DNA of 64,000 bases from Candidatus Moraniibacteriota bacterium. Its GTDB lineage: Bacteria; Patescibacteriota; Minisyncoccia; Moranbacterales; UBA1568. The position numbers and the translations under genes were made by a program. The stretch spans positions 451,212 through 515,211 of the forward strand of contig CP064975.1 of assembly GCA_016699425.1 (NCBI GenBank), written 5' to 3'. Under the pieces are notes generated by a model. The model was not told where the DNA came from and did not search any database. It saw nothing but the letters and a program-made list of their open reading frames with translations. Of this stretch, positions 1 to 64,000 are shown one piece after another. Position 1 is the first letter of the stretch. Each line of letters opens with the position of its first letter.

Positions 1-7
1 TACGGAA

Positions 8-679
8 ATGCTGCTCCGGGAGGAATTTCCTGAGGTGCGTTTCTTTCCCCACGCGGAAAATGTCGGCTTCGGCCGTCTCATCAACACGTCTATCCGCGAA
101 TCGGTCGGGCAGTATCTGTTTTTTATCAATGCGGACATCATCCTCCAATCGGATACGATTGGCGTGCTGCTTGCCTATGCGCGGGCTCACCCAGACGTCG
201 GCCTGATCGGGCCGAAGCAACTCAATTTCAATGGTTCGCTCCAGTCGACCTGCCTTCGTTTCTATCGGCCGATGACCATTCTCTATCGCCGCACGTGGTT
301 GAAACATTTCTCGTTCGGTCAGCGACACCTCAACTGGTTTACGATGAGTGACTTCGACCATACGTATGAGCGTGACGTGGATTGGATCATGGGATCAGCA
401 CTCTTTGTTCCGCGCAGTGCTGTCGAGGTGGTCGGTCCGATGGACAATAGGTTCTTCATGTATATGGAGGATGTCGACTGGTGCCGACGTTTCTGGGAAC
501 GGGGGTATCGGGTTGTCTATGTACCCACGGCTTCTGTCTACCACTATCATGCCAAGGGCAGTGCCAAGGGCGGCTTTTTCCGCTCCCTTCTAGCCAATCG
601 TCTTACCTGGTATCATATCGAGAGTGCCCTGCGTTATTTCTTCAAGTATCGCGGGAAACCGTTACCCGAGCATCTCTAG
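8..679 (+). CDS. family 2 glycosyltransferase, 5'-truncated at the window edge
   Basis: The ORF runs in from the edge. It carries GT2-like motifs (FFINADII, DVDWCRRFWERGYRVVYVP). Stop at 677-679. Confidence 0.6.
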   Translation: MLLREEFPEVRFFPHAENVGFGRLINTSIRESVGQYLFFINADIILQSDTIGVLLAYARAHPDVGLIGPKQLNFNGSLQSTCLRFYRPMTILYRRTWLKHFSFGQRHLNWFTMSDFDHTYERDVDWIMGSALFVPRSAVEVVGPMDNRFFMYMEDVDWCRRFWERGYRVVYVPTASVYHYHAKGSAKGGFFRSLLANRLTWYHIESALRYFFKYRGKPLPEHL

Positions 680-683
680 ACCG

Positions 684-1965
684 TATGACTGAACCCGAAA
701 CACTTCCGATGTCTGAATCAGCTGCGCGTCCGAATCGAGCGCGTCGCTTCATCGCAGCGGGGGCGCTGATTGGCCTTGTCCTCTTCGCATTCTATGCCGG
801 ATATCAGAAAGGCAAGTACGGGTCGGCCATGACGGAAACGCCGATATCTCCGAACCAGGCTGTTTTCCGGAATACTACTGAGGGTGGGGATGCGTCCATT
901 GACTTTTCACTTTTTTGGAAAGTCTGGAATCTTTTGAAGGAGAAGTATGTGGATCGTGATCAACTTGATGCCAAGAAGCTTTTCTATGGCGCCATCGATG
1001 GTATGCTTGCGGCGACAGGGGATCCCCATACGACCTTTTTCGATCCGGCGGAAAATAAGGAATTCAAAGAGGGTCTCGACCAATCGTTTGATGGCATCGG
1101 GGCGGAGATGCAGATCAAGGATGGAATTTTGACAGTCGTCGCGCCACTCGAAGATTCGCCGGCCCAAAAAGCCGGGATCTTGGCGGGTGACAAGATCCTG
1201 AAGATCAATGGTGAGTCGACCGAGAATCTCGGACTGAGTGAGGCCGTCGACAAAATCCGTGGTCCACGCGGCACCGAAGTTCAGCTAACCATCTTCCATC
1301 CGGACGAGGACGGTCTCCGGGAAGTGACGGTCCAGCGCGATGTGATAACTGTGAAGAGTGTTCTCTTGGAAATCCGGGAAGGCATCGCTGTCATCAAGGT
1401 GACTCAGTTCGGTGTCGAAACAACGGATGAATTCAGGCATACAGTCGAAGAGATCCGTCGTCAGGACGTGCGCGGCATTCTCCTCGATGTCCGGAATAAT
1501 CCTGGCGGATTCCTCGATGCGGCCGTCGATCTCGCCGGCTATTTCCTGCCCTCTGGGTCAGTCGTCGTCATCGAGGAAGACGCTGACAAAAAGCGCCATG
1601 AGCTGAAAACGCGGGGCGACAATCGCTTCGGATCCTTGCCGGTGGTGATCCTGATGAATCAGGGCAGCGCGAGCGCTTCAGAAATCCTGGCCGCAGCTAT
1701 CCGGGAACACAGAGAAGACTCAGCGCTCGTCGGTGAGACATCCTATGGCAAGGGGTCGGTACAAGAACTCATCCCAGTCTCGAGCACGACGTCGGTAAAA
1801 ATCACAGTGGCGCATTGGCTGACGCCAGAGGGTCATCAGATCAATGGGGTTGGGATTAAACCCGACGAAGAAGTGAAGCTCACGCGGGATGATTTCGAGG
1901 CTGGTCGTGATCCACAGTTCGATCGGGCTTGGGCGGTGCTCATGTCCAAGACATCTCATCAGTAA
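684..1965 (+). CDS. S41 family C-terminal processing peptidase with PDZ domain
   Basis: Start chosen at the internal ATG at 684 (MTEPETLPMSES...); the listed ORF start at 481 overlaps the upstream gene. N-terminal TM helix. PDZ (GIGAEM...ILAGDKILKING). S41 core (LDVRNNPGG, MNQGSASASEI, SYGKGS). Confidence 0.75.
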
Positions 1966-1974
1966 TGTACAAAT

Positions 1975-2301
1975 ATGAGCTCATTTGAAACGTTTGAAGG
2001 AGGGCAAGAGGACCGTCTGGACAGTGCGTATGAGACAGAGCTGGTCCAATCGTCATTGCTCCAGCGAGCGTGGGCGGAACAGCGGACCAGAGAGAGGCTT
2101 GCAGCAGATGAGGATGGAAGCGAAGGGGCCATCATCGAGTGGATCTTGGCCACAGGTGAATGGTTTCGACACAATGTCATGGAATTTAAAAGTGCGCCGG
2201 GGGAGCTAAGTCGGAAGGAACATTTCCTCGGGTTGTTTGATGATGACCCCGAAGCGGCGGTTGAGGAACTCGATGAGCTCTTCAACGCGACCCGTCACTG
2301 A
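1975..2301 (+). CDS. hypothetical acidic protein
   Basis: 108-aa ORF immediately upstream of groES. No recognisable motif. Confidence 0.35.
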   Translation: MSSFETFEGGQEDRLDSAYETELVQSSLLQRAWAEQRTRERLAADEDGSEGAIIEWILATGEWFRHNVMEFKSAPGELSRKEHFLGLFDDDPEAAVEELDELFNATRH

Positions 2302-2307
2302 TCCGAA

Positions 2308-2334
2308 TTAGCACTCACTTGACGAGTCTGCTAA
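2308..2334. promoter_or_regulatory. CIRCE-like inverted repeat (HrcA operator) upstream of groES
   Basis: TTAGCACTC-N9-GTCTGCTAA. The left half is perfect; the right half has 2 mismatches against the GAGTGCTAA consensus. About 70 nt upstream of the groES ATG. Confidence 0.5.
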
Positions 2335-2405
2335 GTCTGCCTACAATTGGGACCAGGGTACACCTGTTCGGTAGTTGGATAAATGGCGTAACAATTTTTA
2401 ACACT

Positions 2406-2687
2406 ATGTCAAAGCTGCAAATTCAGCCCCTTGGGGAAAACGTGCTCGTTCGGATTGGGGCAAAGGAAACAAAGACTGCTTCGGGTCTTTTTCTACCTGA
2501 GAGTGCTTCGGGCGAACGCGAACAGCAGGGGACGGTCGCTGCGGTCGGTTCCGATAAGGCGATCGCGGTCAAGAAAGGAGACACCGTCATATTCAAGCGG
2601 TATGGAACGAGCGAAGAGCTCAAAGTGGGCGATGTCGACCACCTGCTCCTGAATTACAAGGATATCCTGGCCATCGTCATTTCCTGA
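2406..2687 (+). CDS. groES: co-chaperonin GroES
   Basis: Start ATG at 2406 (MSKLQIQPLGENVLVR...). Typical GroES pattern (KTASGLFLPE...GTVAAVG...GDTVIF..Y). Confidence 0.85.
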   Translation: MSKLQIQPLGENVLVRIGAKETKTASGLFLPESASGEREQQGTVAAVGSDKAIAVKKGDTVIFKRYGTSEELKVGDVDHLLLNYKDILAIVIS

Positions 2688-2704
2688 TGCGATTGAATGG
2701 ATGA

Positions 2705-2733
2705 AAAAACAGCCCCGCAGGGCTGTTTTTTCC
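2705..2733. terminator. rho-independent terminator after groES
   Basis: Hairpin AACAGCCC-cgca-GGGCTGTT followed by a T6 run. Confidence 0.6.
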
Positions 2734-2774
2734 CCTCTTGTGTCCTCCTTGCTTACCTGGTAACTGAGGCGCGA

Positions 2775-3614
2775 TTACTTCGCTGCCGGCTCGATTGGGA
2801 GCCCCTTCTCTTTCCAGGCTGCAAATCCTCCTGAGATGATCCGGATACCGATCGATCCCATATCGAAGAGCCGGGCACCGGACTGAAACGTATCGTTTTC
2901 ATCTGTGCCATACACGAATAAGGAGCCGATCGGGATGGACTTCCGATCTTTTTCGAGCCGAGCGAAAGGAATGTTGATTGCGCCTGGGATATGGCCTCGC
3001 ATGTACTCGCTCTCGCTCCGGACATCGACGATGACGCTCTGGACAAGTGTCCGCTGAAGTTCGATGACCTTCTCCGGAGCGATCGTGGTGACCTTGGTCC
3101 GATCGACATATGAGTTTGGATCGCTGATCGCGACCACTCCTCCGCCTTTGGCGACCCATTGCCGGATACCACCTTCGAGGAATGCAAATGTCATCTGCTT
3201 TGACGTGAAGCGGTTATGGATCTCTCGGAGCTGCTGGCTAGAATTTTCGTCGCCGGTGACGATGACGACGAGTTGGCCCGTCGGTGCGCTGTAGGTGGCG
3301 ATTTCTGCTAATCCGAGCCATTCGGAATCGATGAGGTGGTACTGCTCGAAAACCTCTCGGGGACGAACGTCGATCAGGTGAATGTCCTCACTGTGTTTAA
3401 TTCGTTCAAGAATATTTTCTGGACTGATGAAACGGAGTTCTGTGAGGCCTGATGTCTCCGACGTCTTTGTAGAGTTCGTCTGGTGGTTCTTGTACCAGGT
3501 CCGGCCGAGCATCACGATCGCTCCGCCGAACATGAGCACGGCCAGGAGTAGCACAACACGGCCTTCGCTCGAGGCTTTTCGGCGCGAACGAAACGTCCTT
3601 GGAGGGATGCTCAT
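2775..3614 (-). CDS. membrane-anchored tandem rhodanese-domain sulfurtransferase-like protein
   Basis: N-terminal TM helix. Two rhodanese-like modules (HLIDVRPREVFEQYHLIDSEW; VIVDVRSESEYMRGHIPGAINIP). The ATG overlaps the fmt stop (ATGA). Confidence 0.65.
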   Translation of the reverse strand: MSIPPRTFRSRRKASSEGRVVLLLAVLMFGGAIVMLGRTWYKNHQTNSTKTSETSGLTELRFISPENILERIKHSEDIHLIDVRPREVFEQYHLIDSEWLGLAEIATYSAPTGQLVVIVTGDENSSQQLREIHNRFTSKQMTFAFLEGGIRQWVAKGGGVVAISDPNSYVDRTKVTTIAPEKVIELQRTLVQSVIVDVRSESEYMRGHIPGAINIPFARLEKDRKSIPIGSLFVYGTDENDTFQSGARLFDMGSIGIRIISGGFAAWKEKGLPIEPAAK

Positions 3615-4612
3615 ATGAGAATGGTGCCGATGAAATCAGGATAGCCTTTGACAAAATCAGTGATGCTGACCGGATCTTTGCCTTCGAGTTGGAGCGTCAG
3701 AGGAAAGACGACGCCCGCCCCAGTGGTGATACCAATTTGTTCACCAATTTCGAGCACTGTCCCAACCGGATGACTGATCGCGAGCGGAGTTTTCTGAACT
3801 GTCAGCGTGTGCAACTTGATCCGAACTGCTCCTTCAGCTTCGCGATTCCAGTGAGTGAACAGGCCAGGCCAGGGGTACAGGCCACGATAGCGATTGAAGA
3901 TGTTTTCGGCGCTCTCATTCCAGAAAATACGCCCGTCTTCGCGCTCGATGAGCTGACAAAGTGTGGCCCCTTCTTCGGGCTGAGGGGTGGGGGAAATCGT
4001 TCGAGTGATCCAGAGCGGCAAGGTCTTGGCGAGCAGGGTGGCGCCGAGGACTGCGAGGCGCATGAGCAGTTCGGGCGCGCGCTCGTCTAGACTGATGGGG
4101 GTTCGTTCGATAGCTAGGATATCGCCCGTGTCCATCCCTTCATTGAGCTGGATAAGGGTGATTCCTGTCTCGGTGTCGCCCGCCATGAGCGCATTGGCAA
4201 CGGGGGAGGCACCTCGCCAACGCGGCAAGAGCGATGCGTGGATATTGATGCAGCCAAAACCAGGCGCCGTGAGCAGGCTTTTAGGGAGTAGTCTGCCGTA
4301 CGCTGCAACGACAATGACATCAGGTTTCCAAGATTGGATGGTGCTGACAGCCTCCGCATCGAGTTTTTCCGGCTGAAGTATCGGCAGCCCGTGTTTCACG
4401 GCGAGCACCTTCACTGGCGATGGAGTGAACTCTTGTTTGCGGCCGACTTTCCGATCGGGCTGCGTGACGACACCGACGACATTGTACGAGTGTTCGATGA
4501 GGGTGGCGAGGGCAGTACAGGCGAATTCCGGCGTACCCATGAAGACGACGGAAACTTGCGGTGGTTTGAAACCTTCGAGCGTCGCGGCGGGTGCATTAGA
4601 GGGCGTAGACAT
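3611..4612 (-). CDS. fmt: methionyl-tRNA formyltransferase
   Basis: Start at the internal Met (MSTPSNAP...VVFMGTPEFA...); the listed ORF start at 4735 lies inside def. Fmt motifs (HASLLPRWRGASP). The 17-nt overlap with def matches a def-fmt operon. Confidence 0.85.
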   Translation of the reverse strand: MSTPSNAPAATLEGFKPPQVSVVFMGTPEFACTALATLIEHSYNVVGVVTQPDRKVGRKQEFTPSPVKVLAVKHGLPILQPEKLDAEAVSTIQSWKPDVIVVAAYGRLLPKSLLTAPGFGCINIHASLLPRWRGASPVANALMAGDTETGITLIQLNEGMDTGDILAIERTPISLDERAPELLMRLAVLGATLLAKTLPLWITRTISPTPQPEEGATLCQLIEREDGRIFWNESAENIFNRYRGLYPWPGLFTHWNREAEGAVRIKLHTLTVQKTPLAISHPVGTVLEIGEQIGITTGAGVVFPLTLQLEGKDPVSITDFVKGYPDFIGTILI

Positions 4613-5087
4613 GTTTGTTTTTCTGATGTTTATATCGGTCTGAGATGAGCACCCCATCGAGATGATCAAGTTCATGCTGGATGCAGATGGCGAGTAGTCC
4701 GCGGGCCCGAAGCTTCTTATCGCGTCCGGTTTCATCGAGGGAGCGGACGGTCACCTGTTCGGAGCGTTCAATTGCAAAGAATTCTCCTGGGAGACTGAGG
4801 CAGCCTTCTTCGAAAAGGATTTTTTCAGCGCTGGCACTGGTGATTTTTGGATTGATGAGATATCGGAGGACGCCGTCAATTTCAATGACGCAGATCCGGA
4901 GGTTTTGGCCGATTTGTGGGGCGGCAAGTCCGATGCCATCAGCCGCCCGCATCGCCTGGACCATCTCGGGAAGGAGGGCTTGAATTTCCGGTGCGAGTGG
5001 ATCTTTCACCGATGCATTTTCCGCATGGAGAAGCGCGTTATCAGCTCCCGTGATGATTGGGACGGGCGTTTTCATAGAAAGTTTCAT
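4596..5087 (-). CDS. def: peptide deformylase
   Basis: Def motifs GIGLAAPQIG, EGCLSLPG and HELDHLDG. Confidence 0.85.
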   Translation of the reverse strand: MKLSMKTPVPIITGADNALLHAENASVKDPLAPEIQALLPEMVQAMRAADGIGLAAPQIGQNLRICVIEIDGVLRYLINPKITSASAEKILFEEGCLSLPGEFFAIERSEQVTVRSLDETGRDKKLRARGLLAICIQHELDHLDGVLISDRYKHQKNKHVYAL

Positions 5088-7069
5088 CCGAGGAGCGAGA
5101 GGGGATTATGAGTGATACGGATATTCGGACCCAGGGCCGTCAAACAAAGCCGCAGCTTTTCAGGGAGCGCGTGCCCGACAGGATACCGGATAAGTACATG
5201 GTAGCGGTTTTTCCGGTTAAAAGGCAAATATTTCGGTAAAATATCGATCTCTGGGAGCACGAGCCGATGCAGGAGCGCCTCAGCCTGTTCGGCCGCAACC
5301 AGCGAGGTGGAACCTTTCTGGGGATAGCATTCCAGTTGGATGAGATGATAATAGGGCGGGTAGCGAAGCGAGCGGCGTTCTTCGAGCAGACCTTCTGCAG
5401 TTGTCTCAAGTGGTTGCTGTACCCAGGTCGTCCAAAAAGCGGATTCTGGCTCAAAGGTCTGGACGGAAAGTGTTCCGTTGGTCCGGAGCTTTGCTCCGAA
5501 GCGCCGGAGCTCGCGCCAGAGTCGCTCCTCGGTCTGATAGTCGGGATAAAACAGTCCCTGATCCGGTTCGATCAGCGCGATGAGACCAAGCGGAGGCAGG
5601 GGGAGACTATAGGCTGTTTCATAGGTGGCGATAATGATGGGTGGTTGGCTGGGTTCAGTGAGAGCAGCGATGATTTTCTGGAACCCTGACTTGAGTTGCG
5701 TGGTATCTCGGTCGATGACGATTATCGCGTTGTCCAGCCCCTCGCGTTGCAGAGCGCGTTCGATCGCTTGGGTGCCAGCACCAAAACTTTTGAAATGCAT
5801 GTGGCCACAGCTGGCGCAGGCAGGGAAGAGCGCACTCTGGTAGCCACAGGTGAGGCAGCGGAAACGACCGTCCTTCATCTCGCTCAGGATCGTCTGGCAT
5901 TTCGGGCAGCGTTGCGGCGTATGGCATTTGGCGCACAGCGAGAAGCGCGACACCCCACGTTGCTTCACGAGAATCAGTATGGCGGCAGGCTGGGCATGGG
6001 CCCGTCGGATGGCCGCGATCAGGTCCGCCGATAGGACCGGGGACGTGCGGTGACGAGCATAGGACTTGCGGAGATCGATGGTCGTGAGCGCGTGTTTCTG
6101 GGAAAACACGAACGGCTTACCGGTGCGCTTGAGCGGGAGGTCTTCGGCAAAATACCTGATACCGGGAGCCACGGAAAGTTTAATACATGGAATAGCCTGT
6201 CGCTGGGCGATCCATTCTGCTATCTCGACCGCATCGTAGCGCGGCGCCATCTCCCACTGCGTATAGGACAGTTGCTTCTCGCTATCGATGATGACGATAT
6301 TTCCGAGCGAGACATACGGAGCGAAGACAGCTTGTCGGGTGCCGACGACAATATCGAGCGTTTGAGACCGGATGGCCTGGAATATCTCGTACTGTTCTTT
6401 CGGGGTACGACGGCTTGAGAGGCAGCAGACGCGGGCCTGAGGCAAGGCAGTCTGGAGCTTCTTCGTGTACAGTTCGGCAGAGAGGACTTCCGGGACAAGG
6501 AGGCACAGCAGTTTCTGCTTTTTCACGGCCTGACCCCCGAGCGCGATGAGGCGATCCAAGAGGCGCGAATCACTTGGCACAGCTTCCATGAATGACAAGG
6601 GGTGAGTCCGTTTCTTTCGACGAATAGCTTTCCGGAGTGGTTGGGTCGTCTGAGACAGAACATCTACCGCTAGCGATTCCGTGGTCGATTGCGCGGTTCG
6701 TGGTTTCCGCTGGAGCGGGAAGAAAAGCTTGAGGACGATACCGAGCGGTGCGTAGAGACGTTCGCTCAATTCCCAGGCGAGGGCGATCTGATCCGCAGTC
6801 AGCCAGCTAGGGAGGAGCGTCACCCCGACATACTTCATCCACTCGGGTACGGGTCCAGGTAGGCGGGCCGAACCGAGCGTGACACCGATGAGCGTGCGTC
6901 GGCCGAATGAGATCGAGACGAGCGAGCCCGGGAGGATCGGCGTCGGAGAAGCGTAGCTAAAACGTGGATCACGCCGGCCATAGAGCGGAGTGAGCGGGAC
7001 GACTTCGATGCGGTAGACGATCGGGAGTTTCGGCATAGCGGAAGTGCTTTCATTGTAACAGCCTCGCAA
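5084..7069 (-). CDS. priA: primosomal protein N' (replication restart helicase PriA)
   Basis: 661 aa. Helicase motifs and a Cys-rich zinc-binding insert (CAKCHTPQRCPKCQ...CLTCGY...CASCG). Confidence 0.85.
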   Translation of the reverse strand: MRGCYNESTSAMPKLPIVYRIEVVPLTPLYGRRDPRFSYASPTPILPGSLVSISFGRRTLIGVTLGSARLPGPVPEWMKYVGVTLLPSWLTADQIALAWELSERLYAPLGIVLKLFFPLQRKPRTAQSTTESLAVDVLSQTTQPLRKAIRRKKRTHPLSFMEAVPSDSRLLDRLIALGGQAVKKQKLLCLLVPEVLSAELYTKKLQTALPQARVCCLSSRRTPKEQYEIFQAIRSQTLDIVVGTRQAVFAPYVSLGNIVIIDSEKQLSYTQWEMAPRYDAVEIAEWIAQRQAIPCIKLSVAPGIRYFAEDLPLKRTGKPFVFSQKHALTTIDLRKSYARHRTSPVLSADLIAAIRRAHAQPAAILILVKQRGVSRFSLCAKCHTPQRCPKCQTILSEMKDGRFRCLTCGYQSALFPACASCGHMHFKSFGAGTQAIERALQREGLDNAIIVIDRDTTQLKSGFQKIIAALTEPSQPPIIIATYETAYSLPLPPLGLIALIEPDQGLFYPDYQTEERLWRELRRFGAKLRTNGTLSVQTFEPESAFWTTWVQQPLETTAEGLLEERRSLRYPPYYHLIQLECYPQKGSTSLVAAEQAEALLHRLVLPEIDILPKYLPFNRKNRYHVLIRYPVGHALPEKLRLCLTALGPNIRITHNPLSLLG

Positions 7070-7204
7070 GAAATCCGATTATTTTAGAGCTGACGTGTTT
7101 GGAACCCTTTATCTGCAAGAGGGAGCCTATCTATCGGCAATCGGATATGGTAGCTTGCCGGAGACCCAGGAATTCTCTATGATGGGTGGACCACAACTCT
7201 ACCT

Positions 7205-7759
7205 ATGCTCATCACCCGCCGTCTTTTCATCGGTATCCCGCTTAGTCCTCGGCTTCAAAAGAGGCTCGAATCTGAGGTGTCCCGCTTTGAGTCGAGTCCG
7301 ATTATCCCGACCCGAAAGGGGAATTTCCATGTCACGCTGCTTTTCCTCGGGTTTGTCAACGAGGAAGAGATACCGCGGATTACGGATGCGCTCACGGATG
7401 CCGTGGTGGATATCGAACCGTTTGAACTCGACTTTACCGCAATTCAAACCGAACCGAATAACGAACACCCGACGATGGTTTGGCTCACGGGTGAGGCTTC
7501 GGCGGAGCTGGTCCGACTGCGCAATACCGTCGCTCGCGCGCTCGACTATCTGACCCCAGAGTCCAAGACGTTCCGTCCGCATGTGCTCCTCGCCAAAGTC
7601 CGGCGCGGGAAATATGAGGCACTGGATACCAAACCTGAGTTCGCCAAGCTCCTCCATCTCAGTGAATCAGTCGATGTCGTTACACTCTTTGAATCGACGC
7701 TCGAGAACGGCAAACGAGCCTATCTCCCACTGGCCGATTTTCCGCTGGGCGGGGAATAA
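7205..7759 (+). CDS. thpR: RNA 2',3'-cyclic phosphodiesterase (2H phosphoesterase, LigT/ThpR family)
   Basis: Two H-x-T/S-x motifs (HVTLLFLG and HVLLAK) at the spacing typical of the 2H family. Confidence 0.7.
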   Translation: MLITRRLFIGIPLSPRLQKRLESEVSRFESSPIIPTRKGNFHVTLLFLGFVNEEEIPRITDALTDAVVDIEPFELDFTAIQTEPNNEHPTMVWLTGEASAELVRLRNTVARALDYLTPESKTFRPHVLLAKVRRGKYEALDTKPEFAKLLHLSESVDVVTLFESTLENGKRAYLPLADFPLGGE

Positions 7760-7813
7760 CGTGATTCCTCAGTATTGATTGATCCCTCCTTCTATATTCG
7801 ACTCTTAGTAACT

Positions 7814-8512
7814 ATGAATATCTTCGGTATCGGTATCGATAATCTCACACACGCCGCGGTCCTGACGCAGATTGATCATTGGCTGGCCGGGGGCGATGCC
7901 TTTCACCGGATCGCGACGGTCAATCCTGAGTTCCTCCTGCTCGCCGAACGGAATGCGGCTTTCCGCGGTGCGCTCCTCTCGGCTGATTTACGTCTCGCGG
8001 ATGGGAGCGGCCTCCACCTCCCGTTTTTCTTGGCGGGTGAATCCCTCATCGAACGCATACCGGGTGCGGATCTCTTGCCCGAGATACTCCAGCGTGCGAA
8101 TGAACGCTTTCTTTCGGTCGGCCTCATCCTCGCTCCCGATGGACTGACGTCCTTTGAAGACATCAAAAAAGAGCTGCGTGAACACCATCCCAATCTTGCT
8201 ATTTTCAAATTCGCGCCCGAATATTTTTCACCACAAAAACCTATCCCCTATAACCTCGTTTTTTGCAATTATGGTGCGCCGCTCCAGGAAATTGTCCTCG
8301 CTGGGCTGCGTCAAAATGCGGGCGCAATTCGACTGGCCATGGGTGTCGGCGGGGCAATTGATTTCCTCACGGGGCGGATTCCGCGGGCGCCGAAAGCCAT
8401 CCGTACACTTGGCCTCGAATGGTCCTGGCGCCTCTGGCAGCAACCCAAGCGCTTCCGTCGCATCTGGAACGCAGTAGTCGTGTTTCCGGTGAAAGTTCTC
8501 TCACAGAAGTAA
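7814..8512 (+). CDS. WecB/TagA/CpsF family glycosyltransferase
   Basis: Start chosen at MNIFGIGIDNLT; the listed ORF start is 7775. Family-like motifs (DGSGL, GLEWSWRL). Confidence 0.55.
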   Translation: MNIFGIGIDNLTHAAVLTQIDHWLAGGDAFHRIATVNPEFLLLAERNAAFRGALLSADLRLADGSGLHLPFFLAGESLIERIPGADLLPEILQRANERFLSVGLILAPDGLTSFEDIKKELREHHPNLAIFKFAPEYFSPQKPIPYNLVFCNYGAPLQEIVLAGLRQNAGAIRLAMGVGGAIDFLTGRIPRAPKAIRTLGLEWSWRLWQQPKRFRRIWNAVVVFPVKVLSQK

Positions 8513-8585
8513 CGTATAAAAAGAAGACCGCCGAGAGCTCGTGAAAGTCTCGACGGGTAAGTGATCCATTCGGATCGCGAATGTT

Positions 8586-9149
8586 TTAGCGGAGGGTGAC
8601 TCGCGTAAATCCCAGTTTTTCCAATTCCTTGAACTTGGTATACATGTCAGCGATTTGTGCTGGTACGTTCTTGGCTTTGGACATCACCGTTCCGTCCAAT
8701 GTCGCAAGGCTCAGGTCCGTAACGCCGCCGAAGGCCGTCATGGAGTTGTACGATGCTTCGAGCGCTACGCCGTGACCCCACGTATCGCCTGTCGATCGAC
8801 AGACCATGTCGATAGAGATGCGGAATCCTGACTGCCCGGTGGCTCGGACAATTACGCTGGACTGTGCGCTGTGGTCAGCTGTTCTAGCAAGCCGTTCCCT
8901 CATGTCTTCCGGCACCTCGTCCCAGTTATACGGGTAGTTGATGGCGCCAGCTTGTACGAATGCATCAAGGATGTCTTGCGCTGTTTGAACGATCCGAGCT
9001 TTCTGGTTAACATCCTGGTTGCAGTTCTCTGACATCGACGTGCAAATGTACGTCACCAGTGAGGGTGTTGACGGGCCGCATTTTACGAGGAGGTTGGCAA
9101 ACAGTTCTGCTTGCGCGATTGACTTGGCTACGTGGCGGAAATATCTCAT
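8586..9149 (-). CDS. hypothetical protein
   Basis: Start chosen at the internal Met (MRYFRHVAKS); the listed ORF start is 9230. No motif recognised. Confidence 0.4.
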   Translation of the reverse strand: MRYFRHVAKSIAQAELFANLLVKCGPSTPSLVTYICTSMSENCNQDVNQKARIVQTAQDILDAFVQAGAINYPYNWDEVPEDMRERLARTADHSAQSSVIVRATGQSGFRISIDMVCRSTGDTWGHGVALEASYNSMTAFGGVTDLSLATLDGTVMSKAKNVPAQIADMYTKFKELEKLGFTRVTLR

Positions 9150-9319
9150 GTAACTCTCCTGATGATGTGGCTGAATGGGCCGGTTAAAGTACGAATCGAT
9201 ACCAACGGTACCGAAGCGATATATTAGCATATCTTGACTCTAAAGTCAATTGCTAAATATGGCTTAGATAAAGGGCGTGCCTCTATACCAATGCATCGGT
9301 GTAGTGGTATAATCAAGCC

Positions 9320-10891
9320 ATGTCAGACTCCGAGAAAAAGCCGGGTCCGGTTGTTCGAGTACGCTATGCACCCTCGCCGACAGGCCTGCAGCATATCGGC
9401 GGCCTCCGGACGGCGCTCTACAACTATCTCTATGCCCGGCAGCTCGGCGGGCAGTTTATCTTGCGTATCGAGGATACCGACCAGAAGCGTTTTGTCGAAG
9501 GGGCGCTCGAAAACACAATTCAGTTCCTGCGTGACTTCGGACTCCACTATGACGAGGGGCCGATTCTTATCGCCGACAAAGATCCTGACAATGACTCTGT
9601 GGGGATGCTGTCGAGTCGCTATCCGGGTGTGTATGAGCTCGGGCCTCATGCGCCCTATATTCAGTCCGAGCGCCTAGATCGGTATCAACAGGCGGCCGAT
9701 GGACTGGTGAAACAAGGGTTCGCGTACCACTGCTTCTGTAGCGAAGAGCGCCTCGCTGCACTTCGAACGAGGCAAGAGGGTGCGAAGCTCGCGCCGCGCT
9801 ATGATCGCGAGTGCCTGAAGCTCCCGGCGGCCGAAGTGAAAGAGCGCCGCGCGCAGGGCGAGGCGAGTGTCATCCGTTTCAAGATTCCAGAGAGTGGGAA
9901 GTTTACCGTGACGGATATCTTGCGTGGAACGATTGATGCGGACACAGCCGAGCTCGATGATTTCGTCATCTTGAAGTCCGATGGCTACCCGACGTATCAC
10001 TTGGCCAATATCATCGATGATCATCAGATGGCGATCACGCATGTCTTGCGCGCGGTGGAGTGGCTGCCGAGCTTGCCTAAGCATATCCTCCTGTACCAAG
10101 CACTCGGTTGGGAGGCGCCCAAGTTTGCGCACCTCTCCGCCATCCTCGGTCAGGACGGGAAGAAAAAACTTTCCAAGCGCGATGGTGATGTGTCGGTGGA
10201 TTCATTCGTCGCCGGTGGTTACTTACGTGAAGCCCTTATCAACTTCGTCGCGCTCCTCGGTTGGAACCCAGGGAAGGGGAGTACCCAAGAAATCTTCACG
10301 CTCGATGAACTCGTGCAGACATTTTCACTCGAGCACTTGAATAAAGCGGGCGCGGCCTTCGATCGGGCGAAACTTGACTGGATGAATCATGAATACATCG
10401 TCCGGAAATCGGACCACGAATTGCTCGCGCTCATCCGTGCGGGCGGCTTTCTAGAGAAAAAAGACTGGTATGTCAAAGCACTTCCGGACTACAAGACGGA
10501 TGAACACCTCTTGAAAGTCATCACGCTCGAAAAGGACCGGCTCAAAACACTCGCTCAATTCGGCGATGACAATCCTTTCCTCTTTGGTGATGTGCTCGAG
10601 TATCCGGCGGCTCTGCTCCCTTGGAAAGAAAATACGATTGATATGACTCGGGCTTCACTGCAACAAGCCCGATCAATGCTCGCATCCATGGCGGAAATAG
10701 AATGGAGTCGCGAGACGCTCACGACACGCCTCTTGGCTGAGGCTGGGGAGAAGCGTGGGGATTTCCTCTGGCCGCTCCGAGTCGCACTGTCAGGCCGAGA
10801 CCGATCGCCCTCGCCGATGGATATTGCTTGGGTGCTCGGCAGGGAACGTTCCCTGTCACGCCTCGATGTCGCTCTAGGGAAACTGCCGTAA
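9320..10891 (+). CDS. gltX: glutamate--tRNA ligase
   Basis: HIGH-type motif (PSPTGLQHIGG) and KMSKS-type motif (KLSKRDG). An extended -10 (TGgTATAAT) sits 8 nt upstream of the ATG. Confidence 0.9.
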   Translation: MSDSEKKPGPVVRVRYAPSPTGLQHIGGLRTALYNYLYARQLGGQFILRIEDTDQKRFVEGALENTIQFLRDFGLHYDEGPILIADKDPDNDSVGMLSSRYPGVYELGPHAPYIQSERLDRYQQAADGLVKQGFAYHCFCSEERLAALRTRQEGAKLAPRYDRECLKLPAAEVKERRAQGEASVIRFKIPESGKFTVTDILRGTIDADTAELDDFVILKSDGYPTYHLANIIDDHQMAITHVLRAVEWLPSLPKHILLYQALGWEAPKFAHLSAILGQDGKKKLSKRDGDVSVDSFVAGGYLREALINFVALLGWNPGKGSTQEIFTLDELVQTFSLEHLNKAGAAFDRAKLDWMNHEYIVRKSDHELLALIRAGGFLEKKDWYVKALPDYKTDEHLLKVITLEKDRLKTLAQFGDDNPFLFGDVLEYPAALLPWKENTIDMTRASLQQARSMLASMAEIEWSRETLTTRLLAEAGEKRGDFLWPLRVALSGRDRSPSPMDIAWVLGRERSLSRLDVALGKLP

Positions 10892-10923
10892 CACGCCTCC
10901 TCGCAGACCAAAAGAAAAACACC

Positions 10924-12222
10924 ATGTCTCGCAAAAAAACACTCCAGACATCCCTTCTCAGCAGCAGTCTTTGGGCTTCTTTCTGTTTGCTTCTTGTCGG
11001 GACAGTGACACTCAGTGAGCGTGTGCGGGCCGAGGATACATTGGATACGCTCACCGCCGAGCAACAGGACGCGCTCGATGACCGACAGGATGAGCTCGAT
11101 GATATCAAGGCCAGGATTAAGGCTTACAAAGAAATTGTCGGCTTGAAGCAGCGACAGGGAGCCGTGCTCGGTGATCAGATCGAAGGACTCGAGGCGCAGG
11201 CAAAGATGCTCGAGTTGCAGATCGGCCAGAATCAGCAGGCCTTGGCGGAAATCCAATCCGATGTTCAGATCCTCGCCGAACGGATCAGTCAGAAAGAGGG
11301 CTTCATCGTGAAGCAGCGAGACATCCTCTCGGAAATCATGCGGGGCTACTACGCGGATCAGTCGACGCTCATCCCGAGTGAGTTCATCGTGAATGCGTCG
11401 CGCGTCGCCAATCCGCTTCAGGAAAGCGAATGGAAATCGGAAACGGGCGCCAAGGTGAGCGAGGTGCTCTCATCACTCAAGTCATTGCGTGAGGGTCTGA
11501 AGAGCGAACATGCGGCGCTCCTCGACAAAGAGAAGGCGGCTGATACACTTCGGCTTCAACTCGAAGAGCAGGATGCCAGGCTCGACTCGACTAAAGAAAG
11601 TAAAGCCAAGCTCTTGGCCAAGACTCAGTCGGAGGCACAGAAGTACGATGCCCTCGTCGATGACCTAGAAAAACAACGCGAGGAAATCGAAAATGAAATC
11701 GAATCCATCGAATCGGGAAAAATTGATGCGCTCGACACGAAGGATATACCTGCCTTCAGCAAGGGACTCCTGAGTTATCCGCTAAAAAACGCGATTCAGA
11801 CCCAAGGGTATGGCAAGACCAGTTTCGCTAAGAAATCAAACTTCTATAAGTCAGGATTCCACAACGGTATCGACTTTGGAACCGCCACTGGTACGAGTGT
11901 GCTCGCTGCAGCTGACGGCAAAGTCATCGCTATCGGCAACAACGGGCGCTATGCCTATGGCCGCTACATCGCTGTCGATCACGGCAATGGTCTGGTGACG
12001 ATGTACGGGCACCTGAGCTCCGTCACGCGGAAGCTTGGCGACAAGGTGAAGCGGGGAGACACGATCGCGAAGTCTGGCAATACCGGTAACTCGACTGGAC
12101 CACATGTCCATTTCACCGTCTTTTCGGCCAAATCATTTGATATCGTACCATCAAAGATCGTGAGTAGTTTGAAAGACATTCCAGTCGGTGCGACCGTCAA
12201 TCCCAAAGTCTATCTCCCGTAA
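10924..12222 (+). CDS. M23 family metallopeptidase with signal anchor and coiled-coil (EnvC-like murein hydrolase activator/peptidase)
   Basis: Start at ATG 10924 (MSRKKTLQ...); the listed ORF start is 10828. Long coiled coil. C-terminal LytM/M23 motifs (HNGIDFG, HGNGLVTMYGHL, GNTGNSTGPHVHF). Confidence 0.75.
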   Translation: MSRKKTLQTSLLSSSLWASFCLLLVGTVTLSERVRAEDTLDTLTAEQQDALDDRQDELDDIKARIKAYKEIVGLKQRQGAVLGDQIEGLEAQAKMLELQIGQNQQALAEIQSDVQILAERISQKEGFIVKQRDILSEIMRGYYADQSTLIPSEFIVNASRVANPLQESEWKSETGAKVSEVLSSLKSLREGLKSEHAALLDKEKAADTLRLQLEEQDARLDSTKESKAKLLAKTQSEAQKYDALVDDLEKQREEIENEIESIESGKIDALDTKDIPAFSKGLLSYPLKNAIQTQGYGKTSFAKKSNFYKSGFHNGIDFGTATGTSVLAAADGKVIAIGNNGRYAYGRYIAVDHGNGLVTMYGHLSSVTRKLGDKVKRGDTIAKSGNTGNSTGPHVHFTVFSAKSFDIVPSKIVSSLKDIPVGATVNPKVYLP

Positions 12223-12227
12223 GAGCT

Positions 12228-12671
12228 ATGACTACTACGATCAGCGGTGATGATCCCTCGTTGCCACATGCAGTCGCCGGTTTTTTCTTTTGCCCTGGGA
12301 CGGGGAGAGTGCTCCTCCATCAGCGTGATGGTCAGACCACGATCAACCCGCACAAGTGGGCCTTCTTCACGGGTCTCGTAGAATCGGACGAGTCCCCGCT
12401 GGCTGCTTTTGTGAGAGAGATCAGCGAAGAGATCGGCTATGTGCTCTCGAGCAACCTGGTTGAGGCGCTCGATACGTATCTGAATGAAGAGCGGCAGACA
12501 ATGCGCCATGTGTATTGTTGTCGCGTCAAAGAAGAATTCTTACCAGAGCATGTGAACGAAGGGGCGGGTGTTGGTTGGTATTTGCTCTCAGATGCGTTCC
12601 ATCTCGACATGACCGATCTAACTCGGCGCGATCTAGAGAAATTCGCTGCGCGTCTTGATCGAGTGGTCTAA
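12228..12671 (+). CDS. NUDIX hydrolase
   Basis: Nudix box GLVESDESPLAAFVREISEEIG. Confidence 0.7.
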   Translation: MTTTISGDDPSLPHAVAGFFFCPGTGRVLLHQRDGQTTINPHKWAFFTGLVESDESPLAAFVREISEEIGYVLSSNLVEALDTYLNEERQTMRHVYCCRVKEEFLPEHVNEGAGVGWYLLSDAFHLDMTDLTRRDLEKFAARLDRVV

Positions 12672-13011
12672 AAATAAAAAACTGCGCTGGCTCCCCTGCG
12701 GATTTTTTCGGAAAAAGAGGGGAGTGAGGGGTGCATGGATGTACCCAGAATTTCGATGAAATATTGCCAGATAGGGTTGGGCGAATACCATCGGTTACTG
12801 TTCAAAGAAAACAGGCATGCTATTTTCCACTCGTGTGCAGCACATAGATAGAGGGGAGAGGTAGAAGTACGGTCACGATCATCCAGAAGCAAAACGAAAA
12901 GAATAACGGATAGAAGATGGTGAGATGAAGGGAGATACTTTACATACCGAGCCCGACCCGCGATCCTGAGCTCTCTCTAACATGTCTCATAAGTTACATA
13001 AGACGACGTGT

Positions 13012-13056
13012 AAAGTAAAAAGAGCGACCGTCCACTAGTGATACATGTGGACGGTC
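13012..13056 (-). terminator. rho-independent terminator downstream of the GGDEF gene
   Basis: Perfect 10-bp stem GACCGTCCAC/GTGGACGGTC (13026-13056), followed on the minus strand by a T-rich tract. Confidence 0.5.
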
Positions 13057-13090
13057 AATATGCATTCTTATTTCCGAAGGATCAGGGATG

Positions 13091-13873
13091 TCACTCCACG
13101 GTGATGCTATCCGGTGCGGTAGCGATGCAACTGCCGGGACCGACTGCTTGCTTGGCCTCGTACATCGCCTCATCAGCCGCTCGCCTGAGTAGACCAATCA
13201 ATCCCCATGCTCCCCGCTCAGTTCGGAATTTCCCATGAGCGATCCCTATGGAACAGGTGGCGTGGTGACCGGCCATTTTCAGTTCCTCATCGGCCGCCAG
13301 AGCCTTCACCAGATCCTGAGCTCGTTTCAAGATGGCATCTTGTGTTGCCCCGATGGCATAGACGACAAACTCGTCGCCGCCCCATCGGATGACGATGTCA
13401 TCCGCACGCAACTCCCTCCCGAGATGCTTCGCGATAGCTACGAGCACTCGATCTCCGGCATCATGGCCATAGACGTCATTGATTTGCTTGAATTTGTCAA
13501 TATCGACGACAATGACGGAGACATCGGCCCACAGAAGAGTCGCTGGGTCACAATTGTGCTCGTGCCGCCTGTAGGATGCCAAGGCTCGCTCGAACTCATA
13601 TTCACCGCCACGCCGATTGAACAGTCCGGTGAGTGGCTCAAGCATCGCCACTCGTTCGAGTGCGATGTAGGTTTGCTTCCAACCCTTAATCTCCTCCTCC
13701 AGTTTGCTCACTTTTCGAGCAAGAACCCGATTGTCGTAGTCGCGACGATCAAGTTCGACTTGCGACGACGCTTTCTCGATCACCTGCGGACCTGGCCCAG
13801 GAGAGAAATCGTCCCTCCCAAGCAAGGCGTAAAATAGCTGACTGGCGATACTTTCTCTACGAAACGTTGCCAT
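13091..13873 (-). CDS. GGDEF-domain diguanylate cyclase with N-terminal coiled coil
   Basis: Intact RWGGDEF active-site motif. The cyclase core precedes it (DIDKFKQINDVYGHDAGD). Confidence 0.8.
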   Translation of the reverse strand: MATFRRESIASQLFYALLGRDDFSPGPGPQVIEKASSQVELDRRDYDNRVLARKVSKLEEEIKGWKQTYIALERVAMLEPLTGLFNRRGGEYEFERALASYRRHEHNCDPATLLWADVSVIVVDIDKFKQINDVYGHDAGDRVLVAIAKHLGRELRADDIVIRWGGDEFVVYAIGATQDAILKRAQDLVKALAADEELKMAGHHATCSIGIAHGKFRTERGAWGLIGLLRRAADEAMYEAKQAVGPGSCIATAPDSITVE

Positions 13874-13992
13874 GCTGCTCTCCTTCGGTGGTTGAAAATT
13901 GTCAAAGAAACCCTATACTAACATATTAGCATAGCCTAGTCAATAGGCGTTTCCTAGAAGGACTCTTTTCGTCGGTGCGCTATAATACCCTT

Positions 13993-15150
13993 ATGAGACT
14001 CTCGTATTCTAGCCTGGATACATACCAGAGCTGCGCCCTGAAGTACAAATACCGCGAAATCGACAAACTCCCTGAGGAAAAATCCAAGGAAGCCGTGTTT
14101 GGTACACTCATCCACGCGACGATGAAATTCATCCATGAGCCGGCGCTCATCCCGCCGACCGTCGAACAGGCGATCGACCACTTCGGTAAGCATTGGAAGG
14201 GGGATTTGTTTGAAGATGAGCTGGAGGAACGCGCGGCCTTCGTCCAAGGAGTCGAGATGATCCAGCGGTACTACGAAGCGAATAGCATTTCCGAGGCGAA
14301 TCCCCTGGCCCTGGAGAGCCGCTTCTCGATCGAGATCGGCACTGAAGCCACGGGCAAACATATCATCGCGGGCGTGATCGATCGTATCGATCGAACCAGC
14401 AATGGCTACGAGATCATCGATTACAAAACGACGAAGAAAATGCCGAGCCAGGACAAAATCGACAATGACCTGCAGCTCTCCATCTACCTGCGCGCATTCC
14501 TCGACCGCTACCCCAAGGAATGGGAACGGCTCGACCAGATCACGGTCAGTCTCTATTTCCTCAAGCATGGCGTGAAGCTATCCTCCACGCGGACGCGGGA
14601 ACAGCTCGAGGCCCTTGATCAGACCTTCCTCGAAGTCATCCGATCGATCGAGGCAGGACACTTCGCCCCGACGCTCTCCCCGCTTTGTGACTGGTGCAGC
14701 TTCCAACCGATCTGTCCCCTGTGGAAACACAAATTCAAAGTGCTCCCCAAAGACCCAATTGAGAAAAGCGCGGCCGAACGAACGATCGAGGAGTTTCTCG
14801 TACTTCGGTCACAGATGACAAGTGATAAGAAGCGGCTGGCCGAGCTCCAGGAAGAAATCATGAAGTACATGGAACAGGAACAGGTCGAACGACTTTTCGG
14901 TTCGACTGGCATTATCGGGAAATCAGTGCGGACTTCGTACACGTATGATGAGGCGAAACTCCGTGCCCTCCTCTCCCCTATCGGTGAATGGGAAAATGTC
15001 GTGAAGGTTGACGGCGTCGCACTGAAGACGGTGCTCGCGGCATTGCCCGAAGCGGTTCGGAAAGAGGCCGAGAGCTATCGTGAAAAAAAAGAAAGTCTCT
15101 CTCTGTCGGTCAAAGCGGCTCGAGGCGAAACTGCTGAGGATGAAATATAG
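13993..15150 (+). CDS. PD-(D/E)XK nuclease family protein (RecB/Cas4-like, with C-terminal Cys cluster)
   Basis: Start at ATG 13993; the listed ORF start is 13975. TATAAT lies 7 nt upstream, so the mRNA may be leaderless. Nuclease motif (IDRIDR...EIIDYKTTKK). N-terminal Cys (YQSC) plus CDWCSFQPIC suggest a Cas4/AddB-type FeS cluster. Confidence 0.7.
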   Translation: MRLSYSSLDTYQSCALKYKYREIDKLPEEKSKEAVFGTLIHATMKFIHEPALIPPTVEQAIDHFGKHWKGDLFEDELEERAAFVQGVEMIQRYYEANSISEANPLALESRFSIEIGTEATGKHIIAGVIDRIDRTSNGYEIIDYKTTKKMPSQDKIDNDLQLSIYLRAFLDRYPKEWERLDQITVSLYFLKHGVKLSSTRTREQLEALDQTFLEVIRSIEAGHFAPTLSPLCDWCSFQPICPLWKHKFKVLPKDPIEKSAAERTIEEFLVLRSQMTSDKKRLAELQEEIMKYMEQEQVERLFGSTGIIGKSVRTSYTYDEAKLRALLSPIGEWENVVKVDGVALKTVLAALPEAVRKEAESYREKKESLSLSVKAARGETAEDEI

Positions 15151-15222
15151 GGTTTAGAAAATGAAGAGAGGAAGACAGCTCGTGGCGGCCTTCCTCAGTA
15201 TTGCGGAGTGAGGGACGATGCA

Positions 15223-15489
15223 TCACTTCTTCTTGCCTCCCCTCACAGGGGCTACTGTTGGTGCTGCAGTCATTTCAGTCTCGCCGGAAACGTATTTCCC
15301 TGCAGCCGTGTAGACGCCGCCCCCGACTCCAGCCGCCTTTCCGATGAAGGAGTCTGGATCTTTTTGGCTATAGTTGGTGAGTCCACCGCCCACGGCTTGG
15401 GCGAGGCCCCCAACTTGCGCGCAGCCACTAATGGTGATGACCGCTACCACCACCGTCACTCCCCTCAAAAAAGTAATGCTCTTCACTTT
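15223..15489 (-). CDS. glycine-zipper lipoprotein (putative)
   Basis: Probable GTG start (VKSITFL...) 8 nt after AGGAG; the listed ORF start is 15612. Lipobox-like VITISGC. Gly-zipper repeats (GGLAQAVGGGL, AAGVGGGV). Confidence 0.45.
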   Translation of the reverse strand, partial: KVKSITFLRGVTVVVAVITISGCAQVGGLAQAVGGGLTNYSQKDPDSFIGKAAGVGGGVYTAAGKYVSGETEMTAAPTVAPVRGGKKK

Positions 15490-15586
15490 GTGCTCCTTTT
15501 CTCTAAAAATCCGGACCAAGCGCCGGTACTTCAAGTTATAGGATATCTCCCTTATTTCGTCAAGGGATGCTGATTCATGACAATGC

Positions 15587-16768
15587 TTAGGCGGCCATTT
15601 TGAGCGGCTCAAAGTTCGCTCTCCAATCAGGCCAACCTAAATGCCGATTCCGGCTCATATCGAGGAAAGCAGCCAGTGAGGTGTATATCGCACGGTCGCC
15701 AGTGTCCAGCCGAGCTGTCTCTAGCTCCAGCATTTCATCCGCGATCCAGAGGTAGGCGATATAGTCCTGAATCAACCCTTGTTTGGCATGCAGAGCGAGG
15801 ACTTGCAGGGCTTTGAGTGGCGTTCCTCTCTCTTTGTAATGGCGCTTGCTCAGCATCGCATTCTCAACATCGGCGAGATGGATGATGTCGGCCAGATCAA
15901 TTGAAACCCGCATCGTCCCGACGGTAATCCGGTACTTCTTATCCTGGCTCGAGTGCTGGTGATGGGCTCCGGCGATCTCGCCCTCGACACCGTAGCCGAG
16001 TGTAGTGAGGATCTTTTCGGAGTACGCGTCATGGGTCCGCATGATTTTGAGTAGGCTGTCTTCGGGCGAACAGCCGCAGTGAGCGAGCTGCTCGATTATT
16101 TCAGTGTCGAGTGGCTGGTCGAGGAGGAGCCAGACAGGCGTGATCTCTTGAGGGCGGAGATGCAGGGTCGTATAGAGATACTGCAACAAAGTCCGAGAAT
16201 CCTGGATAGCGTCCGGTAATGCGAACTGTTCGCCAAACTTTTCCTTGAGGCGTGGAAGCAACACATCATCTCGGTGTTCGAACAAGATCTCGGCGCAGCG
16301 TGCATCTGGTACGTGATTCCCGAGGACAGCATGTGGTACCTCGATCTTGCCGATATCATGCAGGAGGCAGGCGCGATAAAATTGACGAAGATCAACACTC
16401 TCTTGCCGGAAGGTATCAGCGAGCACCACACCATTCCAGAGCACCTTCTCGACTTTTTCCCGAGCTATCTCATAGGTGCTGATGCAATGCTGCGCCGTCT
16501 CGGGATCGAAGAGCTCGAGCACAGCGAGCAGTTCCCAGCAATCCTCCCCGAAGTCATCTCGCATATCATGCATCTCCTTCTCGAAGCGTTGCTTGACCCG
16601 GTCGACAGCCTCACTGAGCAATCCTTGGTTCTTGAGCGTGTCGAGAATCCTGAGTGTGCGAAACTCGTTCAACTGACCGTGCTCTGGGAGCAGTTCGAGA
16701 TCGCGGGCGATGCCTCGGGCCTTGGTGTACCGGTCTTCGGGTGGTTCCGGGGTCTCCCAGTGATTCAT
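15587..16768 (-). CDS. HD-domain metal-dependent phosphohydrolase
   Basis: HD motif (CLLHDIGK) and a downstream His cluster (AGAHHQH). No clear GYP motif was seen. Confidence 0.6.
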   Translation of the reverse strand: MNHWETPEPPEDRYTKARGIARDLELLPEHGQLNEFRTLRILDTLKNQGLLSEAVDRVKQRFEKEMHDMRDDFGEDCWELLAVLELFDPETAQHCISTYEIAREKVEKVLWNGVVLADTFRQESVDLRQFYRACLLHDIGKIEVPHAVLGNHVPDARCAEILFEHRDDVLLPRLKEKFGEQFALPDAIQDSRTLLQYLYTTLHLRPQEITPVWLLLDQPLDTEIIEQLAHCGCSPEDSLLKIMRTHDAYSEKILTTLGYGVEGEIAGAHHQHSSQDKKYRITVGTMRVSIDLADIIHLADVENAMLSKRHYKERGTPLKALQVLALHAKQGLIQDYIAYLWIADEMLELETARLDTGDRAIYTSLAAFLDMSRNRHLGWPDWRANFEPLKMAA

Positions 16769-16820
16769 ATCGTATATTCAGCGGTCGTATTCTCCCTCTA
16801 TACTCTTGTGAGCGCTTGCC

Positions 16821-17231
16821 TCACAGCGTCGCAGCCTCTGCTCCGATCAGTGGGCGTAAAGTCTGATCCATTCCGGTGATATGCTCAACCCACCATGTTT
16901 CGAGAAAATCGAGAAGCTCTTCAGCTCGGACATGCGAGTCGCCCGTCTTGAGCAGTAGACCATTGAGGTTTTTCTTGTAGGCCTGATGAATAGCGAGATG
17001 CTGTTCCTTTTCCGGATACTCATACCGTGAGAAAAATGTCTCCTCAGTCTGAAAGTGATACTCTCCGTAGTTGACGGCATCCTCGAAGAACTGCGTCAGG
17101 TCGATCTCGGAGGTCGACGTCAGTAATTCCTGAAACAGCGCATTGATAATCTCGATCATATGCTGATGCTGCTCGTCGATCACTTGAATGCCGACACTGT
17201 ACCCGCTATGCCATTGAATGGGGGTTTCCAT
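16821..17231 (-). CDS. hemerythrin-like metal-binding protein (bacteriohemerythrin)
   Basis: N-terminal W-x-x-x-YSVG-x-x-x-ID-x-QH pattern. Conserved His/Glu positions (HFQTEE, HITGMD). Confidence 0.65.
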   Translation of the reverse strand: METPIQWHSGYSVGIQVIDEQHQHMIEIINALFQELLTSTSEIDLTQFFEDAVNYGEYHFQTEETFFSRYEYPEKEQHLAIHQAYKKNLNGLLLKTGDSHVRAEELLDFLETWWVEHITGMDQTLRPLIGAEAATL

Positions 17232-17342
17232 ACGCGCTTCAGACTCATTGGTTTATGTGTAACAAAAAAACCGACGGCTTTCCATAATCCGATTGTAGCA
17301 CACGGATACTACCCCACCTCAACGGAGGGTATGGCTGAAGGG

Positions 17343-18305
17343 CTAGATATCATTCAGGGTATGCCGGATAGTCAGCTTTCCTGTAGCGGGGTCCTTATGG
17401 AGGATGCCAATCACGTTTGACAGTTTCTTTCTTCGAAGGTTCAGTTCATCGAATTCATCTTCCGTGAGGTCGCCCTCTGGATTCCATTGTGAGAGTGGCT
17501 CGGAGAGTGACCCCGATTTGTTTAATCGTATGAGTTCAGGGTAAATAGTCTTCTCGAGGAACGGCTTGGCCAGCGATCTCATCCGCATTGCCTCGTGGAT
17601 GTCCTCCACCTCTTTATAGATGAAAGTCGCAACATCCACGGTTCCAAAGATGGCCTCTGCCTGATCAAATGCCGCGTAAAGCTGTCGCAGTTCGGGGGTC
17701 CTAATACGTTCGATCAAGCCCTCCCCCTCTGGGAATTCCGCCAACTCACCACCAGTAGACAAAGTGGTACGTTCCTTGGCTTCTTCTGCTGTGTGCCCGG
17801 CTGACTCGCTATCGGCGGGCACAAAGGTCAGTCTCTTGGCTCCTTCTGGAGCAACTTCTACAGCGCTGCCCTCGATGATCACTGGCGCTGTTCGATGAGC
17901 GGTAGATGATAGTGTCTCTTGCACCTCCTCATCGGTCCACTGATCGGTCCATTTGCCAGTAGCTTCATCGTACGTAGAAAAAGTAGCACCGCCAGTACAC
18001 CGATCTTCATTGGGATCATCCAGGAATGCGCCCGCATAGTATGCGACTTCGATATTCGTCGACAGGGATCGATCGCCTACCCGTCGGTATGTATAGAGCG
18101 CGTCGTTTCCATCCAGACCGGTTACGGCCACTTCATACAGTAACACTCCACCTTGTTCGTCTTTCTGAACCCGCACCTCCCGGAGGCTTTCTTGTTTGGT
18201 CAATTTCTCAAGTCGGACTCTCAGCTGCTCCTGGATTTCTTGAAGTGTAAGAAACCGTGGGCCTTTTTCTGGGGTCGGTGCTTGGGATGGAATGTCGTAA
18301 TTCAT
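17343..18305 (-). CDS. hypothetical acidic protein
   Basis: 320-aa ORF, Glu/Asp-rich, with no recognisable motif. Confidence 0.4.
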   Translation of the reverse strand: MNYDIPSQAPTPEKGPRFLTLQEIQEQLRVRLEKLTKQESLREVRVQKDEQGGVLLYEVAVTGLDGNDALYTYRRVGDRSLSTNIEVAYYAGAFLDDPNEDRCTGGATFSTYDEATGKWTDQWTDEEVQETLSSTAHRTAPVIIEGSAVEVAPEGAKRLTFVPADSESAGHTAEEAKERTTLSTGGELAEFPEGEGLIERIRTPELRQLYAAFDQAEAIFGTVDVATFIYKEVEDIHEAMRMRSLAKPFLEKTIYPELIRLNKSGSLSEPLSQWNPEGDLTEDEFDELNLRRKKLSNVIGILHKDPATGKLTIRHTLNDI

Positions 18306-18330
18306 AATGTTTGAAATACATTTGCTGCAA

Positions 18331-18356
18331 CTCTGGGACGAAGTTGGAACTTTTAT
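18331..18356. repeat. gene-terminal 24-26-bp motif, copy 1 (CTCTGGGACGAAGTTGGAACTTTTAT)
   Basis: One of four near-identical copies. This copy overlaps the TAA stop of the minus-strand PPase-like gene. Confidence 0.8.
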
Positions 18357-18715
18357 CTCACGACTTCACTATCATATAGATGCTCCTGAAAAGCAACTTG
18401 ATTCATGATTTCTTCATCAGAATAGGCTATTCCTTCTGGAACCACCACAAGCTTATCGTCATCATCATTTCTTCTATGAATTATAGCAATGCAAATTCCC
18501 TCCACTTTTGTGAGTGGTTCATTAGCGCCTAAGAAGTAGGCGTCCAGGTCATCTCCATCAGGAGCTAAAACATGGGGTACATACCCATAATTTACAGGGT
18601 AGGAATCAATTTTATGAGGCTCGTATGAGGAGCCGATTGGTTGGTCAAATTCAAGCTGAACTTTTTTTCCAAGAAAAGTGCGAGCAATTTCTAGTGATTT
18701 AGAGACTTCTTCCAT
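18353..18715 (-). CDS. inorganic pyrophosphatase family I-like protein, N-terminally short (possible remnant)
   Basis: YPVNYGYVPHVLAPDGDDLDAYFLG matches the PPase core YPxNYGYIxxTLxxDGDPxDVLV. Only about 40 aa precede it. Low-GC segment. Confidence 0.45.
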   Translation of the reverse strand: MEEVSKSLEIARTFLGKKVQLEFDQPIGSSYEPHKIDSYPVNYGYVPHVLAPDGDDLDAYFLGANEPLTKVEGICIAIIHRRNDDDDKLVVVPEGIAYSDEEIMNQVAFQEHLYDSEVVR

Positions 18716-18729
18716 TTATTAAATTTATC

Positions 18730-18745
18730 AGCTGGGGAGGAAGGG
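18730..18745. repeat. 16-bp direct repeat GCTGGGGAGGAAGGGA, identical to the tRNA-Gln 3' end (putative attL-type island junction)
   Basis: Exact 16/16 match to 23237-23252, which lies inside tRNA-Gln. Confidence 0.7.
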
Positions 18746-18939
18746 AATCTTACTCGCTTCGCTCTTTGAGAACCCCTCGGTTCTCAACACTCGCAGACTC
18801 GCTGCTCTCCGCCACGGGAAAACTCCCGTTTTCCCGACCCCTGCCTACCGGCAGGCAGGCCTTTCCCTGTTCGATCCCTTACCTTTCCATTATAAACAAA
18901 AACACCCACAAGGGGTATTTCCGTTTACAAAAGCTGAGG

Positions 18940-18965
18940 CTCTGGGACGAAGTTGGAAATTTTAT
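18940..18965. repeat. gene-terminal motif, copy 2 (CTCTGGGACGAAGTTGGAAATTTTAT)
   Basis: Overlaps the stop of the methyltransferase gene. Confidence 0.8.
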
Positions 18966-19711
18966 TTCGAATTTTGACGCTTAATAAATGAAAGCATATG
19001 ACATATTGGTTTTCCGCTTTTAGATGCTGATTTATTCATAATAGGTTTTTCTACGATTAGTTCAAAACCGGCTACGTTTGCTGATTCTCGAACTGATTCA
19101 ACTGGTCTCAGAATATCAAAAATAGTACTGGTAACACCGCCACCGAGGTTCCGTTCTATCTTTACTTCTATGGCTCCATCAGCTAATTGACGGACGATTT
19201 CAGCCATAACAATATGTTTTCCTTGACCGGTCTCAGAAGAGAGTTCATCGTCTTTATCTCCCATAACAAGAATAAGTTTTCCGTTATCCGCAAGAAGTTG
19301 ACTAATTTCTTGAAAAGCAACTTGCAGGTCTTCGATGTGTTCAATGACCATCACCGCAAAAGCCGTGTCGAACTTTTCTTTCGTTGTTTCCGAAAACTTT
19401 TTGAGCGTAGATAGATGTGAAGTTGCCCATGGATATTTTTCTGTACTTGTTTTTATATTTGCTTCTGATGGATCGATACCTTGAATATCGCTAGCCCCTT
19501 TCTCTTTGAGCCAGTTAAAAAGGTGACCTGTTCCTGATCCTATATCTAGTATTTTTTTATCTTTTATCGCATCAATTTCGACAAACGAATCCAAAGACTC
19601 TCGCAAGTATTTGCGAGAAGGTGAATCTTCCGCTCCACGCAAGTGCCACTGCGTCTCAGGAAGATCATATTGTTTCGGATCTGTTGCTTTTGGAAATTCT
19701 CCTATATTCAT
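18962..19711 (-). CDS. class I SAM-dependent methyltransferase
   Basis: Motif I ILDIGSGTGHL plus downstream acidic and aromatic motifs. Low GC. Confidence 0.75.
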   Translation of the reverse strand: MNIGEFPKATDPKQYDLPETQWHLRGAEDSPSRKYLRESLDSFVEIDAIKDKKILDIGSGTGHLFNWLKEKGASDIQGIDPSEANIKTSTEKYPWATSHLSTLKKFSETTKEKFDTAFAVMVIEHIEDLQVAFQEISQLLADNGKLILVMGDKDDELSSETGQGKHIVMAEIVRQLADGAIEVKIERNLGGGVTSTIFDILRPVESVRESANVAGFELIVEKPIMNKSASKSGKPICHMLSFIKRQNSK

Positions 19712-19728
19712 AATTTTATTTGTTGTCC

Positions 19729-19754
19729 CTATGGGACGAAGTTGGAACTTATTT
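19729..19754. repeat. gene-terminal motif, copy 3 (CTATGGGACGAAGTTGGAACTTATTT)
   Basis: Overlaps the stop of the 196-aa gene. Confidence 0.8.
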
Positions 19755-20339
19755 GATTTTCTCTACCTGACTCATAAGTACTCGATACATCAGGGATATA
19801 ATAAACAAAAAACCCTCTTTTTCCGGCATGAACTGATTAAGTCTAATTACAGTATCATCCTTATATTCTGCTGGGAAGTTTATACTCAAATACAGCATCG
19901 TCTTACTTTTTTCCTTCCACATCCGATATTTAATTTCCTTTTCACCCGCAAATCTGGATAAAAAATTATCGATAGATTTCCCAGGTTTTGACCAGTTTAT
20001 CATTTCTTTAGTAAATGCTATTTCATCCCAACTTTTATAAAATGGGAAATGTACAAGGATATTTCTTACAAAAAGTATATATTCTTTTGAAAGCTCTGCT
20101 TCTAGCGGTGGCCTGATTATTTTTAGATTATCCAGAAACCACCCCACTGGTTCGTACTCAAGAATTTCTGAATAGATAAGAATAGCATCTCGCATCCTGC
20201 TTAATCTGTAGTATGGATCTTTGCTCCAAAATGAATCTTTGCTGATTTCCTCGAAAATATCTAAGAAAGCATCATAAGACGACTGTAGAAAGAGCTCCTC
20301 TTTTTTACTAGGTCTTTGATTCATATTGATCCTATTCAT
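19749..20339 (-). CDS. hypothetical protein (island)
   Basis: 196 aa, low GC. Overlaps the upstream gene by 8 nt, implying an operon. Confidence 0.45.
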   Translation of the reverse strand: MNRINMNQRPSKKEELFLQSSYDAFLDIFEEISKDSFWSKDPYYRLSRMRDAILIYSEILEYEPVGWFLDNLKIIRPPLEAELSKEYILFVRNILVHFPFYKSWDEIAFTKEMINWSKPGKSIDNFLSRFAGEKEIKYRMWKEKSKTMLYLSINFPAEYKDDTVIRLNQFMPEKEGFLFIISLMYRVLMSQVEKIK

Positions 20340-21618
20340 ACATCTCTAAATATGGCTTCACCCAGTCTTTCCCGTACACTTCTTCAACAAGTTTTAAATG
20401 TTGCGGTGTCATTTTAGCCTCTATCGAATCAAGGTAACCAAAAATGTCTTCTTTATCGGCAAGTGAAAGAATTTTTGTGTCATACTTAGCTATTTTTCTC
20501 TGAACATCACCAAAGCTAAGGAGACCAGCCATTTCCCTGTCCACAAGCATCGCATCCACATAAGGTAATAGTGTAGAAATCATTTCCACATCACTAGCCA
20601 TACCCCTGTTTGGCGGTAACTTTCGTCCTCCATGCGCAGCCTGATGGGCAATTGCTGCCCACAAAGATGCAGCAATTTCATTAAATGGAATATCTAACAT
20701 TTCTTCTGAGGAAAGAAAGTTTACTACTGCCATAAATTTTTCGTGTCTATCTTTTCCCGGAGCAAATGTTATCAAACTATGGACCAAAACCTGTTCATCC
20801 CAGAACTCAAAAAAAGTTGATGGATCAAATGCTGATGTGCCATTTTCTATGGCTTGTCCGTAGTTTACTAAAGCCTGAGCATACCTCTGTGACATTGCTT
20901 TTCCCCATGCCAGTCCCTCTTCCTTGAACCAATCAGGGAAAGCCATACCCTTTTCTTTTTGCCACCTCTCGAAAGTTGCTTTTAGGGAATCAGCAATCCT
21001 TTCTCTTGCGTTTCTCTCGGCCTCCACATCTTTCGGATCTACTTTAGAGTCAACTGTCACATAGATTCTGCCTCCCCAGCTCCCATGGCTGTTCTCTAAA
21101 ACATCATCTTTTGTTATTTCAGTATCTTTCTCGCCCCCTAATTTTCGAAACTTCGATGCAACTTGAAACCTTCTAATTGTAGGTGCATCTAAAAATGTTG
21201 TCCCACCAGAAAAGTGATCATACATTTTTTTCAAGGGTGCATATTTGCCTAATTTTGATTCAGTTCTGTGAAAAGTAGAATCAGGAATTTCAATTAATTG
21301 TAGTCTATGCAGTCTCTCAAGTTTTTCAAATAGCTTTAACCAAAACTTATCTACCTTTTCTGTTTTCCCAAGCTTCGCATTAAGCGCCAGCATCATATTG
21401 CTTATTGCAAATTGATCGAGATAGATGATGTGTTTTTCAAGTACAGGTAAATCAAACCTTTGGGAATACCAACACTTAGTGCATCGACGGGTATAGTTAT
21501 CATTGCCACCCGTCATAATTAAAACCCCAAAGTTTTTCGTTGAACACTTCGGACAAGTAATATAGGGCTCAGATATGAAAATTCGTGGATCAATGCTTAT
21601 AGCCGCTTCTTCTGCCAT
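20332..21618 (-). CDS. hypothetical protein with N-terminal zinc-ribbon (island)
   Basis: 428 aa. CPKCS...CTKCWY is a Cys4 ribbon. No other motif recognised. Low GC. Confidence 0.5.
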   Translation of the reverse strand: MAEEAAISIDPRIFISEPYITCPKCSTKNFGVLIMTGGNDNYTRRCTKCWYSQRFDLPVLEKHIIYLDQFAISNMMLALNAKLGKTEKVDKFWLKLFEKLERLHRLQLIEIPDSTFHRTESKLGKYAPLKKMYDHFSGGTTFLDAPTIRRFQVASKFRKLGGEKDTEITKDDVLENSHGSWGGRIYVTVDSKVDPKDVEAERNARERIADSLKATFERWQKEKGMAFPDWFKEEGLAWGKAMSQRYAQALVNYGQAIENGTSAFDPSTFFEFWDEQVLVHSLITFAPGKDRHEKFMAVVNFLSSEEMLDIPFNEIAASLWAAIAHQAAHGGRKLPPNRGMASDVEMISTLLPYVDAMLVDREMAGLLSFGDVQRKIAKYDTKILSLADKEDIFGYLDSIEAKMTPQHLKLVEEVYGKDWVKPYLEMYE

Positions 21619-22261
21619 AGCTCTAAATTTAAACTGTTGAAACTTATGTTAGACCTAAAAATGATAATAAACAAATGTCTCGCTTGTTGACATGGGACTT
21701 AAAGTGATGTAGGTTCTACTTGGAAACTTAAAAACCGAAATCCCGCAAATTATATTATTTTTTGCTGGCCACAAAGGGCGGATCAACTATACTAATAAGT
21801 CCCAAAGGAACAACCTATTCTAGGACCCGGGCAGCCCGATCCATTTCAACTCTACTTAAAGGCTCATATTACATATTCCATAGGGAACCTCATGCTGATT
21901 GAGCGCTCTGTGTGATTTTTTAAATCTATTTGATACTTAAGAAACCATCTTCAATTAGGGGTTGGTTTTTTCGTTTCCCAGAATTTTATTCTCTGGGGAA
22001 TGAAGCAAAGATTTATCAAAGAATTACGAGATCGGATAAAAGCGTATTCACAAACACGCTGTGCTTTGGCTATTTCCGATGATGAAGTAGAGCCAAAAAA
22101 GGATTTGTCAGTGCTATTGGTGAACGGAAAACAATTGTTCTGAAAAGGTTACTTTGGAACCTTGAAATCAAAGAGAAAGTTGTGGATACCGTCAGCTACA
22201 AAAAGCCTTACGGCATAACAAAAAAGCACCCAAAACGGGTGATTTTTCGGAAATGCTGAAC

Positions 22262-22287
22262 CTATTGGACGAAGTTGGAACTTATTT
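22262..22287. repeat. gene-terminal motif, copy 4 (CTATTGGACGAAGTTGGAACTTATTT)
   Basis: Sits 7 nt before the stop of the SET-domain gene. Confidence 0.8.
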
Positions 22288-22293
22288 ACTCGG

Positions 22294-23220
22294 CTAATCA
22301 AGCAAACTTTTAAGTTTATCGATAAAACCATTCTTTTTCATTTCTTCGAATAAAATCCAGTCAGCCGTATAGAGGAGATACTTTAATTTGTACTCTTTCG
22401 GGAGTTTCCGCCAGGGGAGAATATCGCCAAAACAATTTTTAGATCCACACAAACATTTGCCACCAGGTACCTGCCAATCGGAATTACAGAAGAGGCTATA
22501 GGAGAGAGTGAGTTGTTCGCCGGGCTCGATGTCTCTCATCGTGCAGACGGAAAACAAATCTTTTACGTAGCAGTTCGGTTCGCACGAATGATTTATTTTT
22601 ACTGCAATAGTATTGAACGCATTTCTATAAAAATACTTACTAAATGGGACGGCGTGATCCTTGGCAGTTTTGTGTGTCTTGGCGATGTCAGATTCTTTCT
22701 CCGCAAAAATGACCTCCCCGTCAATATAGGCGATACTGGTTTCCTTGGGAATAAATTCTTTTGCAAAAACACCCGAACCAAGTAAATCATCTACCTTTTT
22801 TATTTCCACCGCCTTACTATCCTGAAATGGGGATGATTGTGGTAGCTCATGCCAAGTAAATTCACTACATTCAAACTTTTTTGAAACGAAATCAATTATT
22901 TTGTTGGTATCAAAATCAGAACAAGTATAGATGTCTACCGTAAAGAAATTTGTATCATTCCAGACATAGGTACTTACTTCATTTTCGTTCCAAACGATGA
23001 ATCCATCATAGGAAGAATTCTCTTCTACTTTCTTGTTGAAAGCATAATCAAAAACAAAAGGACCTCGTAGTCCTTTGATGATATTATCAGGGTCTTTAAT
23101 CTGCTCGGTGAAATCTAAAAGAAAATTATAAAGAAAATCTAAGCTCGTAATTTTGGCTCCATACTTTCCTTCGATGATGAGCCTCTTTCTAAAAATTTCT
23201 GGAGCTATATTGTGATACAT
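22294..23220 (-). CDS. SET-domain protein (putative lysine methyltransferase)
   Basis: Start at the internal Met (MYHNIAPE). The listed ORF start at 23364 reads through the tRNA and is rejected. SET motifs INHSCEPNCYV and GEQLTLSY. Post-SET Cys cluster CLCGSKNC. Confidence 0.65.
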   Translation of the reverse strand: MYHNIAPEIFRKRLIIEGKYGAKITSLDFLYNFLLDFTEQIKDPDNIIKGLRGPFVFDYAFNKKVEENSSYDGFIVWNENEVSTYVWNDTNFFTVDIYTCSDFDTNKIIDFVSKKFECSEFTWHELPQSSPFQDSKAVEIKKVDDLLGSGVFAKEFIPKETSIAYIDGEVIFAEKESDIAKTHKTAKDHAVPFSKYFYRNAFNTIAVKINHSCEPNCYVKDLFSVCTMRDIEPGEQLTLSYSLFCNSDWQVPGGKCLCGSKNCFGDILPWRKLPKEYKLKYLLYTADWILFEEMKKNGFIDKLKSLLD

Positions 23221-23237
23221 AGAGGTAAAATGATTTG

Positions 23238-23309
23238 CTGGGGAGGAAGGGATCGAACCTTCGCATGGTGGGACCAGAACCCACTGCCTTACCGCTTGGC
23301 TACTCCCCA
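23238..23309 (-). tRNA. tRNA-Gln (anticodon CTG)
   Basis: The reverse complement folds as a cloverleaf. Acceptor stem TGGGGAG/CTCCCCA. D arm GCCAAGCGGTAAGGC, close to E. coli tRNA-Gln. Anticodon loop TT-CTG-GT. T arm GAAGGTTCGATCCCTTC. Confidence 0.8.
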
Positions 23310-23320
23310 ATGTTAGGTGC

Positions 23321-23563
23321 TTAGTTGTTCTCTTGAAACTGTCTCTGTATCGCTCGTCGTCCACTTCGCGACTTCAAGAATAGTTCTCTTTTTCTGGCTT
23401 CAATGAGATTATCATACTCTTCGCTATACGCAAGGATGAAGGGACGGCGATTTTTTGTAGAAATGTTTTTGCCAGCATTATGCTCGTCTAATCGGCGCTT
23501 TAGGTCGGTTGTGGATCCAACGTATGTACGATGATCTTTCTGACTGAGCAATATTATAGACAT
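23321..23563 (-). CDS. GIY-YIG nuclease superfamily protein (small, UPF0213-like)
   Basis: 80 aa. GIY-YIG core ...RTYVGSTTDLKRRLDEHN... Confidence 0.75.
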   Translation of the reverse strand: MSIILLSQKDHRTYVGSTTDLKRRLDEHNAGKNISTKNRRPFILAYSEEYDNLIEARKRELFLKSRSGRRAIQRQFQENN

Positions 23564-23617
23564 GTCCTTTCATAGGGCCCCTGCCTTATCCGTCTTCATT
23601 GCATTCAGCCGAGATAA

Positions 23618-23668
23618 ACCGCTTGGCTTGCCTCGGCTCACCCTAGGGTGAGACGGGCTACTCCCCAA
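23618..23668 (-). pseudogene. partial duplicate of the tRNA-Gln 5' region, interrupted by a 29-nt palindromic insert
   Basis: ACCGCTTGGCT, then a 29-nt insert (TGCCTCGGCTCACCCTAGGGTGAGACGGG), then CTACTCCCCAA. The two flanks match tRNA positions 23291-23310. Confidence 0.45.
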
Positions 23669-23833
23669 TAGCTTCGAATCAAGAATAAGGAATCAAAAAT
23701 CATGAGCTCGGCATCATGATTCTACAGCCATGAGACCCCCTTTCCTCATTCGAACTTCTGTTCAAAAAGACTCCCCTATCCTAGCGGAAAATGATATCCG
23801 AATCAAGTCGGCAGACCGCAAAAACGATAGGCT

Positions 23834-24748
23834 CTACGTCTTCAGGTAACGGTGAATCGCGATGAAGCTCGAAATGACCCCGAGGAAAACACCGAGGCAG
23901 ATGGTTGCGACCGAGAGGGTTGGGAGATAAGCGAGGAAGACCTGGAAAATATTGCCTTGAGGAAAGGCACCCTGGGTGAAACCGGCCAAGCCATACGAGG
24001 CCGAAGCCACGAGGGCTACCGACACGACTCCCGCGAACAGTCCATAGAGGATACCCTCAAAGATGTACGGCATCCGCACATACAGGTTGGAGGCACCGAC
24101 GAGACGCATGATTTCGAACTCTTGGCGGTGAGAGTAAATCGTGATCCGGATCGTATTGAAGGTGATGAGAACCGCGATCAGTCCGAAGGCGCTCCCAAGC
24201 GCGATCCCAAACTTGCGAGCAGCTTGTCCGATAGCGTTCAAGCGCTCGAAAATCCTCCGGTTCTTTTCGAAATTAATCCGGTTAATATCCGCCTGATACG
24301 GAGAGGTTTCGAGAAAGGTCGCGATTTTCTCATAATCAGCTTGGTTTTTGGCTCGGATGACGAGTGATGCGAGCAGCGGGTTCTCCCCGATTTCGTCGAT
24401 CGCTTGGCGGATAACGGGGTCAGCGCCATTGTTGGCGAGGAAGTCTTCGAGCGCCCGTTCGCGAGAGACATACTCAATCGAGGCAATCTCACGCGCCCGT
24501 TCCAGATACTGCTTCATTTCGACCATGCGTTCTTCGGTGACATCCGGATTGAACGAGACAGTGATACTGATCCGATTCTCAAGATTGTTCACGATGAGCC
24601 GCGTACCGATCGTGATCAGACCAGCAAAACTAATGATGAAGAGTGAAAGCGAGAGAATCGTAATCGTCGCAAAAGACAGCCAACCATTGCGCCGGAAATT
24701 CGTCAGTCCCTCTCGAAAGGTGCGCCAGAGTTTCAGTGTCCGTTGCAT
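23834..24748 (-). CDS. ftsX: cell division permease FtsX
   Basis: Four-TM FtsX-like topology with a periplasmic loop. Immediately downstream of ftsE. Confidence 0.8.
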   Translation of the reverse strand: MQRTLKLWRTFREGLTNFRRNGWLSFATITILSLSLFIISFAGLITIGTRLIVNNLENRISITVSFNPDVTEERMVEMKQYLERAREIASIEYVSRERALEDFLANNGADPVIRQAIDEIGENPLLASLVIRAKNQADYEKIATFLETSPYQADINRINFEKNRRIFERLNAIGQAARKFGIALGSAFGLIAVLITFNTIRITIYSHRQEFEIMRLVGASNLYVRMPYIFEGILYGLFAGVVSVALVASASYGLAGFTQGAFPQGNIFQVFLAYLPTLSVATICLGVFLGVISSFIAIHRYLKT

Positions 24749-24750
24749 AA

Positions 24751-25488
24751 TTAGAGTTTGATATTGTATTTCCCGCGCGCTTCATCGTGCCGGAGTCGCC
24801 CCTCGACGAGCGAGATGACGCGCTTGTTGAGTTGGTCGACGACTTCGTTCTTGTGAGTCGCGATGATGACGGTGGTACCGTACGAGTTGATCTCGAGCAA
24901 GAGATCAGTCACCTCACGGGTCGACACGGGATCCAGATTGCCGGTTGGTTCATCGGCACAGATAATCTGTGGGTGATGAATAAGGGCCCGAGCGATCGCG
25001 ACACGCTGCTGCTCCCCACCCGAAAGCTCACGTGGAAATTTGTGGCCCTTGTTCCCAAGGCCGACGATTTCGAGTAGCTCACTTACCTCCTCACGGATTT
25101 CTTTGGCGCTTCGGCCATCGACTTCGAGCGCATAGGCGATGTTCTCAAAGGCTGTTTTTTGCGGCAAAAGTTTGTAGTCCTGGAAAACGGTGCCGATATT
25201 GCGTCGGAAATACGGCAGATGCTTACGATTGATGTCTTTGATCGGTCGCCCTTTGAAGTACACGGTGCCATCGGTCGGTTCCGCTTCAGCATAGATGAGC
25301 TTCAGGAGGGTAGATTTCCCAGCGCCGCTCGAACCCACGAGTGAGATGAACTCGCCCGGAAACACCGTGAATGACACTCCGTACAGCGCATTGACGCCAC
25401 CAGGGTAATCCTTGGTCACATTCTCAAAAACAACTATCGGCTGTCCTTCAGTCTTGGGCATGGAGTTATTTTTTCTGTCTTTGCTCAT
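24751..25488 (-). CDS. ftsE: cell division ATP-binding protein FtsE
   Basis: Walker [18 protein letters not shown] signature and Walker B. An alternative start at 25461 (MPKTEGQ) is possible. Confidence 0.8.
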
Positions 25489-26567
25489 ATTGTAGCTCAC
25501 TTTCGATGAAACTGTCCAAGTCACCATCGAGTACGGCCTGGGTATTGCTCGTCTCAGTGTCGGTCCGATGATCCTTCACCAGCGTATACGGATGGAGGAC
25601 ATAAGATCGGATTTGGTTACCAAAGCCGGCAGACTTGAATTCACCCCGAATCGCTGCCTTACGCTCCTCCTCATCATTTAGACGTTTCTGGAGTAGTTTC
25701 GATTTGAGGAGCTTCATTGCCTGATCGCGATTCTGCAGTTGAGAGCGCTCGCTCTGGCACGCGACGACGATGCCACTCGGCAGATGGGTCAGTCGAACGG
25801 CGGATTCGGTCTTGTTCACGTGCTGCCCACCGGCTCCGGATGCACGCAATGTGTCGACGCGCAGTTCTTCGGGTTTGATCTCGATAGAGCGGTCGGTATC
25901 GGGTAGGACAGGCATGACTTCGACCGAGGCGAACGACGTCTGGCGGAGATTATTGGCATTGAAGGGTGAGAGGCGAACGAGCCGGTGCACCCCCATCTCA
26001 CCGCGCAGATACCCGTAGGCATAGCGTCCCCGGATCTCGACGGTGACGCTTTTCAGACCGGTTTCATTGCCACGGTTTTCATCGAGCACCGTCGAACGGA
26101 AACTGTGGCGCTCAGCATAGCGCAAATACATGCGGAGCAGCATCTCCGTCCAGTCCTGAGCTTCGGTCCCGCCAGCTCCGCTTCGGAGCGTCAGGATTGC
26201 GTCAGCGTGATCATAAACGCCACCGAGCAAGAGTTGGAACTCCCATTCACGGAGCTGTTCCCCGATCGCCTGGACGTCTTGTTCCAATGACTGAATGTCT
26301 TTCTCCTCAAGATCAGCCATGCCCGATAACTCAGCAGCATCTTGAAGTGAGCGAGAGAGAACTTCGAAACGGGCAATTTCCTGCTTCAAACCATCTAGTG
26401 TCTGCATCGTCGCGGCGGCCGCTTCGGGTGTATCCCAAAACCCCGGCTGTTCACTGACCGTTTGGAGTCGGGCGATTTCAGTCCGCTTTCCGTCCCAGTC
26501 AAAGATAGTCCCGCAGGCGGGCGTACTGGGTTTCAAGCAAGGCAATTTGTCGTTTCAGTTCATCCAT
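25466..26567 (-). CDS. prfB: peptide chain release factor 2, with programmed +1 ribosomal frameshift
   Basis: Frame-0 ORF MDELKRQIALLETQYARLRDYL ends at an in-frame TGA (26499-26501) inside CTT TGA C. The +1 frame continues DWDGKR... into the RF2 body (SGAGGQHVN). Confidence 0.85.
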
Positions 26568-26778
26568 AAAGTACACGCTTACATCAATTTCACTTTTATT
26601 TTACCATGTCAGCTTGATTCTTCTCAGATATTTGCTAGGATAAGAGGCGTTATTGCCAGCTTAGCGTTAGGCAGGTACCTGCCCGACACGTTTGACGAGC
26701 AAACGAGTCATGCGGACGGGGAGCGGCGCACTCGCTTGCCCCGTCACACTGATGTTGACAATAATGTTTAGAATTCTC

Positions 26779-26853
26779 TTGCCGATGTAGCTCAGTTGGT
26801 AGAGCGACGCACTCGTAACGCGTAGGTCACCAGTTCAATCCTGGTCATCGGCT
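26779..26853 (+). tRNA. tRNA-Thr (anticodon CGT)
   Basis: GCCGATGTAGCTCAGTTGGTAGAGC...CT-CGT-AA...GGTCACCAGTTCAATCCTGGTCATCGGC. Close to bacterial tRNA-Thr(CGU). Confidence 0.8.
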
Positions 26854-27000
26854 CCGATAAAAGTGTAACAGGGTAATCGCAGGTCTCCAGCTCCCTTCCT
26901 GCCTTGGGAGGGAATCCTCAGACGGTGGCTCAGTTGGTGGATTTAGCCGTCCGAAGCTTCTCTGAAGGTGTACAGATTCTCGAGAGCATGCGTCTGTTCA

Positions 27001-28053
27001 TCATTCGGCGAGAGTCGATTCAATGAGGGCTTTCAGTTCGGCATAGGGTGCCGCTCCAGAGATATATTCCCGATTGACGAAGGTGGCGGGGGCAGATTCG
27101 AGATGGAAATCAGCGGCGAGCTTGGAATCGGCGGTAACTTTCGCAACTGAAGTTTTCTCATCAAGGCAGCGGGTGAAAGCTTGGCCATCCATACCACGCA
27201 CTCGCCACGCATACTCCTTGAAACGTCGTTCGCCGCCAATCTTCCCCCATTCGTTCTGGCGCGCAAAGAGGACGTCGGCGTAGGGCATGAATTGATTTTG
27301 GGCCGCGGCGCATTGGGCTGCCTCGGCTGCTTTGGTCGCCTGCGGATGAATAGCGAGCGGCAGATGCTTCCAGACAAGTCTGAGCCGGTCTCCGTATTCG
27401 GCGAGGAGTTTCTTGTAGGTCGCGTGATATTCCCGGCAGTACTGACATTGAAAATCAGAAAAAACAAGGAGCGTCACCGGAGCGTCCGAGTCCCCGATGA
27501 CGATATCCCCGGCCCCCGTTTCCGGTGCCGTCAGGTAGCGCCCGATAGGCATGCCGATCATGTTCATATCAAAGACGTGTGTCCCGTTGACTTCGTGGAA
27601 GAGCGGTTCGGCTTGAGTATAAAACTCCGTTTCCTTGACCGTATCATCAAATATGAATGCCGGCACGGTCACGAGATGGAGTGACTCCACGAGTTGCTTC
27701 CCTCTCTCAGTCGAGATATCGACACGCTCAGCCTCGACAGTCGGTACGATGCGTCGGAGCCAGAGTAGGGCTTCACTCGGATCACACGTGGCACACTGCT
27801 CATCATTGACGATCCGCAGTGACACCTTGGGTTCGGTATAGCCGACCCAGGTCTTGCCACCCGTGACGAGGATATCGTGCGATCGGATGGCTGGTCCCGA
27901 AAAGCCCGCACCCGTGATGAGCTGGCCGAGATCGACGAAGAGGCTTCCGACGAAGAGACCCGCGAGCAGAACAAGTCCTGCCAACAGATTTTTTGGGTCC
28001 CCTGTCCAACGTCTCCAGCCCTGTTTCACACCTCCCCAATTCATGAAGTTCAT
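27001..28053 (-). CDS. DsbA-family thiol:disulfide oxidoreductase with N-terminal membrane anchor
   Basis: Thioredoxin fold with CQYC active site (LLVFSDFQCQYCREYH). TM helix near the N-terminus. Confidence 0.65.
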   Translation of the reverse strand: MNFMNWGGVKQGWRRWTGDPKNLLAGLVLLAGLFVGSLFVDLGQLITGAGFSGPAIRSHDILVTGGKTWVGYTEPKVSLRIVNDEQCATCDPSEALLWLRRIVPTVEAERVDISTERGKQLVESLHLVTVPAFIFDDTVKETEFYTQAEPLFHEVNGTHVFDMNMIGMPIGRYLTAPETGAGDIVIGDSDAPVTLLVFSDFQCQYCREYHATYKKLLAEYGDRLRLVWKHLPLAIHPQATKAAEAAQCAAAQNQFMPYADVLFARQNEWGKIGGERRFKEYAWRVRGMDGQAFTRCLDEKTSVAKVTADSKLAADFHLESAPATFVNREYISGAAPYAELKALIESTLAE

Positions 28054-28077
28054 AAAGAGAATGTAGCTTACGGTGAT

Positions 28078-28482
28078 TTAGAGTGAAGGAAGCCCCGTTT
28101 CGTCCGTGCAGGCCGGATACTCAGCCCGGGTTTTGACCGTGAGGTTTGCTCCAGCGGCGAGCGCCCGTTCACGCAGTGCATTCAGCGCATAGAGCCGTTC
28201 GGCTGGGACGAGCCGATAATCCTCATGGCCGATCGTGAGGCTGGATTGGGTCAACACTTTCAGACCGAAGCCCGCCGCGACGCTGACCATAAAGAGGGTC
28301 AACCAACCAAGGGTGGCGGTGATTTTCGGCAGCCCGGCGAGAGAGCCCCACAGCTTGGCAAAGATGGTTTGAAAATCATGAAAAACCTCGACCAAGGTAG
28401 GCCGCCAAAGAGAGGCGGTTTCCTGCACACGACTGAGAAATTGGGTGAGCGAGGGTCGATTCATAGCAGCCCACACTAGCAC
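28078..28482 (-). CDS. hypothetical membrane protein
   Basis: 134-aa ORF with one or two predicted TM helices. No motif. Confidence 0.35.
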   Translation of the reverse strand: MLVWAAMNRPSLTQFLSRVQETASLWRPTLVEVFHDFQTIFAKLWGSLAGLPKITATLGWLTLFMVSVAAGFGLKVLTQSSLTIGHEDYRLVPAERLYALNALRERALAAGANLTVKTRAEYPACTDETGLPSL

Positions 28483-28512
28483 ACCCCTCCTGACGGTGAC
28501 AAGTATCTGATC

Positions 28513-29283
28513 TCAGTGGGTGCCGGTCACGACGGCTGGCACGGTGACTGCCGCGGGCGCTCGGAAGGTACGGAATTCTCCATCCGTGTCGCCTTGCCAA
28601 TCGCTCACCCAGCCCTCGCAGTTTGCAGAATGGACACATTGCCCATCCCAGCCATTGTAATCACTCGTTGTATCGCGCCAGTAGTCAACACCAAACTGGA
28701 GCCTGGCGGTCTCGGTGATATTGGCCTCGATTTCCAACACATACGTCATCGTGGGATCTATCGGGAGGCGTGGCTTGGTCCAGGCATGATAGATTCGAAG
28801 CGGTACTTGGCCGAGGTCGAGCGAGAGCCGATCTTCCAGAGGTGATGCGATATTTCGTTCGTCGCGCCCCTTGGTCTCCCCGAACCACTTCGGGACACGA
28901 GGAAAGAGCCGTCCGACAAATGAATGGGGGTCGCGTGGATCAATCTCAGTCAAGATGGTTTCTCGACCAGTGCCGTCTATGGCAATGATGCGGAATACCC
29001 GAATTTCGATCCGGGGTGTGGCAGCGGTCTCATCCGCGCACGGGACGGCAGAGGCTGCATTGACCCAGCCGACCAGGGTGGTGTAGCCGTCCGGAACATG
29101 GTCCCAATGTACGGTCTCTCGCTCCCAGATGGCCCCATGGGGCGTTTCCCCGGGCCAATGGACCGTTTGTTGGCATTTGATCGATAGCGGCATGAAATAC
29201 ACGAGGCGAAGCGTGCTGAGAACGATGAACACGATGATAATGAGTCCAACCCCGGCCGCGGTCTGCTTGAAAATAGCGCGCAT
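28513..29283 (-). CDS. hypothetical membrane-anchored protein
   Basis: N-terminal TM helix. Trp-rich C-terminal domain. Confidence 0.4.
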   Translation of the reverse strand: MRAIFKQTAAGVGLIIIVFIVLSTLRLVYFMPLSIKCQQTVHWPGETPHGAIWERETVHWDHVPDGYTTLVGWVNAASAVPCADETAATPRIEIRVFRIIAIDGTGRETILTEIDPRDPHSFVGRLFPRVPKWFGETKGRDERNIASPLEDRLSLDLGQVPLRIYHAWTKPRLPIDPTMTYVLEIEANITETARLQFGVDYWRDTTSDYNGWDGQCVHSANCEGWVSDWQGDTDGEFRTFRAPAAVTVPAVVTGTH

Positions 29284-29406
29284 GTGGCTTATTTCAGGGA
29301 TTTTGATACATTTCGATTGACAAATATAACATATTCATATAGAATGTTCAAATGGTTTTCTCGTTGTTTTAACAATTTACCAAGACAAGAAAGGTAGGGA
29401 AATAAA

Positions 29407-29946
29407 ATGGCGATTGCCTCTCTCAAGCCGGATCTCAAGACGCATGTGGTAAGAATGGTGTCAAAAGGAGTCTGGTCAGGCACCGCTGTACTCGAACTAA
29501 AACTCCAGGCACTGAAGGAAACATTGAGGGATAACTCCCCGCCTTTGGAAGAGGAGTGGACGTACTACAATTTCATCCAGAATGGAGGAATCATCTTTCT
29601 CGTAACAGACGGTCGACTGCTCGTCGGGGCGGCAACAGTCGGACGTTGCTCCAGTCTCTGGAGTGAGAGCTTCATGGTAGAGGATTTTTGTGTCGCCCCA
29701 CGGATCTCGGTCTTGACAGACCAGGTCTACGGGGCGATGCTGAAAGGCATCGTTTGTTTTGCCCGCTTGATGGCGGCGGGAGGAGAAGAGATGAAACCTA
29801 TTCTGATTCATCTCAGTGCCGGAGATTCTAAACGCCGGCTTCTCAAGAGACTGTTCATGGAGTATGGGTTCCAGGAGGAATCTGATGCGCCCGGGATGTG
29901 GATCGCCCGTGTCAGCCAGAAAGGCCAGGATCAGTTGGCTGCCTAA
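29407..29946 (+). CDS. hypothetical protein (weakly GNAT acetyltransferase-like)
   Basis: 179 aa. An AT-rich promoter region lies upstream. The GNAT assignment is tentative. Confidence 0.35.
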   Translation: MAIASLKPDLKTHVVRMVSKGVWSGTAVLELKLQALKETLRDNSPPLEEEWTYYNFIQNGGIIFLVTDGRLLVGAATVGRCSSLWSESFMVEDFCVAPRISVLTDQVYGAMLKGIVCFARLMAAGGEEMKPILIHLSAGDSKRRLLKRLFMEYGFQEESDAPGMWIARVSQKGQDQLAA

Positions 29947-30109
29947 CGTCATCGGGCAGCATTGCCGAAAGCGCTTCACGGGTATCACTCCGCGGGGCGC
30001 TGTTTTCTTTTCTCGATTCTTCACCGTATCCCCATTACACCCACCTTGACGCACGCTTTGCCGCATGCGATACATGAGTCATGTCCTTTTGAAGTGAGGT
30101 AGTATCACA

Positions 30110-30391
30110 ATGGCTCATGCACCAAAGTTGTTGTATGAATTTCCAGCTGATAGTAAAACCGTCTATCTGCAAATGAATGGGGAACGATATCAGATCCTTC
30201 GTTTTCTCCGAACGGACAAGGCTGGGGTGAAGAAGAGATTTGCTGGTGGAGAGATTTACTCGGGTGATATCGCCATCATCGAAAAGAGTGGCAAGCCAGT
30301 GGAAGTTACACTGAAAATCACGTCTATCATCACCGAGCTCCCAGTCGACCCGCCACCGCCAAAAAAGTCGCAACTCCGCCGTCGCGCCTGA
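30110..30391 (+). CDS. hypothetical small protein
   Basis: 93-aa ORF. Confidence 0.3.
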   Translation: MAHAPKLLYEFPADSKTVYLQMNGERYQILRFLRTDKAGVKKRFAGGEIYSGDIAIIEKSGKPVEVTLKITSIITELPVDPPPPKKSQLRRRA

Positions 30392-30409
30392 TAGTCGAAA
30401 CTCCGACCG

Positions 30410-30991
30410 TCAGGCGCTCTTGTTTTCGAAAATTGCGCTGAGGAGCTCGCTGCGCCCCTCCCCGGTCTTGGCCGAGTGCCGGATGACGCGAGCTGGAGCA
30501 AACTCGGTTTCGAATGAGCGGATATTTTTGTCTACATCCGTCCGCCGTCCCTTGTCGCACTTGTTGGCGAGGATGATGACCGGACGTCCATATTCCATCA
30601 GCAGCCGGAAGATGTCGCGGTCCGAGTCCTTGGCCCCGATTTCGGCATCGACGATCAACACGGCCGCCCGGATATCGATCGACATATCGGCTGCAAACCA
30701 AGAGATATAGCCAGCCATTTTCTTGCGGAGTGGTCCAGGGACATTGGCATAGCCATACCCCGGTAAGTCCGCCAGGTACCAGCTGTCATTTATGAGGAAA
30801 TAATTGATCTCGGTCGTCCGCCCAGCGCGTTTGTTGGCATGGGCCAAGTCTTTTTGTCCGGTGAGTGTGTTGATGACGCTCGACTTGCCGACATTGGAAC
30901 GGCCGAAAAACGCGACCGTCGGCCGCGACGGCTCCGGCAATCCCTCGGAGCCGATGACTCCTTTGATGAATGTGGCGGAACGGATTTCCAT
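30410..30991 (-). CDS. engB: ribosome biogenesis GTP-binding protein YsxC/EngB
   Basis: Start at the internal Met (MEIRSATF); the listed ORF start at 31111 overlaps nothing meaningful. G1 GRSNVGKSS. G3 DLPGYG. G4 NKCD. Confidence 0.8.
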   Translation of the reverse strand: MEIRSATFIKGVIGSEGLPEPSRPTVAFFGRSNVGKSSVINTLTGQKDLAHANKRAGRTTEINYFLINDSWYLADLPGYGYANVPGPLRKKMAGYISWFAADMSIDIRAAVLIVDAEIGAKDSDRDIFRLLMEYGRPVIILANKCDKGRRTDVDKNIRSFETEFAPARVIRHSAKTGEGRSELLSAIFENKSA

Positions 30992-31120
30992 AAGCACTTC
31001 ATCCTGGCAGAATTTCTCCGGAGCTGCAAGTGGGAATGTGTGAGAATTAGGCAGAAAAAAGCCCCGGAGACTGTGAGGCCAGGGGGCAGCAGGACGTGGT
31101 GGAAACTGCAATAATTCCTA

Positions 31121-31444
31121 CTATGCGATCGTGAGGTCATAGCCATGTTCGAGACACCATCCACGAATAGCCGTGTTGATGTCGGCTTGATGCCTCGCGT
31201 TCATTATGAACATGAATCGCCGTGCGGGAGGCGCATGGACGTTGATGTGGATGTGTCCATTTTCCGTTAATCCTTTCACGCAGATCTCTCGCTTGGTACC
31301 ACATTGGCAGTCGTATTTCCGTCCATCGATACGGACATCAAGTCCTGGGAATTCAGACTTGAGCTGCGCTGCCAGGTTAACGACGAGCGATGCAGCGGTC
31401 GGAATTGGGCGTCGCTGGGTGGCAGACGCGGGCATACTGGACAT
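31121..31444 (-). CDS. hypothetical protein
   Basis: About 108 aa from MSSMPASATQ. Contains a Cys/His-containing segment (CQCG...HIHINVH). Confidence 0.3.
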   Translation of the reverse strand: MSSMPASATQRRPIPTAASLVVNLAAQLKSEFPGLDVRIDGRKYDCQCGTKREICVKGLTENGHIHINVHAPPARRFMFIMNARHQADINTAIRGWCLEHGYDLTIA

Positions 31445-31536
31445 GGGAATCCTCCTTTCGGTGTGATGAGTTGTCAAAGTTCAATGGCGTATCCTAGCAC
31501 CATAGGTGACAATGTCAACCGCTAGGCGAGCAGGTG

Positions 31537-32532
31537 CTAGTGAGGATTGGCTGCAGGCAGGGTGTCGAGGAGTTTGAACGCCTGCTCTGGCAGTTTGAGC
31601 GGACTCTGATGGAAGGCACCGTGTCCACCGTTCGGGTCCTCGAGGAGCTTCAAGACATTGGCGCCCATGCCCGTCAGATAGGTCTTTGTCTCGGTCATGC
31701 CTTCGCAACCATCGCGCGTCGGATTGTCGTCCTTCGCTCCACAGGCAAGTATCCACGGCACGCCTTGGTAGAGCCGACCACCCGAGTAGGTCGATTGATC
31801 CGGGGTGAGTGGGAAATCCTTTTGGTATTTGCCCGAGGCTGAGATCACGGCATCGATGACCGGGTGGCCACTGACGACATCATACGCCTTCACAGCATAC
31901 GTGTTGGCACTTCCGCGAGAGAAGCCTTCGAGCACGACGAAATCATCTGCGGCATAACCGTAGGTATCGAGAAAGGCACGGATCGCGGCGAGGACTTCAT
32001 CCGGACGCAAGTAATCTGTCGTTTTCTCGCCCTCCCCGTCCCACCAACCGACGCTCGCCAGTGCATAGTCGCCGCTTATGATATGCGATTGCCAGGCGGC
32101 ATAGTCTTGCTTTGCCGTAGAGCCATGACCAGGAAGAGAAAAGATGATTTTGCGCGGCTGCTTCGAGTTTTGACCCTTCGGCTGACCGACGAGAAACGAG
32201 TGCTGACCATCGCTCGCCATGACGGAAACCGGATTCGCGAGTGTCGACACGCTGTCATCGAGTGACTTGGTCATGACAGCGGCCGAGGCCGTCGTTTCAT
32301 CCGTCGTCACGGCTACCGGCCGACTCCCCGCTGTGGTCGAAGGCTGGGGGCGTTCGGATCCCTTCACCAGAGACTGGTCAGTGAGCGGCCCGCGTTCCGG
32401 CGGACGAGTCGGCGGTTGTACAGCACTTGCTGAGCGATCAATTGTACCCGGGACGACAAATGTCACGATGACGATCGCTCCGAGGATTACGGCCACGAGC
32501 ACGGCGGCACCGATCAAGATATTTTGTTTCAT
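31537..32532 (-). CDS. alpha/beta-hydrolase fold protein (esterase-like), membrane-anchored or secreted
   Basis: N-terminal TM helix and a Pro/Thr-rich linker. Nucleophile elbow GFSRG. Confidence 0.5.
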   Translation of the reverse strand: MKQNILIGAAVLVAVILGAIVIVTFVVPGTIDRSASAVQPPTRPPERGPLTDQSLVKGSERPQPSTTAGSRPVAVTTDETTASAAVMTKSLDDSVSTLANPVSVMASDGQHSFLVGQPKGQNSKQPRKIIFSLPGHGSTAKQDYAAWQSHIISGDYALASVGWWDGEGEKTTDYLRPDEVLAAIRAFLDTYGYAADDFVVLEGFSRGSANTYAVKAYDVVSGHPVIDAVISASGKYQKDFPLTPDQSTYSGGRLYQGVPWILACGAKDDNPTRDGCEGMTETKTYLTGMGANVLKLLEDPNGGHGAFHQSPLKLPEQAFKLLDTLPAANPH

Positions 32533-32649
32533 ATTTCTAGTATATACATAACTCATCACTGATCCAAGGCTTCGACATAAAAAAAACGCCCCGGACGGAT
32601 TGCGTCGCAGGGCAGCTAAGTGGGAAAGCTCTAGTGGCGGACCGTACAG

Positions 32650-32928
32650 TCAAGACGATGTGTCCTCTGCGGTGGGGAAGATGAGCCGGATAGCGGTGAT
32701 AGCACATATCACATCTTTCAGCACTAACATCCTCAATCCTCTCGGTTTCCGCACAGCATCAACGGGGATGACTGCCTTGACTGGTTGACTTCCCACGAAG
32801 AGGATTGACTGTCCTTCGCCGATCGCGATTCCGATCTTGCCGGTCCCCATCACTTCACCGAGTTTCCGCTCCTCCCCAGCTCCGTACAAGAACAATTCAC
32901 CTGGTTGAAACACCTTCATCTTCATCAT
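32650..32928 (-). CDS. hypothetical small protein
   Basis: About 92 aa from ATG 32928, preceded by GGAGAAGG. The listed ORF start at 33045 is unlikely. Confidence 0.35.
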   Translation of the reverse strand: MMKMKVFQPGELFLYGAGEERKLGEVMGTGKIGIAIGEGQSILFVGSQPVKAVIPVDAVRKPRGLRMLVLKDVICAITAIRLIFPTAEDTSS

Positions 32929-33080
32929 CCTTCTCCTGTGGTGTGGTTTTACACGGGATTGAGTATACATGAAATCGCGATTTTGTCGATATGGATGCAG
33001 CAAAAACGCGGTGTGCCGGTCCTGACGGTATTGACCGATGCACATCTCTCGTATCCCAACAGCGGCACGGCTGGAAATCT

Positions 33081-33854
33081 CTAAATTGGATCCACTTTTT
33101 TGTAGTTCATCGGGAAACGCTTGAGGGATTCAATATCACCAATCTCCGTGTAGTGAAGTTCCGCTTCAGCCTTGTCTTGTTTCCCTGGAGTATTCATCAC
33201 TATCGACGAGAAAAGTCCAGTCGTAGGGTCAATATATACTTCGATATCCACCGTGACATTGTCCGGCACATACGCATACGAAAGCAATTTTCGACCACTG
33301 GTCCTGTAGCCGATAGTCTGACGGCCATTCCCAGTACTCTCGGGTATCAGTATCCACGGCGGAGCGATGGGGGTTTCCCCCTGAAGAATGGGGTCAATCA
33401 TCGACCCAACTTTGTAGATAGCGAGTAGACGCTGCGCCTGCGGAGCACTCATCTCTAGCTCAGCGAACGTTTTATCTTTGTTATTCAAAGAATAGAGCTT
33501 CCCATCCTTGATAATCGCACTGGTATCACCGTAGGTATTATGCGTGTCTACTCTAATGAGGACTCCCTTTTGGTAGTAAAACGTGAATGTCGAATTCCCT
33601 TTCCCACTCTGGTCCATGGCTACCTGGTAATCCTTGACAGAAAAGTGTTTGAAGAAATACTCTACCGGATTACTGATTTCAGCCGATAGAGCTGGTTTCT
33701 TTGCTGTGTCATCCGTGACGGGGAGCTCACGTTGGTAGAAGAAAAAATAGTAACCCGTAGCCGTCGAACCCAAGGCAAGTATCACGAACGCGATTGTCAC
33801 AAACAAACCATTCTTCCGCCCAGCTGCTAGCGGCATGGGGGTGTTATTCTCCAT
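33081..33854 (-). CDS. hypothetical membrane-anchored protein
   Basis: N-terminal TM helix. No motif. Confidence 0.4.
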   Translation of the reverse strand: MENNTPMPLAAGRKNGLFVTIAFVILALGSTATGYYFFFYQRELPVTDDTAKKPALSAEISNPVEYFFKHFSVKDYQVAMDQSGKGNSTFTFYYQKGVLIRVDTHNTYGDTSAIIKDGKLYSLNNKDKTFAELEMSAPQAQRLLAIYKVGSMIDPILQGETPIAPPWILIPESTGNGRQTIGYRTSGRKLLSYAYVPDNVTVDIEVYIDPTTGLFSSIVMNTPGKQDKAEAELHYTEIGDIESLKRFPMNYKKVDPI

Positions 33855-33978
33855 AAGTTTTTATATTTGTTGGTGTTATATTCCTATCGTATTCTACACC
33901 TCGCGTCGTCACTGCGCATCGAAGTCGATGGGAACAGTGTTCGGAGAGCATTGACGCTTTGCATCACGCAAGAACCGT

Positions 33979-34488
33979 CTATTGTCCCAGGGAAAGATCG
34001 GCAGAATTGAAGAGCACTGAGAAGTCTTCGCACCAGGTGAGCGCATAGCGATAGCGGGCTATATCGACACCGGCCGGCACGGGGTAATTGATGTTGCCTT
34101 CGGTCCCCCTGATGGGCCCGAGATCAATGTAGTCTGCTGCTTGGAGATCATTGGCTAGATAGATTCGGACATCGGGGCCATTGATGGTTTTGTAGTCTTC
34201 GTAGCGGATGATCGTCTGATCACCATCTTTCACGATGCGTACAAAGCCAGAGGCAGGATGGGCAGGAGTGTCGACGATCGGAATGCGTTTGGAAGGAGGT
34301 GTGATGACATCGGTTTCTTGGCGCGGGTTTTTCGCGGCATCGCCTGTAACGACGAGAGCGTCTTCGGTGGTGACACCCTTTTCCGGTGCTGGATCATTCA
34401 CTACTTTGGTATCGAAAAGCGGTGAGAGGCCATACCAAGCAATTCCTATGAGGACGATGGATGCGGAGATAATAAGGAATGTCTTCAT
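33979..34488 (-). CDS. secreted hypothetical protein (DM13-like domain, tentative)
   Basis: Signal/TM helix at the N-terminus. C-terminal ...GDQTIIRYEDYKTINGPDVRIYL... resembles DM13-type domains. Confidence 0.4.
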   Translation of the reverse strand: MKTFLIISASIVLIGIAWYGLSPLFDTKVVNDPAPEKGVTTEDALVVTGDAAKNPRQETDVITPPSKRIPIVDTPAHPASGFVRIVKDGDQTIIRYEDYKTINGPDVRIYLANDLQAADYIDLGPIRGTEGNINYPVPAGVDIARYRYALTWCEDFSVLFNSADLSLGQ

Positions 34489-34559
34489 ATGCCTACAGTG
34501 TAGCACTGCCGGTCTTTTGATAAAAAGGCCTTTTTATCAAACATTCGCCTCCTTCATAT

Positions 34560-34574
34560 TCGCATGCGTGATGT
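34560..34574. promoter_or_regulatory. shared 15-bp motif ATTCGCATGCGTGAT (copy 1) upstream of gene 33979-34488
   Basis: Identical 15-mer at 35107-35121. Contains the 8-bp palindrome CGCATGCG. Confidence 0.4.
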
Positions 34575-34678
34575 AAATGATGATGAATTTCATAGAAGTA
34601 TTCGATAAAGAAAAAGTGGGTGGCGGAATCAACGACTCCACCACCCTGATCTTATAGGCGGTGCTAACCCCACCGACT

Positions 34679-35020
34679 CTACGATTGCCAATATGCCCTG
34701 ATACGGTAACTTGCAGGATAAGTGCGGCGTATCGTCACTTCCGGATAATCACGCAGATTGGCGATAGCTAGATCCACTCGTCGGCGGCTCGCAGGCAAGC
34801 CAAGATGCATGATGACCTTTGCGGTGCCAGTGGAGTACCAGTCCAGATGGGCACCAGTAATTTCGTGAATGATATTGACGAATGCCTCGACCTGTTGGGG
34901 CGTACCCCAGAAGTCGGCGACATTGTCTCCACATACCCCCATGAGCCAGCTCATCGGGCGGAGCTCTGGCTCTTGGTGAGAGTCTTGCAAAGGAACATCT
35001 CTACGTAACCACATAACCAT
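34679..35020 (-). CDS. hypothetical protein
   Basis: 113-aa ORF lying between the two copies of the ATTCGCATGCGTGAT motif. Confidence 0.35.
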   Translation of the reverse strand: MVMWLRRDVPLQDSHQEPELRPMSWLMGVCGDNVADFWGTPQQVEAFVNIIHEITGAHLDWYSTGTAKVIMHLGLPASRRRVDLAIANLRDYPEVTIRRTYPASYRIRAYWQS

Positions 35021-35106
35021 CTCCTTCTAAAGTTGGTGGTTCTAGTTAATAGCAAGCGTTACTCGTTGTCAATCATCCTGATTAACTCCCTCGAACCCCC
35101 TTCAGA

Positions 35107-35121
35107 TTCGCATGCGTGATA
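35107..35121. promoter_or_regulatory. shared 15-bp motif ATTCGCATGCGTGAT (copy 2) upstream of gene 34679-35020
   Basis: See copy 1. Confidence 0.4.
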
Positions 35122-35142
35122 CTGTTGAGTGGATTAGAATAA

Positions 35143-35904
35143 TCAATGGAGGGACCTCAAGTAACGAGCAAGTCCGTCTTCTTTCACAGATCCGATGATC
35201 TCATCGGAGACATTTTTTAATTCTGGTATCGCATTTCCCATAGCGACCCTATACCCGACAGCATTGAAGAGATGCATATCGTTGTGACCGTCCCCGATAC
35301 CGATAGCATCATCCTTACTCGATCCAAGAATACCCAATAGCTGCGCCACCGCTTGTTCCTTGGTCGCCTCGCTGTTTACGATATGCAAGTCTTTAAGACC
35401 TGGTTTCTGCGATACGACCATCACGCAGGTAATCCCTGCTATGCTGGAAAGTTTTCCGAAAAGCTCCGCGGCCAAGGTATCTGGAACAAATACCTGCTCG
35501 AGGAAATAGACTGGGTCAGGAGTTGAAAAATCTTTCGGAAACACCCCACCGTGGAAATAGTCCTCCTCCGTCCCGTCATTGAAGAGCAGTTTCCACTCAG
35601 GATATTCACAAAAAATTGAGACCACTTGGACGAGGGCTGATGGATCAATATTTTTCTGCCACAAAATGTTTCCGGTGACCGGATTACAAATCTGCGTTCC
35701 GGCAGAGATAATACAGGGATCCGTCAACCCGAGTGCTTGGAGCACTGGCTTTGCGAACGACCACACTCGACCCGTCGCCGAACTCAGAAAATATCTCTCC
35801 TGAGCAGCCCGTATCGCCTGTTTCAGCGATTCGGTCGGGAGTTTCTGAACGGGCGAATCAATGGCCGTACCATCAAGATCAAAAATTATGGCTTTTTTCT
35901 TCAT
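35143..35904 (-). CDS. HAD-superfamily hydrolase (Cof-type phosphatase)
   Basis: Motif I IIFDLDGT. Motif IV GDGHND. Confidence 0.7.
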   Translation of the reverse strand: MKKKAIIFDLDGTAIDSPVQKLPTESLKQAIRAAQERYFLSSATGRVWSFAKPVLQALGLTDPCIISAGTQICNPVTGNILWQKNIDPSALVQVVSIFCEYPEWKLLFNDGTEEDYFHGGVFPKDFSTPDPVYFLEQVFVPDTLAAELFGKLSSIAGITCVMVVSQKPGLKDLHIVNSEATKEQAVAQLLGILGSSKDDAIGIGDGHNDMHLFNAVGYRVAMGNAIPELKNVSDEIIGSVKEDGLARYLRSLH

Positions 35905-35998
35905 AATGTCTTCCACGGGCTTGTATCCTCCCTCTTTAAAGCCTTATCATTCGCCTTGATCTGAATCTGCTGTTGTGGCTGGGTCATAAAAATAATTT

Positions 35999-37036
35999 TT
36001 ATAGACTAAAGAATGACTCTACGCCATTGGTGCTAGCGCGCATAAAATCGGTGAATCCTTTTTTATATAGTTCTATTTTGATTCCCGGAAATTTTTCAGC
36101 AGTGAGATTAGCATTTGGAGATACAATCCCAAAAGGAATTTCGCTTTTCTGAAAATTTTTATTAATTAAATCAACCAGGTAATCATCTCCCGCCTTCCAT
36201 CCAATTATTAAAATTCCGTCAATTTTTTCAAAGGAATCGGTCAATAACTTTACATGTCGTTCTGGGCATACAAAATTTTTCTTATCAGTAATAGGAATTG
36301 CTAGTGAAGGCACGGAGTAACGATGTGTTGTTGTAGTCCCAATTTTAAGAATCTTACGATAATGTCCATCGATATATATCTCCTCATCTAATTCAGTGAT
36401 CTTTAAATCATTGTGAATCCGCTCTGCATGCCTATAAAGGTATTCGTCATTTTTTGGTGCGAGATGTGAATCACTTTCATCGACGATCTGGATCCAATTG
36501 TACGCTCCGTGAATCTTAATAACTTTCAAGTGTGCATCACTAATGTAATCATCAACCCTTTGAAAGCCATTGGAATTGTTATAAAAGCTGAGATTCTTCT
36601 CGAAAAGTAAGTCATAATTAAAATTTACTACAATGGCGTTGCCACCGCAGTAGTCACCCAATCGATCTATAAGTCCACGATAATTGTTGACAGGGCTAAA
36701 ATAGTTATTACTTATCTCCCTAAATAGATCCCTTAAGTACAGTCTTAGGGCAATAAGTTGCTGATATCTCTCCTTATTCCGTGGCGCATATTCGTTTTGA
36801 ATTTTAGTTAAAAATTTCTCAAAATCTCCAATTGCTTCGTCTGTCATGCTTGAAGCAATACCAGAAACTATATTATTTGTTGCGATAAACTGCTTAAATC
36901 TTTCATGAAAGAGATCCTTCGTAAGTGGTGGTTTCAATCTAAAATCAATGCCACCGGCTACACTCAAGGAATTAAACCTATCCTCAACATAGTCGAATGC
37001 GGCGCCTGCTCCCAAAATAATTAGTGGATATTTCAT
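35999..37036 (-). CDS. standalone SIR2-like (SIR2_2/DUF4917-type) protein; candidate NADase defence effector
   Basis: Motifs LIILGAGAAFD, VVNFNYDLLFE, IKIHGAYNW and ILIIGWKAGDD appear in the order and spacing of the SIR2_2 family. GC is clearly lower (~38%) than both flanks. Confidence 0.6.
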   Translation of the reverse strand: MKYPLIILGAGAAFDYVEDRFNSLSVAGGIDFRLKPPLTKDLFHERFKQFIATNNIVSGIASSMTDEAIGDFEKFLTKIQNEYAPRNKERYQQLIALRLYLRDLFREISNNYFSPVNNYRGLIDRLGDYCGGNAIVVNFNYDLLFEKNLSFYNNSNGFQRVDDYISDAHLKVIKIHGAYNWIQIVDESDSHLAPKNDEYLYRHAERIHNDLKITELDEEIYIDGHYRKILKIGTTTTHRYSVPSLAIPITDKKNFVCPERHVKLLTDSFEKIDGILIIGWKAGDDYLVDLINKNFQKSEIPFGIVSPNANLTAEKFPGIKIELYKKGFTDFMRASTNGVESFFSL

Positions 37037-37042
37037 AAATTA

Positions 37043-37069
37043 AGCGGGGCAAAATGCCCCGCTTTTTTA
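37043..37069. terminator. bidirectional rho-independent terminator
   Basis: AGCGGGGC-aaaat-GCCCCGCT followed by T6 on the plus strand. It sits between the membrane-protein gene stop (37073) and the SIR2-like start (37036). Confidence 0.6.
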
Positions 37070-37072
37070 CTC

Positions 37073-38059
37073 TTACTTCTTTTCTTCCTTTGGTGCTTCT
37101 TCGGCTGGCTTCTCCCCGTCTGAAGCCGAGGCAGGCTCTACTTCAACATCTTTCGGCAAGGCTGACGAATCGGCAGGAGTGATCTTCACCGGGGCGGCGA
37201 ATGCTTCTGCTTTGGGGAAATTCGTGAGTGCCACGAGGAACAAGACGAGGGTGAAGAGGAGTGGGACATGGGCAGACGTGGCCGTCAGGAGAAAGCAGAA
37301 GGCGAGCGGAGCCGGGAGGAGATAGAGCGTCGAGAGATAGGCCCGACCATAGGTGAGTTGCTGTTTGCGAATGCTCGCGGCGATCCAGACGACAAGGGCG
37401 CCGAAGAGTGCATACAGAAGATAGGCGATCCAGACGCCCAGGTACATGAGAGCCGGCATGAAGAACATGAGCACCAAGAGCCCCGTCCGAGCCACCGCGA
37501 AGCCGCGCTCCACCCACTCTGCGAACCGGGCCGGGGTCACGATGAGACGGTCATTGAACCCAGCTTCCTTCAGATTGAAGATGCGTGTTTCGCCGCGATC
37601 TGGATTATGAAAGCCAACTTCCTGTGCCCCGAGGATAGCGACCGTATCGAGCTCAGCAAAGTCAGACTGATTGATCGGTTGTTTCGTGTCGATCACGAGG
37701 AGATTTGCTGGTAGCTCTTCTCTGACGCAGCGGCGCATGTCACACTCAGCCATTGCGCGCCAGGCTTCGGGGAGTGGAATCACTACTGGTCCTGCTTGAT
37801 TCGTGGTGACTGTATCGCGATTCACGGTGAGTGTCAGATCATCTGGATAGAGTCCAGCGACGATGCTCTTTTGCACTTGCCACTCTCCCGAACGGATTGA
37901 CTGGATGACCGTCACCGCACTCGGGAGCATGGAAAGCACAGCCATCACAACGAAACAAAGTACCGTCAGCGAGTAAAAGTGCAGACTCTGACCGAAAGTG
38001 AAGGTCTGGGCACGGAAGAAATTCGGCCGATAGAAGATGTCCTTGATACGCTCGATCAT
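37073..38059 (-). CDS. multi-pass membrane protein of unknown function with acidic C-terminal tail
   Basis: Several TM helices. The C-terminus [13 protein letters not shown] is shared with the DnaK tail at both DNA and protein level. Confidence 0.45.
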   Translation of the reverse strand: MIERIKDIFYRPNFFRAQTFTFGQSLHFYSLTVLCFVVMAVLSMLPSAVTVIQSIRSGEWQVQKSIVAGLYPDDLTLTVNRDTVTTNQAGPVVIPLPEAWRAMAECDMRRCVREELPANLLVIDTKQPINQSDFAELDTVAILGAQEVGFHNPDRGETRIFNLKEAGFNDRLIVTPARFAEWVERGFAVARTGLLVLMFFMPALMYLGVWIAYLLYALFGALVVWIAASIRKQQLTYGRAYLSTLYLLPAPLAFCFLLTATSAHVPLLFTLVLFLVALTNFPKAEAFAAPVKITPADSSALPKDVEVEPASASDGEKPAEEAPKEEKK

Positions 38060-38113
38060 AGATTTGTGATTATGAATAGAAGCAGGGCCGAGACCCTGCT
38101 TCTATTCTACTCC

Positions 38114-40099
38114 TTACTTCCCATCTGCCTTCGCATCCGAGGCAGGCTTTCCTTCATCTTTCGGCTTCTCCCCGTCTGAAGCCGAGGTGGACTCTACTTC
38201 GGCGTCTTTGGCCTGGCCTGCATCTGCCGAAGCGTCAGAAGCATTGCCAGCAGGGCTTCCTTGAGCTGCAGAAGCAGCTTGGGCCTCTTGTGCAGCCTTA
38301 TACAGCTTCTCGCCGATCTTTTGGGCGGCCTGGGACAGTTCCTCAGTTGCCTTCTTGATGGCCTCCACATCCTGGCTATCTTTCAGGTTTTTCAAGGCTT
38401 CCAGCTTTTCCAAGACGGGTTTGCGCTCATCATCGGTTAGCTTGTCGCCCGCGTCCTTCATGGCTTTTTCGGTCGAGTAGGACAGCGTGTCTGCCATATT
38501 TTTCACTTCGATCAGCTCTTTCTTTTTCTTGTCTTCTTCGGCGTGGAGCTCGGCGTCCTTCTTCATCTTTTCGATCTCGTCCTTGGAGAGACCAGTACTG
38601 GACTCGATGCGGATAGACTGGGTCTTGCCACTCGCCTTGTCTTTGGCCGTCACAGACAAGATACCCGACGCGTCGATGTCAAAGCTGACTTCAATCTGCG
38701 GGATGCCACGCGGTGCTGGTGGGATACCGTCGAGGACGAAGCGGCCGAGCGATTTGTTGTCGGTGGCCATCTCACGCTCACCCTGGAGGACATGAATTTC
38801 GACTTGCGGTTGATTATCGACCGCGGTGGAGAAGGTCTGGCTCCGTGTTACGGGGACGGTGGTATTGCGATCGATGAGGGGGGTGCGGACACCGCCGAGT
38901 GTCTCGATACCGAACGTGAGTGGCGTCACATCGAGGAGGAGTACATCTTTCACGCTCCCCTCGAGCACGCCGCCCTGGATGGCAGCACCGATGGCGACGA
39001 CTTCATCCGGGTTCACGGTGATGTTCGGCTTCTTGCCGAAGAACTTCTCAACCGTCGCGAGAACAAGCGGCATACGGGTCATCCCACCGACGAGCACGAT
39101 TTCATTGATATCACCGACCGAGAGCTTGGCATCGGCGAGGGCTTTCTTTACAGGCTCAAGTGTCCCTTCAATCAAGTCGTGAACGAGTTCCTCGAGTTTG
39201 GCCCGGGTGAGTTTGATGACGAGGTGCTTCGGACCGTCGGCACCGCTGGTGATGAACGGCTGATTGATTTCGGTTTCTTGCGCGGTAGACAATTCGATCT
39301 TGGCTTTCTCAGCGGCTTCCTTGATGCGCTGGAGGGCAAGCGGGTCTTTGGACAAGTCGATACCCTCCTGCTTCCGGAACTCATCGAGGATCCAGTGGAT
39401 CACTCGCTGATCGAAGTCATCACCACCGAGATGGGTATCACCATTGGTCGACTTTACTTCAACCGTATCAACGGTATCGGTTGAGACTTCGAGGATGGAA
39501 ATATCGAAGGTCCCGCCCCCGAGATCATAGACGGCGATCTTTTCGTCTTTCTTCTTGTTGAAACCATAGGCGAGAGCTGCGGCGGTCGGCTCATTGATGA
39601 TACGACGGACATTGAAGCCAGCAATCTCACCCGCCTCCTTGGTCGCTTTGCGCTGCGAGTCATCAAAGTAGGCCGGGACGGTGATGACAGCATCGGTGAT
39701 TTTCTCACCGAGTTTCTCCTCCGCATCGGCTTTGAGCTTGGCCAGAACCATCGCGGAGAGCTCCTGCGGGCTGTACTCCTTACCGCCCATGACGATCTTC
39801 ACGCCCTCGCCGGCCTGCACGATCTTGTAGGGAAGCGTCTTCATGTCGCGCTTCACTTCGTCGTCATTGAAGTGACGGCCGATGAGGCGCTTCACGGAGA
39901 ATAGGGTGTTCTCGGGATTGGTGACAGACTGGCGCTTGGCGAGGAGTCCGACGAGGCGCTCCCCGGTCTTCGAGATCGCGACCATACTGGGTGTGGTGCG
40001 ATTGCCTTCCTTGTTTTCGATGACACTGGGGGTGCCACCTTCGACGAACGCCATCGCCGAGTTAGTGGTCCCGAGGTCGATGCCGAGTATCTTTGCCAT
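38114..40099 (-). CDS. dnaK: molecular chaperone DnaK (Hsp70)
   Basis: Hsp70 signatures ([26 protein letters not shown]). 661 aa. Confidence 0.95.
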
Positions 40100-40225
40100 A
40101 TGTTTGTACTTAGATAAGTTACGTTGATTACTTACAATTTGTCATTTCGAGTGAGTCCGCGAATCGAGAAATCTTGCTTTTTTGGATTGAGATCCTTCGA
40201 CTCGAAGACTCGCTCAGGATGACAG

Positions 40226-41173
40226 TCACGAGGTGACCGTCACTTTTGCGGGACGGACGAGTTTATCTTTTATCTTGTAGCCTTTCTGGACAACCTTCAC
40301 TATCAAGTGACGACCTACAACCGACGACTCCTGCTCCTGATCACCATTGTCTTTCTCGTCGTGGGTAGTAAGTGGTTGGTTGTTGGTCATTGAGAGCGCT
40401 TCGTGCTGGGTGGGGTCGAACGCGTCGCCTGGTTTCACTTCGAGAGGCGTGACACCGTAATTGGCCAAAACATCCTCAAACTGCTTCTCGATATACGTAA
40501 TACCCGTGACCCAGGGACTGCCCGCCGCATCGGCTGGGACATGCTCGGTCGCGGCGTGGAAATTATCGAGCACTGGGATGAGTTCGGTGACGATTTGGCT
40601 GGTCAGGTGACCATAAAGCTCCTTCTCATCGTTCTTCACCCGTTTCTTGTAGTTCTCGAAGTCGGCGAGGATGCGGAGCACATCACTCGCTCCTTCCTGT
40701 GCCTTGATCCTCATGAGCGCAGCCGCAACCGCATTCTTCAACCACTCCTTGCATTCCGAGTCATTCTCTATCGCTTCGAGGTCTCGCCATTCAAATCGAT
40801 CGTGCTCATCACTGAGTTTCGGTTCACCGCCCGTGTAAAGTGCGAGAGAGAACAGAACTGTCCGGTCGATTACCCGTCCATCGCGAGTGACCTGCATCAG
40901 GCAGCCCGTGACGACTTCCTTCAGTTCATAGGAGACATCACCGATTTCTTCCTGCAACTCACGCCCGATAGCTTCTGCCGGATCTTCACCGGCATGCACC
41001 CGCCCACCCGGCAGATCCCATGGACCATACTTCTTGTAAAATTCAAACTCAGGGTGAGCATCCCGGACCAGAAGGAATTTCTTGGTCATCGCATCGTAGA
41101 GCACCACTTTCTGGCTCAGCTGGAACATGGCGTGATGCTGATGCTGCAAATGGTCATGTTTTTTCTCAGGCAT
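40226..41173 (-). CDS. grpE: NUDIX-domain / GrpE fusion protein (nucleotide exchange factor GrpE with N-terminal Nudix domain)
   Basis: N-terminal Nudix box GGRVHAGEDPAEAIGRELQEEIG. C-terminal GrpE region (ADFENYKKRVKNDEKE...VLDNFHAA...FDPTQHEAL...). Confidence 0.75.
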   Translation of the reverse strand: MPEKKHDHLQHQHHAMFQLSQKVVLYDAMTKKFLLVRDAHPEFEFYKKYGPWDLPGGRVHAGEDPAEAIGRELQEEIGDVSYELKEVVTGCLMQVTRDGRVIDRTVLFSLALYTGGEPKLSDEHDRFEWRDLEAIENDSECKEWLKNAVAAALMRIKAQEGASDVLRILADFENYKKRVKNDEKELYGHLTSQIVTELIPVLDNFHAATEHVPADAAGSPWVTGITYIEKQFEDVLANYGVTPLEVKPGDAFDPTQHEALSMTNNQPLTTHDEKDNGDQEQESSVVGRHLIVKVVQKGYKIKDKLVRPAKVTVTS

Positions 41174-41210
41174 AGATTTTTTGATTAGGATGTTCGGGTG
41201 ATGGTACTCT

Positions 41211-41774
41211 TCACTGCTTCAAATAATTTCTGTCGTTCTTCACGCGCTTCTTGTAATTCTCGAAGTCTGCCGTGAGACGTTGGACATCACTCAGATATCC
41301 TTGTTCTATGAGACGAGTTTGTGCTTTTAGGAAGGCCTCACGCAGAACGGGATATATTTTTTCATCGCTCCAAATCTCTTCAGGTGTCTTCCAAATATAC
41401 TCATTATGTTCTTCGCTCAGTTCAATTTCTCCAGTCTTGTAAAGACCGAGATGTATCACGGAAATTCCCGGGCGAGATGCCCACTGGCTGCGAACCACAA
41501 AAACTGGGCCAAGAAGTTCGTACTGGATATCACCAGCCTCCTCTTCTACCTCTCGGAGTAAAGCTTCTTCAGGTGATTCTTCTCCTTCCATGTGACCACC
41601 GAGCAATACCCAAGGGTCATACTCTGGATGCTTTTTAAAGAAATCAGATTCCGGTTCTTTGACCAGAAGAAATTTCTTAGTTTGCGGATTCCATAGGATT
41701 AATTTCTGAGAAACCGTGAAGAGTCCCCAGGTGAGATCTTCAGTTTTTTTCACAATTTCATTGTGTTTAGACAT
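41211..41774 (-). CDS. NUDIX-domain protein ending in a truncated GrpE N-terminal segment (partial duplicate of the adjacent fusion gene)
   Basis: Nudix box LLGGHMEGEESPEEALLREVEEEAG. The C-terminus LTADFENYKKRVKNDRNYLKQ matches the GrpE start of the downstream gene. The DNA repeats 40630-40665. Confidence 0.55.
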   Translation of the reverse strand: MSKHNEIVKKTEDLTWGLFTVSQKLILWNPQTKKFLLVKEPESDFFKKHPEYDPWVLLGGHMEGEESPEEALLREVEEEAGDIQYELLGPVFVVRSQWASRPGISVIHLGLYKTGEIELSEEHNEYIWKTPEEIWSDEKIYPVLREAFLKAQTRLIEQGYLSDVQRLTADFENYKKRVKNDRNYLKQ

Positions 41775-41952
41775 AGATGATGAGAGTTAGGATAAGCGAT
41801 AATGTTCTTTTTTGTTGGTCATAGGATTTTTTATTACGAGGTGCGGGTCATGGCGCTTTTCGCAGCTTCGAAGAGTTTCTGACGTTCTGCTTCGGTGAGC
41901 GGTTTATCTGTCTCATCTATTTCCGATTTGTCATCTGCTGTTCTGTCAGGGT

Positions 41953-42708
41953 TTACCATACTGGTGCCTGCGTGATGACGATGATGACGAGCGAGGAACC
42001 GAGGAGGCGGCGCATATGCTCGATGAGGGACTTGTTCTTGGCGTACTCCATGCGCTTGGGCCCGATGATCGCGAGGATGCCACGTTCGCCGTGTGCGTCC
42101 CGATACGGTGAGACGACCATCGCACAGTTTCCGATACCCGCGACCGGGTTTTCCCCGCCGATATAGATGCGCGTCTCGCCGTCTTTTAGTCCCGCCATCA
42201 GGGTCTCGATATTCTCATCGAGGGTGTCGAGCGTCTCGACGAGGCGGCAGAGCTCGTCCATCTCCTGGAATTCCGGATTCTCCATGAGGGACTTCATCCC
42301 GAAATCGTACATCTCGTCCTTGCCGACGATACCGGAGATGCCGAGATTGCCGGAGAGGACCGAGAGGAGCCGGGCCGTGGTCCGGACGGTGCGATTGTGC
42401 TTGGCCTGGAGGATGAGGAATTCCTCTTGGAGTTTCAGCTGGTCCTTCTTGGACAGCGGCTTATCCCGCATCATCTCTTCGACATAGTAGCGATACCCTG
42501 CGTCCGTCGGGATGCGGCCAGCCGACGTATGCGGCTGATAGAGGTACCCCGCCTCCTCGAGTGCGAGCATGTCGCTCCTGAGGGTCGCTGAACTCACCGA
42601 AAAATGGTGCTGCTCCAAAAGTGCCTCGGACCCGACGGGCAGGGCAGTCTTCGTATACAGCTCGACCACAGCGGCGAGCACTTCTTTTTGGCGGTCATTT
42701 GTATCCAT
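41953..42708 (-). CDS. hrcA: heat-inducible transcription repressor HrcA
   Basis: N-terminal winged-helix (QKEVLAAVVELYTKTALPVGSEAL). HrcA-family body. A CIRCE element lies immediately upstream. Confidence 0.8.
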   Translation of the reverse strand: MDTNDRQKEVLAAVVELYTKTALPVGSEALLEQHHFSVSSATLRSDMLALEEAGYLYQPHTSAGRIPTDAGYRYYVEEMMRDKPLSKKDQLKLQEEFLILQAKHNRTVRTTARLLSVLSGNLGISGIVGKDEMYDFGMKSLMENPEFQEMDELCRLVETLDTLDENIETLMAGLKDGETRIYIGGENPVAGIGNCAMVVSPYRDAHGERGILAIIGPKRMEYAKNKSLIEHMRRLLGSSLVIIVITQAPVW

Positions 42709-42729
42709 GACTCTAGTATAAAAAATGCT

Positions 42730-42756
42730 TTAGCACTCGTCAAGTGAGAGTGCTAA
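42730..42756. promoter_or_regulatory. CIRCE operator (TTAGCACTC-N9-GAGTGCTAA), perfect consensus
   Basis: TTAGCACTCgtcaagtgaGAGTGCTAA sits 22 nt upstream of the hrcA start. Confidence 0.85.
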
Positions 42757-43623
42757 TTAACGTACAGACTCACAATGATACAAGAAAAGCCCAGAGAGTG
42801 TCTCGGGCTTCTGGATGCATGCCGTGATCATGTCACGACAGCGACCATTATTTATCACTGTGGGCCGCCATGTACAGTCGGCCGCAGGGCCGCCGATGCT
42901 CGCAATCATAGCAGACCAGACTGTTGACGGCTTGGAATTCCGCCGCTATTCCGAGCCGAATCCTCTCACCCCCCGCTATTTCACATGACACGTGGACGTC
43001 GGGATCATCTGAAACCCCTCCACCAGCGTTCGGCTTTTCCCGCAGTGAATTGCCTTTTCGTCGTTTCGGAGACCATTGCATCGCATCACCCCCCTGTCCT
43101 CACTCAATTAACTTGCTTCGTCCTCGTTTCGCCTGATACAGGCATGGGCGCAAACGACACAGAGCCCGCACTGCCTCACATAGTGCTCTCGGGCGACCTG
43201 TCTATCAACAATCGCTGGTCCACCGGCGTGAATCACGGCTTGTAGACACCGTACCTGTCCCGGCTTCAGGGCAGGTGGGGCCACGAGCTGAGGCACAGCT
43301 TTCCGCTGACGTCCCATCGCTTCCTCCTTTCTTCTGTTGAACAGCCAGATTTGCTGCGAGCTACTATTTTTGACCACGCGGACGACACTGGTACTTGCAA
43401 GTGAGTTTACATAGGTCGTTACGTGGGTCATAGTTCTTTCGCGCCAGCTTCGGATCAAGGATGACTTGTCTATCGCCACCACGCCGCAATTCAGCCACGA
43501 GGCACCTCATTTCGAACACCTTCCGTTCTTTCTGTCTCGCGTGGTGACCGTTCTTTCGAAGACTTTTCTTCATGATGACTCCCAGGCAGTGCAACACAGT
43601 GGATGGTCGAATGATAATTGAAA

Positions 43624-43648
43624 GGGGTCCTCTTCGTGAGAGGGCCCC
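43624..43648 (-). terminator. hairpin terminator (9-bp stem GGGGTCCTC/GAGGGCCCC)
   Basis: Strong stem-loop, followed on the minus strand by TTTCAATTAT. Downstream of the small ORF ending at 43682. Confidence 0.45.
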
Positions 43649-43681
43649 CTATCCTGCAATACCCAGTGAGCTCTTAGCCCG

Positions 43682-43810
43682 TTAGCCTCGGCACAGTGGG
43701 TTGTGCTGGCAGTTCTGGCATGTAGGACTTGTTGACATGTAATGCTCCTTGCGCGCTTCGGCCACAGAAATGTGGATCTTATGCTCTGGCAGCACCTGCA
43801 TGCAGCGCAT
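43682..43810 (-). CDS. small Cys-rich (zinc-ribbon-like) protein, hypothetical
   Basis: 42-codon ORF MRCMQVLPEHKIHISVAEARKEHYMSTSPTCQNCQHNPLCRG, terminated by the hairpin above. An upstream extension to 43975 is possible. Tentative. Confidence 0.25.
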   Translation of the reverse strand: MRCMQVLPEHKIHISVAEARKEHYMSTSPTCQNCQHNPLCRG

Positions 43811-44004
43811 CTTTCCAGGCGGAGGCGAGGTTACCGATCTCACTTTCTTTTTCTTCTTCCCCTTTCGAACAACGAGATCACTTCCCGGCACCAGGGGATC
43901 AGATCCCAAGTGATAGCGAGCTTTGCCAGGATGGCGCTGGGGGATTGAAACTGTTGCAACACCACGATGAGGCAAGATATTTCTCCTCTTTATGAAATGT
44001 TAAG

Positions 44005-44310
44005 TCAACGATCTCCCGCGGGCGGCATGACGGGGTCATATCCTCCCTCGGACCAGGGCTGGCAGCGCAGGATTCGTTTGAATCCCATCCAGCCTCCTCG
44101 GAGCACTCCAAAGCGTTTGATGGCTTGATAGGAGTACTCGGAGCAAGTCGGATGAAAGCGGCAGTAGCGCTCGGACACGATGAGGCCCAAGAGGCCGTGA
44201 TTCAATGAAAGCGTCCGCTGATAAAGCCGGATGAGAGCGAGCACTACGGTTCGGAACATAGGAAGAAGATACCCCATGTGCAGATTTTTGTCTAGAGAAG
44301 ACTTCTGCAT
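44005..44310 (-). CDS. yidD: membrane protein insertion efficiency factor YidD
   Basis: YidD signature ([22 protein letters not shown]). Start chosen at MQKSSLDK. Confidence 0.75.
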
Positions 44311-44468
44311 TGGAAACTCTCCCCTATCAAATAAGCTAACAATCTTTGTCATTACGAGGGAGTCTATGACCGAAGCAATCAAAAGCGACAATCGAGAACG
44401 CGGCCTCTATCTTTACATCCCCTTTCCCTCGTGTGGTGGTATACTAAAGTCTACAGACCAACACAAAC

Positions 44469-45380
44469 ATGCGCACGCTTACTCACAAGCATCTCACGTG
44501 GATTGATTTCGAGTCGCCGACGAAAGACGACGTCAGTTATCTGCACGAGAATTTCGATATCCACCCAATTGTCTTGGAAGAGCTGGTCACTCCGACGTAT
44601 CAGCCCAAGGTGCTCCAATACGATCAGTGCATTTTCTTCTCGATCCATATTCCGCTTTTTGATGTGAAGGAGCGGACGACGTATGCCGGCGAACTCGACA
44701 TCATCCTCACTCGCGACTATCTCATCACCGCTCATCGCCACCCCATCTATCAGATTGGAAAATTTTTCGGCGAACTAGAGAAAAGTGAAGGCAAGCGTCG
44801 GATCCACATGGAAGAGACTCCGACGCATCTGGTCTACCGCCTGCTCGAAATCCTCCTGAATTCCTGCTTCCCCAAACTTCGTCATATCTCAGAAAAAATC
44901 GACGGGATCGAAACCGAAGTCTTTTCTGGCCATGAACGCGAGATGGTCTTCGAGATCTCACTCGTCAAACGCGATATCCTGAATTTCCGCCGGACCCTGA
45001 AGCCCCAGCGCTCCCTCATCGAAAGTCTCCTTGCCTCCAAGCATCCGATTATTCCGGCTGAGCTCCACGTCTATTTCCAAGACCTGATCGGCACGAATAT
45101 CCGTGTCTGGAATATGCTCGAAGGCAATAAAGAAACCATCGAAGCCCTCGAAGCGACGAATAATTCCCTTCTCTCGAACAAGATCGAGCAGACGATGAAG
45201 GTGCTCACGGTTTTCTCGGCCGTCATTCTCCCCCTCACGGTCTATTCCAATGCAATGTCGATGAATACCGAGCATCTTCCTTTCGCGGGCAGCCACCTCG
45301 GTTTCTGGCTGCACTTGGGGGTCATGATCTTCATCTCCGCCTTCACTATCGTCCTCTTTCGCTACAAACGCTGGATCTGA
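44469..45380 (+). CDS. CorA-family divalent cation transporter
   Basis: CorA-like cytoplasmic domain and two C-terminal TM helices. The loop carries AMSMN, a variant of the GMN motif. Confidence 0.65.
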   Translation: MRTLTHKHLTWIDFESPTKDDVSYLHENFDIHPIVLEELVTPTYQPKVLQYDQCIFFSIHIPLFDVKERTTYAGELDIILTRDYLITAHRHPIYQIGKFFGELEKSEGKRRIHMEETPTHLVYRLLEILLNSCFPKLRHISEKIDGIETEVFSGHEREMVFEISLVKRDILNFRRTLKPQRSLIESLLASKHPIIPAELHVYFQDLIGTNIRVWNMLEGNKETIEALEATNNSLLSNKIEQTMKVLTVFSAVILPLTVYSNAMSMNTEHLPFAGSHLGFWLHLGVMIFISAFTIVLFRYKRWI

Positions 45381-45478
45381 CGAAGAACCTGGGATAGAGT
45401 ATCAGGGAAGCCGGAAGGTTTATTGCTTTTCGATTAATTCCCGCCTATTCTAGATTCTAGATTCGATATTCTCCTTGA

Positions 45479-46900
45479 ATGCTCTCCCTCCACAATACCC
45501 TGTCCAAGAAAAAAGAAGTGTTCGTCCCCCTCGAGCCACCGCGGGTGAAGCTGTACACCTGCGGTCCGACGGTCTATGACTATGTTCACATCGGTAATCT
45601 CCGCGCCTCTGTCATGGCGGACACGCTCCGCCGTACACTCAGCCTGAGCGGCTTCGAAGTCCAGCATGTGAAAAACATCACCGATGTCGGCCATCTGACG
45701 GCGGATGACGTCGCCCAAGGTGACAGTGGTGAAGACAAGATCGCGAAGAAGGCCCAAGCCGAACACAAGACTCCGGCTGAGATCGTCGCATTTTATACCA
45801 ACTACTATCATCAGACTGAACAGGCCTTGAACATCCTCCCGGCTCATGAGGAGCCGCATGCGACGGCCTATGTGCCGCAGATGATTCATTTCATCGAGGG
45901 ACTCATCGCTAGTGGCCATGCCTATGCCGTGAACGGCAATGTGTTCTTCGATGTGACGAGCTATGCCGAGTATGGCCGGCTCTCGGGTAATACGCTCGAG
46001 CACCTCAAAGTCGGCGCCAGGCTCGAGGAACACCCTGACAAGCGTCACCCTTGGGACTTCGCGCTCTGGCTCAAGGCACCTGAGGGTCACCTGATGCGCT
46101 GGGACTCGCCCTGGAGCGTCGGCTACCCGGGCTGGCATATCGAGTGTAGCGCCATGAACTTAGCCACGCTCGGAGCAACTATCGACGTTCACACCGGTGG
46201 CGAAGACAACATCTTCCCCCATCACGAAGCCGAGATCGCACAAAGTGAGTGCGGTAACCAGGCACCATTTGCTCGCTACTGGGTCCACACTCGCCATCTC
46301 TTGGTCGATGGCCAAAAGATGTCGAAGTCCAAAGGCAATTTCTATCGGCTCGAAGACGTCCTAGAACGTGGCTATAGCGCGATGGATCTCCGCATGTTGT
46401 ACCTCGGCGCGCACTATCGCAGCCAGATGAACTTCACCTGGGAAGCACTCGAGCAAGCCAAGACCAATGTTCAGACCCTGCGTCAGACATATCTGCGACT
46501 GAACGAATACCAAGCCCGCGGGCTGTTCGGCCCCCAGACAGTCACAGACGATTTCAGTATCCATTTCGATGCAGCCATGGATGATGATCTGAATACGCCC
46601 GAGGCGCTCGCCATCGTGCTCCAATTCGCGAAAGAACTCAATCGCCTCATCGATGGGTCCGAACTCGCCGACCCAGCTGCTGATACCCTACCCCTCTTCG
46701 AGCATATCCTCACGGTCTTTGGATTGGATCTCTCTATCAAAGCAACTATCCCCGAAGTCGTCCAAACGCTCGCCCGAGAACGCGAGCTCGCCCGAGCAGA
46801 CAAAAACTTTGCTCAATCAGACGCTCTGCGTGATCAAATCGCAGCACTCGGCTACCTGGTCGAGGACGGCCTGCACGGCCAAACCGTCCGGAAGAAGTAA
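45479..46900 (+). CDS. cysS: cysteine--tRNA ligase
   Basis: HIGH-type motif (CGPTVYDYVHIGNLR). KMSKS motif (KMSKSKGN). Zinc-binding Cys residues. Confidence 0.9.
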   Translation: MLSLHNTLSKKKEVFVPLEPPRVKLYTCGPTVYDYVHIGNLRASVMADTLRRTLSLSGFEVQHVKNITDVGHLTADDVAQGDSGEDKIAKKAQAEHKTPAEIVAFYTNYYHQTEQALNILPAHEEPHATAYVPQMIHFIEGLIASGHAYAVNGNVFFDVTSYAEYGRLSGNTLEHLKVGARLEEHPDKRHPWDFALWLKAPEGHLMRWDSPWSVGYPGWHIECSAMNLATLGATIDVHTGGEDNIFPHHEAEIAQSECGNQAPFARYWVHTRHLLVDGQKMSKSKGNFYRLEDVLERGYSAMDLRMLYLGAHYRSQMNFTWEALEQAKTNVQTLRQTYLRLNEYQARGLFGPQTVTDDFSIHFDAAMDDDLNTPEALAIVLQFAKELNRLIDGSELADPAADTLPLFEHILTVFGLDLSIKATIPEVVQTLARERELARADKNFAQSDALRDQIAALGYLVEDGLHGQTVRKK

Positions 46901-46912
46901 AAAAAAAAAAAC

Positions 46913-46945
46913 GGCGGTTCGACACAAAAGCATGTCTTAACCGCC
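46913..46945 (-). terminator. rho-independent terminator (hairpin GGCGGTT...AACCGCC, then T13 on the minus strand)
   Basis: A13 run at 46899-46911 on the plus strand. The hairpin overlaps the stop of the minus-strand gene 46937-47443. Convergent with the cysS end. Confidence 0.65.
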
Positions 46946-47443
46946 AGGCTGCACTCTCTTGAGAAGCACTAATACCCTCCAGTTGACGCGGTGGGCCGGC
47001 AGATCGCATTGCTCGACATCGCATGCCAGAAGTTTAGTCTGTTCATGCCGCTCGAACTCTTCCGGGTATTCGCCCTGTCGTTCGCGGAGTTTAGTCGAGG
47101 AATCAAATACCAGGGCCTTATCAGCCCAGATAAAGTAATCTCCATGGATCGCTGACCAAGCCAGAATCGGGTAACATCTGAAATCCGGGTCCTCGACGAG
47201 GAAGGTCATCCCGGAGCTAGGTTTTATCCCGAATCGCTTCTTGAATCGAGCGAGTTCCTGGTATGCCTGACGGTGATTGCTCGATGGTTTCGCGTCTTGG
47301 ATCAGAATAATCCGCCGTAACACAAGCTCTTGTGGTTGGAGGACTACGTCCTCGAGGCGTCCGAGCGAAGCCCCTTGTTGATTCGTAGAGTCTCCGGGCG
47401 AAGCGCCACGAAGACGGAGGTGTTCCGGCAGTGGCGCGTTCAT
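46937..47443 (-). CDS. hypothetical protein
   Basis: 168-aa ORF. No motif recognised. Confidence 0.4.
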   Translation of the reverse strand: MNAPLPEHLRLRGASPGDSTNQQGASLGRLEDVVLQPQELVLRRIILIQDAKPSSNHRQAYQELARFKKRFGIKPSSGMTFLVEDPDFRCYPILAWSAIHGDYFIWADKALVFDSSTKLRERQGEYPEEFERHEQTKLLACDVEQCDLPAHRVNWRVLVLLKRVQPGG

Positions 47444-47608
47444 CGGTCATTCTCCAAGGTGAAAACAAGAGTGGTTGGTAAAGAGCAAGAAAATAATAGT
47501 ACATATCAACAATTCTGTCAAGACCGAAAGATATGCACACGTTATCTCCATTGAAGCGAGGCCCGATACCCGGTAGAATAAAGACCTGATACTGATTCCC
47601 TTGTTGCT

Positions 47609-48979
47609 ATGGCCAAATCTTCCCCCACCCCAGAACACGTGCGCATCCCGCCGCATAATCTCGAAGCGGAGCAGTCGGTCCTGGGTTCCCTCATGCTTGA
47701 TAAGGACGCCATCATCAAGATGGCTGATATCGTGAAGGTCGGCGACTTCTACAAGGACGACCACAACCGCATCTATGAGGCGATGCTCGGGCTGTACGAG
47801 GAACGCGAACCAATTGACGTCCTCTCGCTCGCCAACCGCCTCGAGGAAAAGAAGACCCTCGAAGCTGTCGGTGGTTCGGGCTATCTCGCCTCGCTCGTCA
47901 ATGCCGTCCCTTCGGCCTCCAATATCGTCCACTACGCCAAGGTCGTCCAGAAGAAAGCGCTTCTCCGTCGGCTCATCGGTGCTGCCTCGCAGATCGTCGA
48001 GATGGGGTATGACGATGCCGAAGACGTCCAAGCGGTGCTCGATGATGCCGAGCAAAAGCTCTTCGCAATCTCTCAGAAATACATCAAGCAGGACTTCATC
48101 CCGATCAAGTCCATCCTCGAGGCGGCCTTTGATCGGATCGACGAGCTGCACAAGAACGACCATTCGCTGCGCGGCGTCCCGACACACTTCCCTGATCTCG
48201 ACAATATCTTGGCCGGTCTCCAAAAGTCTGACCTCATCATCATCGGCGCCCGTCCTGCGGTCGGCAAGACTTCTTTCGCCCTCGACATCGCCCGCCAAGT
48301 CGGCGTGTATGCCAAGATCCCCGTTGGCATCTTTTCCCTCGAAATGGGCGCAGACCAGCTCATTGACCGCATGCTCGCCGCCCAGGCAGGTGTTGATTTG
48401 TGGCGCCTTCGCACTGGCAAACTCGGAAGTGAGGGGCCCGGCAATGACTTTGAAAAGCTCTCGGACGCGATGGGTGTTTTGTCCGAAGCCCCGATCTTCA
48501 TCGATGATTCAGGCTCGCTCAATATCATGGAGATGCGCACTATGGCCAGGCGTCTCCAGGCCGAGCACAAACTTGGACTCATCATCATCGACTATCTCCA
48601 GCTCATGGAAGGTCGCTCGCGCTCGGGTGACAATCGTGTCCAAGAAATCTCGGAAATTTCACGCGGACTGAAGCAGCTCGCTCGAGAGCTGAATATCCCC
48701 GTCATCGCGTTGTCTCAGCTCTCTCGGGGGATCGAATCCCGACCCGATCAACGACCGAAGCTCTCTGACCTGCGTGAATCCGGTTCCATCGAACAAGACG
48801 CCGATGTGGTCATGTTCCTCTTCCGAGAGGACCGAGTCCGTCCTGATACGCCAAACAAGAACATCGTCGATATCATCATCGCCAAGCACCGTAACGGCCC
48901 CGTCGGCCAAGTCCAGCTCTACTTCGAGGACAATGCAACATCATTCAAGTCCCTCGAGCGATCCCGCGAGGGACAGTAG
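47609..48979 (+). CDS. dnaB: replicative DNA helicase DnaB
   Basis: Walker A GARPAVGKTSFAL. DnaB motifs (SLEM, IIDYLQLM). No intein. Confidence 0.9.
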   Translation: MAKSSPTPEHVRIPPHNLEAEQSVLGSLMLDKDAIIKMADIVKVGDFYKDDHNRIYEAMLGLYEEREPIDVLSLANRLEEKKTLEAVGGSGYLASLVNAVPSASNIVHYAKVVQKKALLRRLIGAASQIVEMGYDDAEDVQAVLDDAEQKLFAISQKYIKQDFIPIKSILEAAFDRIDELHKNDHSLRGVPTHFPDLDNILAGLQKSDLIIIGARPAVGKTSFALDIARQVGVYAKIPVGIFSLEMGADQLIDRMLAAQAGVDLWRLRTGKLGSEGPGNDFEKLSDAMGVLSEAPIFIDDSGSLNIMEMRTMARRLQAEHKLGLIIIDYLQLMEGRSRSGDNRVQEISEISRGLKQLARELNIPVIALSQLSRGIESRPDQRPKLSDLRESGSIEQDADVVMFLFREDRVRPDTPNKNIVDIIIAKHRNGPVGQVQLYFEDNATSFKSLERSREGQ

Positions 48980-49081
48980 ACCATCCTGATGTCGGAAATA
49001 AACCGTTTCCGCTACAATAGAAGACAAAAGCTGCTTATTGTCCCCAATTTTTCATTTTGATTTTTCAGTTTTCCATTTTCT

Positions 49082-49672
49082 ATGCGCTACCCAAAGGCCT
49101 TTGAATCCCTCATTACGCATTTTTCTAGCCTCCCCTCCATCGGTCCCAAGATGGCGGAGCGGCTCGTCCTCTATCTCTTCAAACAGGATGAGGCCAAGCT
49201 CGTCGCCTTTGCCGAAAGTCTCGAAGGCCTGAAGCATCTCTCGAGCTGCCGTGAGTGTTTCTATATCTCCGAGGCCGAGCGCTGTGGGTTCTGCAGCGAT
49301 GCCTCGCGTGATCGCGCCACTATCTGCGTCGTGGAGGAGCCGCTTGATGTCATCGCGATCGAGAGGACCGGGAGCTATCATGGCCAGTACCATGTCCTGG
49401 GAGGGGTCCTCGATGCTGGCCGTGAGGACGCGACACTGCGCATCTCTGAGCTCTTGGACCGCCTCGCGAGCGGGGTGGTTCAAGAAGTCATCCTCGCCAC
49501 CAACCCCACGACCGAAGGCGATATGACCGCGTACTTCCTGAAATCCAAACTCGTCCATCTCCCCGTAAAGGTGACCCGGATCGCCCGCGGCATGGCCACC
49601 GGCGGCGATATCGAATACGCCGACGAAGTCACGCTCACATCGTCCTTGACAAATCGTCAGGAACTAGTATAG
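49082..49672 (+). CDS. recR: recombination protein RecR
   Basis: HhH (LPSIGPKMAERL). C4 zinc finger (CRECFYISEAERCGFC). Toprim domain. Confidence 0.9.
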   Translation: MRYPKAFESLITHFSSLPSIGPKMAERLVLYLFKQDEAKLVAFAESLEGLKHLSSCRECFYISEAERCGFCSDASRDRATICVVEEPLDVIAIERTGSYHGQYHVLGGVLDAGREDATLRISELLDRLASGVVQEVILATNPTTEGDMTAYFLKSKLVHLPVKVTRIARGMATGGDIEYADEVTLTSSLTNRQELV

Positions 49673-49737
49673 TAGATCGTCATTGTTTGTTTGACAACTT
49701 TTTCTCACACCACCCACTCAAGCCAAAGGAGGCAATC

Positions 49738-50250
49738 GTGGACAAGACTCTCGACCCATCCATATCGTCAGCCGATCAGATGATCACCTTGAGGAAACCT
49801 GAGCTTGAACAGGTATTACCGCACCGTGGCAACGCATTACTGATCGAAAGGGTAGACATCTTCCCTTCCCAGGGTCTCGCTATCGGCTTACTCAGATTTG
49901 CCGCTGCTGAAAACGATCCCGTTTTCACCGGCCACTTTCCTGACAACCCAATCATGCCGGGACACTGGCTGGTCGAGTTCGCTAGCCTCACGTGCGCCGT
50001 CCTCTTCACTGTTTCGAGCGGCATCCCGATCACCGGAACGACCGGTGTGCGTATCGTGGGTCTGGATGGTTGCCGTTTCCTCTCCGAGGTTCATCCATGG
50101 ACAGCACTCACGTGTACGGCAAAGCTGGTTAAGCACCGTAACAGCATAGCGGTGTTCCGGGCAATGATTGGAAATACGTATACTGCGGTGTGCCGAATTG
50201 AGAAACTGACCGGGATGATCGTCAAGGAGCGGACTCTCGGCAGCAGTTAG
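49738..50250 (+). CDS. FabZ/FabA-like hotdog-fold dehydratase
   Basis: Start chosen at GTG 49738, 6 nt after AAGGAGG. The listed ORF starts at 49687. Motifs LPHRGNALLIERV and HFPDNPIMPG. Confidence 0.6.
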   Translation: MDKTLDPSISSADQMITLRKPELEQVLPHRGNALLIERVDIFPSQGLAIGLLRFAAAENDPVFTGHFPDNPIMPGHWLVEFASLTCAVLFTVSSGIPITGTTGVRIVGLDGCRFLSEVHPWTALTCTAKLVKHRNSIAVFRAMIGNTYTAVCRIEKLTGMIVKERTLGSS

Positions 50251-50295
50251 TAATAGCGAGAAACTCGACCTCAACCCGCAACCTCAGCCAACGAA

Positions 50296-50324
50296 AAGCC
50301 CGCACAGGAACAACTGGCGGGCTT
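50296..50324 (-). terminator. possible terminator hairpin downstream of rplU
   Basis: AAGCCCGC...GCGGGCTT stem. Only a weak T tract on the minus strand. Confidence 0.35.
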
Positions 50325-50354
50325 TCAACTTTCTCTTGAAACGAAGGCGGGTCT

Positions 50355-50660
50355 TTAGGCGGAGATCTTCGTGATCTCGACAGCCGTGTAATCCTGACGA
50401 TGCCCATAGCGGGTCATTTCACGCTTCTTGGCCTTGTGGCGGATGCCGGTGACTTTGGCATGACGACCATGAGCGACGACTTTGCCCTCGACATGGGTCT
50501 TCAACGCCGGCGTACCGATAGCGACGGACGTCTCATCCCCCGTAAACAGAGTTTCAAATTTTAGGATATTGCCGACTTCCGCCTCGAGCTTTTCGACTTT
50601 GACGATATCGCCCTCAGCGACTTTGTACTGCTTCCCACCGGTTTTGATAACAGCGATCAT
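50355..50660 (-). CDS. rplU: 50S ribosomal protein L21
   Basis: MIAVIKTGGKQYKV...GEKVKV.. is a typical L21 N-terminus. 101 aa. Confidence 0.9.
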   Translation of the reverse strand: MIAVIKTGGKQYKVAEGDIVKVEKLEAEVGNILKFETLFTGDETSVAIGTPALKTHVEGKVVAHGRHAKVTGIRHKAKKREMTRYGHRQDYTAVEITKISA

Positions 50661-50750
50661 AGGTCTCGAAAAATTGATACTGTCTGAGTATAGCCTGAAC
50701 CGAGGTGGCTGTCAACGCTCCGAAATGGCTACAACGTCTACTACAAAGGC

Positions 50751-52551
50751 CTAAGTCAGGATTGCCTTCACTCGACGCACTCCGGCCGAAGAGGCTTCTT
50801 CCTTGGCGATCCGGAAGTGTCCAAAGGCCGCGATCTCAGCAGTTGTCCCAACATGTGGCCCACCACACAGCTCCTGTGAATACACGTTGCCATCCGGTCC
50901 TGTGACCCGATAGACAGTCACTTTTTCCGGGTATTTCTCCCAAAAACTCCCCTCCACTCCGGCAGCTTTGGCCGCACCCTTCTCCATGATGGTCGTGCCG
51001 ACGGTTGCGCCAGACCCGATGGCCTCATTCACATATGCCTCGACCCGATCGAGCACCTCACGCGGGACTTTTTCAGGCCACGTGAAGTCGAAGCGCGTGC
51101 GTTCCTCGGTGATATTCGATCCAGCCTGATGGACGTCATTCCCAAGTTCCCGACGTAACCCGGCGAGCATGAGATGCGTCGCCGTATGCAGTGCCGTCAC
51201 TTTGGCGCTATGGTCCGCCAGCCCGCCTTTGAATTTCCCCGCCGAAGCTGTCCGCGAAAGGTCTTGATGTTCTTTGAATGCCTCACGAAAAGCGCGTTCG
51301 TTAACCTCGATACCCCGCTCCTGTGCAATCTCTATCGTCATTTCGAGCGGAAACCCATACGTGGAAAAAAGGACAAAGGCATCTTCCCCAGAGAGGCTGC
51401 CGAGCGACAAGCGCCGCTCTAATTCTCCCAAACCTTTTCGTAGGGTCTGTCGGAATTTTTCTTCTTCCACTCGGATAACCGTCTCTATTTCTGCTTGTTG
51501 CACGAAGATACTCTCGTATACCCCCCGGTACGGGACCAGGGCCGGACCAACCAGGCTCGAAAGGCTTCCCGATTCAATACCCAACACATCCCCATAGCGC
51601 ACCGCTCGGCGAAGCAGGCGACGCAAGATATAGCCCTGATCGGTATTGGATGGTCGCACACCATCACCGATGAGAAAGATCGCCGTTCGAAGATGGTCGG
51701 CCACGATACGGCTCGCCCGGATATCCTCTCGGGCACTCGCTTCTTTCAGTGTCGCCATGAGGTGACTGAAGAGATCAGTATCGAAAATATTGTCCTTTCT
51801 CTGGGCAGCCATGACCATACGCTCGAGCCCGCCACCCGTATCGACATTCTTCTTTGCGAGTTTCCCGATCACCTTACCGTCCTTTTTCTTGTATTCCATG
51901 AAGACATCGTTCCAGATTTCGACAATCGCTTGAGCCTCATCGGCCTGCTTATATTCTTCCAAAGTCAGGTCGCCCAGACCCTCGGGAGTGACATCGTAGA
52001 ACATCTCGGAATCCGGACCACAGGGACCATTGTCACCCGGGCTCCACCAATTCGGCTCCTTACCTGACGGTTCCGCAGCCAGAAAATAGATGCGTTGCTC
52101 TGGGATGCCAATCGAGCGCCAGACATTAAACGCTTCAGTATCTCGAGGAGCATCAGCGTTGCCTGCAAAGACCGTGACATAGAGTCGCTTTGGGTCGAGG
52201 CCGAGTCCCTCCTCTTTTGAAGTGAGGAATTGATAGCTCCAACGAATGGCCTCCTTCTTTGAAATAGTCTCCGAGTGACCAATTGCCGAGCATTTCAAAA
52301 AACGTATCATGCGTCTTGTCACCCACTTCATCGATATCCTGCGTCCGAACGCATTTCTGGGCATTGGTCAGTCGGACACCAGCCGGATGGGGTTCGCCCA
52401 AGAGGTACGGCACGAGTGGCTGCATCCCGGCGGTATTGAAAAGCACCGAAGGATCATTTTCGGGGACGAGCGGCGCTGACGGGAGAATGACGTGTCCCCG
52501 GGCCTCAAAAAACGCTAGGAAACGTTGTCGGATATCTTGCGAAGTGGGCAT
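50751..52551 (-). CDS. alaS: alanine--tRNA ligase (short form without C-Ala domain), reading frame interrupted by a single-nucleotide frameshift near 52250-52257
   Basis: The N-terminal ORF (52153-52551: ...[15 protein letters not shown]) and the main ORF (50751-52364: ...[11 protein letters not shown]..., editing HTATHLM, CGGPHV) are contiguous in AlaRS. Deleting one G from GAAGGAGGCC restores ...GDYFKEEAIRW... Confidence 0.75.
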
Positions 52552-52569
52552 ACAGTCAATTCTCAGCGA

Positions 52570-52794
52570 CTAACGGAGGGTTTTATCGATACCTTTCTTG
52601 ATATCACGGGACAGCTGCCAAGGCAACAGACGCTCGATCTCGGCCAAAGCGCCCGGAACATCGATCGAACGTGACTCAAATTTCCGGCCAATAGCGCGGA
52701 TCGAGGAACGAAAGAAACTGTTATCCTCTTTCTTAGCGTCTGGACTTTTCAGGATCTCGGCCATGACTATTTTGACAAATTGATCGCTTTGCAT
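52570..52794 (-). CDS. hypothetical small protein
   Basis: 74-aa ORF upstream of alaS. Confidence 0.3.
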   Translation of the reverse strand: MQSDQFVKIVMAEILKSPDAKKEDNSFFRSSIRAIGRKFESRSIDVPGALAEIERLLPWQLSRDIKKGIDKTLR

Positions 52795-52799
52795 ACGGT

Positions 52800-53078
52800 C
52801 TATTTCTTTTTGTAAGAAGAGCGCTTCACCCGGATGATCTCAGCTTCGACATCCTGGGCTTTCTGCAAAATCCGGTTTCGATCTGCCTTCCGAGACTCGA
52901 GCGCAAACGTGCGATCAGCGATGTCCTTCTCCATCATGCGGATCTGTGCATCCAATTCTTCCGACTGCCGCTTGAAACGAGATCCATCAGACTGGAGTAT
53001 GAAGATTTCATTGTCGAGGCGACGCCGGGAGGACCGGTCTGCCTGTGCTTTCTCATTGACGCTCTCATCATCTGGCAT
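52800..53078 (-). CDS. hypothetical coiled-coil protein
   Basis: 92-aa ORF with a charged heptad-like sequence. Confidence 0.3.
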   Translation of the reverse strand: MPDDESVNEKAQADRSSRRRLDNEIFILQSDGSRFKRQSEELDAQIRMMEKDIADRTFALESRKADRNRILQKAQDVEAEIIRVKRSSYKKK

Positions 53079-53090
53079 AGCGGTGAAGGG

Positions 53091-55019
53091 TTATTCGTTA
53101 TCGGCTTCCATGAGATGTACAACCACTCGCTCAGCATCATCCGGAATAGTCGCGATAAACACTTTCGGTTTAAATTCGACTTGGAGCCGTTTGATCTCTG
53201 GATGGTCAGCCAAATATGTCCGGATCCCGCTCTCATTGAGTCCGAGGAGCCCCTGCTTTATGGTCGCGGCCTCGAGCGGAGCACGGAAGAGAACTTTGCT
53301 CTCGACCGTCAGATCGACCCGTTTGGATTCAAAATTCGGCAACACCGTTCCATAATTCACATCATACTGGTATGGGCGCAGGACGACACCGCCGGACTCG
53401 GTTGTCTCACGATCGATGATATTCTTGACGGCTGACTCCATGATAATGAAGCCTTTTACTTGAAAGCGGGCTTCATAATCGAACGCTTCTCCCGCCGCGG
53501 AACCGGTGGCGGGTGCTGTCGGCGTGCCGATAAGACTGGTCTGGAAAGAGGGCTCGAGAACGGATTCACCGGACTTGAGCGTGCTGGCGACCCCTTCGAA
53601 AACCGTTTGCTTCGCCTGCTCAGCCGCTGCCGCCTTTGCACTTTCGAGATCGGTCTCACTCACGCTCCGAGCCGCTGTCGCCACGCCATCACTCCCACCC
53701 GTGAAGGCCCCTTTTACTTCAGCGGTGATCTTCTCAAACTTTGGACTCCCCTTGAATCCCGGGATCGAGAAGGTACCGGACGAGATATTATATTTCGTCC
53801 CAGCACTATCCGCCACGACCCGAGCCTCAATCTTCCCTGGCACTGTTTTTCCATCTTCCGACTTCGTTCCTGGGACGGTCACGCCTCCTACCAAGCGATA
53901 GAGCCGGCCATCGGGCAATTCGAAGCGCGTCGTTGCGACGAGCGACTGGGACACTTCGCTGAATGTATTGGTGATGGTGATGGTGCCACCCGCCTTTGCC
54001 CCGGCTCCCGTGTCTTGACCGGTTGCCTCACGCGCGAGCCGGACGGTCTTCTCCTCTTCGACATACCGAACCGGGATGGCCGATGACCCACCGTCGATGG
54101 TCCCAAAGAGCGAAAGCTTCACCGTCTGTGTAGCCGTCTGCGGTTCGACAGCGATAATTGCTTCTGGCCGGAGGAAAAAATATCCGGCAAACACCGCGCC
54201 GATTAGGACCGCGCCACCGATGACTGTCAGCCAGAGTTTGCGCACCCCCTTTGATTCTGTCGGTCGAGCAACAGAAGATGTCGGAGTAGCTGATACCATC
54301 TGTCGGGGCGGAGTCATCACCGTACTCACCCCCGCGACTCGTCCCTCAAAAAGCCGCCGAAGTCTTTCCTTTTTCTCTGACTCAGCGCGCTCGACCCGAT
54401 CCTGATCAGTCGGGATTGCCACTGGAGATGGCTTCGGTTCCACCGTGGGCGTTACTGGCCGCTTTACCGTCTGTTGCAGAGAATTCAAGGCCGTCAGGAC
54501 CGGCGGAGACGCATTCCGCACTCGCAACGCCTGACGGCGAGGCTCCGACACGATCGGGCGTTCCGGCAGCGTGTTCACAGATGGTTCGGCGCGGCGCGGT
54601 GGCGCGGTCGCAATCTGTGTCGCCGCTCCGTAGAAATTCGCGCTCCCGATTTCACTCGAACGCCTGAGTCCCTCGCGTGTTTCGGCGGGTTCGGGCATCG
54701 GAATCGATTCACCATGCCGGACTGTGAACCGGGCCGAGGCCTCAGAACGGTGCTGACGCAGGGCAGCGTCCTGGTATTCCTGGACCCGGAGGCCGGCTTT
54801 CTCGGCGAGCCGCATGCCCTGTTCGTCTTGGGTCATGATAATCACCGTTTTCCCTAGTTTTTCAGCTTCGCGCCCCAAAAGTTTCAAATTGATAATACTC
54901 TGGAGAATGAGCGCGCGCTTCGGCAGGACGAAGATATTCTCACGATCACCTGACTTCCGGAGACGACTCACTGCGCTGATGATCTCTTCGTCGATCTCGA
55001 TGTAATGGGTTTCGGGCAT
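53091..55019 (-). CDS. large hypothetical protein with cytoplasmic N-domain, Pro-rich linker, TM helix and extracytoplasmic domain
   Basis: 642-aa ORF immediately downstream of ftsA. TM segment LWLTVIGGAVLIGAVFAGYFFL. No catalytic motif. Confidence 0.45.
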   Translation of the reverse strand: MPETHYIEIDEEIISAVSRLRKSGDRENIFVLPKRALILQSIINLKLLGREAEKLGKTVIIMTQDEQGMRLAEKAGLRVQEYQDAALRQHRSEASARFTVRHGESIPMPEPAETREGLRRSSEIGSANFYGAATQIATAPPRRAEPSVNTLPERPIVSEPRRQALRVRNASPPVLTALNSLQQTVKRPVTPTVEPKPSPVAIPTDQDRVERAESEKKERLRRLFEGRVAGVSTVMTPPRQMVSATPTSSVARPTESKGVRKLWLTVIGGAVLIGAVFAGYFFLRPEAIIAVEPQTATQTVKLSLFGTIDGGSSAIPVRYVEEEKTVRLAREATGQDTGAGAKAGGTITITNTFSEVSQSLVATTRFELPDGRLYRLVGGVTVPGTKSEDGKTVPGKIEARVVADSAGTKYNISSGTFSIPGFKGSPKFEKITAEVKGAFTGGSDGVATAARSVSETDLESAKAAAAEQAKQTVFEGVASTLKSGESVLEPSFQTSLIGTPTAPATGSAAGEAFDYEARFQVKGFIIMESAVKNIIDRETTESGGVVLRPYQYDVNYGTVLPNFESKRVDLTVESKVLFRAPLEAATIKQGLLGLNESGIRTYLADHPEIKRLQVEFKPKVFIATIPDDAERVVVHLMEADNE

Positions 55020-55035
55020 ACGCTCGCTGGCAATT

Positions 55036-56301
55036 TTAATTTTTGTCTATCGACTCCATGCTGCGCTGCAAGATACCTGTCAGAATCGGTTCTTCATCAA
55101 GGGCATTCAAGAGTGCCAGGTGAGCGAGGCCCATCGGCGTGATGTCCTGGGGATTGTTGAGCTCACCAGTTTCGTCAACGATACGCGTGATATCGTGCGG
55201 TTGGAGAAATCCAATCTGTGGCGGTTTCGAAAAGGGCAGATTTTTCGCCCAGTCGCCAGAAGCGAGCGACTGCTTGATCCCAGGAAGTCCCGATCCGCCA
55301 CCACACAAGAAGATCTTCGAGGGCATAAAGTCCGTCTCTGCAAACTCGAGAAGTGAAAGCTCGACGCCAGCGAGCCAGACCCGGCAATCATCGGCGAACA
55401 ATGCATTGATCCGCTCCATATCATCCGGCCTCAGCTGTCCGTTGGCGTAATCGATCTTCATCCGTTCCGCCACATCAAATGCCACTTGGTATTCCTGGGC
55501 GAGCCGCTTGGTGAATGCGCGTCCACCGAGCGCAAACATCTTTGTCCCTTCCAAGCCGCCATTCCGGACGACCGCGATGTCCGTCGTCCCGCCGCCGATA
55601 TCGATGAAAATAGCACTGAAATCAAGCATGTCCTCGACTTCGACTGAGCGCGCTACGGCATACGGTTCAGCGACGATCGAGAGCAGGTCGAGATCGAGTT
55701 CGTCCGAAATCGTCTCAATCGCACCGAGATGAGTGAGCGGCGCATACGCATTGAAGACACTCATTGAGACCTCGCGCCCCTGAAAATTGAGCGGATTCAG
55801 GACGCGGTAGCCGTCGATGCGGACGTCGACGATGGCGGCATTGATGAGTTTGATCTCGATCTCTTGGCCTGTTTCCCAGACGAGCTGTTTCTTGATCCGT
55901 TCCAACGCCTTCTCCTGAACCTTGCTGATGATCATCTTGAGCTCGGGCATGCCGATCTTGATCTCGGAATTCACACGCTCATAGTGAACCGTAGTGGTCG
56001 TTCCTTTCACAAGTTCACCGGCGATGCCGATGATGCTTTTTTCGACGCGTTTGATCCCGCACGCCGCTTTGGCGATCTCGATCGCTTCACGGGCCGAACC
56101 GATGACTCCTCGGATATCAGATACTGCCCCGCTCTGCATATTACCGACCTTCTGCCGGGCGCGACCGACGCCGATCACTGTCCCGCGTCGCTGCTCATGA
56201 TCGACACGAAAAACTAGCGCTTTGACCACTTCCGTGCCGATATCAAGCGCCAAAAACAGCTCATCCTGATGCTTCCACGGTAAACGTGAAAAAAGTCCCA
56301 T
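55036..56301 (-). CDS. ftsA: cell division protein FtsA (actin-like ATPase)
   Basis: Actin-fold phosphate motifs (LALDIGTE, IDIGGGTTDIAVV). Confidence 0.8.
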   Translation of the reverse strand: MGLFSRLPWKHQDELFLALDIGTEVVKALVFRVDHEQRRGTVIGVGRARQKVGNMQSGAVSDIRGVIGSAREAIEIAKAACGIKRVEKSIIGIAGELVKGTTTTVHYERVNSEIKIGMPELKMIISKVQEKALERIKKQLVWETGQEIEIKLINAAIVDVRIDGYRVLNPLNFQGREVSMSVFNAYAPLTHLGAIETISDELDLDLLSIVAEPYAVARSVEVEDMLDFSAIFIDIGGGTTDIAVVRNGGLEGTKMFALGGRAFTKRLAQEYQVAFDVAERMKIDYANGQLRPDDMERINALFADDCRVWLAGVELSLLEFAETDFMPSKIFLCGGGSGLPGIKQSLASGDWAKNLPFSKPPQIGFLQPHDITRIVDETGELNNPQDITPMGLAHLALLNALDEEPILTGILQRSMESIDKN

Positions 56302-56327
56302 AACGCGCAGTCTTTTCCTCTAGTATA

Positions 56328-57344
56328 TCACCGAGCGGCCAAAAGTGTCGCATGGATATGCTTCCCGTAATCCTCCGCCACGGTCTGATCCAAAAGTCCC
56401 GTGCTCGCGCCATATGATCCGACGACGCTCCCCGCATTGGCCATGCCATAGCGCAGACACTTTTCAATCGAGTAATGGTACAAGTAGGCCGAAAAAAAGC
56501 CTGAGCCGAAAGCATCCCCTGCCCCGGTCGTGTCGACCAACCCGTGTGGTTCATAGATGTCGCCGTGCCAGATCTCTTGGCCGTCATACACCCAGGCGCC
56601 GCGCTTGCCGTCGGTCAGTGCGACGACCGAGGGACCGAACCCGTGCAACGTTTGAATGAGATAGCGTTCATCATTCAAACGTTCGGGTTGACTCTCGACG
56701 CCACCCGCCAGAAGGAGTTCGAGTGCTTCATCCTTATTCAGAAACAACGCTGCGACATGGGGCAAAGTTTCGAGCAACAGTCGCGGATCCTCTTTCAAAT
56801 TATGCTGTCCGGGATTGAGCGCAATCCTCACCCCGGAACGCTCGGCGACATTCAAAATGAGTTTCAAGTTTTCCTTCCACGCACCGTTGAGCGCACTGAT
56901 ATAAAACCACTCGTGCGAATGTAACTTACTCTCTTCGAGTCGAAGCTGTTCATTGGCATCTCGGTTGTGGAAAATAATCCGGTCCCCCGTTGTCTGCACG
57001 ACGACAATGGCCGACACGTCCGTACTCACAGCCCGGTCGATATCCACCGTATCGGTTTGAACGCCCGCCCCCCGCAAGGTTCGGAGGATCCATTCACCCG
57101 TATCATCCGCACCGATCTTGCTGTACACAGCGGCTTCGTGCCCCATCTGAGCCAAGCCTTGTGCGACATTGGCCGCCACTCCGCCGACGGCTTCGACGCG
57201 CTCGCGACACAGGAATTTCCCACCCAACTCAAAAGCGACCTTGGTCTGCGATCGCAAATCCTCGGGGGTTTCGATGATTACCCCCTCATCAGTCGGAAAA
57301 AAGATATCTTTTGAAGCAGACCCGATGCACAGGACTCGATCCAT
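56328..57344 (-). CDS. PfkB-family carbohydrate kinase (ribokinase-like)
   Basis: N-terminal GG motif region. C-terminal DTTGAGDAF anion-hole motif. Confidence 0.7.
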   Translation of the reverse strand: MDRVLCIGSASKDIFFPTDEGVIIETPEDLRSQTKVAFELGGKFLCRERVEAVGGVAANVAQGLAQMGHEAAVYSKIGADDTGEWILRTLRGAGVQTDTVDIDRAVSTDVSAIVVVQTTGDRIIFHNRDANEQLRLEESKLHSHEWFYISALNGAWKENLKLILNVAERSGVRIALNPGQHNLKEDPRLLLETLPHVAALFLNKDEALELLLAGGVESQPERLNDERYLIQTLHGFGPSVVALTDGKRGAWVYDGQEIWHGDIYEPHGLVDTTGAGDAFGSGFFSAYLYHYSIEKCLRYGMANAGSVVGSYGASTGLLDQTVAEDYGKHIHATLLAAR

Positions 57345-57361
57345 AGACTGAAAATTTGATG

Positions 57362-58624
57362 TTAGATTGAGCGTGATTCGTACAACTCGAGGAGACGATT
57401 GTATTTCGCGAGTCGCTCTCCTCGGGCGACTGAGCCCGTTTTGATATAGTCCGCCTCGGCTGCGACCGCCAGATCAGCGATAAAGTCGTCGCAGGTTTCT
57501 CCGGAACGGTGCGAGATGACGGTCCGTAGACCGTGTTGCTTCGCAAGCGCGATGCAATCCAAGGTTTCGGAGAGCGTCCCGATCTGGTTGACCTTCACGA
57601 GCACCGCGTTGCAGGCATTAGTGGCGATGGCCTGTTCCAAGCGTTTCACATTGGTCACGAGCAAATCATCCCCAATTAGCATAAGCGTCGAACCCATTTC
57701 CTGCGTGAACATACTCCACCCCTCCCAGTCCTCTTCGTGAAATGGATCCTCGATAGAGAAAAGTGGGAACTGAGTGACCCAATCACGATACAGCGCTGCC
57801 ATCCCCGAACGGTCGAGGGTAATACCTTCCGGCTTCAGGTGATAGCGGTCTAATTTCTGATCATAGAACGAGTTGGCCGCTGCATCGATATCCAGCTGAA
57901 TATCCTGCCCCGGGACATACCCACTCTTCTCGATCGCCTGGACGAGCAGGGCAAAGGCTTCGGCATGGCTCTTCAGTCGCGGTGCGAAGCCGCCTTCATC
58001 GCCGACGTCCGTCGTGTAGCCCTCCGAACGCAGCAACTGTTGAAGGCTATGGAAAATCTCGCTCCCGGCGCGCAACTGCTCGGGGTAAGTCTCAATACCC
58101 GATGGAACAATTTTGAACTCTTGAACTGAAAGGCCCGAATCCGCATGTTCGCCACCATTGATCACATTGAACATTGGGATCGGGAAACCGACCTTGGTCC
58201 GCGGATAGGGCAAGAGCGTCTCGAGCTGAGAAGAAAGTCCCACACCTCGACTCATCGCCGCCGCCCGGGCAAGAGCAAGCGAAACACCGAGGATGGCATT
58301 GGCCCCGAGTGCTGACTTGGATTCCGTGCCGTCGAGCGCGATCATCTTTTCATCGAGCGCACGTTGCTCACTCGGGTCCATACCCGTCAGTGCCGAACCG
58401 ATGATCGTATCGATATTACCGATCGCCTTCAGAACCCCCTTCCCCTGATAGCGCCGAGTGTCACCATCGCGCAGTTCGAGCGCCTCATGCGCCCCAGTTG
58501 ACGCCCCTGACGGGACGCTGGCCTTGGCGACGGTGCCGTCATCAAGCGTGACGATCACCTCGACCGTCGGATTGCCTCGCGAGTCGAGAATCTCTCTCCC
58601 GCGGATATATGAAATGAGTGCCAT
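57362..58624 (-). CDS. eno: enolase
   Basis: Start at the internal Met (MALISYIRGREILDSRGNPTVEV). The listed ORF start at 58807 overlaps pgk. Enolase motifs (SHRSGET, KVNQIGTLSE). Confidence 0.9.
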   Translation of the reverse strand: MALISYIRGREILDSRGNPTVEVIVTLDDGTVAKASVPSGASTGAHEALELRDGDTRRYQGKGVLKAIGNIDTIIGSALTGMDPSEQRALDEKMIALDGTESKSALGANAILGVSLALARAAAMSRGVGLSSQLETLLPYPRTKVGFPIPMFNVINGGEHADSGLSVQEFKIVPSGIETYPEQLRAGSEIFHSLQQLLRSEGYTTDVGDEGGFAPRLKSHAEAFALLVQAIEKSGYVPGQDIQLDIDAAANSFYDQKLDRYHLKPEGITLDRSGMAALYRDWVTQFPLFSIEDPFHEEDWEGWSMFTQEMGSTLMLIGDDLLVTNVKRLEQAIATNACNAVLVKVNQIGTLSETLDCIALAKQHGLRTVISHRSGETCDDFIADLAVAAEADYIKTGSVARGERLAKYNRLLELYESRSI

Positions 58625-58667
58625 ACGTTTGTGATTAACGCCGCCTGTCGGCTCCTGTCCTATCATA

Positions 58668-59720
58668 TCATGCAGCGACGAGCGGCAAGAGACCAGGCAG
58701 ATCATTGCCCGCCATATATTCAAGCATCGCCCCGCCACCACTCGAGACAAAACTGATCCGGTGAAAGACACCCGCCTGTTCGAGAACCGCAAGCGATTCC
58801 CCACCACCGATAATTACGTAGGCGTCGGTTTCGAGGATGGCATCCAAAATAATTTTCGTCCCGACATCATACGGCTTCTCTTCGAATTTCCCCATCGGCC
58901 CGTTCCAGATGATGGTTTTCGCCTTCTTGATGATCTCAGCATAGTACGACGCCGTCGTCTTGCCGATATCGAGCCGCGCTGGCGAATCGAAGTCCTGCGG
59001 CAGGAGTACTTTATCTGAAAAGACGATTTTCTGATCGATCGCCTCATTGGCAATTTTGCCGCCGACGAGCACGCAATCATAGGTCGCTTCGAGGGCCCGG
59101 ATGAGTGGAAGTTTCGTCTCGATCTTGGCGCCGCCAATGATCGCCAGGGCCGGTCGGTCGGGATTGAAACGGACCGCATCCAAGCGCTCAGTCTCCTCAC
59201 ATAAGTGGAAACCGGCATACGACGGCAGGTGGGCTGTCACCCCGACCACGGAAGCATGTGCGCGATGGGAGACGCCAAAGGCTTCATTGATATAGGCATC
59301 AAACGGGGCGGCGAGCGCCGCGGCGAAGGCCGGATCATTAGTGGTCTCTCCAGCTGCAAAACGGACATTTTCGAGGAAGAGCACCTCTCCGAGAGTAGCT
59401 GTTGCGACGGCATCTGTGACTACTGGGCCTGAACACTCTGGGACAAACCGGACTATCCGCCCAAGCACACGCATCACTTCTGGAGCGAGTCGCTGGACGG
59501 AGTACTTTGGATCAGCCGCTCCATCTGGTCGCCCGAAATGTGTCACGAGCGCCACTGAGCGCGCACCGGCACTGACTACGTGATCGATGGTCTTCCGTGC
59601 CACCTCAAGTTTGAATCCCTCCTGCACATGCGCCAAATCATCGAGCTCAACATTGAAATCAACCCGGATGAGGACATTCTTTCCGGCCAAATCAGCAGTC
59701 GCGACGCTTCTGAGCTTCAT
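58668..59720 (-). CDS. pgk: phosphoglycerate kinase
   Basis: N-terminal RVDFNV. Hinge/ATP motifs (IIGGAKIETKL, GGGA). Confidence 0.85.
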   Translation of the reverse strand: MKLRSVATADLAGKNVLIRVDFNVELDDLAHVQEGFKLEVARKTIDHVVSAGARSVALVTHFGRPDGAADPKYSVQRLAPEVMRVLGRIVRFVPECSGPVVTDAVATATLGEVLFLENVRFAAGETTNDPAFAAALAAPFDAYINEAFGVSHRAHASVVGVTAHLPSYAGFHLCEETERLDAVRFNPDRPALAIIGGAKIETKLPLIRALEATYDCVLVGGKIANEAIDQKIVFSDKVLLPQDFDSPARLDIGKTTASYYAEIIKKAKTIIWNGPMGKFEEKPYDVGTKIILDAILETDAYVIIGGGESLAVLEQAGVFHRISFVSSGGGAMLEYMAGNDLPGLLPLVAA

Positions 59721-59737
59721 ACAAGTAGAAATAATTA

Positions 59738-60865
59738 TTAACGGCCCATCCCGATAACACCCACCATGACGCCGATGAGGGCGGTCAATGCCGTGAACAC
59801 CCAGGCCCGCATCACAACTTTCGGCTCAGGCCAGCCTTTGGCTTCGAAGTGGTGATGGAGCGGAGCGGCCAGGAAGACTTTGCGTTTCAGATATCGCTTG
59901 GAGAACAGCTGGATCGCGACGCTCCCGGATTCGAGCGCATAGATGAAGACGATGATGAAAAGCACGATCGCTGAATTCGTCAGCATCGCGACCACACCCA
60001 AAGTCGTCCCAAGGGCGATCGCTCCAGTGTCACCCATGAAGAAACGGGCCGGATAAATATTGAACCAGAGGAAAGCCAGGAGCGCACCCGCCACGGCGGC
60101 ACAAAAACTGGAGAGATCAACTTTGTTATGCATGAAAGCAATGAGGGAAAACGAACTGAAGGCAATAAGGAGCACACCCCCGTCGAGTCCATCGAGTCCG
60201 TCGGTTTCATTGGAAGAGATCGCCGCAAAAAGGATGACGAAGATGAAGAGCGGGATATACCACCAACCAATCGAGAAGTCACCGATCGCCGGGACATGGA
60301 CCGCGTCCCAGCCGAGCTTCGAATGGAACCACCAGGCACCGAGGCCCGCGATCGCAATCAGCCACCAGAAACGCGCCAGGAAGCGCATGCCCCCGCCTTT
60401 GTTTGCACCGATACCCCGCACACTCATATAATCATCGATGAGGCCAAGGATACCCGCCGTGACGAGAGTGAAAAGAGGAAGCCAAGTTTGGGAACGCTTC
60501 AGAAAATCGAGCCGGGCAATGAAGTTCGTATCAAAAAGGACTGCCAAAAGTGGGAAGAGCCACTCAGACATGAACGCCAAGAGAAAGACACTGAACCACA
60601 CAATGACACCGCCCATCGTCGGCGTCCCATCCTTCCAGGCATGGAGACGTGAGATGAAGCTTAGCTTGTCACCCGACACTCCGTTCTGCTTGATCCGAAT
60701 CCCAATCTTGTACTTGTACAAGATATGCGTCCAAATGGGGGTCAAGAAGAAGGCGAGGAGAAACGCCAAGAGACCCGTTGCGAGTACCTTCAGTACATTC
60801 ATGACCGTCGGGATCGATTGGATTTGGGCGAGGGCGAGTGAGTCCATAGGTGTATTTATATCCAA
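59738..60865 (-). CDS. mraY: phospho-N-acetylmuramoyl-pentapeptide transferase
   Basis: MraY motifs (PTMGG, NAxNxTDGLDGL, HHH). Confidence 0.9.
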   Translation of the reverse strand: MDINTPMDSLALAQIQSIPTVMNVLKVLATGLLAFLLAFFLTPIWTHILYKYKIGIRIKQNGVSGDKLSFISRLHAWKDGTPTMGGVIVWFSVFLLAFMSEWLFPLLAVLFDTNFIARLDFLKRSQTWLPLFTLVTAGILGLIDDYMSVRGIGANKGGGMRFLARFWWLIAIAGLGAWWFHSKLGWDAVHVPAIGDFSIGWWYIPLFIFVILFAAISSNETDGLDGLDGGVLLIAFSSFSLIAFMHNKVDLSSFCAAVAGALLAFLWFNIYPARFFMGDTGAIALGTTLGVVAMLTNSAIVLFIIVFIYALESGSVAIQLFSKRYLKRKVFLAAPLHHHFEAKGWPEPKVVMRAWVFTALTALIGVMVGVIGMGR

Positions 60866-61893
60866 TCGAATGATTCGAAACTCCAGTCAAACATCGACTG
60901 GATGCTCTGCCAACGGTACGGGTCATTCAAGACGACGGCGATGACTGGATGCTCACCCGATGGGTCCGTCGCGACCGCGAGGAGCGAATACCCAGCAAGT
61001 GGAGTGAAGCCAGTCTTGGTCCCGACGAGATTCGGCATCGATCCGATAAGCTGATCAGTATTGAACACCTCATGGACCAGCGTACCGTCTAGCGAGGTAA
61101 TACTCGCCTTCTCAATCTTCATAATTTCCCAAAGCACTTCGTGCTGGAGCGCCGTACTCGCGATGATCGCGACATCACGCGCCGAAGAGTAGCAACGGTT
61201 CTCCTCCCCATCGATTTCCAGTCCCGACGGCGTACAAAAGAGTGAATTCGTCAGGCCGAGTTCTTTCGCCCGCGTGTTCATGATCTCAGCGAAGCCCGCC
61301 TGCGTGCCTCCGATGTGCTTGCCCAACGCGATCGCTGCATCGTTGGCGCTATTCATAAGCGCTGCCTTCAGGAGGTCGTGCACCGTGACCTGTTCTCCAA
61401 CCGCAAATCGCACACCCGGACAATACCCGGAACGCGGACAACCGATCCGTGTCCCCTGAGTGTACACAGCTTCTTCGTCAATCGTCACCGGCGTCTCCAG
61501 ATTTTCAATCCGTTCCACGACGATGAGCGCGGTAAAAAGTTTGGTGAGTGACGCGATTTGTCGCTGATCAGTAGCATTTCGTCCATAAAGGACCTTGCCC
61601 GACTCAGCGTCCATGATGACCGAAGCATGCGCGGTGGGAACAGAGAGCTGGGGCGCATAGTCCCGGAGCATCGGCTGAAAGGTCGTCGAGAGTGAACGGT
61701 TTTCAACTAGATACGGGACATTGAGCGTGAGACCTGGAACTGGATCAGCCAATTCTGCCTCGCCTCCGCCCGTCCCAAACAGTCGATCAATCGTCTGGCT
61801 CGTGAGAAATGAATACACCAACTCTGGACGCTCCTTGAGTGTCCAGAGGGCGATGGTCGCCACGAGGCCAAAAGTGAGGAGGACTCTCATCAT
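60856..61893 (-). CDS. D-alanyl-D-alanine carboxypeptidase (S11 family, PBP5/6-like)
   Basis: Signal peptide. SxxK (ASLTK), SxN (SAND) and KTG (KTGFT) motifs. Confidence 0.75.
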   Translation of the reverse strand: MMRVLLTFGLVATIALWTLKERPELVYSFLTSQTIDRLFGTGGGEAELADPVPGLTLNVPYLVENRSLSTTFQPMLRDYAPQLSVPTAHASVIMDAESGKVLYGRNATDQRQIASLTKLFTALIVVERIENLETPVTIDEEAVYTQGTRIGCPRSGYCPGVRFAVGEQVTVHDLLKAALMNSANDAAIALGKHIGGTQAGFAEIMNTRAKELGLTNSLFCTPSGLEIDGEENRCYSSARDVAIIASTALQHEVLWEIMKIEKASITSLDGTLVHEVFNTDQLIGSMPNLVGTKTGFTPLAGYSLLAVATDPSGEHPVIAVVLNDPYRWQSIQSMFDWSFESFDWI

Positions 61894-62477
61894 GTTGCGT
61901 GATCTGAAGAAAGTGGCGTATCTTGCACAGCAGTCGGTGTCACGACATGCATCCGTTCATCCGTCGCGAGGGTCGCATAGTCCGGAAGCTCCTCAATCCG
62001 AGCTAATCCCATATGCTCGAGAAAGCGGAATGACGGCCGATAGATATAGCCGCGTGCATCTTCAGGATTCCCCTGCCGCTCGATCAAGCCGCGGATGAGC
62101 AGCGCCCGCAGCGTGTAGCTGCAATTCACTCCCCGAATCGCTTCGATCTCATGCCGCGCGATTGGCGCCCGATAGGCGATAATAGACAGCACCTCCAACG
62201 CTGCTTTGGAGAGGGTCTCCTGAAGTGTCGCCTTGGTGAAAGCATCCACGAGCGTCGCATGTATCGGTTTAGTCGCCATTTCAACCTTCCCCGCATGCTC
62301 AATGAGCATGAGCCCCGAATCCAACTCTCGGACATAGCGCTCGCTGAGCGCGCTGATGACCGCCTTCAAATCAGCGAGCTTGATATCCAAAAGTTCTGCC
62401 AGTCGCGCATGAGCGATCGGCTCGCCGCTCATGAAGAGGAGCGCTTCGAGTTTCGATTGGAGCGAGACTGATTCCAT
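61890..62477 (-). CDS. scpB: segregation and condensation protein B
   Basis: ScpB N-terminal winged helix (LEALLFMSGEPI). Overlaps the dac start (ATGA). Confidence 0.8.
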   Translation of the reverse strand: MESVSLQSKLEALLFMSGEPIAHARLAELLDIKLADLKAVISALSERYVRELDSGLMLIEHAGKVEMATKPIHATLVDAFTKATLQETLSKAALEVLSIIAYRAPIARHEIEAIRGVNCSYTLRALLIRGLIERQGNPEDARGYIYRPSFRFLEHMGLARIEELPDYATLATDERMHVVTPTAVQDTPLSSDHAT

Positions 62478-62489
62478 ATTATGTATCCG

Positions 62490-63242
62490 TTATACTTCCT
62501 CCCTGAGCGCGATGTCTTGAAAGGACCCTGCCTGATCGGCCCGAACAAAGCGCTGTTTCACTAATTCGAGAATCGCGAGGAAAGCGATGATGATCTCAAG
62601 CTTGTCACTCACATCCGACGTCATCTGTCGAAACGACACCGCCATCCGACTCGCCAAGGTCGATCGAAGCTCAAGCATCTTCTCCTCCAGCGAGATGACA
62701 TTCCGAATTTCTTCTTCATCGAGCTTTTCAAGAAGCGGTATCTCACCAAGGACTGACTGAAACGCGGTGGCGAGTGACGCTGCCGTGACTTCAGGATCCG
62801 GCAAGAAGACTATATCTGCTCCGAGGAAGCTCTCGCGCACCACGGCTCGTTCTGTCCGAGCGAACAAGAGACCAAGACCGACGCTCGCATCCCGGAACTT
62901 ACGATATTCGCGCAATTGCCATTCGAGATCCTCGATCGATTCTTCTTCTTCCTCAGAAAACTCCAAGAGTGGCAGCAGCGCCCGAGACTTCAGAAGGAGG
63001 AGGCGCGATGCCACGGAGAGGAACTGGGCCAACTGGGAAAGCGGGACTTCCCCTTGATGAGCGATATATTCGAGGTATTGGTCAGCGACGCTCGCCAAAG
63101 AAACCCGGGTGACGTCGAGCCTATCTCTTTCGATGAGTTGCAAGAGAAGCTCAAGCGGCCCTTCGAACTGCTCTAATCGCACCGCATATGCCATAGGTTT
63201 CAGCCCTATAATACCATGGCCGAGAGGCCCCTGCCTAGCCAA
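62490..63242 (-). CDS. scpA: segregation and condensation protein A
   Basis: ScpA/kleisin N-terminus (FEGPLELLLQLIERDRLDVTRVSLA). Confidence 0.8.
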   Translation of the reverse strand: MARQGPLGHGIIGLKPMAYAVRLEQFEGPLELLLQLIERDRLDVTRVSLASVADQYLEYIAHQGEVPLSQLAQFLSVASRLLLLKSRALLPLLEFSEEEEESIEDLEWQLREYRKFRDASVGLGLLFARTERAVVRESFLGADIVFLPDPEVTAASLATAFQSVLGEIPLLEKLDEEEIRNVISLEEKMLELRSTLASRMAVSFRQMTSDVSDKLEIIIAFLAILELVKQRFVRADQAGSFQDIALREEV

Positions 63243-63292
63243 ATTTACCAGACATACAGCCTCATTGATACTGAGAATAGATTTCCGCTGGT

Positions 63293-64000
63293 TTACTCAT
63301 TGGCATCTATTGGTAAAGATGCAAACTCTGACGTTTGTTTTTGCCACAAGGAGTAGTAACGGCCTTTCAAAGCTACCAACTCATCATGACTACCCGACTC
63401 AATTACCTCACCTGCGTGCATGACAATTATTCGATGAAGTCCTGCAACAGTGCTCAATCGGTGCGCTACAACTATTGCAGTTTGATTCCCAATTATTTCG
63501 GGAAGAGCGCGCTGTATGATCTGCTCGCTTTCACTATCAAGTGCACTGGTAGCTTCGTCGAAAATCATGATGGGCGCTTTCTTGAGTATGGCGCGAGCAA
63601 TTGCGACGCGTTGCTTCTGACCACCACTCAATTTAATGCCTCTTTCGCCGACGATGGTGTCGTAGCCGTCCGGCAATTTTTCTATAAACTCATGGGCGTG
63701 AGCCGCTTTGGCCGCTCTGATAATTTCCGCGTCATCTTCTTTATTGTTGTAGTAAGCGATATTTTCTTTAATACTGCGATGAAAAAGAAGAGGTTCTTGA
63801 GGTACATAGGCAATATTCTTCCGCAGTTCGCTTTGTTTTACTTCTTGAATATTAATGCCGTCTATTTTGATTGAACCACCGTCAATTTCATCAAATCGAA
63901 GTAGTAAATTTGCCAGCGTACTTTTACCGGCCCCACTCAATCCAACGATACCTATTTGTTCGCCACCTTTTATCTTGATCGTGAGGTTCGTAAAAACCGG
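63293..64000 (-). CDS. ABC transporter ATP-binding protein (C-terminal ATPase part of an exporter), continues beyond the window end
   Basis: Walker A (GLSGAGKST), signature LSGGQKQR, Walker B IMIFDEATS and H-loop. The listed start at 63940 is a TTG inside the gene; the reading frame continues to the edge. Confidence 0.7.
   Translation of the reverse strand, partial: PVFTNLTIKIKGGEQIGIVGLSGAGKSTLANLLLRFDEIDGGSIKIDGINIQEVKQSELRKNIAYVPQEPLLFHRSIKENIAYYNNKEDDAEIIRAAKAAHAHEFIEKLPDGYDTIVGERGIKLSGGQKQRVAIARAILKKAPIMIFDEATSALDSESEQIIQRALPEIIGNQTAIVVAHRLSTVAGLHRIIVMHAGEVIESGSHDELVALKGRYYSLWQKQTSEFASLPIDANE

Follow-up and report, generated by a model that had tools for sequence, protein, structure and literature searches.

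A low-GC segment behind tRNA-Gln in Candidatus Moraniibacteriota looks like part of an integron-like gene-capture site

We analysed 64 kb of contig CP064975.1 (hereafter the window), part of the 1.2-Mb genome of a Candidatus Moraniibacteriota bacterium. An intact tRNA-Gln(CTG) gene is located on the minus strand at 23237-23309 (ARAGORN; Rfam tRNA, 59.8 bits), and its 3' end forms the right edge of a low-GC segment, as a first-pass annotation made without database searches had recognised. GC content was 0.385 at 18351-23235 compared with 0.535 across the rest of the window, in agreement with the sharp drop previously placed at about 18310-23232. GC3 was likewise lower, at 0.28-0.40 in the five island genes versus 0.614 ± 0.073 in 57 other ORFs of the window. 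Beyond the tRNA, GC remained lowish (0.43-0.48) up to about 23800. The segment is missing from a close relative, L045, and the earlier view that 18351-23235 is horizontally acquired DNA at the 3' end of tRNA-Gln is correct. Pfam detected no recombinase domain in any island ORF, again as annotated, and the 64 kb as a whole lack a gene for a large serine recombinase (LSR).

On the upstream side of the tRNA are an 80-aa GIY-YIG gene (23321-23563, minus strand; Pfam GIY-YIG 1.7e-14) and a 5' fragment of tRNA-Gln (23578-23669, minus strand) that stops at the anticodon stem and holds two GC-rich inserts (14-mer repeat; alignment). The same arrangement of fragment and GIY-YIG gene occurs in L016 and L045. 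This region (23321-23669) is outside the gene stack described below, but is part of the same tRNA hot spot.

Within the segment, all features lie on the minus strand unless stated otherwise, and we describe them as units, or cassettes, leading away from the tRNA. Cassette 1 (22256-23236) encodes a 308-aa fusion of an AdoMet_dc-like domain and a SET domain (22294-23220; Pfam SET 1.3e-13, AdoMet_dc 1.6e-08). The gene begins 17 nt after the tRNA with no terminator between them; a longer SET ORF running through the tRNA is an artefact. The N-terminal AdoMet_dc-like domain had been overlooked. The SET protein had been called eukaryote-like, and its motifs NHSCEPN, GEQLTLSY and CLCGSKNC are all present, but they do not signal a eukaryotic origin: about 60 homologous clusters share this fusion, and all named ones come from Patescibacteria. 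Judged by these homologues, the fusion is a Patescibacteria-wide family.

The second cassette opens with an intrinsic terminator hairpin (22227-22241; CACCCGTTTTGGGTG followed by a T run) that would have ended the tRNA transcript while this cassette adjoined the tRNA. The terminator and the repeat that precedes it are also found in L006 (88.7% identity to L006 13073-13143). There follow about 600 nt without a long ORF (21619-22226), containing promoter-like hexamers 45-75 nt upstream of the next gene and a 47-aa plus-strand ORF (22000-22143) with no family match. Two genes previously described as coupled and of unknown function come next, encoding proteins of 428 aa (NCBI IPJ68_02320; 20332-21618) and 196 aa (IPJ68_02315; 19749-20339). 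Their 8-nt overlap holds if the first ATG of the shorter gene is used, whereas NCBI gives it as 191 aa with a later start. The N-terminal Cys4 zinc ribbon noted in the 428-aa protein stood up to comparison, with C22, C25, C46 and C49 invariant or nearly so in 50 homologues. After the ribbon comes a predicted PIN-like nuclease fold that has conserved acidic residues and is split by a large helical insert (about 190 residues). The 196-aa protein is predicted to form a HEPN-like helical bundle with invariant R92-x4-H97. Neither protein has a profile match to any PIN, HEPN or PADLOC family. Homologues were located in defence or mobile islands, with an EcoRI-type methylase, GmrSD, Lit peptidase, DUF4238 and DUF5677 as neighbours, and the suggestion that the pair forms a defence-type module is plausible, as a defence- or toxin-type one. 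It is probably a toxin or abortive-infection-type pair. The partner of each protein varies between genomes, so the two are not an obligate pair, and no antitoxin-like small gene is evident with them.

Cassette 3 (18934-19721) carries the class I SAM methyltransferase reported earlier (249 aa; 18962-19711; Pfam Methyltransf_23 7.9e-18). Beyond it lies an insert at 18731-18925, then a short inorganic-pyrophosphatase-like gene of 120 aa (18353-18715; Pfam Pyrophosphatase 9e-09, spanning profile positions 30-103 of 153), which would be the oldest cassette. A 320-aa gene of normal GC and without assigned function follows at 17343-18305; it is present in L045 and absent from L004, and is either an old cassette or the clade's flank.

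The units are separated by a four-copy repeat family of about 35-43 nt that had escaped the first-pass annotation. Its core, TGGGACGAAGTTGGAAC, can be written GTTCCAAC[A/T]TCGTCCCA. Within the window the copies are confined to the segment (4 versus 0.11 expected), and each comes directly after the stop codon of a minus-strand gene unit. We refer to these copies as junctions. Copy 1 (22255-22287; 17-mer at 22265-22281) reads AAATAA-GTTCCAACTTCGTCCAA-TAGGTTCAGC and ends cassette 1 (nhmmer E = 6e-10). Copy 2 (19722-19754; 17-mer at 19732-19748; nhmmer) reads AAATAA-GTTCCAACTTCGTCCCA-TAGGGACAAC; it abuts the stop codon of the 196-aa gene, and the methyltransferase ATG lies 20 nt past it. Copy 3 (18933-18965; 17-mer at 18943-18959; nhmmer) reads AAATAAAA-TTTCCAACTTCGTCCCA-GAGCCTCAGC. 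Copy 4 (18324-18356; 17-mer at 18334-18350) reads GATAAAA-GTTCCAACTTCGTCCCA-GAGTTGCAGCAAAT, and the 320-aa gene begins 28 nt after it. The right part of copy 4, CAGCAAAT, repeats the tRNA end together with the present tRNA flank. The last bases of the tRNA, …CCCCAGC (23237-23243), are the insertion point, that is, an attB- or attI-like site.

The insert at 18731-18925 does not fit this junction type. In it, a terminator-like hairpin (about 18896-18916) precedes a GC-rich structured element (about 18747-18886) whose end is formed by a 16-mer, GCTGGGGAGGAAGGGA, at 18731-18746. This 16-mer is a copy of the tRNA-Gln 3' end (23237-23252). Its exact recurrence had been reported and withstood shuffling of the window, which gave 0.04 matches with at most 2 mismatches; the coordinates given for it (18730-18745) were one base off. 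The 5' arm of the element, GGTAAGGGATCGAAC, is the reverse complement of the tRNA T-arm. Homologues of the element, which is conserved over about 160 nt, lie directly behind tRNA-Gln in L031 (which has a second copy), L035, L036, L039, L040, L015 and L123, with no island in between. Their alignment contains 4-5 compensatory changes at 6 of 8 pairs of an internal hairpin, and there was no Rfam match at E ≤ 1. On this comparative sequence evidence, a structured non-coding element conserved among these genomes terminates at its 3' end in the 16-mer, which marks a separate, older event.

We compared the locus with relatives. L045 is the closest (FtsE 99% identical at the amino acid level). Its identity to the window is 97% as far as the tRNA end at 23236 and 96% where the match resumes, at the 17-mer at 18350. 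Between these limits its tRNA-Gln site is not empty but filled by 799 unrelated bp that encode a 202-aa membrane protein. The pyrophosphatase-like gene, absent from L045, had been placed just outside the 16-bp repeat; the variable block reaches 18350, so this gene is inside it, and copy 4 marks the distal end of the block. A distant Moranbacterium, L016 (FtsX only 59% identical to that of the window), has the methyltransferase unit alone, also behind its tRNA-Gln, at 98.4% nucleotide identity over 816 bp from junction to junction. An occupied/unoccupied pair was found at tRNA-Ser: in L168 the tRNA runs through CCCTCTCCGC directly into AGATTTTAAATAGCCC, and L139 reads …GTTCCAACATCGTCCCA-CCCTCTCCGC-AGATTTTAAATAGCCC…, being 99.6% identical to L168 over 918 bp from there on.

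Across public sequences, 217 junction copies occur in 132 loci (GC 0.26-0.65) from Moranbacteria genomes and metagenome contigs. The copies of any one locus share a strand. Two or more copies are present in 45 loci (at most 6), spaced by a median of 699 bp. Upstream tRNAs on the same strand are nearly always tRNA-Gln. The 10 bases past the 17-mer track the 3' end of the upstream tRNA, whether Gln, Ser, Lys, Asp or Asn, with matches of 10/10 for Ser, 8/10 for Lys, 8/10 (twice) for Asp, 6/10 plus flank for Asn, and …CAGC for Gln. The mean match was 5.24/10, compared with 4.52 ± 0.13 (maximum 4.93) in 200 shuffles of the tRNA assignment, and 47 of 74 copies had the tRNA terminus at motif position 26. 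The genes immediately preceding 94 junctions encode a median of 171 aa and match 64 Pfam families with 1-3 members each; no recombinase is among the 25 commonest of the families. In IMG/VR the exact 17-mer occurs only without an adjacent tRNA or LSR, mostly in one conserved high-GC block. From the L045 block, the L016 unit, the arrays at 132 loci and the tRNA-tracking bases together, we read the junctions as att-type scars that successive site-specific insertions have left at the tRNA end.

A candidate for the enzyme came from loci that encode an LSR of about 500 aa (Resolvase, Recombinase and Zn_ribbon_recom domains). In L026, L052 and L140 (tRNA-Gln) and L148 (tRNA-Lys) the 3' end of the LSR gene overlaps the tRNA 3' end in antisense; this association comprises four loci, and the majority of arrays lack a recombinase in their vicinity. 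L052, L140 and L148 each have a junction copy 5.2-6.8 kb downstream, and in L148 its right part is the tRNA-Lys end. The half-site contains a T-loop-like sequence, GGTTCCAAC, 28 nt from the tRNA terminus, and the tRNA has GGTTCGATC at 23 nt, giving a 5-bp shift. In serine integrases, the motif of attB bound by the zinc-ribbon domain is 5 bp nearer the centre than in attP (PMC3783163). Set against this, one half-site is strongly conserved and the other side, after CAGC, is merely A/T-rich (AAAT…) with no inverted copy, whereas well-studied serine integrases have a quasi-palindromic attP. Moreover, LSRs of elements with identical 17-mers are only 47% identical to each other, a degree of conservation beyond what a recombinase-specific site would lead one to expect, unless the need to mimic the universal T-loop constrains it. 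Neither a circular cassette nor an empty-site read was seen. We infer that an LSR acting in trans is the best candidate, and that the enzyme is probably of the serine, not the tyrosine, type.

We therefore favour, with somewhat better than even confidence, a reading in which 18351-23235 comprises four to five small units inserted site-specifically, one after another, at the tRNA-Gln(CTG) end by an LSR supplied in trans. The newest unit would adjoin the tRNA, since each arrives at its end. The units would be the SET fusion; the terminator/promoter region with the PIN-/HEPN-like pair; the methyltransferase; and older material, namely the terminator, the structured element ending in 16 nt that match the tRNA 3' end (an event of another kind) and the pyrophosphatase-like gene. 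Each junction consists of an element-borne half-site, aAAaAg-GTTCCAAC[A/T]TCGTCCCA plus about 6 nt, then the displaced tRNA end, i.e., the last 4-10 nt of the tRNA (…CAGC) and whatever then lay behind it. The LSR that moves the cassettes may be of the type carried by autonomous relatives of 5-7 kb that occupy the same site. Provided that the sequence behind the tRNA (P') is similar to the original flank (B'), the tRNA site would stay attB-like and the junctions attP-like. A normal attB x attP reaction could then serve both to insert a circular cassette and to excise tRNA-proximal cassettes as a circle.

Alternatively, the junctions could be fossils, with present turnover due to homologous recombination after DNA uptake, anchored on the tRNA and the junction or flank without a dedicated recombinase. 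In the comparison of L045 with the window, the replaced block has just such conserved sequences at its edges, the tRNA and the 17-mer, and the scarcity of recombinases near arrays fits as well. However, an anchor of 17-35 bp is short for RecA-dependent exchange, and L139/L168 represent a precise insertion at a tRNA end. Fossil sites would also decay, yet 16 of 17 core positions are at least 92% conserved across genomes with GC 0.26-0.65 (a figure inflated because the loci were retrieved by exact match), and flanking positions, not selected in retrieval, are conserved too. We consider this explanation unlikely.

Somewhat less likely again is that a rolling-circle (HUH, G2P-like) Rep uses the 17-mer as its nick site or origin, so that replication starting at one copy and stopping at the next frees a single-stranded cassette circle that a recombinase or host repair places at the tRNA. 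A Phage_CRI / REP_ORF2-G2P protein lies beside the LSR in L052, L140 and L148, units are common to genomes from junction to junction, and the 17-mer is conserved at all positions but one, as a nick site would be. Nevertheless, these three Rep proteins have no mutual BLASTP match while their 17-mers are identical, and the window contains no Rep. By itself, rolling-circle replication also leaves the fixed 10-nt tRNA-matching spacer and the 5-bp-shifted T-loop-like motif unexplained.

The first-pass annotation had proposed one integrative island bounded by the 16-bp repeat, its integrase since lost. The exact repeat of the tRNA 3' end is real, GC is low throughout and no integrase is present, but we regard this as improbable: the variable block ends at 18350 rather than 18746, four internal junction copies split it into units, the methyltransferase unit stands alone in the distant L016, and the 16-mer belongs to an element found elsewhere without the island. 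A decayed element is less likely than small integrase-less cassettes moved by a trans-supplied recombinase. A classical integron remnant (CALIN), an attC cluster served by an IntI-type tyrosine recombinase acting on folded attC, is very improbable, because the co-oriented, compact, diverse single-gene units with a repeated site after each, integron-like in their 699-bp median size and cargo diversity, bear a sequence-conserved 17-mer rather than a structure-conserved imperfect palindrome of 57-141 nt, with no RYYYAAC…GTTRRRY pair, no consistent hairpin, fusion to tRNA 3' ends at a fixed distance, and IntI neither in the window nor beside any array.

Serial cassette insertion at a tRNA end can be placed beside several known systems. 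The cargo pair recalls VapC (PIN)/HEPN toxin modules in its PIN-like fold with acidic residues, Rx4H helical bundle and tight gene linkage, but differs in the split fold with a zinc ribbon in front, the lack of a PIN, HEPN or PADLOC profile match, the varying partner and the absence of an evident antitoxin-like small gene. SCC/SCCmec elements of staphylococci use Ccr large serine recombinases and insert at the 3' end of rlmH/orfX. By description, they share with the present system the 3' end of a housekeeping gene as target, tandem accretion with integration-site repeats between units, recombinase-less members beside recombinase carriers, and the large serine family. The present system instead targets tRNA genes, in most cases Gln but also Ser, Lys, Asp and Asn, in Patescibacteria. 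Its single-gene units measure about 0.3-2.5 kb, compared with 20-60 kb for SCC elements, and its conserved site is a 17-mer that resembles the T-loop. ICE/CIME arrays of streptococci, at tRNA-Lys or fda, involve tyrosine integrases, long identity segments and large elements. The likeness lies in integrase-less, att-flanked elements that are stacked beside the target gene and would be mobilised by an integrase from a related autonomous element, whereas here the cassettes are single genes with a short, family-wide half-site.

The attachment geometry resembles that of the Listeria A118-family integrase, whose two partner sites share a motif that is 5 bp nearer the crossover in attB than in attP (PMC3783163). 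Here the attB counterpart would be the tRNA T-loop GGTTCGATC and the attP counterpart the junction GGTTCCAAC, about 17-25 bp from the presumed crossover, although the motif is in one half-site only. Relative to integrons and CALINs (IntI, attI x attC), the present system has no IntI and no attC structure, its site is conserved in sequence, and a tRNA 3' end does the capturing. In formal terms, the tRNA end would stand in for attI, and each cassette's conserved site for attC. Both have a fixed capture site; compact, co-oriented cassettes of very diverse function, many of them promoterless and each with its own recombination site; the newest cassette beside the capture site; and arrays that vary between close relatives. 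Given that the same junction ends each unit and recurs in more than 130 public sequences, the locus looks like an integron-like gene-capture site so far undescribed.

The window belongs to the genome of a Candidatus Moraniibacteriota bacterium (CPR/Patescibacteria). Across positions 18351-23235, GC content drops from approximately 0.54 to 0.385, and GC3 is 0.28-0.40 in the five genes of this block versus 0.614 ± 0.073 in the 57 other open reading frames (ORFs). Variable DNA begins at position 23236, at the 3' end of an intact tRNA-Gln(CTG) gene (23237-23309, minus strand), as expected for insertion of an island at a tRNA gene. The 16-mer at the tRNA 3' end (23237-23252) recurs exactly at 18731-18746. 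The first-pass annotation had interpreted this locus as a single island bounded by the 16-mer and encoding no integrase. Its low-GC segment, tRNA-Gln edge, and exact repeat were confirmed by GC, GC3, the tRNA call, and exact matching. The lack of an encoded integrase or recombinase also stands: no recombinase domain was found in any island ORF with Pfam, PADLOC, PHROGs, or NCBIfam, no large serine recombinase (LSR) was found across the 64-kb window, and no integrase gene adjoined the att site (considering the island ORFs and, for LSRs, the whole window).

The proposed boundary had to be replaced. A search with FtsX returned 51 loci, mostly titled Moranbacteria, and nearly all keep the gene order PrfB-FtsE-FtsX-(GIY-YIG)-tRNA-Gln. 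The closest relative (L045, numbered as are all public loci compared with the window; FtsE 99% identical) matches the window at 97% up to the tRNA end (23236) and at 96% again from 18350, the first base of a 17-mer. Between its tRNA and 17-mer are 799 bp of unrelated DNA encoding a 202-aa membrane protein. Since the match resumes only at 18350, the variable block spans 18351-23235 and has the pyrophosphatase-like gene inside it. Its distal edge is thus position 18350 rather than the 16-mer at 18731-18746, and the block is not bounded by the tRNA repeat; at this distal edge, the tRNA end and its flank are represented by CAGCAAAT alone. Many of the loci compared (L002-L013 and others, with FtsX 70-85% identical to that of the window) are titled 'uncultured Bdellovibrionales' and one (L051) 'Micavibrio sp.', labels that look wrong.

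A 43-nt direct repeat occurs four times within the low-GC segment and nowhere else in the 64 kb, compared to 0.11 expected. Its 17-mer cores lie at 18334-18350, 18943-18959, 19732-19748, and 22265-22281 on the minus strand, and read GTTCCAACTTCGTCCCA on the coding strand. We refer to the ~35-nt repeat around each core as a junction, numbered outward from the tRNA. Every junction copy is directly 3' of the stop codon of a minus-strand gene unit, and is followed by either the next ATG ~20-37 nt on or an intrinsic terminator. All units are encoded on the minus strand. Nearest the tRNA, cassette 1 consists of a SET fusion gene and junction 1. Cassette 2 comprises a terminator, ~600 nt without a long ORF, a gene for a 428-aa protein, a gene for a 196-aa protein, and junction 2, while cassette 3 is a methyltransferase gene with junction 3. 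Beyond these is older material, comprising a terminator, a structured element whose 3' end is the 16-mer, the pyrophosphatase-like gene, and junction 4. Outside the block is a 320-aa gene common to L045 and the window. The non-coding part of cassette 2 also holds a 47-aa ORF (22000-22143, plus strand), divergent from the 428-aa gene and without a family match, which might encode a small regulator or antitoxin, or be of no significance.

With an end at 18350 and internal junctions, the low-GC segment is a stack of cassettes and not a single island. The terminator and structured element after junction 3 directly follow tRNA-Gln in five other loci (L031, L035, L036, L039, and L040), which matches the expectation if new units enter at the tRNA and displace older DNA outwards. 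One cassette recurs in a distant genome. The methyltransferase unit is 98.4% identical over 816 bp, junction to junction, in a distant Moranbacterium (L016) whose FtsX is only 59% identical, and there it is the second unit behind that genome's own tRNA-Gln. Other relatives have quite different genes at their tRNA-Gln sites (among them HAD hydrolases, NUDIX, a restriction-modification pair, and hydrolases), which are low in GC, in the same orientation, and have a junction copy among or after them. Three further low-GC genes lie elsewhere in the window, all on the minus strand: a 345-aa protein (35999-37036, GC 0.36) with only weak SIR2_2/EF-hand matches, a NUDIX hydrolase (41211-41774, GC 0.43), and an ABC ATPase (63293-63940, GC 0.44). 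Neither a junction motif nor a tRNA is beside any of the three, which are probably other acquired genes.

Scanning metagenomes with the 17-mer identified at least 120 contigs. Among the matches listed, a profile search found 217 junction copies in 132 loci, with all copies of any locus on a single strand, and 45 loci had two or more copies (maximum 6, median spacing 699 bp). The consensus, aAAaAg-17mer-gAsnsCCAGCaa, is conserved at positions outside the selected 17-mer as well. Where a same-strand tRNA is present upstream, it is nearly always tRNA-Gln with a CTG or TTG anticodon.

The 10 bases 3' of the 17-mer track the 3' end of this upstream tRNA. They are ...CAGC at tRNA-Gln loci, CCCTCTCCGC at a tRNA-Ser (L168, 10/10 match), GGGCGGAC at a tRNA-Lys (L148, 8/10 match), CCTCGC in two copies at a tRNA-Asp (L054, 8/10 match), and CGGAGC plus the tRNA's own flank at a tRNA-Asn (L130). 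The tRNA terminus corresponds to motif position 26 in 47 of 74 copies, and matching between junctions and tRNAs was above that of all 200 shuffles of tRNA assignment. In addition, the junction farthest from the tRNA in L163, in L051, and in the window repeats the sequence that now flanks the tRNA. Moreover, one pair of loci captures occupied and unoccupied states: the same 918 bp (99.6% identical) follow an intact tRNA-Ser in L168 and the 17-mer plus CCCTCTCCGC in L139. Together, the tracking of tRNA ends and this pair imply that the junction joins a half-site carried by the element to the displaced final bases of a tRNA. Such a fusion is the signature of site-specific insertion at a tRNA 3' end.

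Other origins of the motif were considered. The 17-mer might be each genome's own tRNA-Gln 3' end, but it stays constant while the tRNA sequences differ, and we rejected this possibility. A dif/Xer-like site, an uptake sequence, and an RNA-processing or terminator signal were set aside, as the motif is restricted to the locus and covaries with the tRNA end. A scan of IMG/VR with the 17-mer gave 42 matches (L179-L220), none with an adjacent tRNA or LSR/recombinase. Most are in one conserved high-GC (0.60-0.70) block (...GTCGAAGGTTCCAACATCGTCCCAGACA...) and a few are on contigs of GC 0.47. The 17-mer in IMG/VR looks like an unrelated coincidence in what is probably coding sequence.

The 16-mer has a different history. 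It is the 3' end of the structured element (18731-18886, minus strand), and represents a separate event in which the duplication reached further into the tRNA. This GC-rich element of ~140-190 nt is conserved, with copies in L031 (2645-2825 and 7287-7445), L036 (11443-11630), L039 (3810-3992), L040 (12326-12469), L086 (3970-4110), L035 (11196-11334), L015 (4030-4152), and L123 (1438-1483), usually just behind tRNA-Gln and a terminator. Both arms follow the sequence of the local tRNA-Gln, the 5' one being the reverse complement of its T-arm and the 3' one a duplicate of its 3' end. An internal hairpin has 4-5 compensatory changes at 6 of 8 pairs, and in the terminal stem the alignment is offset by one base from subfamily to subfamily. 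The element could represent either a novel non-coding RNA or an att region belonging to some other type of element. Searching Rfam at E ≤ 1 over 17500-24500 returned the tRNA as the sole match, meaning neither the junction nor the structured element belongs to a known RNA family.

The tRNA-Gln site shows signs of other activity. A 5' tRNA-Gln fragment that stops at the anticodon stem/loop and carries GC-rich hairpin inserts is present in the window (23321-23669, minus strand), L016 (11026-11353), and L045 (~6000-6300); a small GIY-YIG gene comes immediately after it, and the intact tRNA-Gln after that. The GIY-YIG gene is found between FtsX and tRNA-Gln in at least nine Moranbacteria loci. Gene and fragment look like a homing-endonuclease unit that brought its own tRNA copy and displaced the resident. 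In L017 (12262-12415), a second tRNA-Gln of the window's type is directly behind the functional one, without its first 6 nt and with two GC-rich hairpin inserts, one in the D-loop and one in the anticodon loop. The sequence on its 3' side (TGATGAATTTAAAA) is similar to that behind the window's 16-mer.

The gene content described previously was largely as noted, except that the SET protein starts at 23220 (308 aa) and has an extra N-terminal AdoMet_dc-like domain, and the 196-aa gene, although present, is given a later start in the NCBI annotation. The SET protein is predicted to be a SET-domain methyltransferase, with a PF00856 score of 51.7 bits versus a cut-off of 22.4 and both NHSC and post-SET Cys motifs in its translation. 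The first-pass annotation had called it eukaryote-like. However, the AdoMet_dc+SET fusion forms ~60 clusters, of which the named ones are all from Patescibacteria, and it is a CPR family rather than a eukaryotic import. In a Pacebacterium (L221/L222, 5001-6290), the fusion gene precedes a stand-alone AdoMet_dc gene and then rplJ-rplL, a neighborhood hinting that the substrate may be a ribosomal protein.

The proteins of cassette 2 are 100% identical to the NCBI MAG proteins IPJ68_02320 (428 aa) and IPJ68_02315 (196 aa). Looking up the 428-aa protein and FtsX by exact sequence gave no record. No profile in Pfam, PADLOC, PHROGs, or NCBIfam matched either protein. The 428-aa protein, a PIN-like candidate with a Cys4 zinc ribbon, has the alpha/beta/alpha fold of PIN domains, with D68, E120, and D360 invariant and D343 and D355 nearly so as candidates for the four acidic residues of a PIN metal site. 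A PIN profile was absent among the Pfam matches of 50 members of its family, and no PDB entry matched by sequence. Its 175 'hypothetical' homologues, from CPR as well as Bacillus and Methylacidiphilales, neighbor an EcoRI-type methylase, GmrSD, and an overlapping PD-(D/E)XK gene, or a Lit peptidase and a resolvase. In the HEPN-like 196-aa candidate, R92 and H97 are retained by all 34 sequences compared, giving the Rx4-6H pattern, and homologues elsewhere are behind a DUF5677 protein or inside an LSR/TrwB element. A 203-aa Bacillus gene behind a 428-aa homologue was considered as the counterpart of the 196-aa gene and rejected as unrelated. This result, with the other contexts of the 196-aa gene, implies that the two do not form an obligate or conserved pair. 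The contexts of the 428-aa homologues are of the defence or mobile type, and a role for the two proteins as toxins or in abortive infection is plausible.

Which recombinase moves the cassettes? Genes directly upstream of 94 junctions have a median length of 171 aa and belong to 64 Pfam families, and no recombinase is among the 25 commonest. None of the genes accompanies the arrays consistently, and the commonest neighbors are housekeeping genes such as dnaX. A candidate is found in four other loci, where a ~500-aa LSR (Resolvase, Recombinase, and zinc ribbon domains) is antisense to a tRNA and its 3' end overlaps the tRNA 3' end: L052 (5456-7003) and L140 (5653-7161) at tRNA-Gln, L148 (6461-7942) at tRNA-Lys, and the Moranbacterium L026 (11047-12591). 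In the first three, a G2P/Phage_CRI-type rolling-circle Rep adjoins the LSR and a junction copy is 5.2-6.8 kb downstream; in L148, the right part of this copy is the tRNA-Lys end. These three elements look like autonomous relatives of the cassettes. The LSR ORFs run through the antisense of the tRNA 3' part, such that their last 20-30 codons are tRNA-encoded and the C-terminus would differ between integrated and excised states.

The geometry of junction and tRNA fits the rules of serine integrases. The junction's GGTTCCAAC begins 28 nt away from the tRNA terminus and the tRNA's T-loop GGTTCGATC 23 nt away, a shift of 5 bp. For the Listeria A118-family integrase, the zinc-ribbon-domain motif is at positions 16-24 of the attP half-site and 5 bp closer to the center in attB (PMC3783163). 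The same 5-bp displacement of a shared motif is seen here in one half-site, the only one conserved in the junction, and the crossover maps no more closely than to the final 4-10 nt of the tRNA or beyond them. Mimicry of the T-loop would explain why the 17-mer is constant across tRNA targets while the inner 10 nt adapt to acceptor stems. No circular cassette forms were seen. On these sequence comparisons, the 'missing integrase' is most likely an LSR acting in trans, which largely explains the absence of an integrase from the island.

We tentatively propose, while giving it somewhat less than even chances, that Patescibacteria possess integron-like capture without an integron integrase, combining a tRNA site, T-loop-mimicking cassettes, and a trans-acting LSR. 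The capture site would be the 3' end of tRNA-Gln and, less often, of other tRNAs. Each single-gene cassette would bring an attP-like site of ~35 bp, in which the distal motif imitates the universal T-loop with a 5-bp shift. The LSR would be supplied from 5-7 kb elements that also encode a rolling-circle Rep, and both insertion and excision of cassettes would proceed via the attB x attP reaction alone. The same hot spot could also have an RNA-level component, namely the structured element that terminates in the tRNA 3' end.

Genomes of CPR bacteria (Patescibacteria) are tiny. To our knowledge, few mobile elements are recognized in them and their exchange of accessory genes is poorly understood. 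We found no description in the literature of the motif, CPR integrons, or tRNA-Gln islands or cassette hot spots in CPR bacteria. The 17-mer is a conserved, searchable mark of freshly exchanged single-gene cassette arrays behind tRNA-Gln. Because it marks such arrays, with one cassette near-identical in distant genomes, it provides a direct handle on CPR gene flow, offering both a catalogue of traded genes and a site of predictable insertions. If a serine recombinase drives the arrays, they would constitute a second, independently evolved integron-like platform, and their junctions a natural T-loop-mimicking serine-integrase attP that could aid integrase retargeting.

The likeness to integrons is functional, in that both have a capture site and cassettes each with their own site. 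As in integrons and CALINs, the cassettes are compact, co-oriented, and diverse, with one strand per locus, a median spacing of 699 bp, and 64 Pfam families in 94 genes. However, integron attC sites are imperfect palindromes conserved in structure (RYYYAAC...GTTRRRY), whereas the junction has a 17-mer conserved in sequence. Inspection by eye and a position table revealed no R''/R' core pair and no consistent hairpin in the junctions, and we rejected a classical attC on these grounds. There was also no IntI with attI in the island or beside the arrays of the loci examined. Lacking both attC structure and IntI, the arrays are not integrons by membership. Their closest mechanistic analogues are the accretion of SCC and pseudo-SCC elements at rlmH by Ccr serine recombinases and the accretion of ICEs and CIMEs at tRNA genes.

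Follow-up and report, generated by a model that had tools for sequence, protein, structure and literature searches.

A GIY-YIG Nuclease Cassette Lodged between a tRNA-Gln Gene and Its Promoter Belongs to a Recurrent tRNA-Nested Family

Organization of the tRNA-Gln Locus

The window, a 64-kb stretch of DNA, contains an intact tRNA-Gln(CUG) gene at 23237..23309 (minus strand), which is identified by both ARAGORN and Rfam. Read in the direction of transcription, the order of elements is the native tRNA promoter, a leader, a partial copy of the tRNA that we refer to as the decoy, a nuclease gene, and the intact tRNA-Gln, all on the minus strand. The decoy and the gene for an 80-residue GIY-YIG nuclease make up a selfish-looking cassette that sits between the promoter of the tRNA-Gln and its mature 5′ end. 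The promoter-like region (23764..23807) consists of TTGATT, 17 nt, TAGGAT, and then GGGGAGTCTTTTT, as evidenced by alignment with the empty sites L112 and L114; in such cassette-free relatives, the mature tRNA begins directly after this region. A promoter and terminator scan of the locus with a consensus scanner returned no match. Because the promoter lies below the threshold of the scanner, it is assigned by homology to the empty sites only. The leader of ∼95 nt that connects the promoter to the decoy (23670..23763) is specific to the species that comprises the window, L001, and L002, and the sequences found upstream in L003, L033, and L034 do not resemble it. Downstream of the decoy, the nuclease ORF (23321..23563), which is of the UPF0213 type and 80 aa long as it stands, is followed by a spacer of 11 nt between its stop codon and the tRNA (23310..23320). 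The insertion measures 454 nt (∼0.45 kb), and the GIY-YIG gene is the only substantial ORF within it.

The Decoy and Its Hairpins

The decoy is composed of three collinear pieces of the tRNA-Gln 5′ half, with two GC-rich, mutually pairing inserts between them. Piece 1 (23656..23669, minus strand) is a 14-nt exact direct repeat, GGCTACTCCCCAAT, that copies nt −2 to 12 of tRNA-Gln (ATTGGGGAGTAGCC), and piece 2 (23618..23628, minus strand) is an 11-nt exact direct repeat, ACCGCTTGGCT, of nt 9–19 in the D-arm (AGCCAAGCGGT). Piece 3 (23576..23588, minus strand), TAAGGCAGGGGCC, corresponds to nt 19–31 of a tRNA-Gln(UUG)-type gene; within it, CCcCTGCCTTA at 23578-23588 agrees with the neighboring tRNA at 10/11 positions. 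Jointly, the three pieces span nt −2 to ∼31 of the tRNA. The individual matches are short, as would be expected if the similarity stemmed from chance or an assembly artifact, an explanation to which we attach next to no weight. Indeed, when the 200 nt upstream of the ORF were shuffled (n = 20,000), a match of ≥10 nt was obtained 127 times and one of ≥14 nt in 0/20,000 cases, which refutes it, and the same structure is seen in the independent assemblies L001 and L002 and at dozens of other loci. The second copy of the tRNA 5′ sequence, which an earlier, sequence-only reading of this DNA had pointed out, is therefore borne out.

Insert A (23629..23655, minus strand) separates pieces 1 and 2 and contains a palindrome, CTCACCCTAGGGTGAG, a conserved GCCGAGGC motif, and CCGTCT, the 5′ strand of an outer helix. 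Insert B (23589..23617, minus strand; 29 nt) contributes CTCGGC and AGACGG, which pair with GCCGAG and CCGTCT of insert A. The sequence-only reading had described one nearly palindromic insert of 29 nt. Its palindrome stands and is in fact perfect over 16 nt (23637-23652), but the length of that insert is 27 nt, or 31 nt with an ambiguous AGCC included, and the second insert and third decoy piece had been missed. Folding of the decoy region, which had been suggested as a check, gives a three-way junction in which inserts A and B pair (−42.2 kcal/mol, z = −2.2). The junction has a consensus structure across four lineages with 3 compensatory pairs, and the hairpin pairing is kept despite changes on both sides in L003, L033, and L034. 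These three loci, at tRNA-Gln(UUG), hold the nearest relatives of the cassette.

From nt 27 on, the tail of the decoy shares a 13-nt identical run (13/13) with the tRNA-Gln(UUG) of L003, L033, and L034, as compared to an 8-nt run with the adjacent CUG gene. Since the tail is of the UUG type, the decoy probably arrived with the cassette and was not duplicated from the neighboring gene, judging from these alignments. The earlier notion that the locus holds a copy of its own tRNA is not strictly correct, since pieces 1 and 2 are exact but the match to the neighboring gene gives way from nt 27 on; likewise, the idea that the insertion duplicated part of the tRNA is right about the presence of a partial copy, which is, however, probably imported. 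For the same reason, we reject a simple in situ duplication of the target at this locus; elsewhere, it may have taken place. Finally, AAGG in piece 3 may act as the Shine–Dalgarno sequence for an ancestral ATG start codon at 23573-23571.

With Rfam, the tRNA alone was matched within 22500–24500 at E up to 10, nothing beyond tRNA and tmRNA was found in 20 loci at gathering thresholds, and the 3′ module described below had no match at E up to 1. On this basis, readings of the cassette as a group I intron, riboswitch, or known sRNA were dropped. Nor is a group I or group II intron indicated, as no ribozyme core was detected (Rfam, E up to 10) and the tRNA is contiguous. In the rest of the window, neither the hairpin nor the GCCGAGGC motif shows enrichment, and a genome-wide REP-like repeat was rejected on this ground.

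A Minimal GIY-YIG Nuclease

The 80-aa ORF matches the Pfam GIY-YIG family (PF01541) with E = 1.7e-14 and 54.3 bits, compared to a cut-off of 22.6, in agreement with the gene assignment made from sequence for 23321-23563 next to the tRNA-Gln. In the family alignment, Y14, G16, R24, H28, and E60 are invariant. Compared with L001 and L002, the window ORF has one additional A at 23555, which puts the ancestral start at 23573 out of frame. The N-terminal MKGHVY is thereby lost, and with it the Tyr of the GIY motif; the L001 and L002 nucleases retain this first Tyr. A PDB profile search retrieves the UPF0213 proteins 1ywl (EF2693, 1.2e-09) and 1zg2 (BH0048, 1.3e-09), with SLX1 as a weaker match. The AlphaFold model of the nuclease has a pLDDT of 93, and its top folds are UPF0213 BH0048, the catalytic domain of I-TevI, and the N-terminal domain of UvrC, though for a domain of this size the Foldseek E-values are weak.

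The nuclease is a single domain of the stand-alone UPF0213/YhbQ-like type, and its relatives are 76–133 aa long. A DNA-binding module that could read a long target is absent, as Pfam covers residues 4–69 of 80 and the model has no extra domain. The family profile encompasses 4,230 clusters at 50% identity (E up to 1e-10). The GC content of the ORF is 41.6%, as compared to 52% in the window. Among the nearest proteins, P0001 and P0007 have no match in PHROG and P0012 has only a weak N-terminal one, and IMG/VR holds no relatives of the nuclease. A phage origin was rejected because the nearest proteins lack a PHROG family and an IMG/VR relative. With the NCBIfam model for group I intron endonucleases, the score is 25–27 bits, compared to a cut-off of 56.

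Empty Sites, Recent Spread, and Decay

The cassette is present in three strains, namely, those of the window, L001 (ERZ24875783), and L002, which differ little in its sequence. Aligning related tRNA-Gln loci, as the sequence-only reading had advised, uncovered empty sites in L112–L115. In these relatives, which have 78–87% FtsX identity, the promoter leads straight into tRNA-Gln, and the ORF, decoy, and hairpin are missing. The occupied and empty loci amount to a presence/absence polymorphism at a fixed site and show that the cassette is an insertion relative to close relatives. The description of the locus as the scar of an insertion is upheld in this respect. The scar is not an accidental one, however, as the hairpin-split partial copy is conserved and integral at many tRNAs. 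The tRNA-Gln of L112 is identical to that of the window, and a reading in which the cassette brings its own tRNA is accordingly disfavored here, the intact tRNA being the same as the resident gene of an empty-site relative.

Between the window and L002, the ORF has a pS of 0.02 and a pN of 0.022 (pN/pS ∼1), as compared to a pS of 0.465 and a pN of 0.054 in the adjacent ftsX. Identity between the two is 95–99% from 23899 to the end of the tRNA (23237) and 66–80% in the adjoining ftsX; the profile is mosaic elsewhere too, which counts against the homing-like reading developed below. Signs of decay are found in the frameshift of the window and in a 29-nt deletion that removes decoy piece 1 in L001. 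As shown by these sequence comparisons, the cassette is recent, neutrally evolving, and decaying in the species of the window. The low pS of the ORF, the bounded tract of high identity, the frameshift and deletion, and the UUG-type decoy tail together are evidence of lateral spread and of a cycle of gain and decay like that of homing endonuclease genes.

Cassettes at Other tRNA and tmRNA Genes

Related nucleases are encoded at 90 distinct loci, at which we scored any tRNA or tmRNA within 400 nt. One is found on the same strand at 68/90 loci and on the opposite strand at 0, against a background of 0.13 tRNA per kb. The adjacency of GIY-YIG genes of this family to tRNAs, which the sequence-only reading had proposed to test, is therefore recurrent, with all cases co-oriented. 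The targets are the genes for Gln, Gly, Leu, Cys, Ser, Tyr, Met, Arg, Ala, Lys, Glu, and Pro tRNAs and tmRNA. The ORF is usually flanked, on the side away from the tRNA, by a partial copy of the near end of the same tRNA that a hairpin interrupts, and this holds across at least a dozen tRNA identities. The 5′-type cassette runs from a copy of tRNA nt 1 to ∼18 through a hairpin, a copy of nt 19 to 26–46, and the ORF to the intact tRNA, and the 3′-type is its mirror image with the same family of hairpins. The 3′ end of the ORF abuts or overlaps the tRNA 5′ end, and both tandem units and remnant forms occur. At L004, the decoy begins ∼10 nt past a TTGAAA-17-TAGAAT promoter. Cassettes that lack an ORF are also seen, one at tRNA-Lys and one at tRNA-Thr within the window. 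The cassettes are chromosomal and mostly in Patescibacteria, their spread over phyla resting on MAG labels. These tRNA-hugging cassettes form a very widespread family. A limited full-text literature search, with most subscription journals outside its reach, found no description of tRNA-linked UPF0213-type GIY-YIG cassettes.

The hairpins of a 5′-type cassette at tRNA-Leu(UAA), a 3′-type cassette at tRNA-Leu(UAG), and the ORF-less cassette at tRNA-Lys are alike in 37–38/38 nt, and the ORFs are 54–59% identical at the amino acid level. This similarity would be expected of a hairpin-ended, transposon-like element, in which the conserved GC-rich hairpin is a cis site that is cut as a DNA stem-loop or cruciform by an SLX1-like structure-specific nuclease, target tRNA segments are copied upon insertion, ORF-bearing forms are autonomous, and ORF-less ones are mobilized in trans. 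In line with such an element, the hairpin accompanies the partial copy on either side of the ORF, an ORF-less cassette occurs at tRNA-Thr in the window, SLX1 is among the nearest structural relatives, the nuclease has no DNA-binding domain, and at most loci the partial copies agree with their own tRNA at lineage-specific positions. However, the decoy tail in the window is of the donor (UUG) type rather than a copy of the local target, the hairpin is not scattered through the rest of the 64-kb window, and gene conversion between cassettes of one genome could also account for the hairpin similarity. Moreover, we know of no mechanism by which a GIY-YIG nuclease alone transposes DNA. We regard a transposon-like element as unlikely, though it merits serious attention.

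The clades of the ORF follow tRNA identity at only 50–76% aa identity. That they stay with one tRNA identity could also suggest a domesticated arrangement, in which the nuclease gene belongs to the host and shares a transcript with the tRNA, and the hairpins and tRNA-like leader form an RNA element that controls the processing, stability, or translation of the nuclease mRNA. The constant co-orientation of the ORF with the tRNA, a decoy at promoter +1, the copied D-stem AAGG 5–10 nt ahead of the start codon, and the conservation of the three-way junction with its 3 compensatory pairs can all be read in this way. Such control of an mRNA is difficult to reconcile with a hairpin that follows the ORF in 3′-type cassettes, and the ORF-less cassettes, the empty sites in close relatives, a pN/pS of ∼1 together with the frameshift and the 29-nt deletion seen when the three strains are compared, and the lack of a match to any Rfam family also speak against it. 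On balance, domestication seems to us quite improbable.

At L051, the decoy matches a downstream pseudo-tRNA and not the tRNA of its own locus. L051 and L049 do fit a cassette that brings its own tRNA.

A Proposed Homing-like Cassette Riding a tRNA Promoter

The reading that we favor is a compact, mobile, homing-like GIY-YIG cassette lodged in the tRNA-Gln transcription unit. Its descriptive part, a recurrent, inserted, tRNA-nested GIY-YIG cassette, we hold with high confidence; for the whole statement, including the mechanism, we put the odds at about even. We infer the role of the nuclease as mobilizing agent and the mechanism of transfer. The tRNA promoter would transcribe the cassette, and RNase P would release the tRNA. 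The nuclease would cut cassette-free tRNA genes, and the break would be mended from a cassette-bearing copy, with the decoy and the real tRNA as homology arms. Because tRNA sequence is conserved, such arms are proposed to be usable in any genome. Repair would leave the cassette copied and a working tRNA retained. The hairpin that splits the decoy would have three consequences: the decoy would escape cutting itself, recombination with the real gene and the resulting loss of the ORF would be prevented, and no competing tRNA half would fold from the decoy. Saccharibacteria are reported to be naturally competent (10.1101/2023.05.02.539146).

Several observations sit uneasily with the homing-like reading. 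The nuclease is an ∼80-aa catalytic domain only, without a DNA-binding domain for a long site, and a target located within the tRNA would persist in the regenerated gene. ORF clades that track tRNA identity also fit long vertical residence. The 95-nt leader and a junction at tRNA nt 1–2 are a poor fit to a simple crossover within the decoy, and the match of the L051 decoy to a pseudo-tRNA is not readily accommodated. Finally, cassettes at different tRNAs agree more closely in the hairpin (37/38 nt) than in the ORF (54–59% aa). This conservation, along with the ORF-less cassettes, suggests that the hairpin and not the tRNA sequence may be the cis-acting site.

A more far-reaching possibility, which we put forward tentatively and would not yet bet on, is that the cassettes represent a new class of mobile element that consists of a minimal SLX1/UPF0213-like GIY-YIG nuclease, a GC-rich hairpin as cis site, and tRNA-derived arms. 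Such an element would colonize either end of tRNA and tmRNA genes, always leaving one intact copy, and would exist in autonomous and hairpin-only forms; it would be pervasive in Patescibacteria, reshaping tRNA loci and riding tRNA promoters.

Relation to Known Systems

The closest solved structures to the cassette nuclease are those of UPF0213/YhbQ (COG2827) and SLX1, which share its fold. SLX1 acts with SLX4 on branched DNA. To our knowledge, neither tRNA linkage nor a decoy has been noted for UPF0213/YhbQ or SLX1 proteins, and the literature search found none. In group I introns of tRNA genes with I-TevI-type GIY-YIG homing endonucleases, the same catalytic fold is found, and a selfish nuclease gene likewise coexists with a host RNA gene that is kept functional. 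Unlike these introns, the cassette has no ribozyme (Rfam), its tRNA is uninterrupted, and harm is avoided by duplication rather than splicing. The REP/RAYT and IS200/IS605 systems resemble the cassettes in having conserved GC-rich hairpins as likely cis sites and nonautonomous, hairpin-only copies. They use HUH (Y1) transposases, and their hairpins occur genome-wide, whereas those of the cassettes are found only inside partial tRNA copies.

A precedent for the homing-like reading is the phage nuclease SegB (T4/T6), a free-standing GIY-YIG homing endonuclease encoded in a tRNA gene cluster. SegB is reported to cleave within tRNA genes and to accompany tRNAs in a range of phages, and tandem duplication of tRNA-segB units is attributed to it, by way of microhomology that the 5′ end of the tRNA shares with the 3′ end of segB (PMC13096335). 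SegB shares with the cassette a GIY-YIG gene that adjoins tRNA genes, a nuclease 3′ end that meets the tRNA 5′ end, and tandem units. In contrast to SegB, the cassette protein is ∼80 aa, comprises only a catalytic domain of the UPF0213 type, has no PHROG or IMG/VR relatives, and is chromosomal. A hairpin-interrupted decoy tRNA half is not mentioned for SegB in the passages of PMC13096335 that were consulted. In the rRNA genes of CPR bacteria, insertions with small GIY-YIG ORFs have been reported that belong to neither the group I nor the group II class of introns (PMC11270868). By description, these are like the cassette in placing a small GIY-YIG ORF in a stable-RNA gene of the same radiation; unlike them, the cassette leaves the stable RNA gene intact beside the ORF.

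If correct, these proposals would provide a function and lifestyle for a large branch of UPF0213-type GIY-YIG proteins. They would also add a third way, besides self-splicing introns and the att duplication of integrases, for a selfish element to live inside an essential RNA gene without destroying its function, in which a working copy is kept and the spare is disabled by a hairpin. Many of the odd partial tRNA fragments and hairpins near tRNA genes of uncultivated bacteria, which confuse annotation, would be explained. Moreover, a minimal nuclease with a hairpin would constitute a compact system in which to look for structure- or sequence-directed DNA cutting.

The 3′ Side of the tRNA

On this side, a low-GC island (18747-23236) separates the tRNA from a 3′ module that takes the form of a long, imperfect hairpin (18731..18890, minus strand). 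The T-arm of the tRNA recurs as its reverse complement in the 5′ arm of the module, nt ∼53–73 of the tRNA are copied in the 3′ arm, and 16 nt of the latter (18731-18746) repeat the tRNA 3′ end exactly. Integration into tRNA genes is a classic pattern. Tyrosine-integrase islands and prophages enter a tRNA gene, keep it functional by replacing what they displace with a copy, and have a partial tRNA repeat at their far end. Given the low-GC island and the 16-nt repeat across the tRNA from the cassette, the locus could accordingly be taken for an att scar left by a tRNA-targeting genomic island of the classical, integrase-mediated kind. We consider this highly improbable. Integrase islands have a 3′-end duplication, an integrase, a length of kilobases, and an uninterrupted repeat; the cassette has a duplicated 5′ half, GIY-YIG as its only enzyme, a length of ∼0.45 kb, and a repeat broken by conserved hairpins in two inserts. 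The same design with a GIY-YIG ORF is also present at >60 loci. Neither the 454-nt insertion nor the inspected island ORFs, three of which were scanned with Pfam and the others read only, revealed a recombinase gene, and a classical integrase scar was rejected on this ground and on that of the duplicated 5′ half. Furthermore, related loci contain the conserved 3′ hairpin module without any island; since the 16-nt repeat is part of this module, it need not mark island integration.

Of the three island ORFs compared with Pfam, two have no match and one contains SET and AdoMet_dc domains. The content 3′ of the tRNA differs between strains, and this variability, the low-GC island with its 16-nt repeat, and the polymorphism of the cassette support the earlier view of the tRNA-Gln locus as an integration hot spot.

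Results and Discussion

On the minus strand of the window, ftsX (23834-24748) is followed by a promoter-like stretch (TTGATT, 17 nt, TAGGAT; 23764-23807), a species-specific leader of ~95 nt (23670-23763), a broken copy of the tRNA-Gln 5' half (23576-23669), referred to here as the decoy, and an ORF for an 80-aa GIY-YIG protein (23321-23563). An 11-nt spacer separates the ORF from the intact tRNA-Gln(CUG) (23237-23309; Rfam 59.8 bits); with E-values up to 10 admitted, Rfam matches nothing else in 22500-24500. The sequence-only reading took this arrangement for the scar of an insertion, and comparison with relatives bears out the insertion. In four of them (L112-L115), whose FtsX is 78-87% identical to that of the window, the order is prfB-ftsE-ftsX, in some cases joined by an HD-domain gene, and the same promoter runs straight into tRNA-Gln. 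ORF, decoy and hairpin are all absent at these sites. Alignment with the empty sites places the break point at tRNA nt 1-2 and leaves 454 extra nt in the window (23310-23763). The intact tRNA-Gln is the resident gene, since it is identical to the tRNA at the empty site of L112. The cassette, decoy plus ORF, is therefore an insertion.

The same locus is present in two independent assemblies, an ENA contig (L001; ORF 97% identical) and a Candidatus Moraniibacteriota MAG (L002), in which the decoy is complete and the ORF, starting MKGHVY, is intact. L001 lacks 29 nt, and with them the acceptor copy and the palindrome. In the window, a frameshift caused by an additional A at 23555 forces the ORF to restart at 23563 and costs it the Tyr of the 'GIY' motif; the two strains therefore carry different lesions. 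Between the window and L002, pS is 0.02 and pN 0.022 for the ORF, versus 0.465 and 0.054 for the adjacent ftsX, and identity rises from 66-80% over 23900-24500 to 95-99% from 23899 through the tRNA end. This tract is supportive, not decisive, because the window/L002 profile is mosaic elsewhere too. The GC content of the ORF is 41.6%, versus 52% for the window. The cassette has spread recently and is decaying, and with pN/pS ~1 it is evolving neutrally in this species. Over 23237-26055 the comparison with L002 is strongly mosaic, with 100% identity at 25500-25699, which indicates frequent homologous recombination in the population.

The design is recurrent. Our searches yielded 30 loci in reference genomes and 80 in metagenomes. 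In 68 of 90 distinct ORF loci a tRNA or tmRNA lies ≤400 nt from the ORF, on the same strand in every case (68/68). Of the remaining 22 loci, at least 12 are truncated by contig ends; tRNA genes have a background density of 0.13 per kb. The expectation that GIY-YIG genes recurrently adjoin tRNAs is thereby confirmed, with ORF and tRNA co-oriented throughout. In cassettes on the 5' side, which occur at tRNAs for Gln, Ser, Tyr, Leu(UAA) and Met, a GC-rich hairpin separates copies of tRNA nt 1 to ~18 and nt 19 to 26-46; a few nt then precede the ORF, and the intact tRNA comes last. The partial copies track lineage-specific variants of their own tRNA, and the ORF stop codon often falls within the first 9-19 nt of the tRNA. 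The decoy is located at the promoter; in L004 it starts ~10 nt past TTGAAA-17-TAGAAT. At tRNA-Leu(UAG) the mirror image occurs on the 3' side, where the ORF starts 1-3 nt after the intact tRNA and is followed by a T-arm copy and, beyond a hairpin, by an acceptor 3' copy. Two complete cassettes stand in tandem in L032, multiple partial copies occur in L017, L090 and L093, and near-full pseudo-tRNAs disrupted by hairpins are seen in L049 and L051. The pseudo-tRNA-Gln of L051 (1029-1200) holds three tandem hairpins in its D-loop. The match of its 3' acceptor strand is to the decoy, which lies upstream of the ORF, and not to the intact tRNA between decoy and pseudo-tRNA.

In six loci (L018, L021, L023, L025, L026, L028) a conserved structured motif of ~110 nt, AACCACTC..GGTTYATGGCRCAGCCAT..GAGTGGTT..ATGCCCTGTACCGGA..GACTGGTACAGGGC, lies between the CCA end of a tmRNA or tRNA-Arg/Ala/Lys and the ORF of another GIY-YIG subfamily. 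The motif does not descend from the tRNA beside it, and it corresponds to no Rfam family. In L023 a second, different GIY-YIG ORF (MFYFYILKCKDGTLYCGSAKDL...; ~2740-2900) directly follows the first.

The second tRNA 5'-half copy seen in the sequence-only reading does exist, as three collinear pieces identified by a repeat finder on the minus strand: 23656-23669 (14 nt, exact), 23618-23628 (11 nt, exact) and 23578-23588 (10/11 nt), kept apart by a 27-nt and a 29-nt insert. The 14-nt match was reached in 0/20,000 shuffles. The palindrome is likewise real, yet it is not a sole insert; RNA folding makes it one arm of a three-way junction formed by mutual pairing of the two inserts (-42.2 kcal/mol, z = -2.2). 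Nor is the decoy simply a duplicate of the adjacent tRNA, because its tail is of the UUG type. Beyond the shared nt 19-26 it reads GGGCC, as in tRNA-Gln(UUG) of the nearest cassette relatives (L003, L033, L034), with a 13-nt identical run and 15/20 matches overall, versus an 8-nt run and 11/20 for tRNA-Gln(CUG). The decoy thus probably arrived together with the cassette. The ancestral start region CCCTATGAAAGG (23560-23588, minus strand) can be aligned to CCTTTGAAGCC, the region of the anticodon loop in tRNA-Gln(UUG), a weak hint that the decoy's TTG anticodon may have given rise to the ATG of the ORF.

The two-insert variant is common to the window, L003, L033 and L034, and has a consensus three-way junction with one hairpin preserved through both-side changes at three pairs. 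A large hairpin subfamily has common arms CCCGYCTCG...CGAGGCGGR, inserted at GG^TA (D-loop) or CC^TC (T-arm). ORF-less cassettes occur as well, one of them at tRNA-Lys in L075. Another, of the same design, precedes the window tRNA-Thr (26781-26855, plus strand), where the stretch 26646-26780 holds ~105 nt, absent from L112-L114, between the conserved promoter (26613-26645) and the tRNA. Within this stretch, nt 1-19 of tRNA-Thr are present as a degenerate copy and nt 22-35 as a copy matching at 13/14, along with a perfect palindrome, GGCAGGTACCTGCC, and additional hairpins. That the cassette is a domesticated leader is an idea weakened by these ORF-less forms, by the 3'-type cassettes, by the empty sites and by pN/pS ~1. 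One 38-nt hairpin is 37-38/38 identical in cassettes at Leu(UAA), Leu(UAG) and the ORF-less tRNA-Lys (L054 1437-1474, L094 1748-1785, L075 599-637), while the ORFs, where present, are only 54-59% identical. Conservation beyond that of the ORFs suggests that the cis site is the hairpin, and speaks for a transposon-like alternative, which we hold to be rather unlikely.

Homing-like copying is the most likely way in which the cassette works. The tRNA promoter would drive its expression, the nuclease would break cassette-free tRNA genes, and repair from an occupied copy, with decoy and real tRNA as arms, would copy the cassette and leave a working tRNA. The hairpin could keep the decoy from being a nuclease target, prevent ORF deletion through repeat recombination and prevent misfolding of the decoy with the real tRNA. 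The best precedent is SegB, a phage GIY-YIG enzyme that cuts inside tRNA genes and forms tandem tRNA-nuclease duplications via microhomology of the tRNA 5' end with segB's own 3' end (PMC13096335). Against homing, the GIY-YIG protein has no DNA-binding domain, any target internal to the tRNA would still be present in the restored tRNA, and ORF clades track tRNA identity at 50-76% amino acid identity; the near-identity of the 38-nt hairpin across cassettes fits homing poorly as well.

The protein is a GIY-YIG catalytic domain alone (Pfam E=1.7e-14), with Y, G, R, H and E invariant across the family, and its profile matches 4,230 clusters (E ≤ 1e-10). Among solved structures, the UPF0213 proteins 1ywl and 1zg2 are closest and SLX1 is more distant; the confident AlphaFold model (pLDDT 93) best matches UPF0213, the I-TevI catalytic domain and the UvrC N-terminal domain. 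It is not a phage protein family, as judged by searches of PHROG and IMG/VR. GIY-YIG ORFs have been noted in non-intron insertions of CPR rRNA genes (PMC11270868). Full-text literature of incomplete coverage yielded no account of tRNA-linked UPF0213-type GIY-YIG cassettes, and an earlier description is possible. We place the cassette, as a variant, with free-standing GIY-YIG homing genes and tRNA-targeting elements, with an appreciable chance that it forms a separate class.

Beyond the 3' end of tRNA-Gln lies a low-GC island (18747-23236; 38% GC vs 54% in the flanks). At its far end the 16 nt of tRNA positions 58-73 are exactly copied, and this copy is the 3' arm of an imperfect hairpin ~150-190 nt long. 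This module (18731-18890, minus strand) is conserved after tRNA-Gln in L033 (1850-1995), L034 (750-905) and L036 (1395-1565). Its 5' arm is the T-arm reverse complement, followed by inner GC hairpins and a 3' arm copying tRNA nt ~53-73, and it has no Rfam match. In the latter three loci the hairpin directly follows the tRNA and no island is present; in the window, therefore, the island separates the tRNA from a module that was already there. One island ORF (22294-23220) has SET-domain and AdoMet_dc-like matches in one protein, and two others (428 aa and 196 aa) have no Pfam match. No recombinase gene was seen in the Pfam scan of these three or on reading the remaining ORFs, among them that at 18962-19711 (249 aa). 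The L002 counterpart of the island is only ~800 nt. The 95-nt leader upstream of the decoy (23670-23763, minus strand) holds GAACAG..GAGGAAAGGGGGTC, resembling the module's 5' arm (complement of the tRNA 3' end), and a hairpin, ATCATGA-TGCCGAGC-TCATGAT, whose loop carries a GCCGAG motif.

What the first reader, a model, noticed from the sequence alone, without database searches (positions are those of the whole stretch)
35999..37069. Solitary low-GC SIR2-like (SIR2_2/DUF4917-type) gene: candidate single-gene NAD-depleting antiphage system
The 345-aa protein shows the SIR2_2 hallmark motifs in the correct order and spacing: GAG (LIILGAGAAFD), NYD-x2-E (NFNYDLLFE), HG (KIHGAYNW), and the C-terminal IIGWKAGDD block. 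GC content is far below both neighbours. The gene is insulated by a perfect bidirectional hairpin terminator at 37043-37069.

SIR2-like domains of this family act as NADases in Thoeris (ThsA), DSR and SIR2-HerA systems. Here no partner such as TIR, HerA, Argonaute or a SLOG domain is visible. This could therefore be a minimal or novel standalone variant, or the effector of a system whose sensor lies elsewhere.
Basis: partly seen in the sequence, partly recalled or inferred. Interest (0 to 1): 0.7.

Follow-up and report, generated by a model that had tools for sequence, protein, structure and literature searches.

The report
Solitary short SIR2-like gene in hotspot
A horizontally acquired, single-domain SIR2-fold gene sits alone in a cargo-swapping hotspot at the end of the heat-shock (dnaK) operon of a Moraniibacteriota (CPR) genome; it is most likely a stand-alone NAD-degrading anti-phage effector of an uncharacterised but large family, which is plausible and useful to know but not very surprising.

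Summary
The 345-aa ORF (35999-37036, minus strand), its motifs, its low GC (0.36 against 0.48-0.56) and the perfect hairpin are all real.

The family is large (2128 clusters at 50% identity), almost all single-domain proteins of about 340 aa. It has no conserved neighbour in 151 loci. Close relatives often sit in defence contexts; six lie between hsdS and hsdR of type I R-M operons, the position PrrC occupies.

Three genomes with 91-99% identical DnaK lack the gene, and two hold other low-GC cargo at that position. The hairpin is a copy of the dnaK terminator at the gene's 5' end, not an insulator.

Verdict: a probable stand-alone SIR2 ("SIRim") NADase defence gene, with AbiH as the precedent. 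It is a new member of a known kind. Function is inferred, not shown.

The parts
35999..37036 (-). SIR2-like (SIR2_2/'SIRim'-type) ORF, 345 aa, GC 0.36; identical to NCBI 'hypothetical protein IPJ68_02430 [Candidatus Moraniibacteriota]'
   Evidence: family and fold evidence
36998..37012 (-). Codons for G9-A10-G11-A12-A13 (family consensus GAGAS), the predicted NAD phosphate-binding loop after strand beta-1
   Evidence: invariant G9 A10 G11 A12 in 126 sequences; aligns with LGAGAS of the E. coli SIR2 of SIR2-HerA
36611..36619 (-). Codons for N140-Y141-D142, predicted catalytic Asn and Asp
   Evidence: invariant or nearly invariant; align with N163 and D165 of PsSIR2 8w9l (alignment; residues named in PMC11472057); codons read directly
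36506..36517 (-). Codons for K174-I-H176-G177, predicted catalytic His
   Evidence: invariant K174, H176, G177; H176 aligns with H212 of PsSIR2
37042..37064 (.). Perfect 10-bp/3-nt-loop GC-rich hairpin, 5 nt upstream of the SIR2 ATG and 8 nt after the DUF1189 stop; a copy of the dnaK-operon intrinsic terminator and the left edge of the cargo slot
   Evidence: the same stem follows dnaK directly in sister locus L086; not a family-wide feature
35903..35989 (-). 5' remnant of a DUF3467 gene (MTQPQQQIQIKAND...), starting 9 nt after the SIR2 stop; the right edge of the cargo slot
   Evidence: 43 nt 95% identical to the start of the intact DUF3467 gene of L168; translation compared; L086 has SIR2 followed by an intact DUF3467-like ORF
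37073..38059 (-). DUF1189 membrane protein gene (native, GC 0.56), the conserved left flank; its last ~90 nt duplicate the dnaK 3' tail
38114..42756 (-). CIRCE (42730-42756) - hrcA - NUDIX - NUDIX::GrpE - dnaK heat-shock operon, upstream on the same strand; the only evident source of transcription into the SIR2 gene
   Evidence: no promoter-like site between the hairpin and the ATG
35143..35916 (-). Cof-type HAD phosphatase gene (GC 0.48), also absent at this position in the closest relatives; co-resident cargo, not a conserved partner
   Evidence: absent next to SIR2 in L086

Best explanation
The gene encodes a stand-alone, single-domain SIR2-fold enzyme of the immune ('SIRim', SIR2_2) branch. 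It most likely acts as an NAD+ glycohydrolase that is kept inactive in healthy cells and depletes NAD+ when a phage or other invader is sensed, stopping growth (abortive infection).

Shown here:
- The SIR2 Rossmann fold.
- Conservation of the GAGAS loop and of Asn, Asp and His aligned with the catalytic N163, D165 and H212 of PsSIR2.
- Absence of the Cys4 zinc module that classical sirtuins use to bind acyl-lysine.
- Absence of any conserved partner gene.
- Recurrent embedding of close relatives in restriction-modification and other defence loci.
- Horizontal acquisition into a variable hotspot.

Inferred:
- NADase chemistry.
- Auto-inhibition by the alpha-helical small domain (about residues 19-130), as in PsSIR2.
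- Activation by a phage cue, possibly through oligomerisation.

In this genome the ORF fills a tight slot between the terminator of the CIRCE/HrcA-controlled dnaK-DUF1189 operon and a DUF3467 stub. It has no room for its own promoter, so it is probably made at low level by terminator read-through.
For: Fold and family:
- AF2 model pLDDT 91.5, pTM 0.91.
- Family profile against PDB: the only hits at E <= 0.05 are SIR2 chains of SIR2-HerA systems, best E 3.6e-6.
- PF13289 hit in 104 of 126 members; PADLOC SIR2 models hit in 42 of 51.
- Catalytic alignment. Only 2 Cys in the protein (sequence).

Stand-alone:
- 2128 clusters at 50% identity, nearly all 320-380 aa.
- Largest neighbour cluster is in 11 of 151 loci.
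- In the window only 36 nt lie upstream and 9 nt downstream before the flanking genes.

Defence context:
- hsdM-hsdS-SIR2-hsdR with gaps of -38 to +2 nt in 6 loci.
- Type IIG R-M, AriA/PtuA-like ATPase, LmuB/SMC-like ATPase, PDC-S56, TIR/PDC-S35 or a Shedu-containing patch next to others.

Mobility:
- Gene GC is below flank GC in 51 of 135 loci by more than 0.05 and never above by that much; the window differs by -0.16.
- Three genomes with 91-99% identical DnaK and the same hrcA-dnaK-DUF1189 synteny lack it; a fourth, with 92% identical DnaK but no DUF1189 downstream, also lacks it.

Precedent: AbiH, a one-gene Abi with a predicted SIR2 fold.
Against: - No experiment: NADase activity, toxicity and phage protection are all inferred.
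- The query alone is below the Pfam and PADLOC decision thresholds.
- The window is not a defence island; the gene sits at the end of a housekeeping heat-shock operon.
- Several relatives also sit in housekeeping contexts: after ftsZ, after LepA, next to dnaK in 5 other loci.
- The nearest solved relatives need HerA for activation, and no sensor domain is evident in a 345-aa protein.
- The hairpin next to the start codon and the lack of a promoter could mean the gene is poorly expressed or silent.
Confidence: 0.55

Rival explanations
1. It is an effector that depends on a partner encoded elsewhere. The partner could be a type I R-M complex that it guards, in the way PrrC guards EcoprrI, or a HerA-like ATPase acting in trans. 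The window copy would then be an orphan that works only with that distant partner, or not at all.
For: Six close relatives occupy exactly the PrrC position between hsdS and hsdR, with overlapping or 0-2 nt junctions that suggest co-translation. PrrC is described as almost exclusively embedded in type I R-M systems. The nearest structural relatives are activated by HerA.
Against: Most of the 151 loci have no R-M or HerA gene nearby. No type I R-M or HerA match was found in the 64-kb window. The sister copy L086 is also solitary, after dnaK. The rest of the 1.2-Mb genome could not be inspected.
Confidence: 0.17
2. It is a non-immune NAD-dependent enzyme, either a protein deacylase or a SirTM-like ADP-ribosyltransferase. 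It would have a regulatory or stress-related role tied to the heat-shock operon.
Against: There is no Cys4 zinc module and no PF02146 hit. The closest fold and sequence matches are immune SIR2s. The four dnaK-operon relatives examined lack the gene, and all keep NUDIX::GrpE, so the link to NUDIX and dnaK is positional. GC is foreign. dnaK-adjacent copies are scattered on the tree apart from the WIN/L086 pair. By a rough estimate of mine, dnaK proximity is only marginally more frequent than chance once all housekeeping families are considered.
Confidence: 0.12
3. It is a passenger or decaying gene: a selfish toxin-like cargo, or a silent remnant in a recombination hotspot, with no current function for the host.
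For: The slot is surrounded by gene stubs (DUF3467 and CutA1 remnants) and duplicated operon ends. There is no promoter-like site, and a stable hairpin (-18.8 kcal/mol) sits 5 nt before the ATG. The cargo differs among the three dnaK-DUF1189 relatives examined.
Against: The ORF is intact over 345 codons, with every invariant family residue preserved. The sister locus L086 keeps an intact orthologue at 45% identity in the same position, which argues for long-term maintenance under selection.
Confidence: 0.12

Closest known systems
SIR2 subunit of SIR2-HerA (Nezha) systems, e.g. Paenibacillus PsSIR2 (PDB 8w9l) and E. coli Sir2 (8j4u, 8su9)
   Different: No HerA gene next to it in the window or in 151 related loci. 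It is 345 aa against 380-415 aa, with about 15% identity. Whether it forms the dodecameric ring, and how it is activated without HerA, is unknown.
AbiH of Lactococcus lactis (Pfam PF14253), a one-gene abortive-infection protein with a predicted SIR2/'SIRim' fold
   Same: Single gene, single SIR2-like domain, about 346 aa, carried on mobile or variable DNA. It is the conceptual precedent for stand-alone SIR2 defence.
   Different: The query does not hit PF14253 even at E <= 10. Only 12 of 126 family members hit it weakly (best E 1e-4), against 104 of 126 for SIR2_2. The host range also differs: CPR, Acidobacteriota and Actinomycetota rather than lactic acid bacteria. AbiH's own mechanism is also unproven.
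PrrC anticodon nuclease embedded in the type I R-M locus prr (hsdM-hsdS-prrC-hsdR)
   Same: Six close relatives sit in the identical position between hsdS and hsdR, tightly coupled. This suggests a latent suicide effector that guards the R-M enzyme. The prr gene order is from my own knowledge; the statement that PrrC is embedded in type I R-M systems is.
   Different: The fold and chemistry are unrelated (SIR2/NAD against HEPN/tRNA). The window copy has no R-M neighbour. Any physical interaction with Hsd proteins is untested.
ThsA (Thoeris), DSR1/DSR2, Avs5 and SIR2-APAZ/pAgo SIR2 effectors
   Different: All of those carry a fused or adjacent sensor (SLOG plus ThsB-TIR, a large C-terminal sensor, STAND NTPase, or pAgo). 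This protein is the SIR2 domain only.

Membership tests
SIR2 superfamily / Pfam SIR2_2 (PF13289) | Significant match to the PF13289 profile | tested here: inconclusive
   The query alone scores E 0.0086, 16.6 bits, against a gathering cutoff of 24.5. At family level 35 of 51 and 104 of 126 homologues match (best E 2.3e-9).
SIR2 superfamily / Pfam SIR2_2 (PF13289) | SIR2 Rossmann fold with an inserted small domain | tested here: met
SIR2 superfamily / Pfam SIR2_2 (PF13289) | Conserved NAD-binding GAG loop and catalytic Asn/Asp/His | tested here: met
   G9 A10 G11 A12, N140 (at least 90% conserved), D142 and H176 are invariant or nearly invariant in 126 sequences. They align with N163, D165 and H212 of PsSIR2.
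Immune 'SIRim' branch (as opposed to classical sirtuins) | Absence of the Cys4 zinc-binding module | tested here: met
   Only two Cys (C129, C257) and no CxxC pairs in the query (sequence). The criterion is from bioRxiv 10.1101/2024.09.18.613514.
Immune 'SIRim' branch (as opposed to classical sirtuins) | Enrichment of defence genes in the neighbourhood | tested here: inconclusive
   At least 12 of about 40 close-subfamily loci have R-M or other defence genes directly adjacent. No formal background comparison was run, and the window itself is not a defence island.
Immune 'SIRim' branch (as opposed to classical sirtuins) | NAD+ glycohydrolase activity | not testable with these tools
   Needs biochemistry.
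SIR2-HerA (Nezha) system | Adjacent HerA (FtsK/HerA-type ATPase) gene in the same operon | tested here: not met
   No HerA match in the window-wide PADLOC scan. No recurrent ATPase neighbour among 151 loci. The flanks in the window are DUF1189 and HAD.
Thoeris (ThsA/ThsB) | SLOG (or Macro) domain fused to SIR2, and an adjacent TIR ThsB | tested here: not met
   The 345 aa are fully taken up by the SIR2 fold. There is no TIR neighbour in the window. Only one related locus has a CAP12/PCTIR-type TIR gene upstream.
DSR1/DSR2 | A protein of about 1000 aa with an N-terminal SIR2 and a large C-terminal sensor domain | tested here: not met
   Protein length is 345 aa and the family is 320-380 aa. The DSR size is from my own knowledge.
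AbiH (PF14253) | Match to the AbiH profile | tested here: not met
   No hit for the query at E <= 10. 12 of 126 members hit weakly, best E 1e-4.
DUF4917 | Match to the DUF4917 profile | tested here: not met
   Not among the hits for the query or for any of 126 members.
Classical sirtuin deacylases (PF02146, CobB-like) | PF02146 match and a zinc ribbon | tested here: not met

The most novel reading that the evidence does not exclude
This family could be a SIR2 counterpart of PrrC: a latent NADase that docks on, or is co-translated with, type I restriction enzymes (hsdM-hsdS-SIR2-hsdR) and fires when a phage disables restriction. Copies such as the one in this window would have escaped the R-M operon and become autonomous one-gene systems. 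Here the gene is wired to the end of the HrcA/CIRCE heat-shock operon, so terminator read-through during infection stress would raise its dose. This would be a compact backup immunity suited to the tiny genomes of CPR bacteria.
Probability: 0.15. Interest if true: 0.65.

Novelty: new member of a known kind. Interest (0 to 1): 0.4.

Why it matters
CPR/Patescibacteria have very small genomes and few recognised defence systems. The aquifer defensome study suggests some of that gap reflects systems current tools cannot detect.

This gene belongs to a large family (more than 2000 clusters at 50% identity) of about 340-aa SIR2-only proteins. The window protein is annotated 'hypothetical', scores below the Pfam cutoff, and would probably be missed by PADLOC-type tools, which rely on system rules that include HerA.

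If it is active, it would be one of the smallest NAD-depleting immune modules. It would also be a tractable case for asking how a SIR2 NADase is held in check and triggered without a dedicated sensor or HerA.

The locus further documents a defined cargo-swapping hotspot (operon terminator to DUF3467) in Moraniibacteriota. That hotspot could be mined for other unknown defence genes.

Tried and rejected
1. Single-sequence searches were weak or empty: Pfam, NCBIfam and PDB phmmer. Only family profiles and structure resolved the assignment.
2. The exact-protein contig look-up found nothing on record.
3. The afdb50 fold library was unavailable.
4. No relatives were found in IMG/VR viral contigs, GenBank phages or PLSDB plasmids. 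BFVD gave only viral sirtuin-like deacylases. The gene is therefore not evidently phage- or plasmid-borne.
5. I tested whether a hairpin before the start codon is a family signature. It is not: 17.6% against 16.9% in control genes.
6. I considered arguing for poor translation from the missing Shine-Dalgarno sequence. I rejected this because only 8 of 48 window genes have one.
7. I considered a functional NUDIX-SIR2 link (ADP-ribose handling). I rejected it because NUDIX::GrpE is present in all four relatives examined, none of which has the SIR2 gene.
8. I considered dnaK as a functional partner. dnaK is near the gene in 6 loci, but apart from the WIN/L086 pair these copies are scattered on the tree and the arrangement varies. 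A shared insertion hotspot after the operon terminator explains it better.
9. There are no tRNA genes, Rfam families or meaningful repeats at the borders, so no integrase or att-type mechanism is evident.
10. PADLOC and Pfam gave nothing for the alternative cargo genes.

Full report
**1. What is in the sequence**

The minus strand carries an ATG-initiated ORF at 35999-37036 encoding 345 aa. GC falls to 0.35-0.37 across exactly this ORF. The upstream gene is at 0.56 and the downstream gene at 0.48.

A perfect inverted repeat, with 10-bp arms and a 3-nt loop, lies at 37042-37064. The protein is identical to an NCBI 'hypothetical protein' of a Candidatus Moraniibacteriota MAG on a 1.2-Mb contig. 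The host is therefore a CPR/Patescibacteria bacterium.

**2. Is it SIR2?**

The protein alone gives an equivocal answer:
- PF13289: E 0.0086, below the gathering score.
- PADLOC SIR2 model: E 1.8e-4.
- NCBIfam and PDB by phmmer: nothing.

Family-level evidence is clear:
- 51 homologues and then 126 align end to end.
- G9, A10, G11, A12, E73, Y141, D142, K174, H176, G177, P243, P248 and G279 are invariant. N140, W181, C257, P258, H261 and W280 are nearly invariant.
- 104 of 126 members hit PF13289, 12 of 126 hit AbiH weakly, and none hit DUF4917 or the classical SIR2 family.
- 42 of 51 hit PADLOC SIR2 models.
- A profile of the 126 sequences matches only SIR2 subunits of SIR2-HerA systems in the PDB at E <= 0.05: 8w9l at E 3.6e-6, 8j4u at 1.2e-3, 8yhx_G at 0.053.

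The AlphaFold2 model is confident (pLDDT 91.5, pTM 0.91).
- Foldseek's best matches are E. coli Sir2 of Sir2-HerA (E 1e-7).

In the alignment, N140, D142 and H176 fall on N163, D165 and H212 of PsSIR2. The authors of that structure name these as the putative catalytic residues (PMC11472057).

The protein has only two cysteines, so it lacks the Cys4 zinc module of deacylating sirtuins. Its absence is described as the hallmark of the immune 'SIRim' branch (bioRxiv 10.1101/2024.09.18.613514).

**3. Is it solitary?**

The exhaustive representative search finds 2128 clusters at 50% identity at E <= 1e-3 and 1214 at E <= 1e-10. Almost all are full-length matches of 320-380 aa. A few, such as P0142 and P0181, carry an N-terminal extension of about 95 aa.

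I collected 80 genomic and 80 metagenomic loci plus Pfam-annotated contigs. I then called ORFs and clustered all neighbours. Among 151 non-redundant loci, the most recurrent neighbour cluster occurs in only 11, and at scattered positions. One member was checked and is a large serine recombinase.

In the window there are 36 nt between the upstream stop codon and the ATG, and 9 nt between the stop codon and the next gene stub. A small partner ORF cannot fit. No conserved partner exists.

**4. Context of relatives**

Relatives at 30% identity or more are nearly all from CPR lineages. More distant ones (22-29%) are from Acidobacteriota, Actinomycetota, Chloroflexota, Bathyarchaeia and others.

In six loci of the window's clade (L004, L006, L016, L021, L089, L094) the gene lies between hsdS and hsdR of a type I R-M operon. 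Junctions range from -38 to +2 nt. HsdM, HsdS and HsdR were confirmed by Pfam and PADLOC. This is the position PrrC occupies in the prr locus.

Other copies abut other defence-type genes:
- type IIG R-M enzymes (L002, L023);
- an AriA/PtuA-like ATPase (L015, 2 nt away);
- an SMC/LmuB-like ATPase (L020);
- PDC-S56 (L026);
- a CAP12/PCTIR TIR protein that hits PDC-S35 (L084);
- a patch with resolvase, PLD and Shedu genes (L083).

Still others sit in housekeeping surroundings, for example after ftsZ and after LepA.

The gene is AT-richer than its flanks almost everywhere. In 51 of 135 loci the difference exceeds 0.05, and in none is it GC-richer by that much. In the close subfamily it stays at 0.31-0.42 GC whether the host is at 0.30 or 0.55.

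No relative was found in viral contigs, phage genomes or plasmids.

**5. The window locus**

On the minus strand the gene order is as follows:
- a perfect CIRCE operator (42730-42756)
- hrcA
- NUDIX
- NUDIX::GrpE fusion
- dnaK
- DUF1189 membrane protein
- hairpin
- SIR2-like gene
- DUF3467 stub
- Cof-type HAD
- 113-aa ORF
- terminator
- CutA1 stub
- DM13

A PADLOC scan of all 66 other window ORFs finds no defence system.

Using DnaK as a handle, I retrieved four relatives. Three of them, with 99%, 97% and 91% identical DnaK, keep hrcA-(NUDIX)-NUDIX::GrpE-dnaK-DUF1189 but have other genes after DUF1189:
- L166: a 174-aa protein, then RmlD and HAD_2;
- L167: CutA1 and a 294-aa protein;
- L168: a 224-aa protein, then DUF3467.

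A fourth relative (L169, 92% identical DnaK) has no DUF1189 after dnaK and different downstream genes. It also lacks the SIR2-like gene.

At the DNA level, similarity stops at the hairpin and resumes only in short stubs, then at 34543 (93.6% identity to L167). The 43 nt after the SIR2 stop codon are 95% identical to the start of the L168 DUF3467 gene.

In L168 the architecture is the same: DUF1189 stop, GC-rich hairpin, 6 nt, ATG of a 224-aa cargo gene (GC 0.416 against 0.53 for the locus), 5 nt, DUF3467. L166 carries a low-GC 174-aa gene (GC 0.415) directly after DUF1189.

The sister SIR2 copy (L086, 45% identity) reads dnaK stop, 41 nt containing the same AAGCGGGGC/GCCCCGCTT stem, SIR2, 77 nt, DUF3467.

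The last ~90 nt of the window's DUF1189 gene plus its hairpin duplicate the dnaK 3' tail plus its terminator. The hairpin is therefore a copy of the heat-shock operon terminator and marks the left edge of a cargo slot. It is not an insulator belonging to the SIR2 gene. Hairpins before the start codon are no more frequent in this family than in control genes.

No promoter-like site lies between the hairpin and the ATG. Transcription most plausibly comes from read-through of the operon terminators; this is an inference. The absence of a Shine-Dalgarno sequence is uninformative in this genome.

**6. Mechanism**

Best-supported reading, at confidence about 0.55: a stand-alone SIRim-type NADase acting in abortive infection.

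Shown here:
- the fold;
- the conserved catalytic constellation;
- the lack of a zinc module;
- the lack of a conserved partner;
- frequent defence embedding in relatives;
- horizontal acquisition into a hotspot.

Inferred:
- NAD+ hydrolysis;
- auto-inhibition by the helical small domain (about residues 19-130), by analogy with PsSIR2, whose small domain blocks the NAD pocket until HerA binds;
- activation by an unknown phage cue, possibly with oligomerisation or filament formation, as titles and abstracts listed report for ThsA and Avs5.

Rivals:
- partner in trans, or a PrrC-like guard of type I R-M (about 0.17);
- a non-immune deacylase or ADP-ribosyltransferase tied to the stress operon (about 0.12);
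- a silent or selfish passenger gene (about 0.12).

**7. Comparison and novelty**

The protein works most like, and looks most like, the SIR2 of SIR2-HerA. It fails the defining system feature, an adjacent HerA gene.

It shares the one-gene, one-domain layout with AbiH but does not match the AbiH profile. It is not Thoeris, DSR, Avs5 or pAgo-SIR2, because it has no sensor domain or partner.

Stand-alone SIR2-fold defence is already an accepted category. Eight of the 51 aligned homologues (alignment A1) also touch the PADLOC candidate PDC-S25.

I therefore rate it a new, uncharacterised family-level member of a known kind. Interest is moderate (0.4) because of the CPR host, the PrrC-like embedding of relatives and the well-defined hotspot.

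Noticed in passing
window 40226-41173 (-) and 41211-41774 (-): The GrpE gene is fused to an N-terminal NUDIX domain, and a second, separate NUDIX gene precedes it inside the hrcA-grpE-dnaK operon. The fusion is conserved in all four close relatives examined. The separate NUDIX gene is missing in L167 and L169, and its region has lower GC (about 0.44).
   Followed up: partly
window 42730-42756 and 2308-2334: A perfect CIRCE operator (TTAGCACTC-N9-GAGTGCTAA) lies directly upstream of hrcA. A second CIRCE-like site with 2 mismatches is at 2308-2334, perhaps in front of a groES/groEL-type gene.
   Followed up: partly
window 37042-37160 vs 38080-38200: The 3' end of the DUF1189 gene (encoding ...[13 protein letters not shown]...) plus its hairpin is a near-duplicate of the dnaK 3' end (...[13 protein letters not shown]...) plus the dnaK terminator. 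It looks as if the DUF1189 gene had been inserted with a duplication of the operon end. The sister locus L086 has dnaK followed directly by the hairpin and SIR2.
   Followed up: partly
window 35903-35989 (-) and 34544-34594 (-): There are two gene stubs. One is the first ~14-20 codons of a DUF3467 gene, right after the SIR2 stop codon. The other is the first ~17 codons of a CutA1 gene. Both genes are intact in close relatives (L168, L167), which indicates repeated replacement events in this region.
   Followed up: yes
L168:9039-9713 and L166:5587-6111: Other low-GC ORFs of unknown function occupy the position directly after DUF1189 in close relatives: a 224-aa soluble protein (L168, between the terminator and DUF3467) and a 174-aa probably membrane protein (L166). 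Neither has Pfam or PADLOC hits. They are candidates for other accessory or defence cargo.
   Followed up: partly
L021:7807-8556; L094:4282-5531; L006:9301-9915: Further genes are embedded in the same type I R-M operons as the SIR2-like gene: a NYN-domain protein between hsdM and hsdS (L021), two unknown proteins of 159 and 266 aa (L094), and a 205-aa unknown protein between hsdS and SIR2 (L006).
   Followed up: no
proteins P0142 and P0181 (homologues, not in the window): Rare family members carry a conserved N-terminal extension of about 95 aa in front of the SIR2-like domain. It could be a sensor or targeting module.
   Followed up: no
L017, L069, L008, L050, L086 and the window: dnaK lies within 1-7 genes of the SIR2-like gene in six loci from different CPR lineages, directly adjacent in three. 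Apart from WIN/L086, the SIR2 copies are not each other's closest relatives. This suggests the end of the dnaK operon is a recurrent insertion site in CPR genomes.
   Followed up: partly
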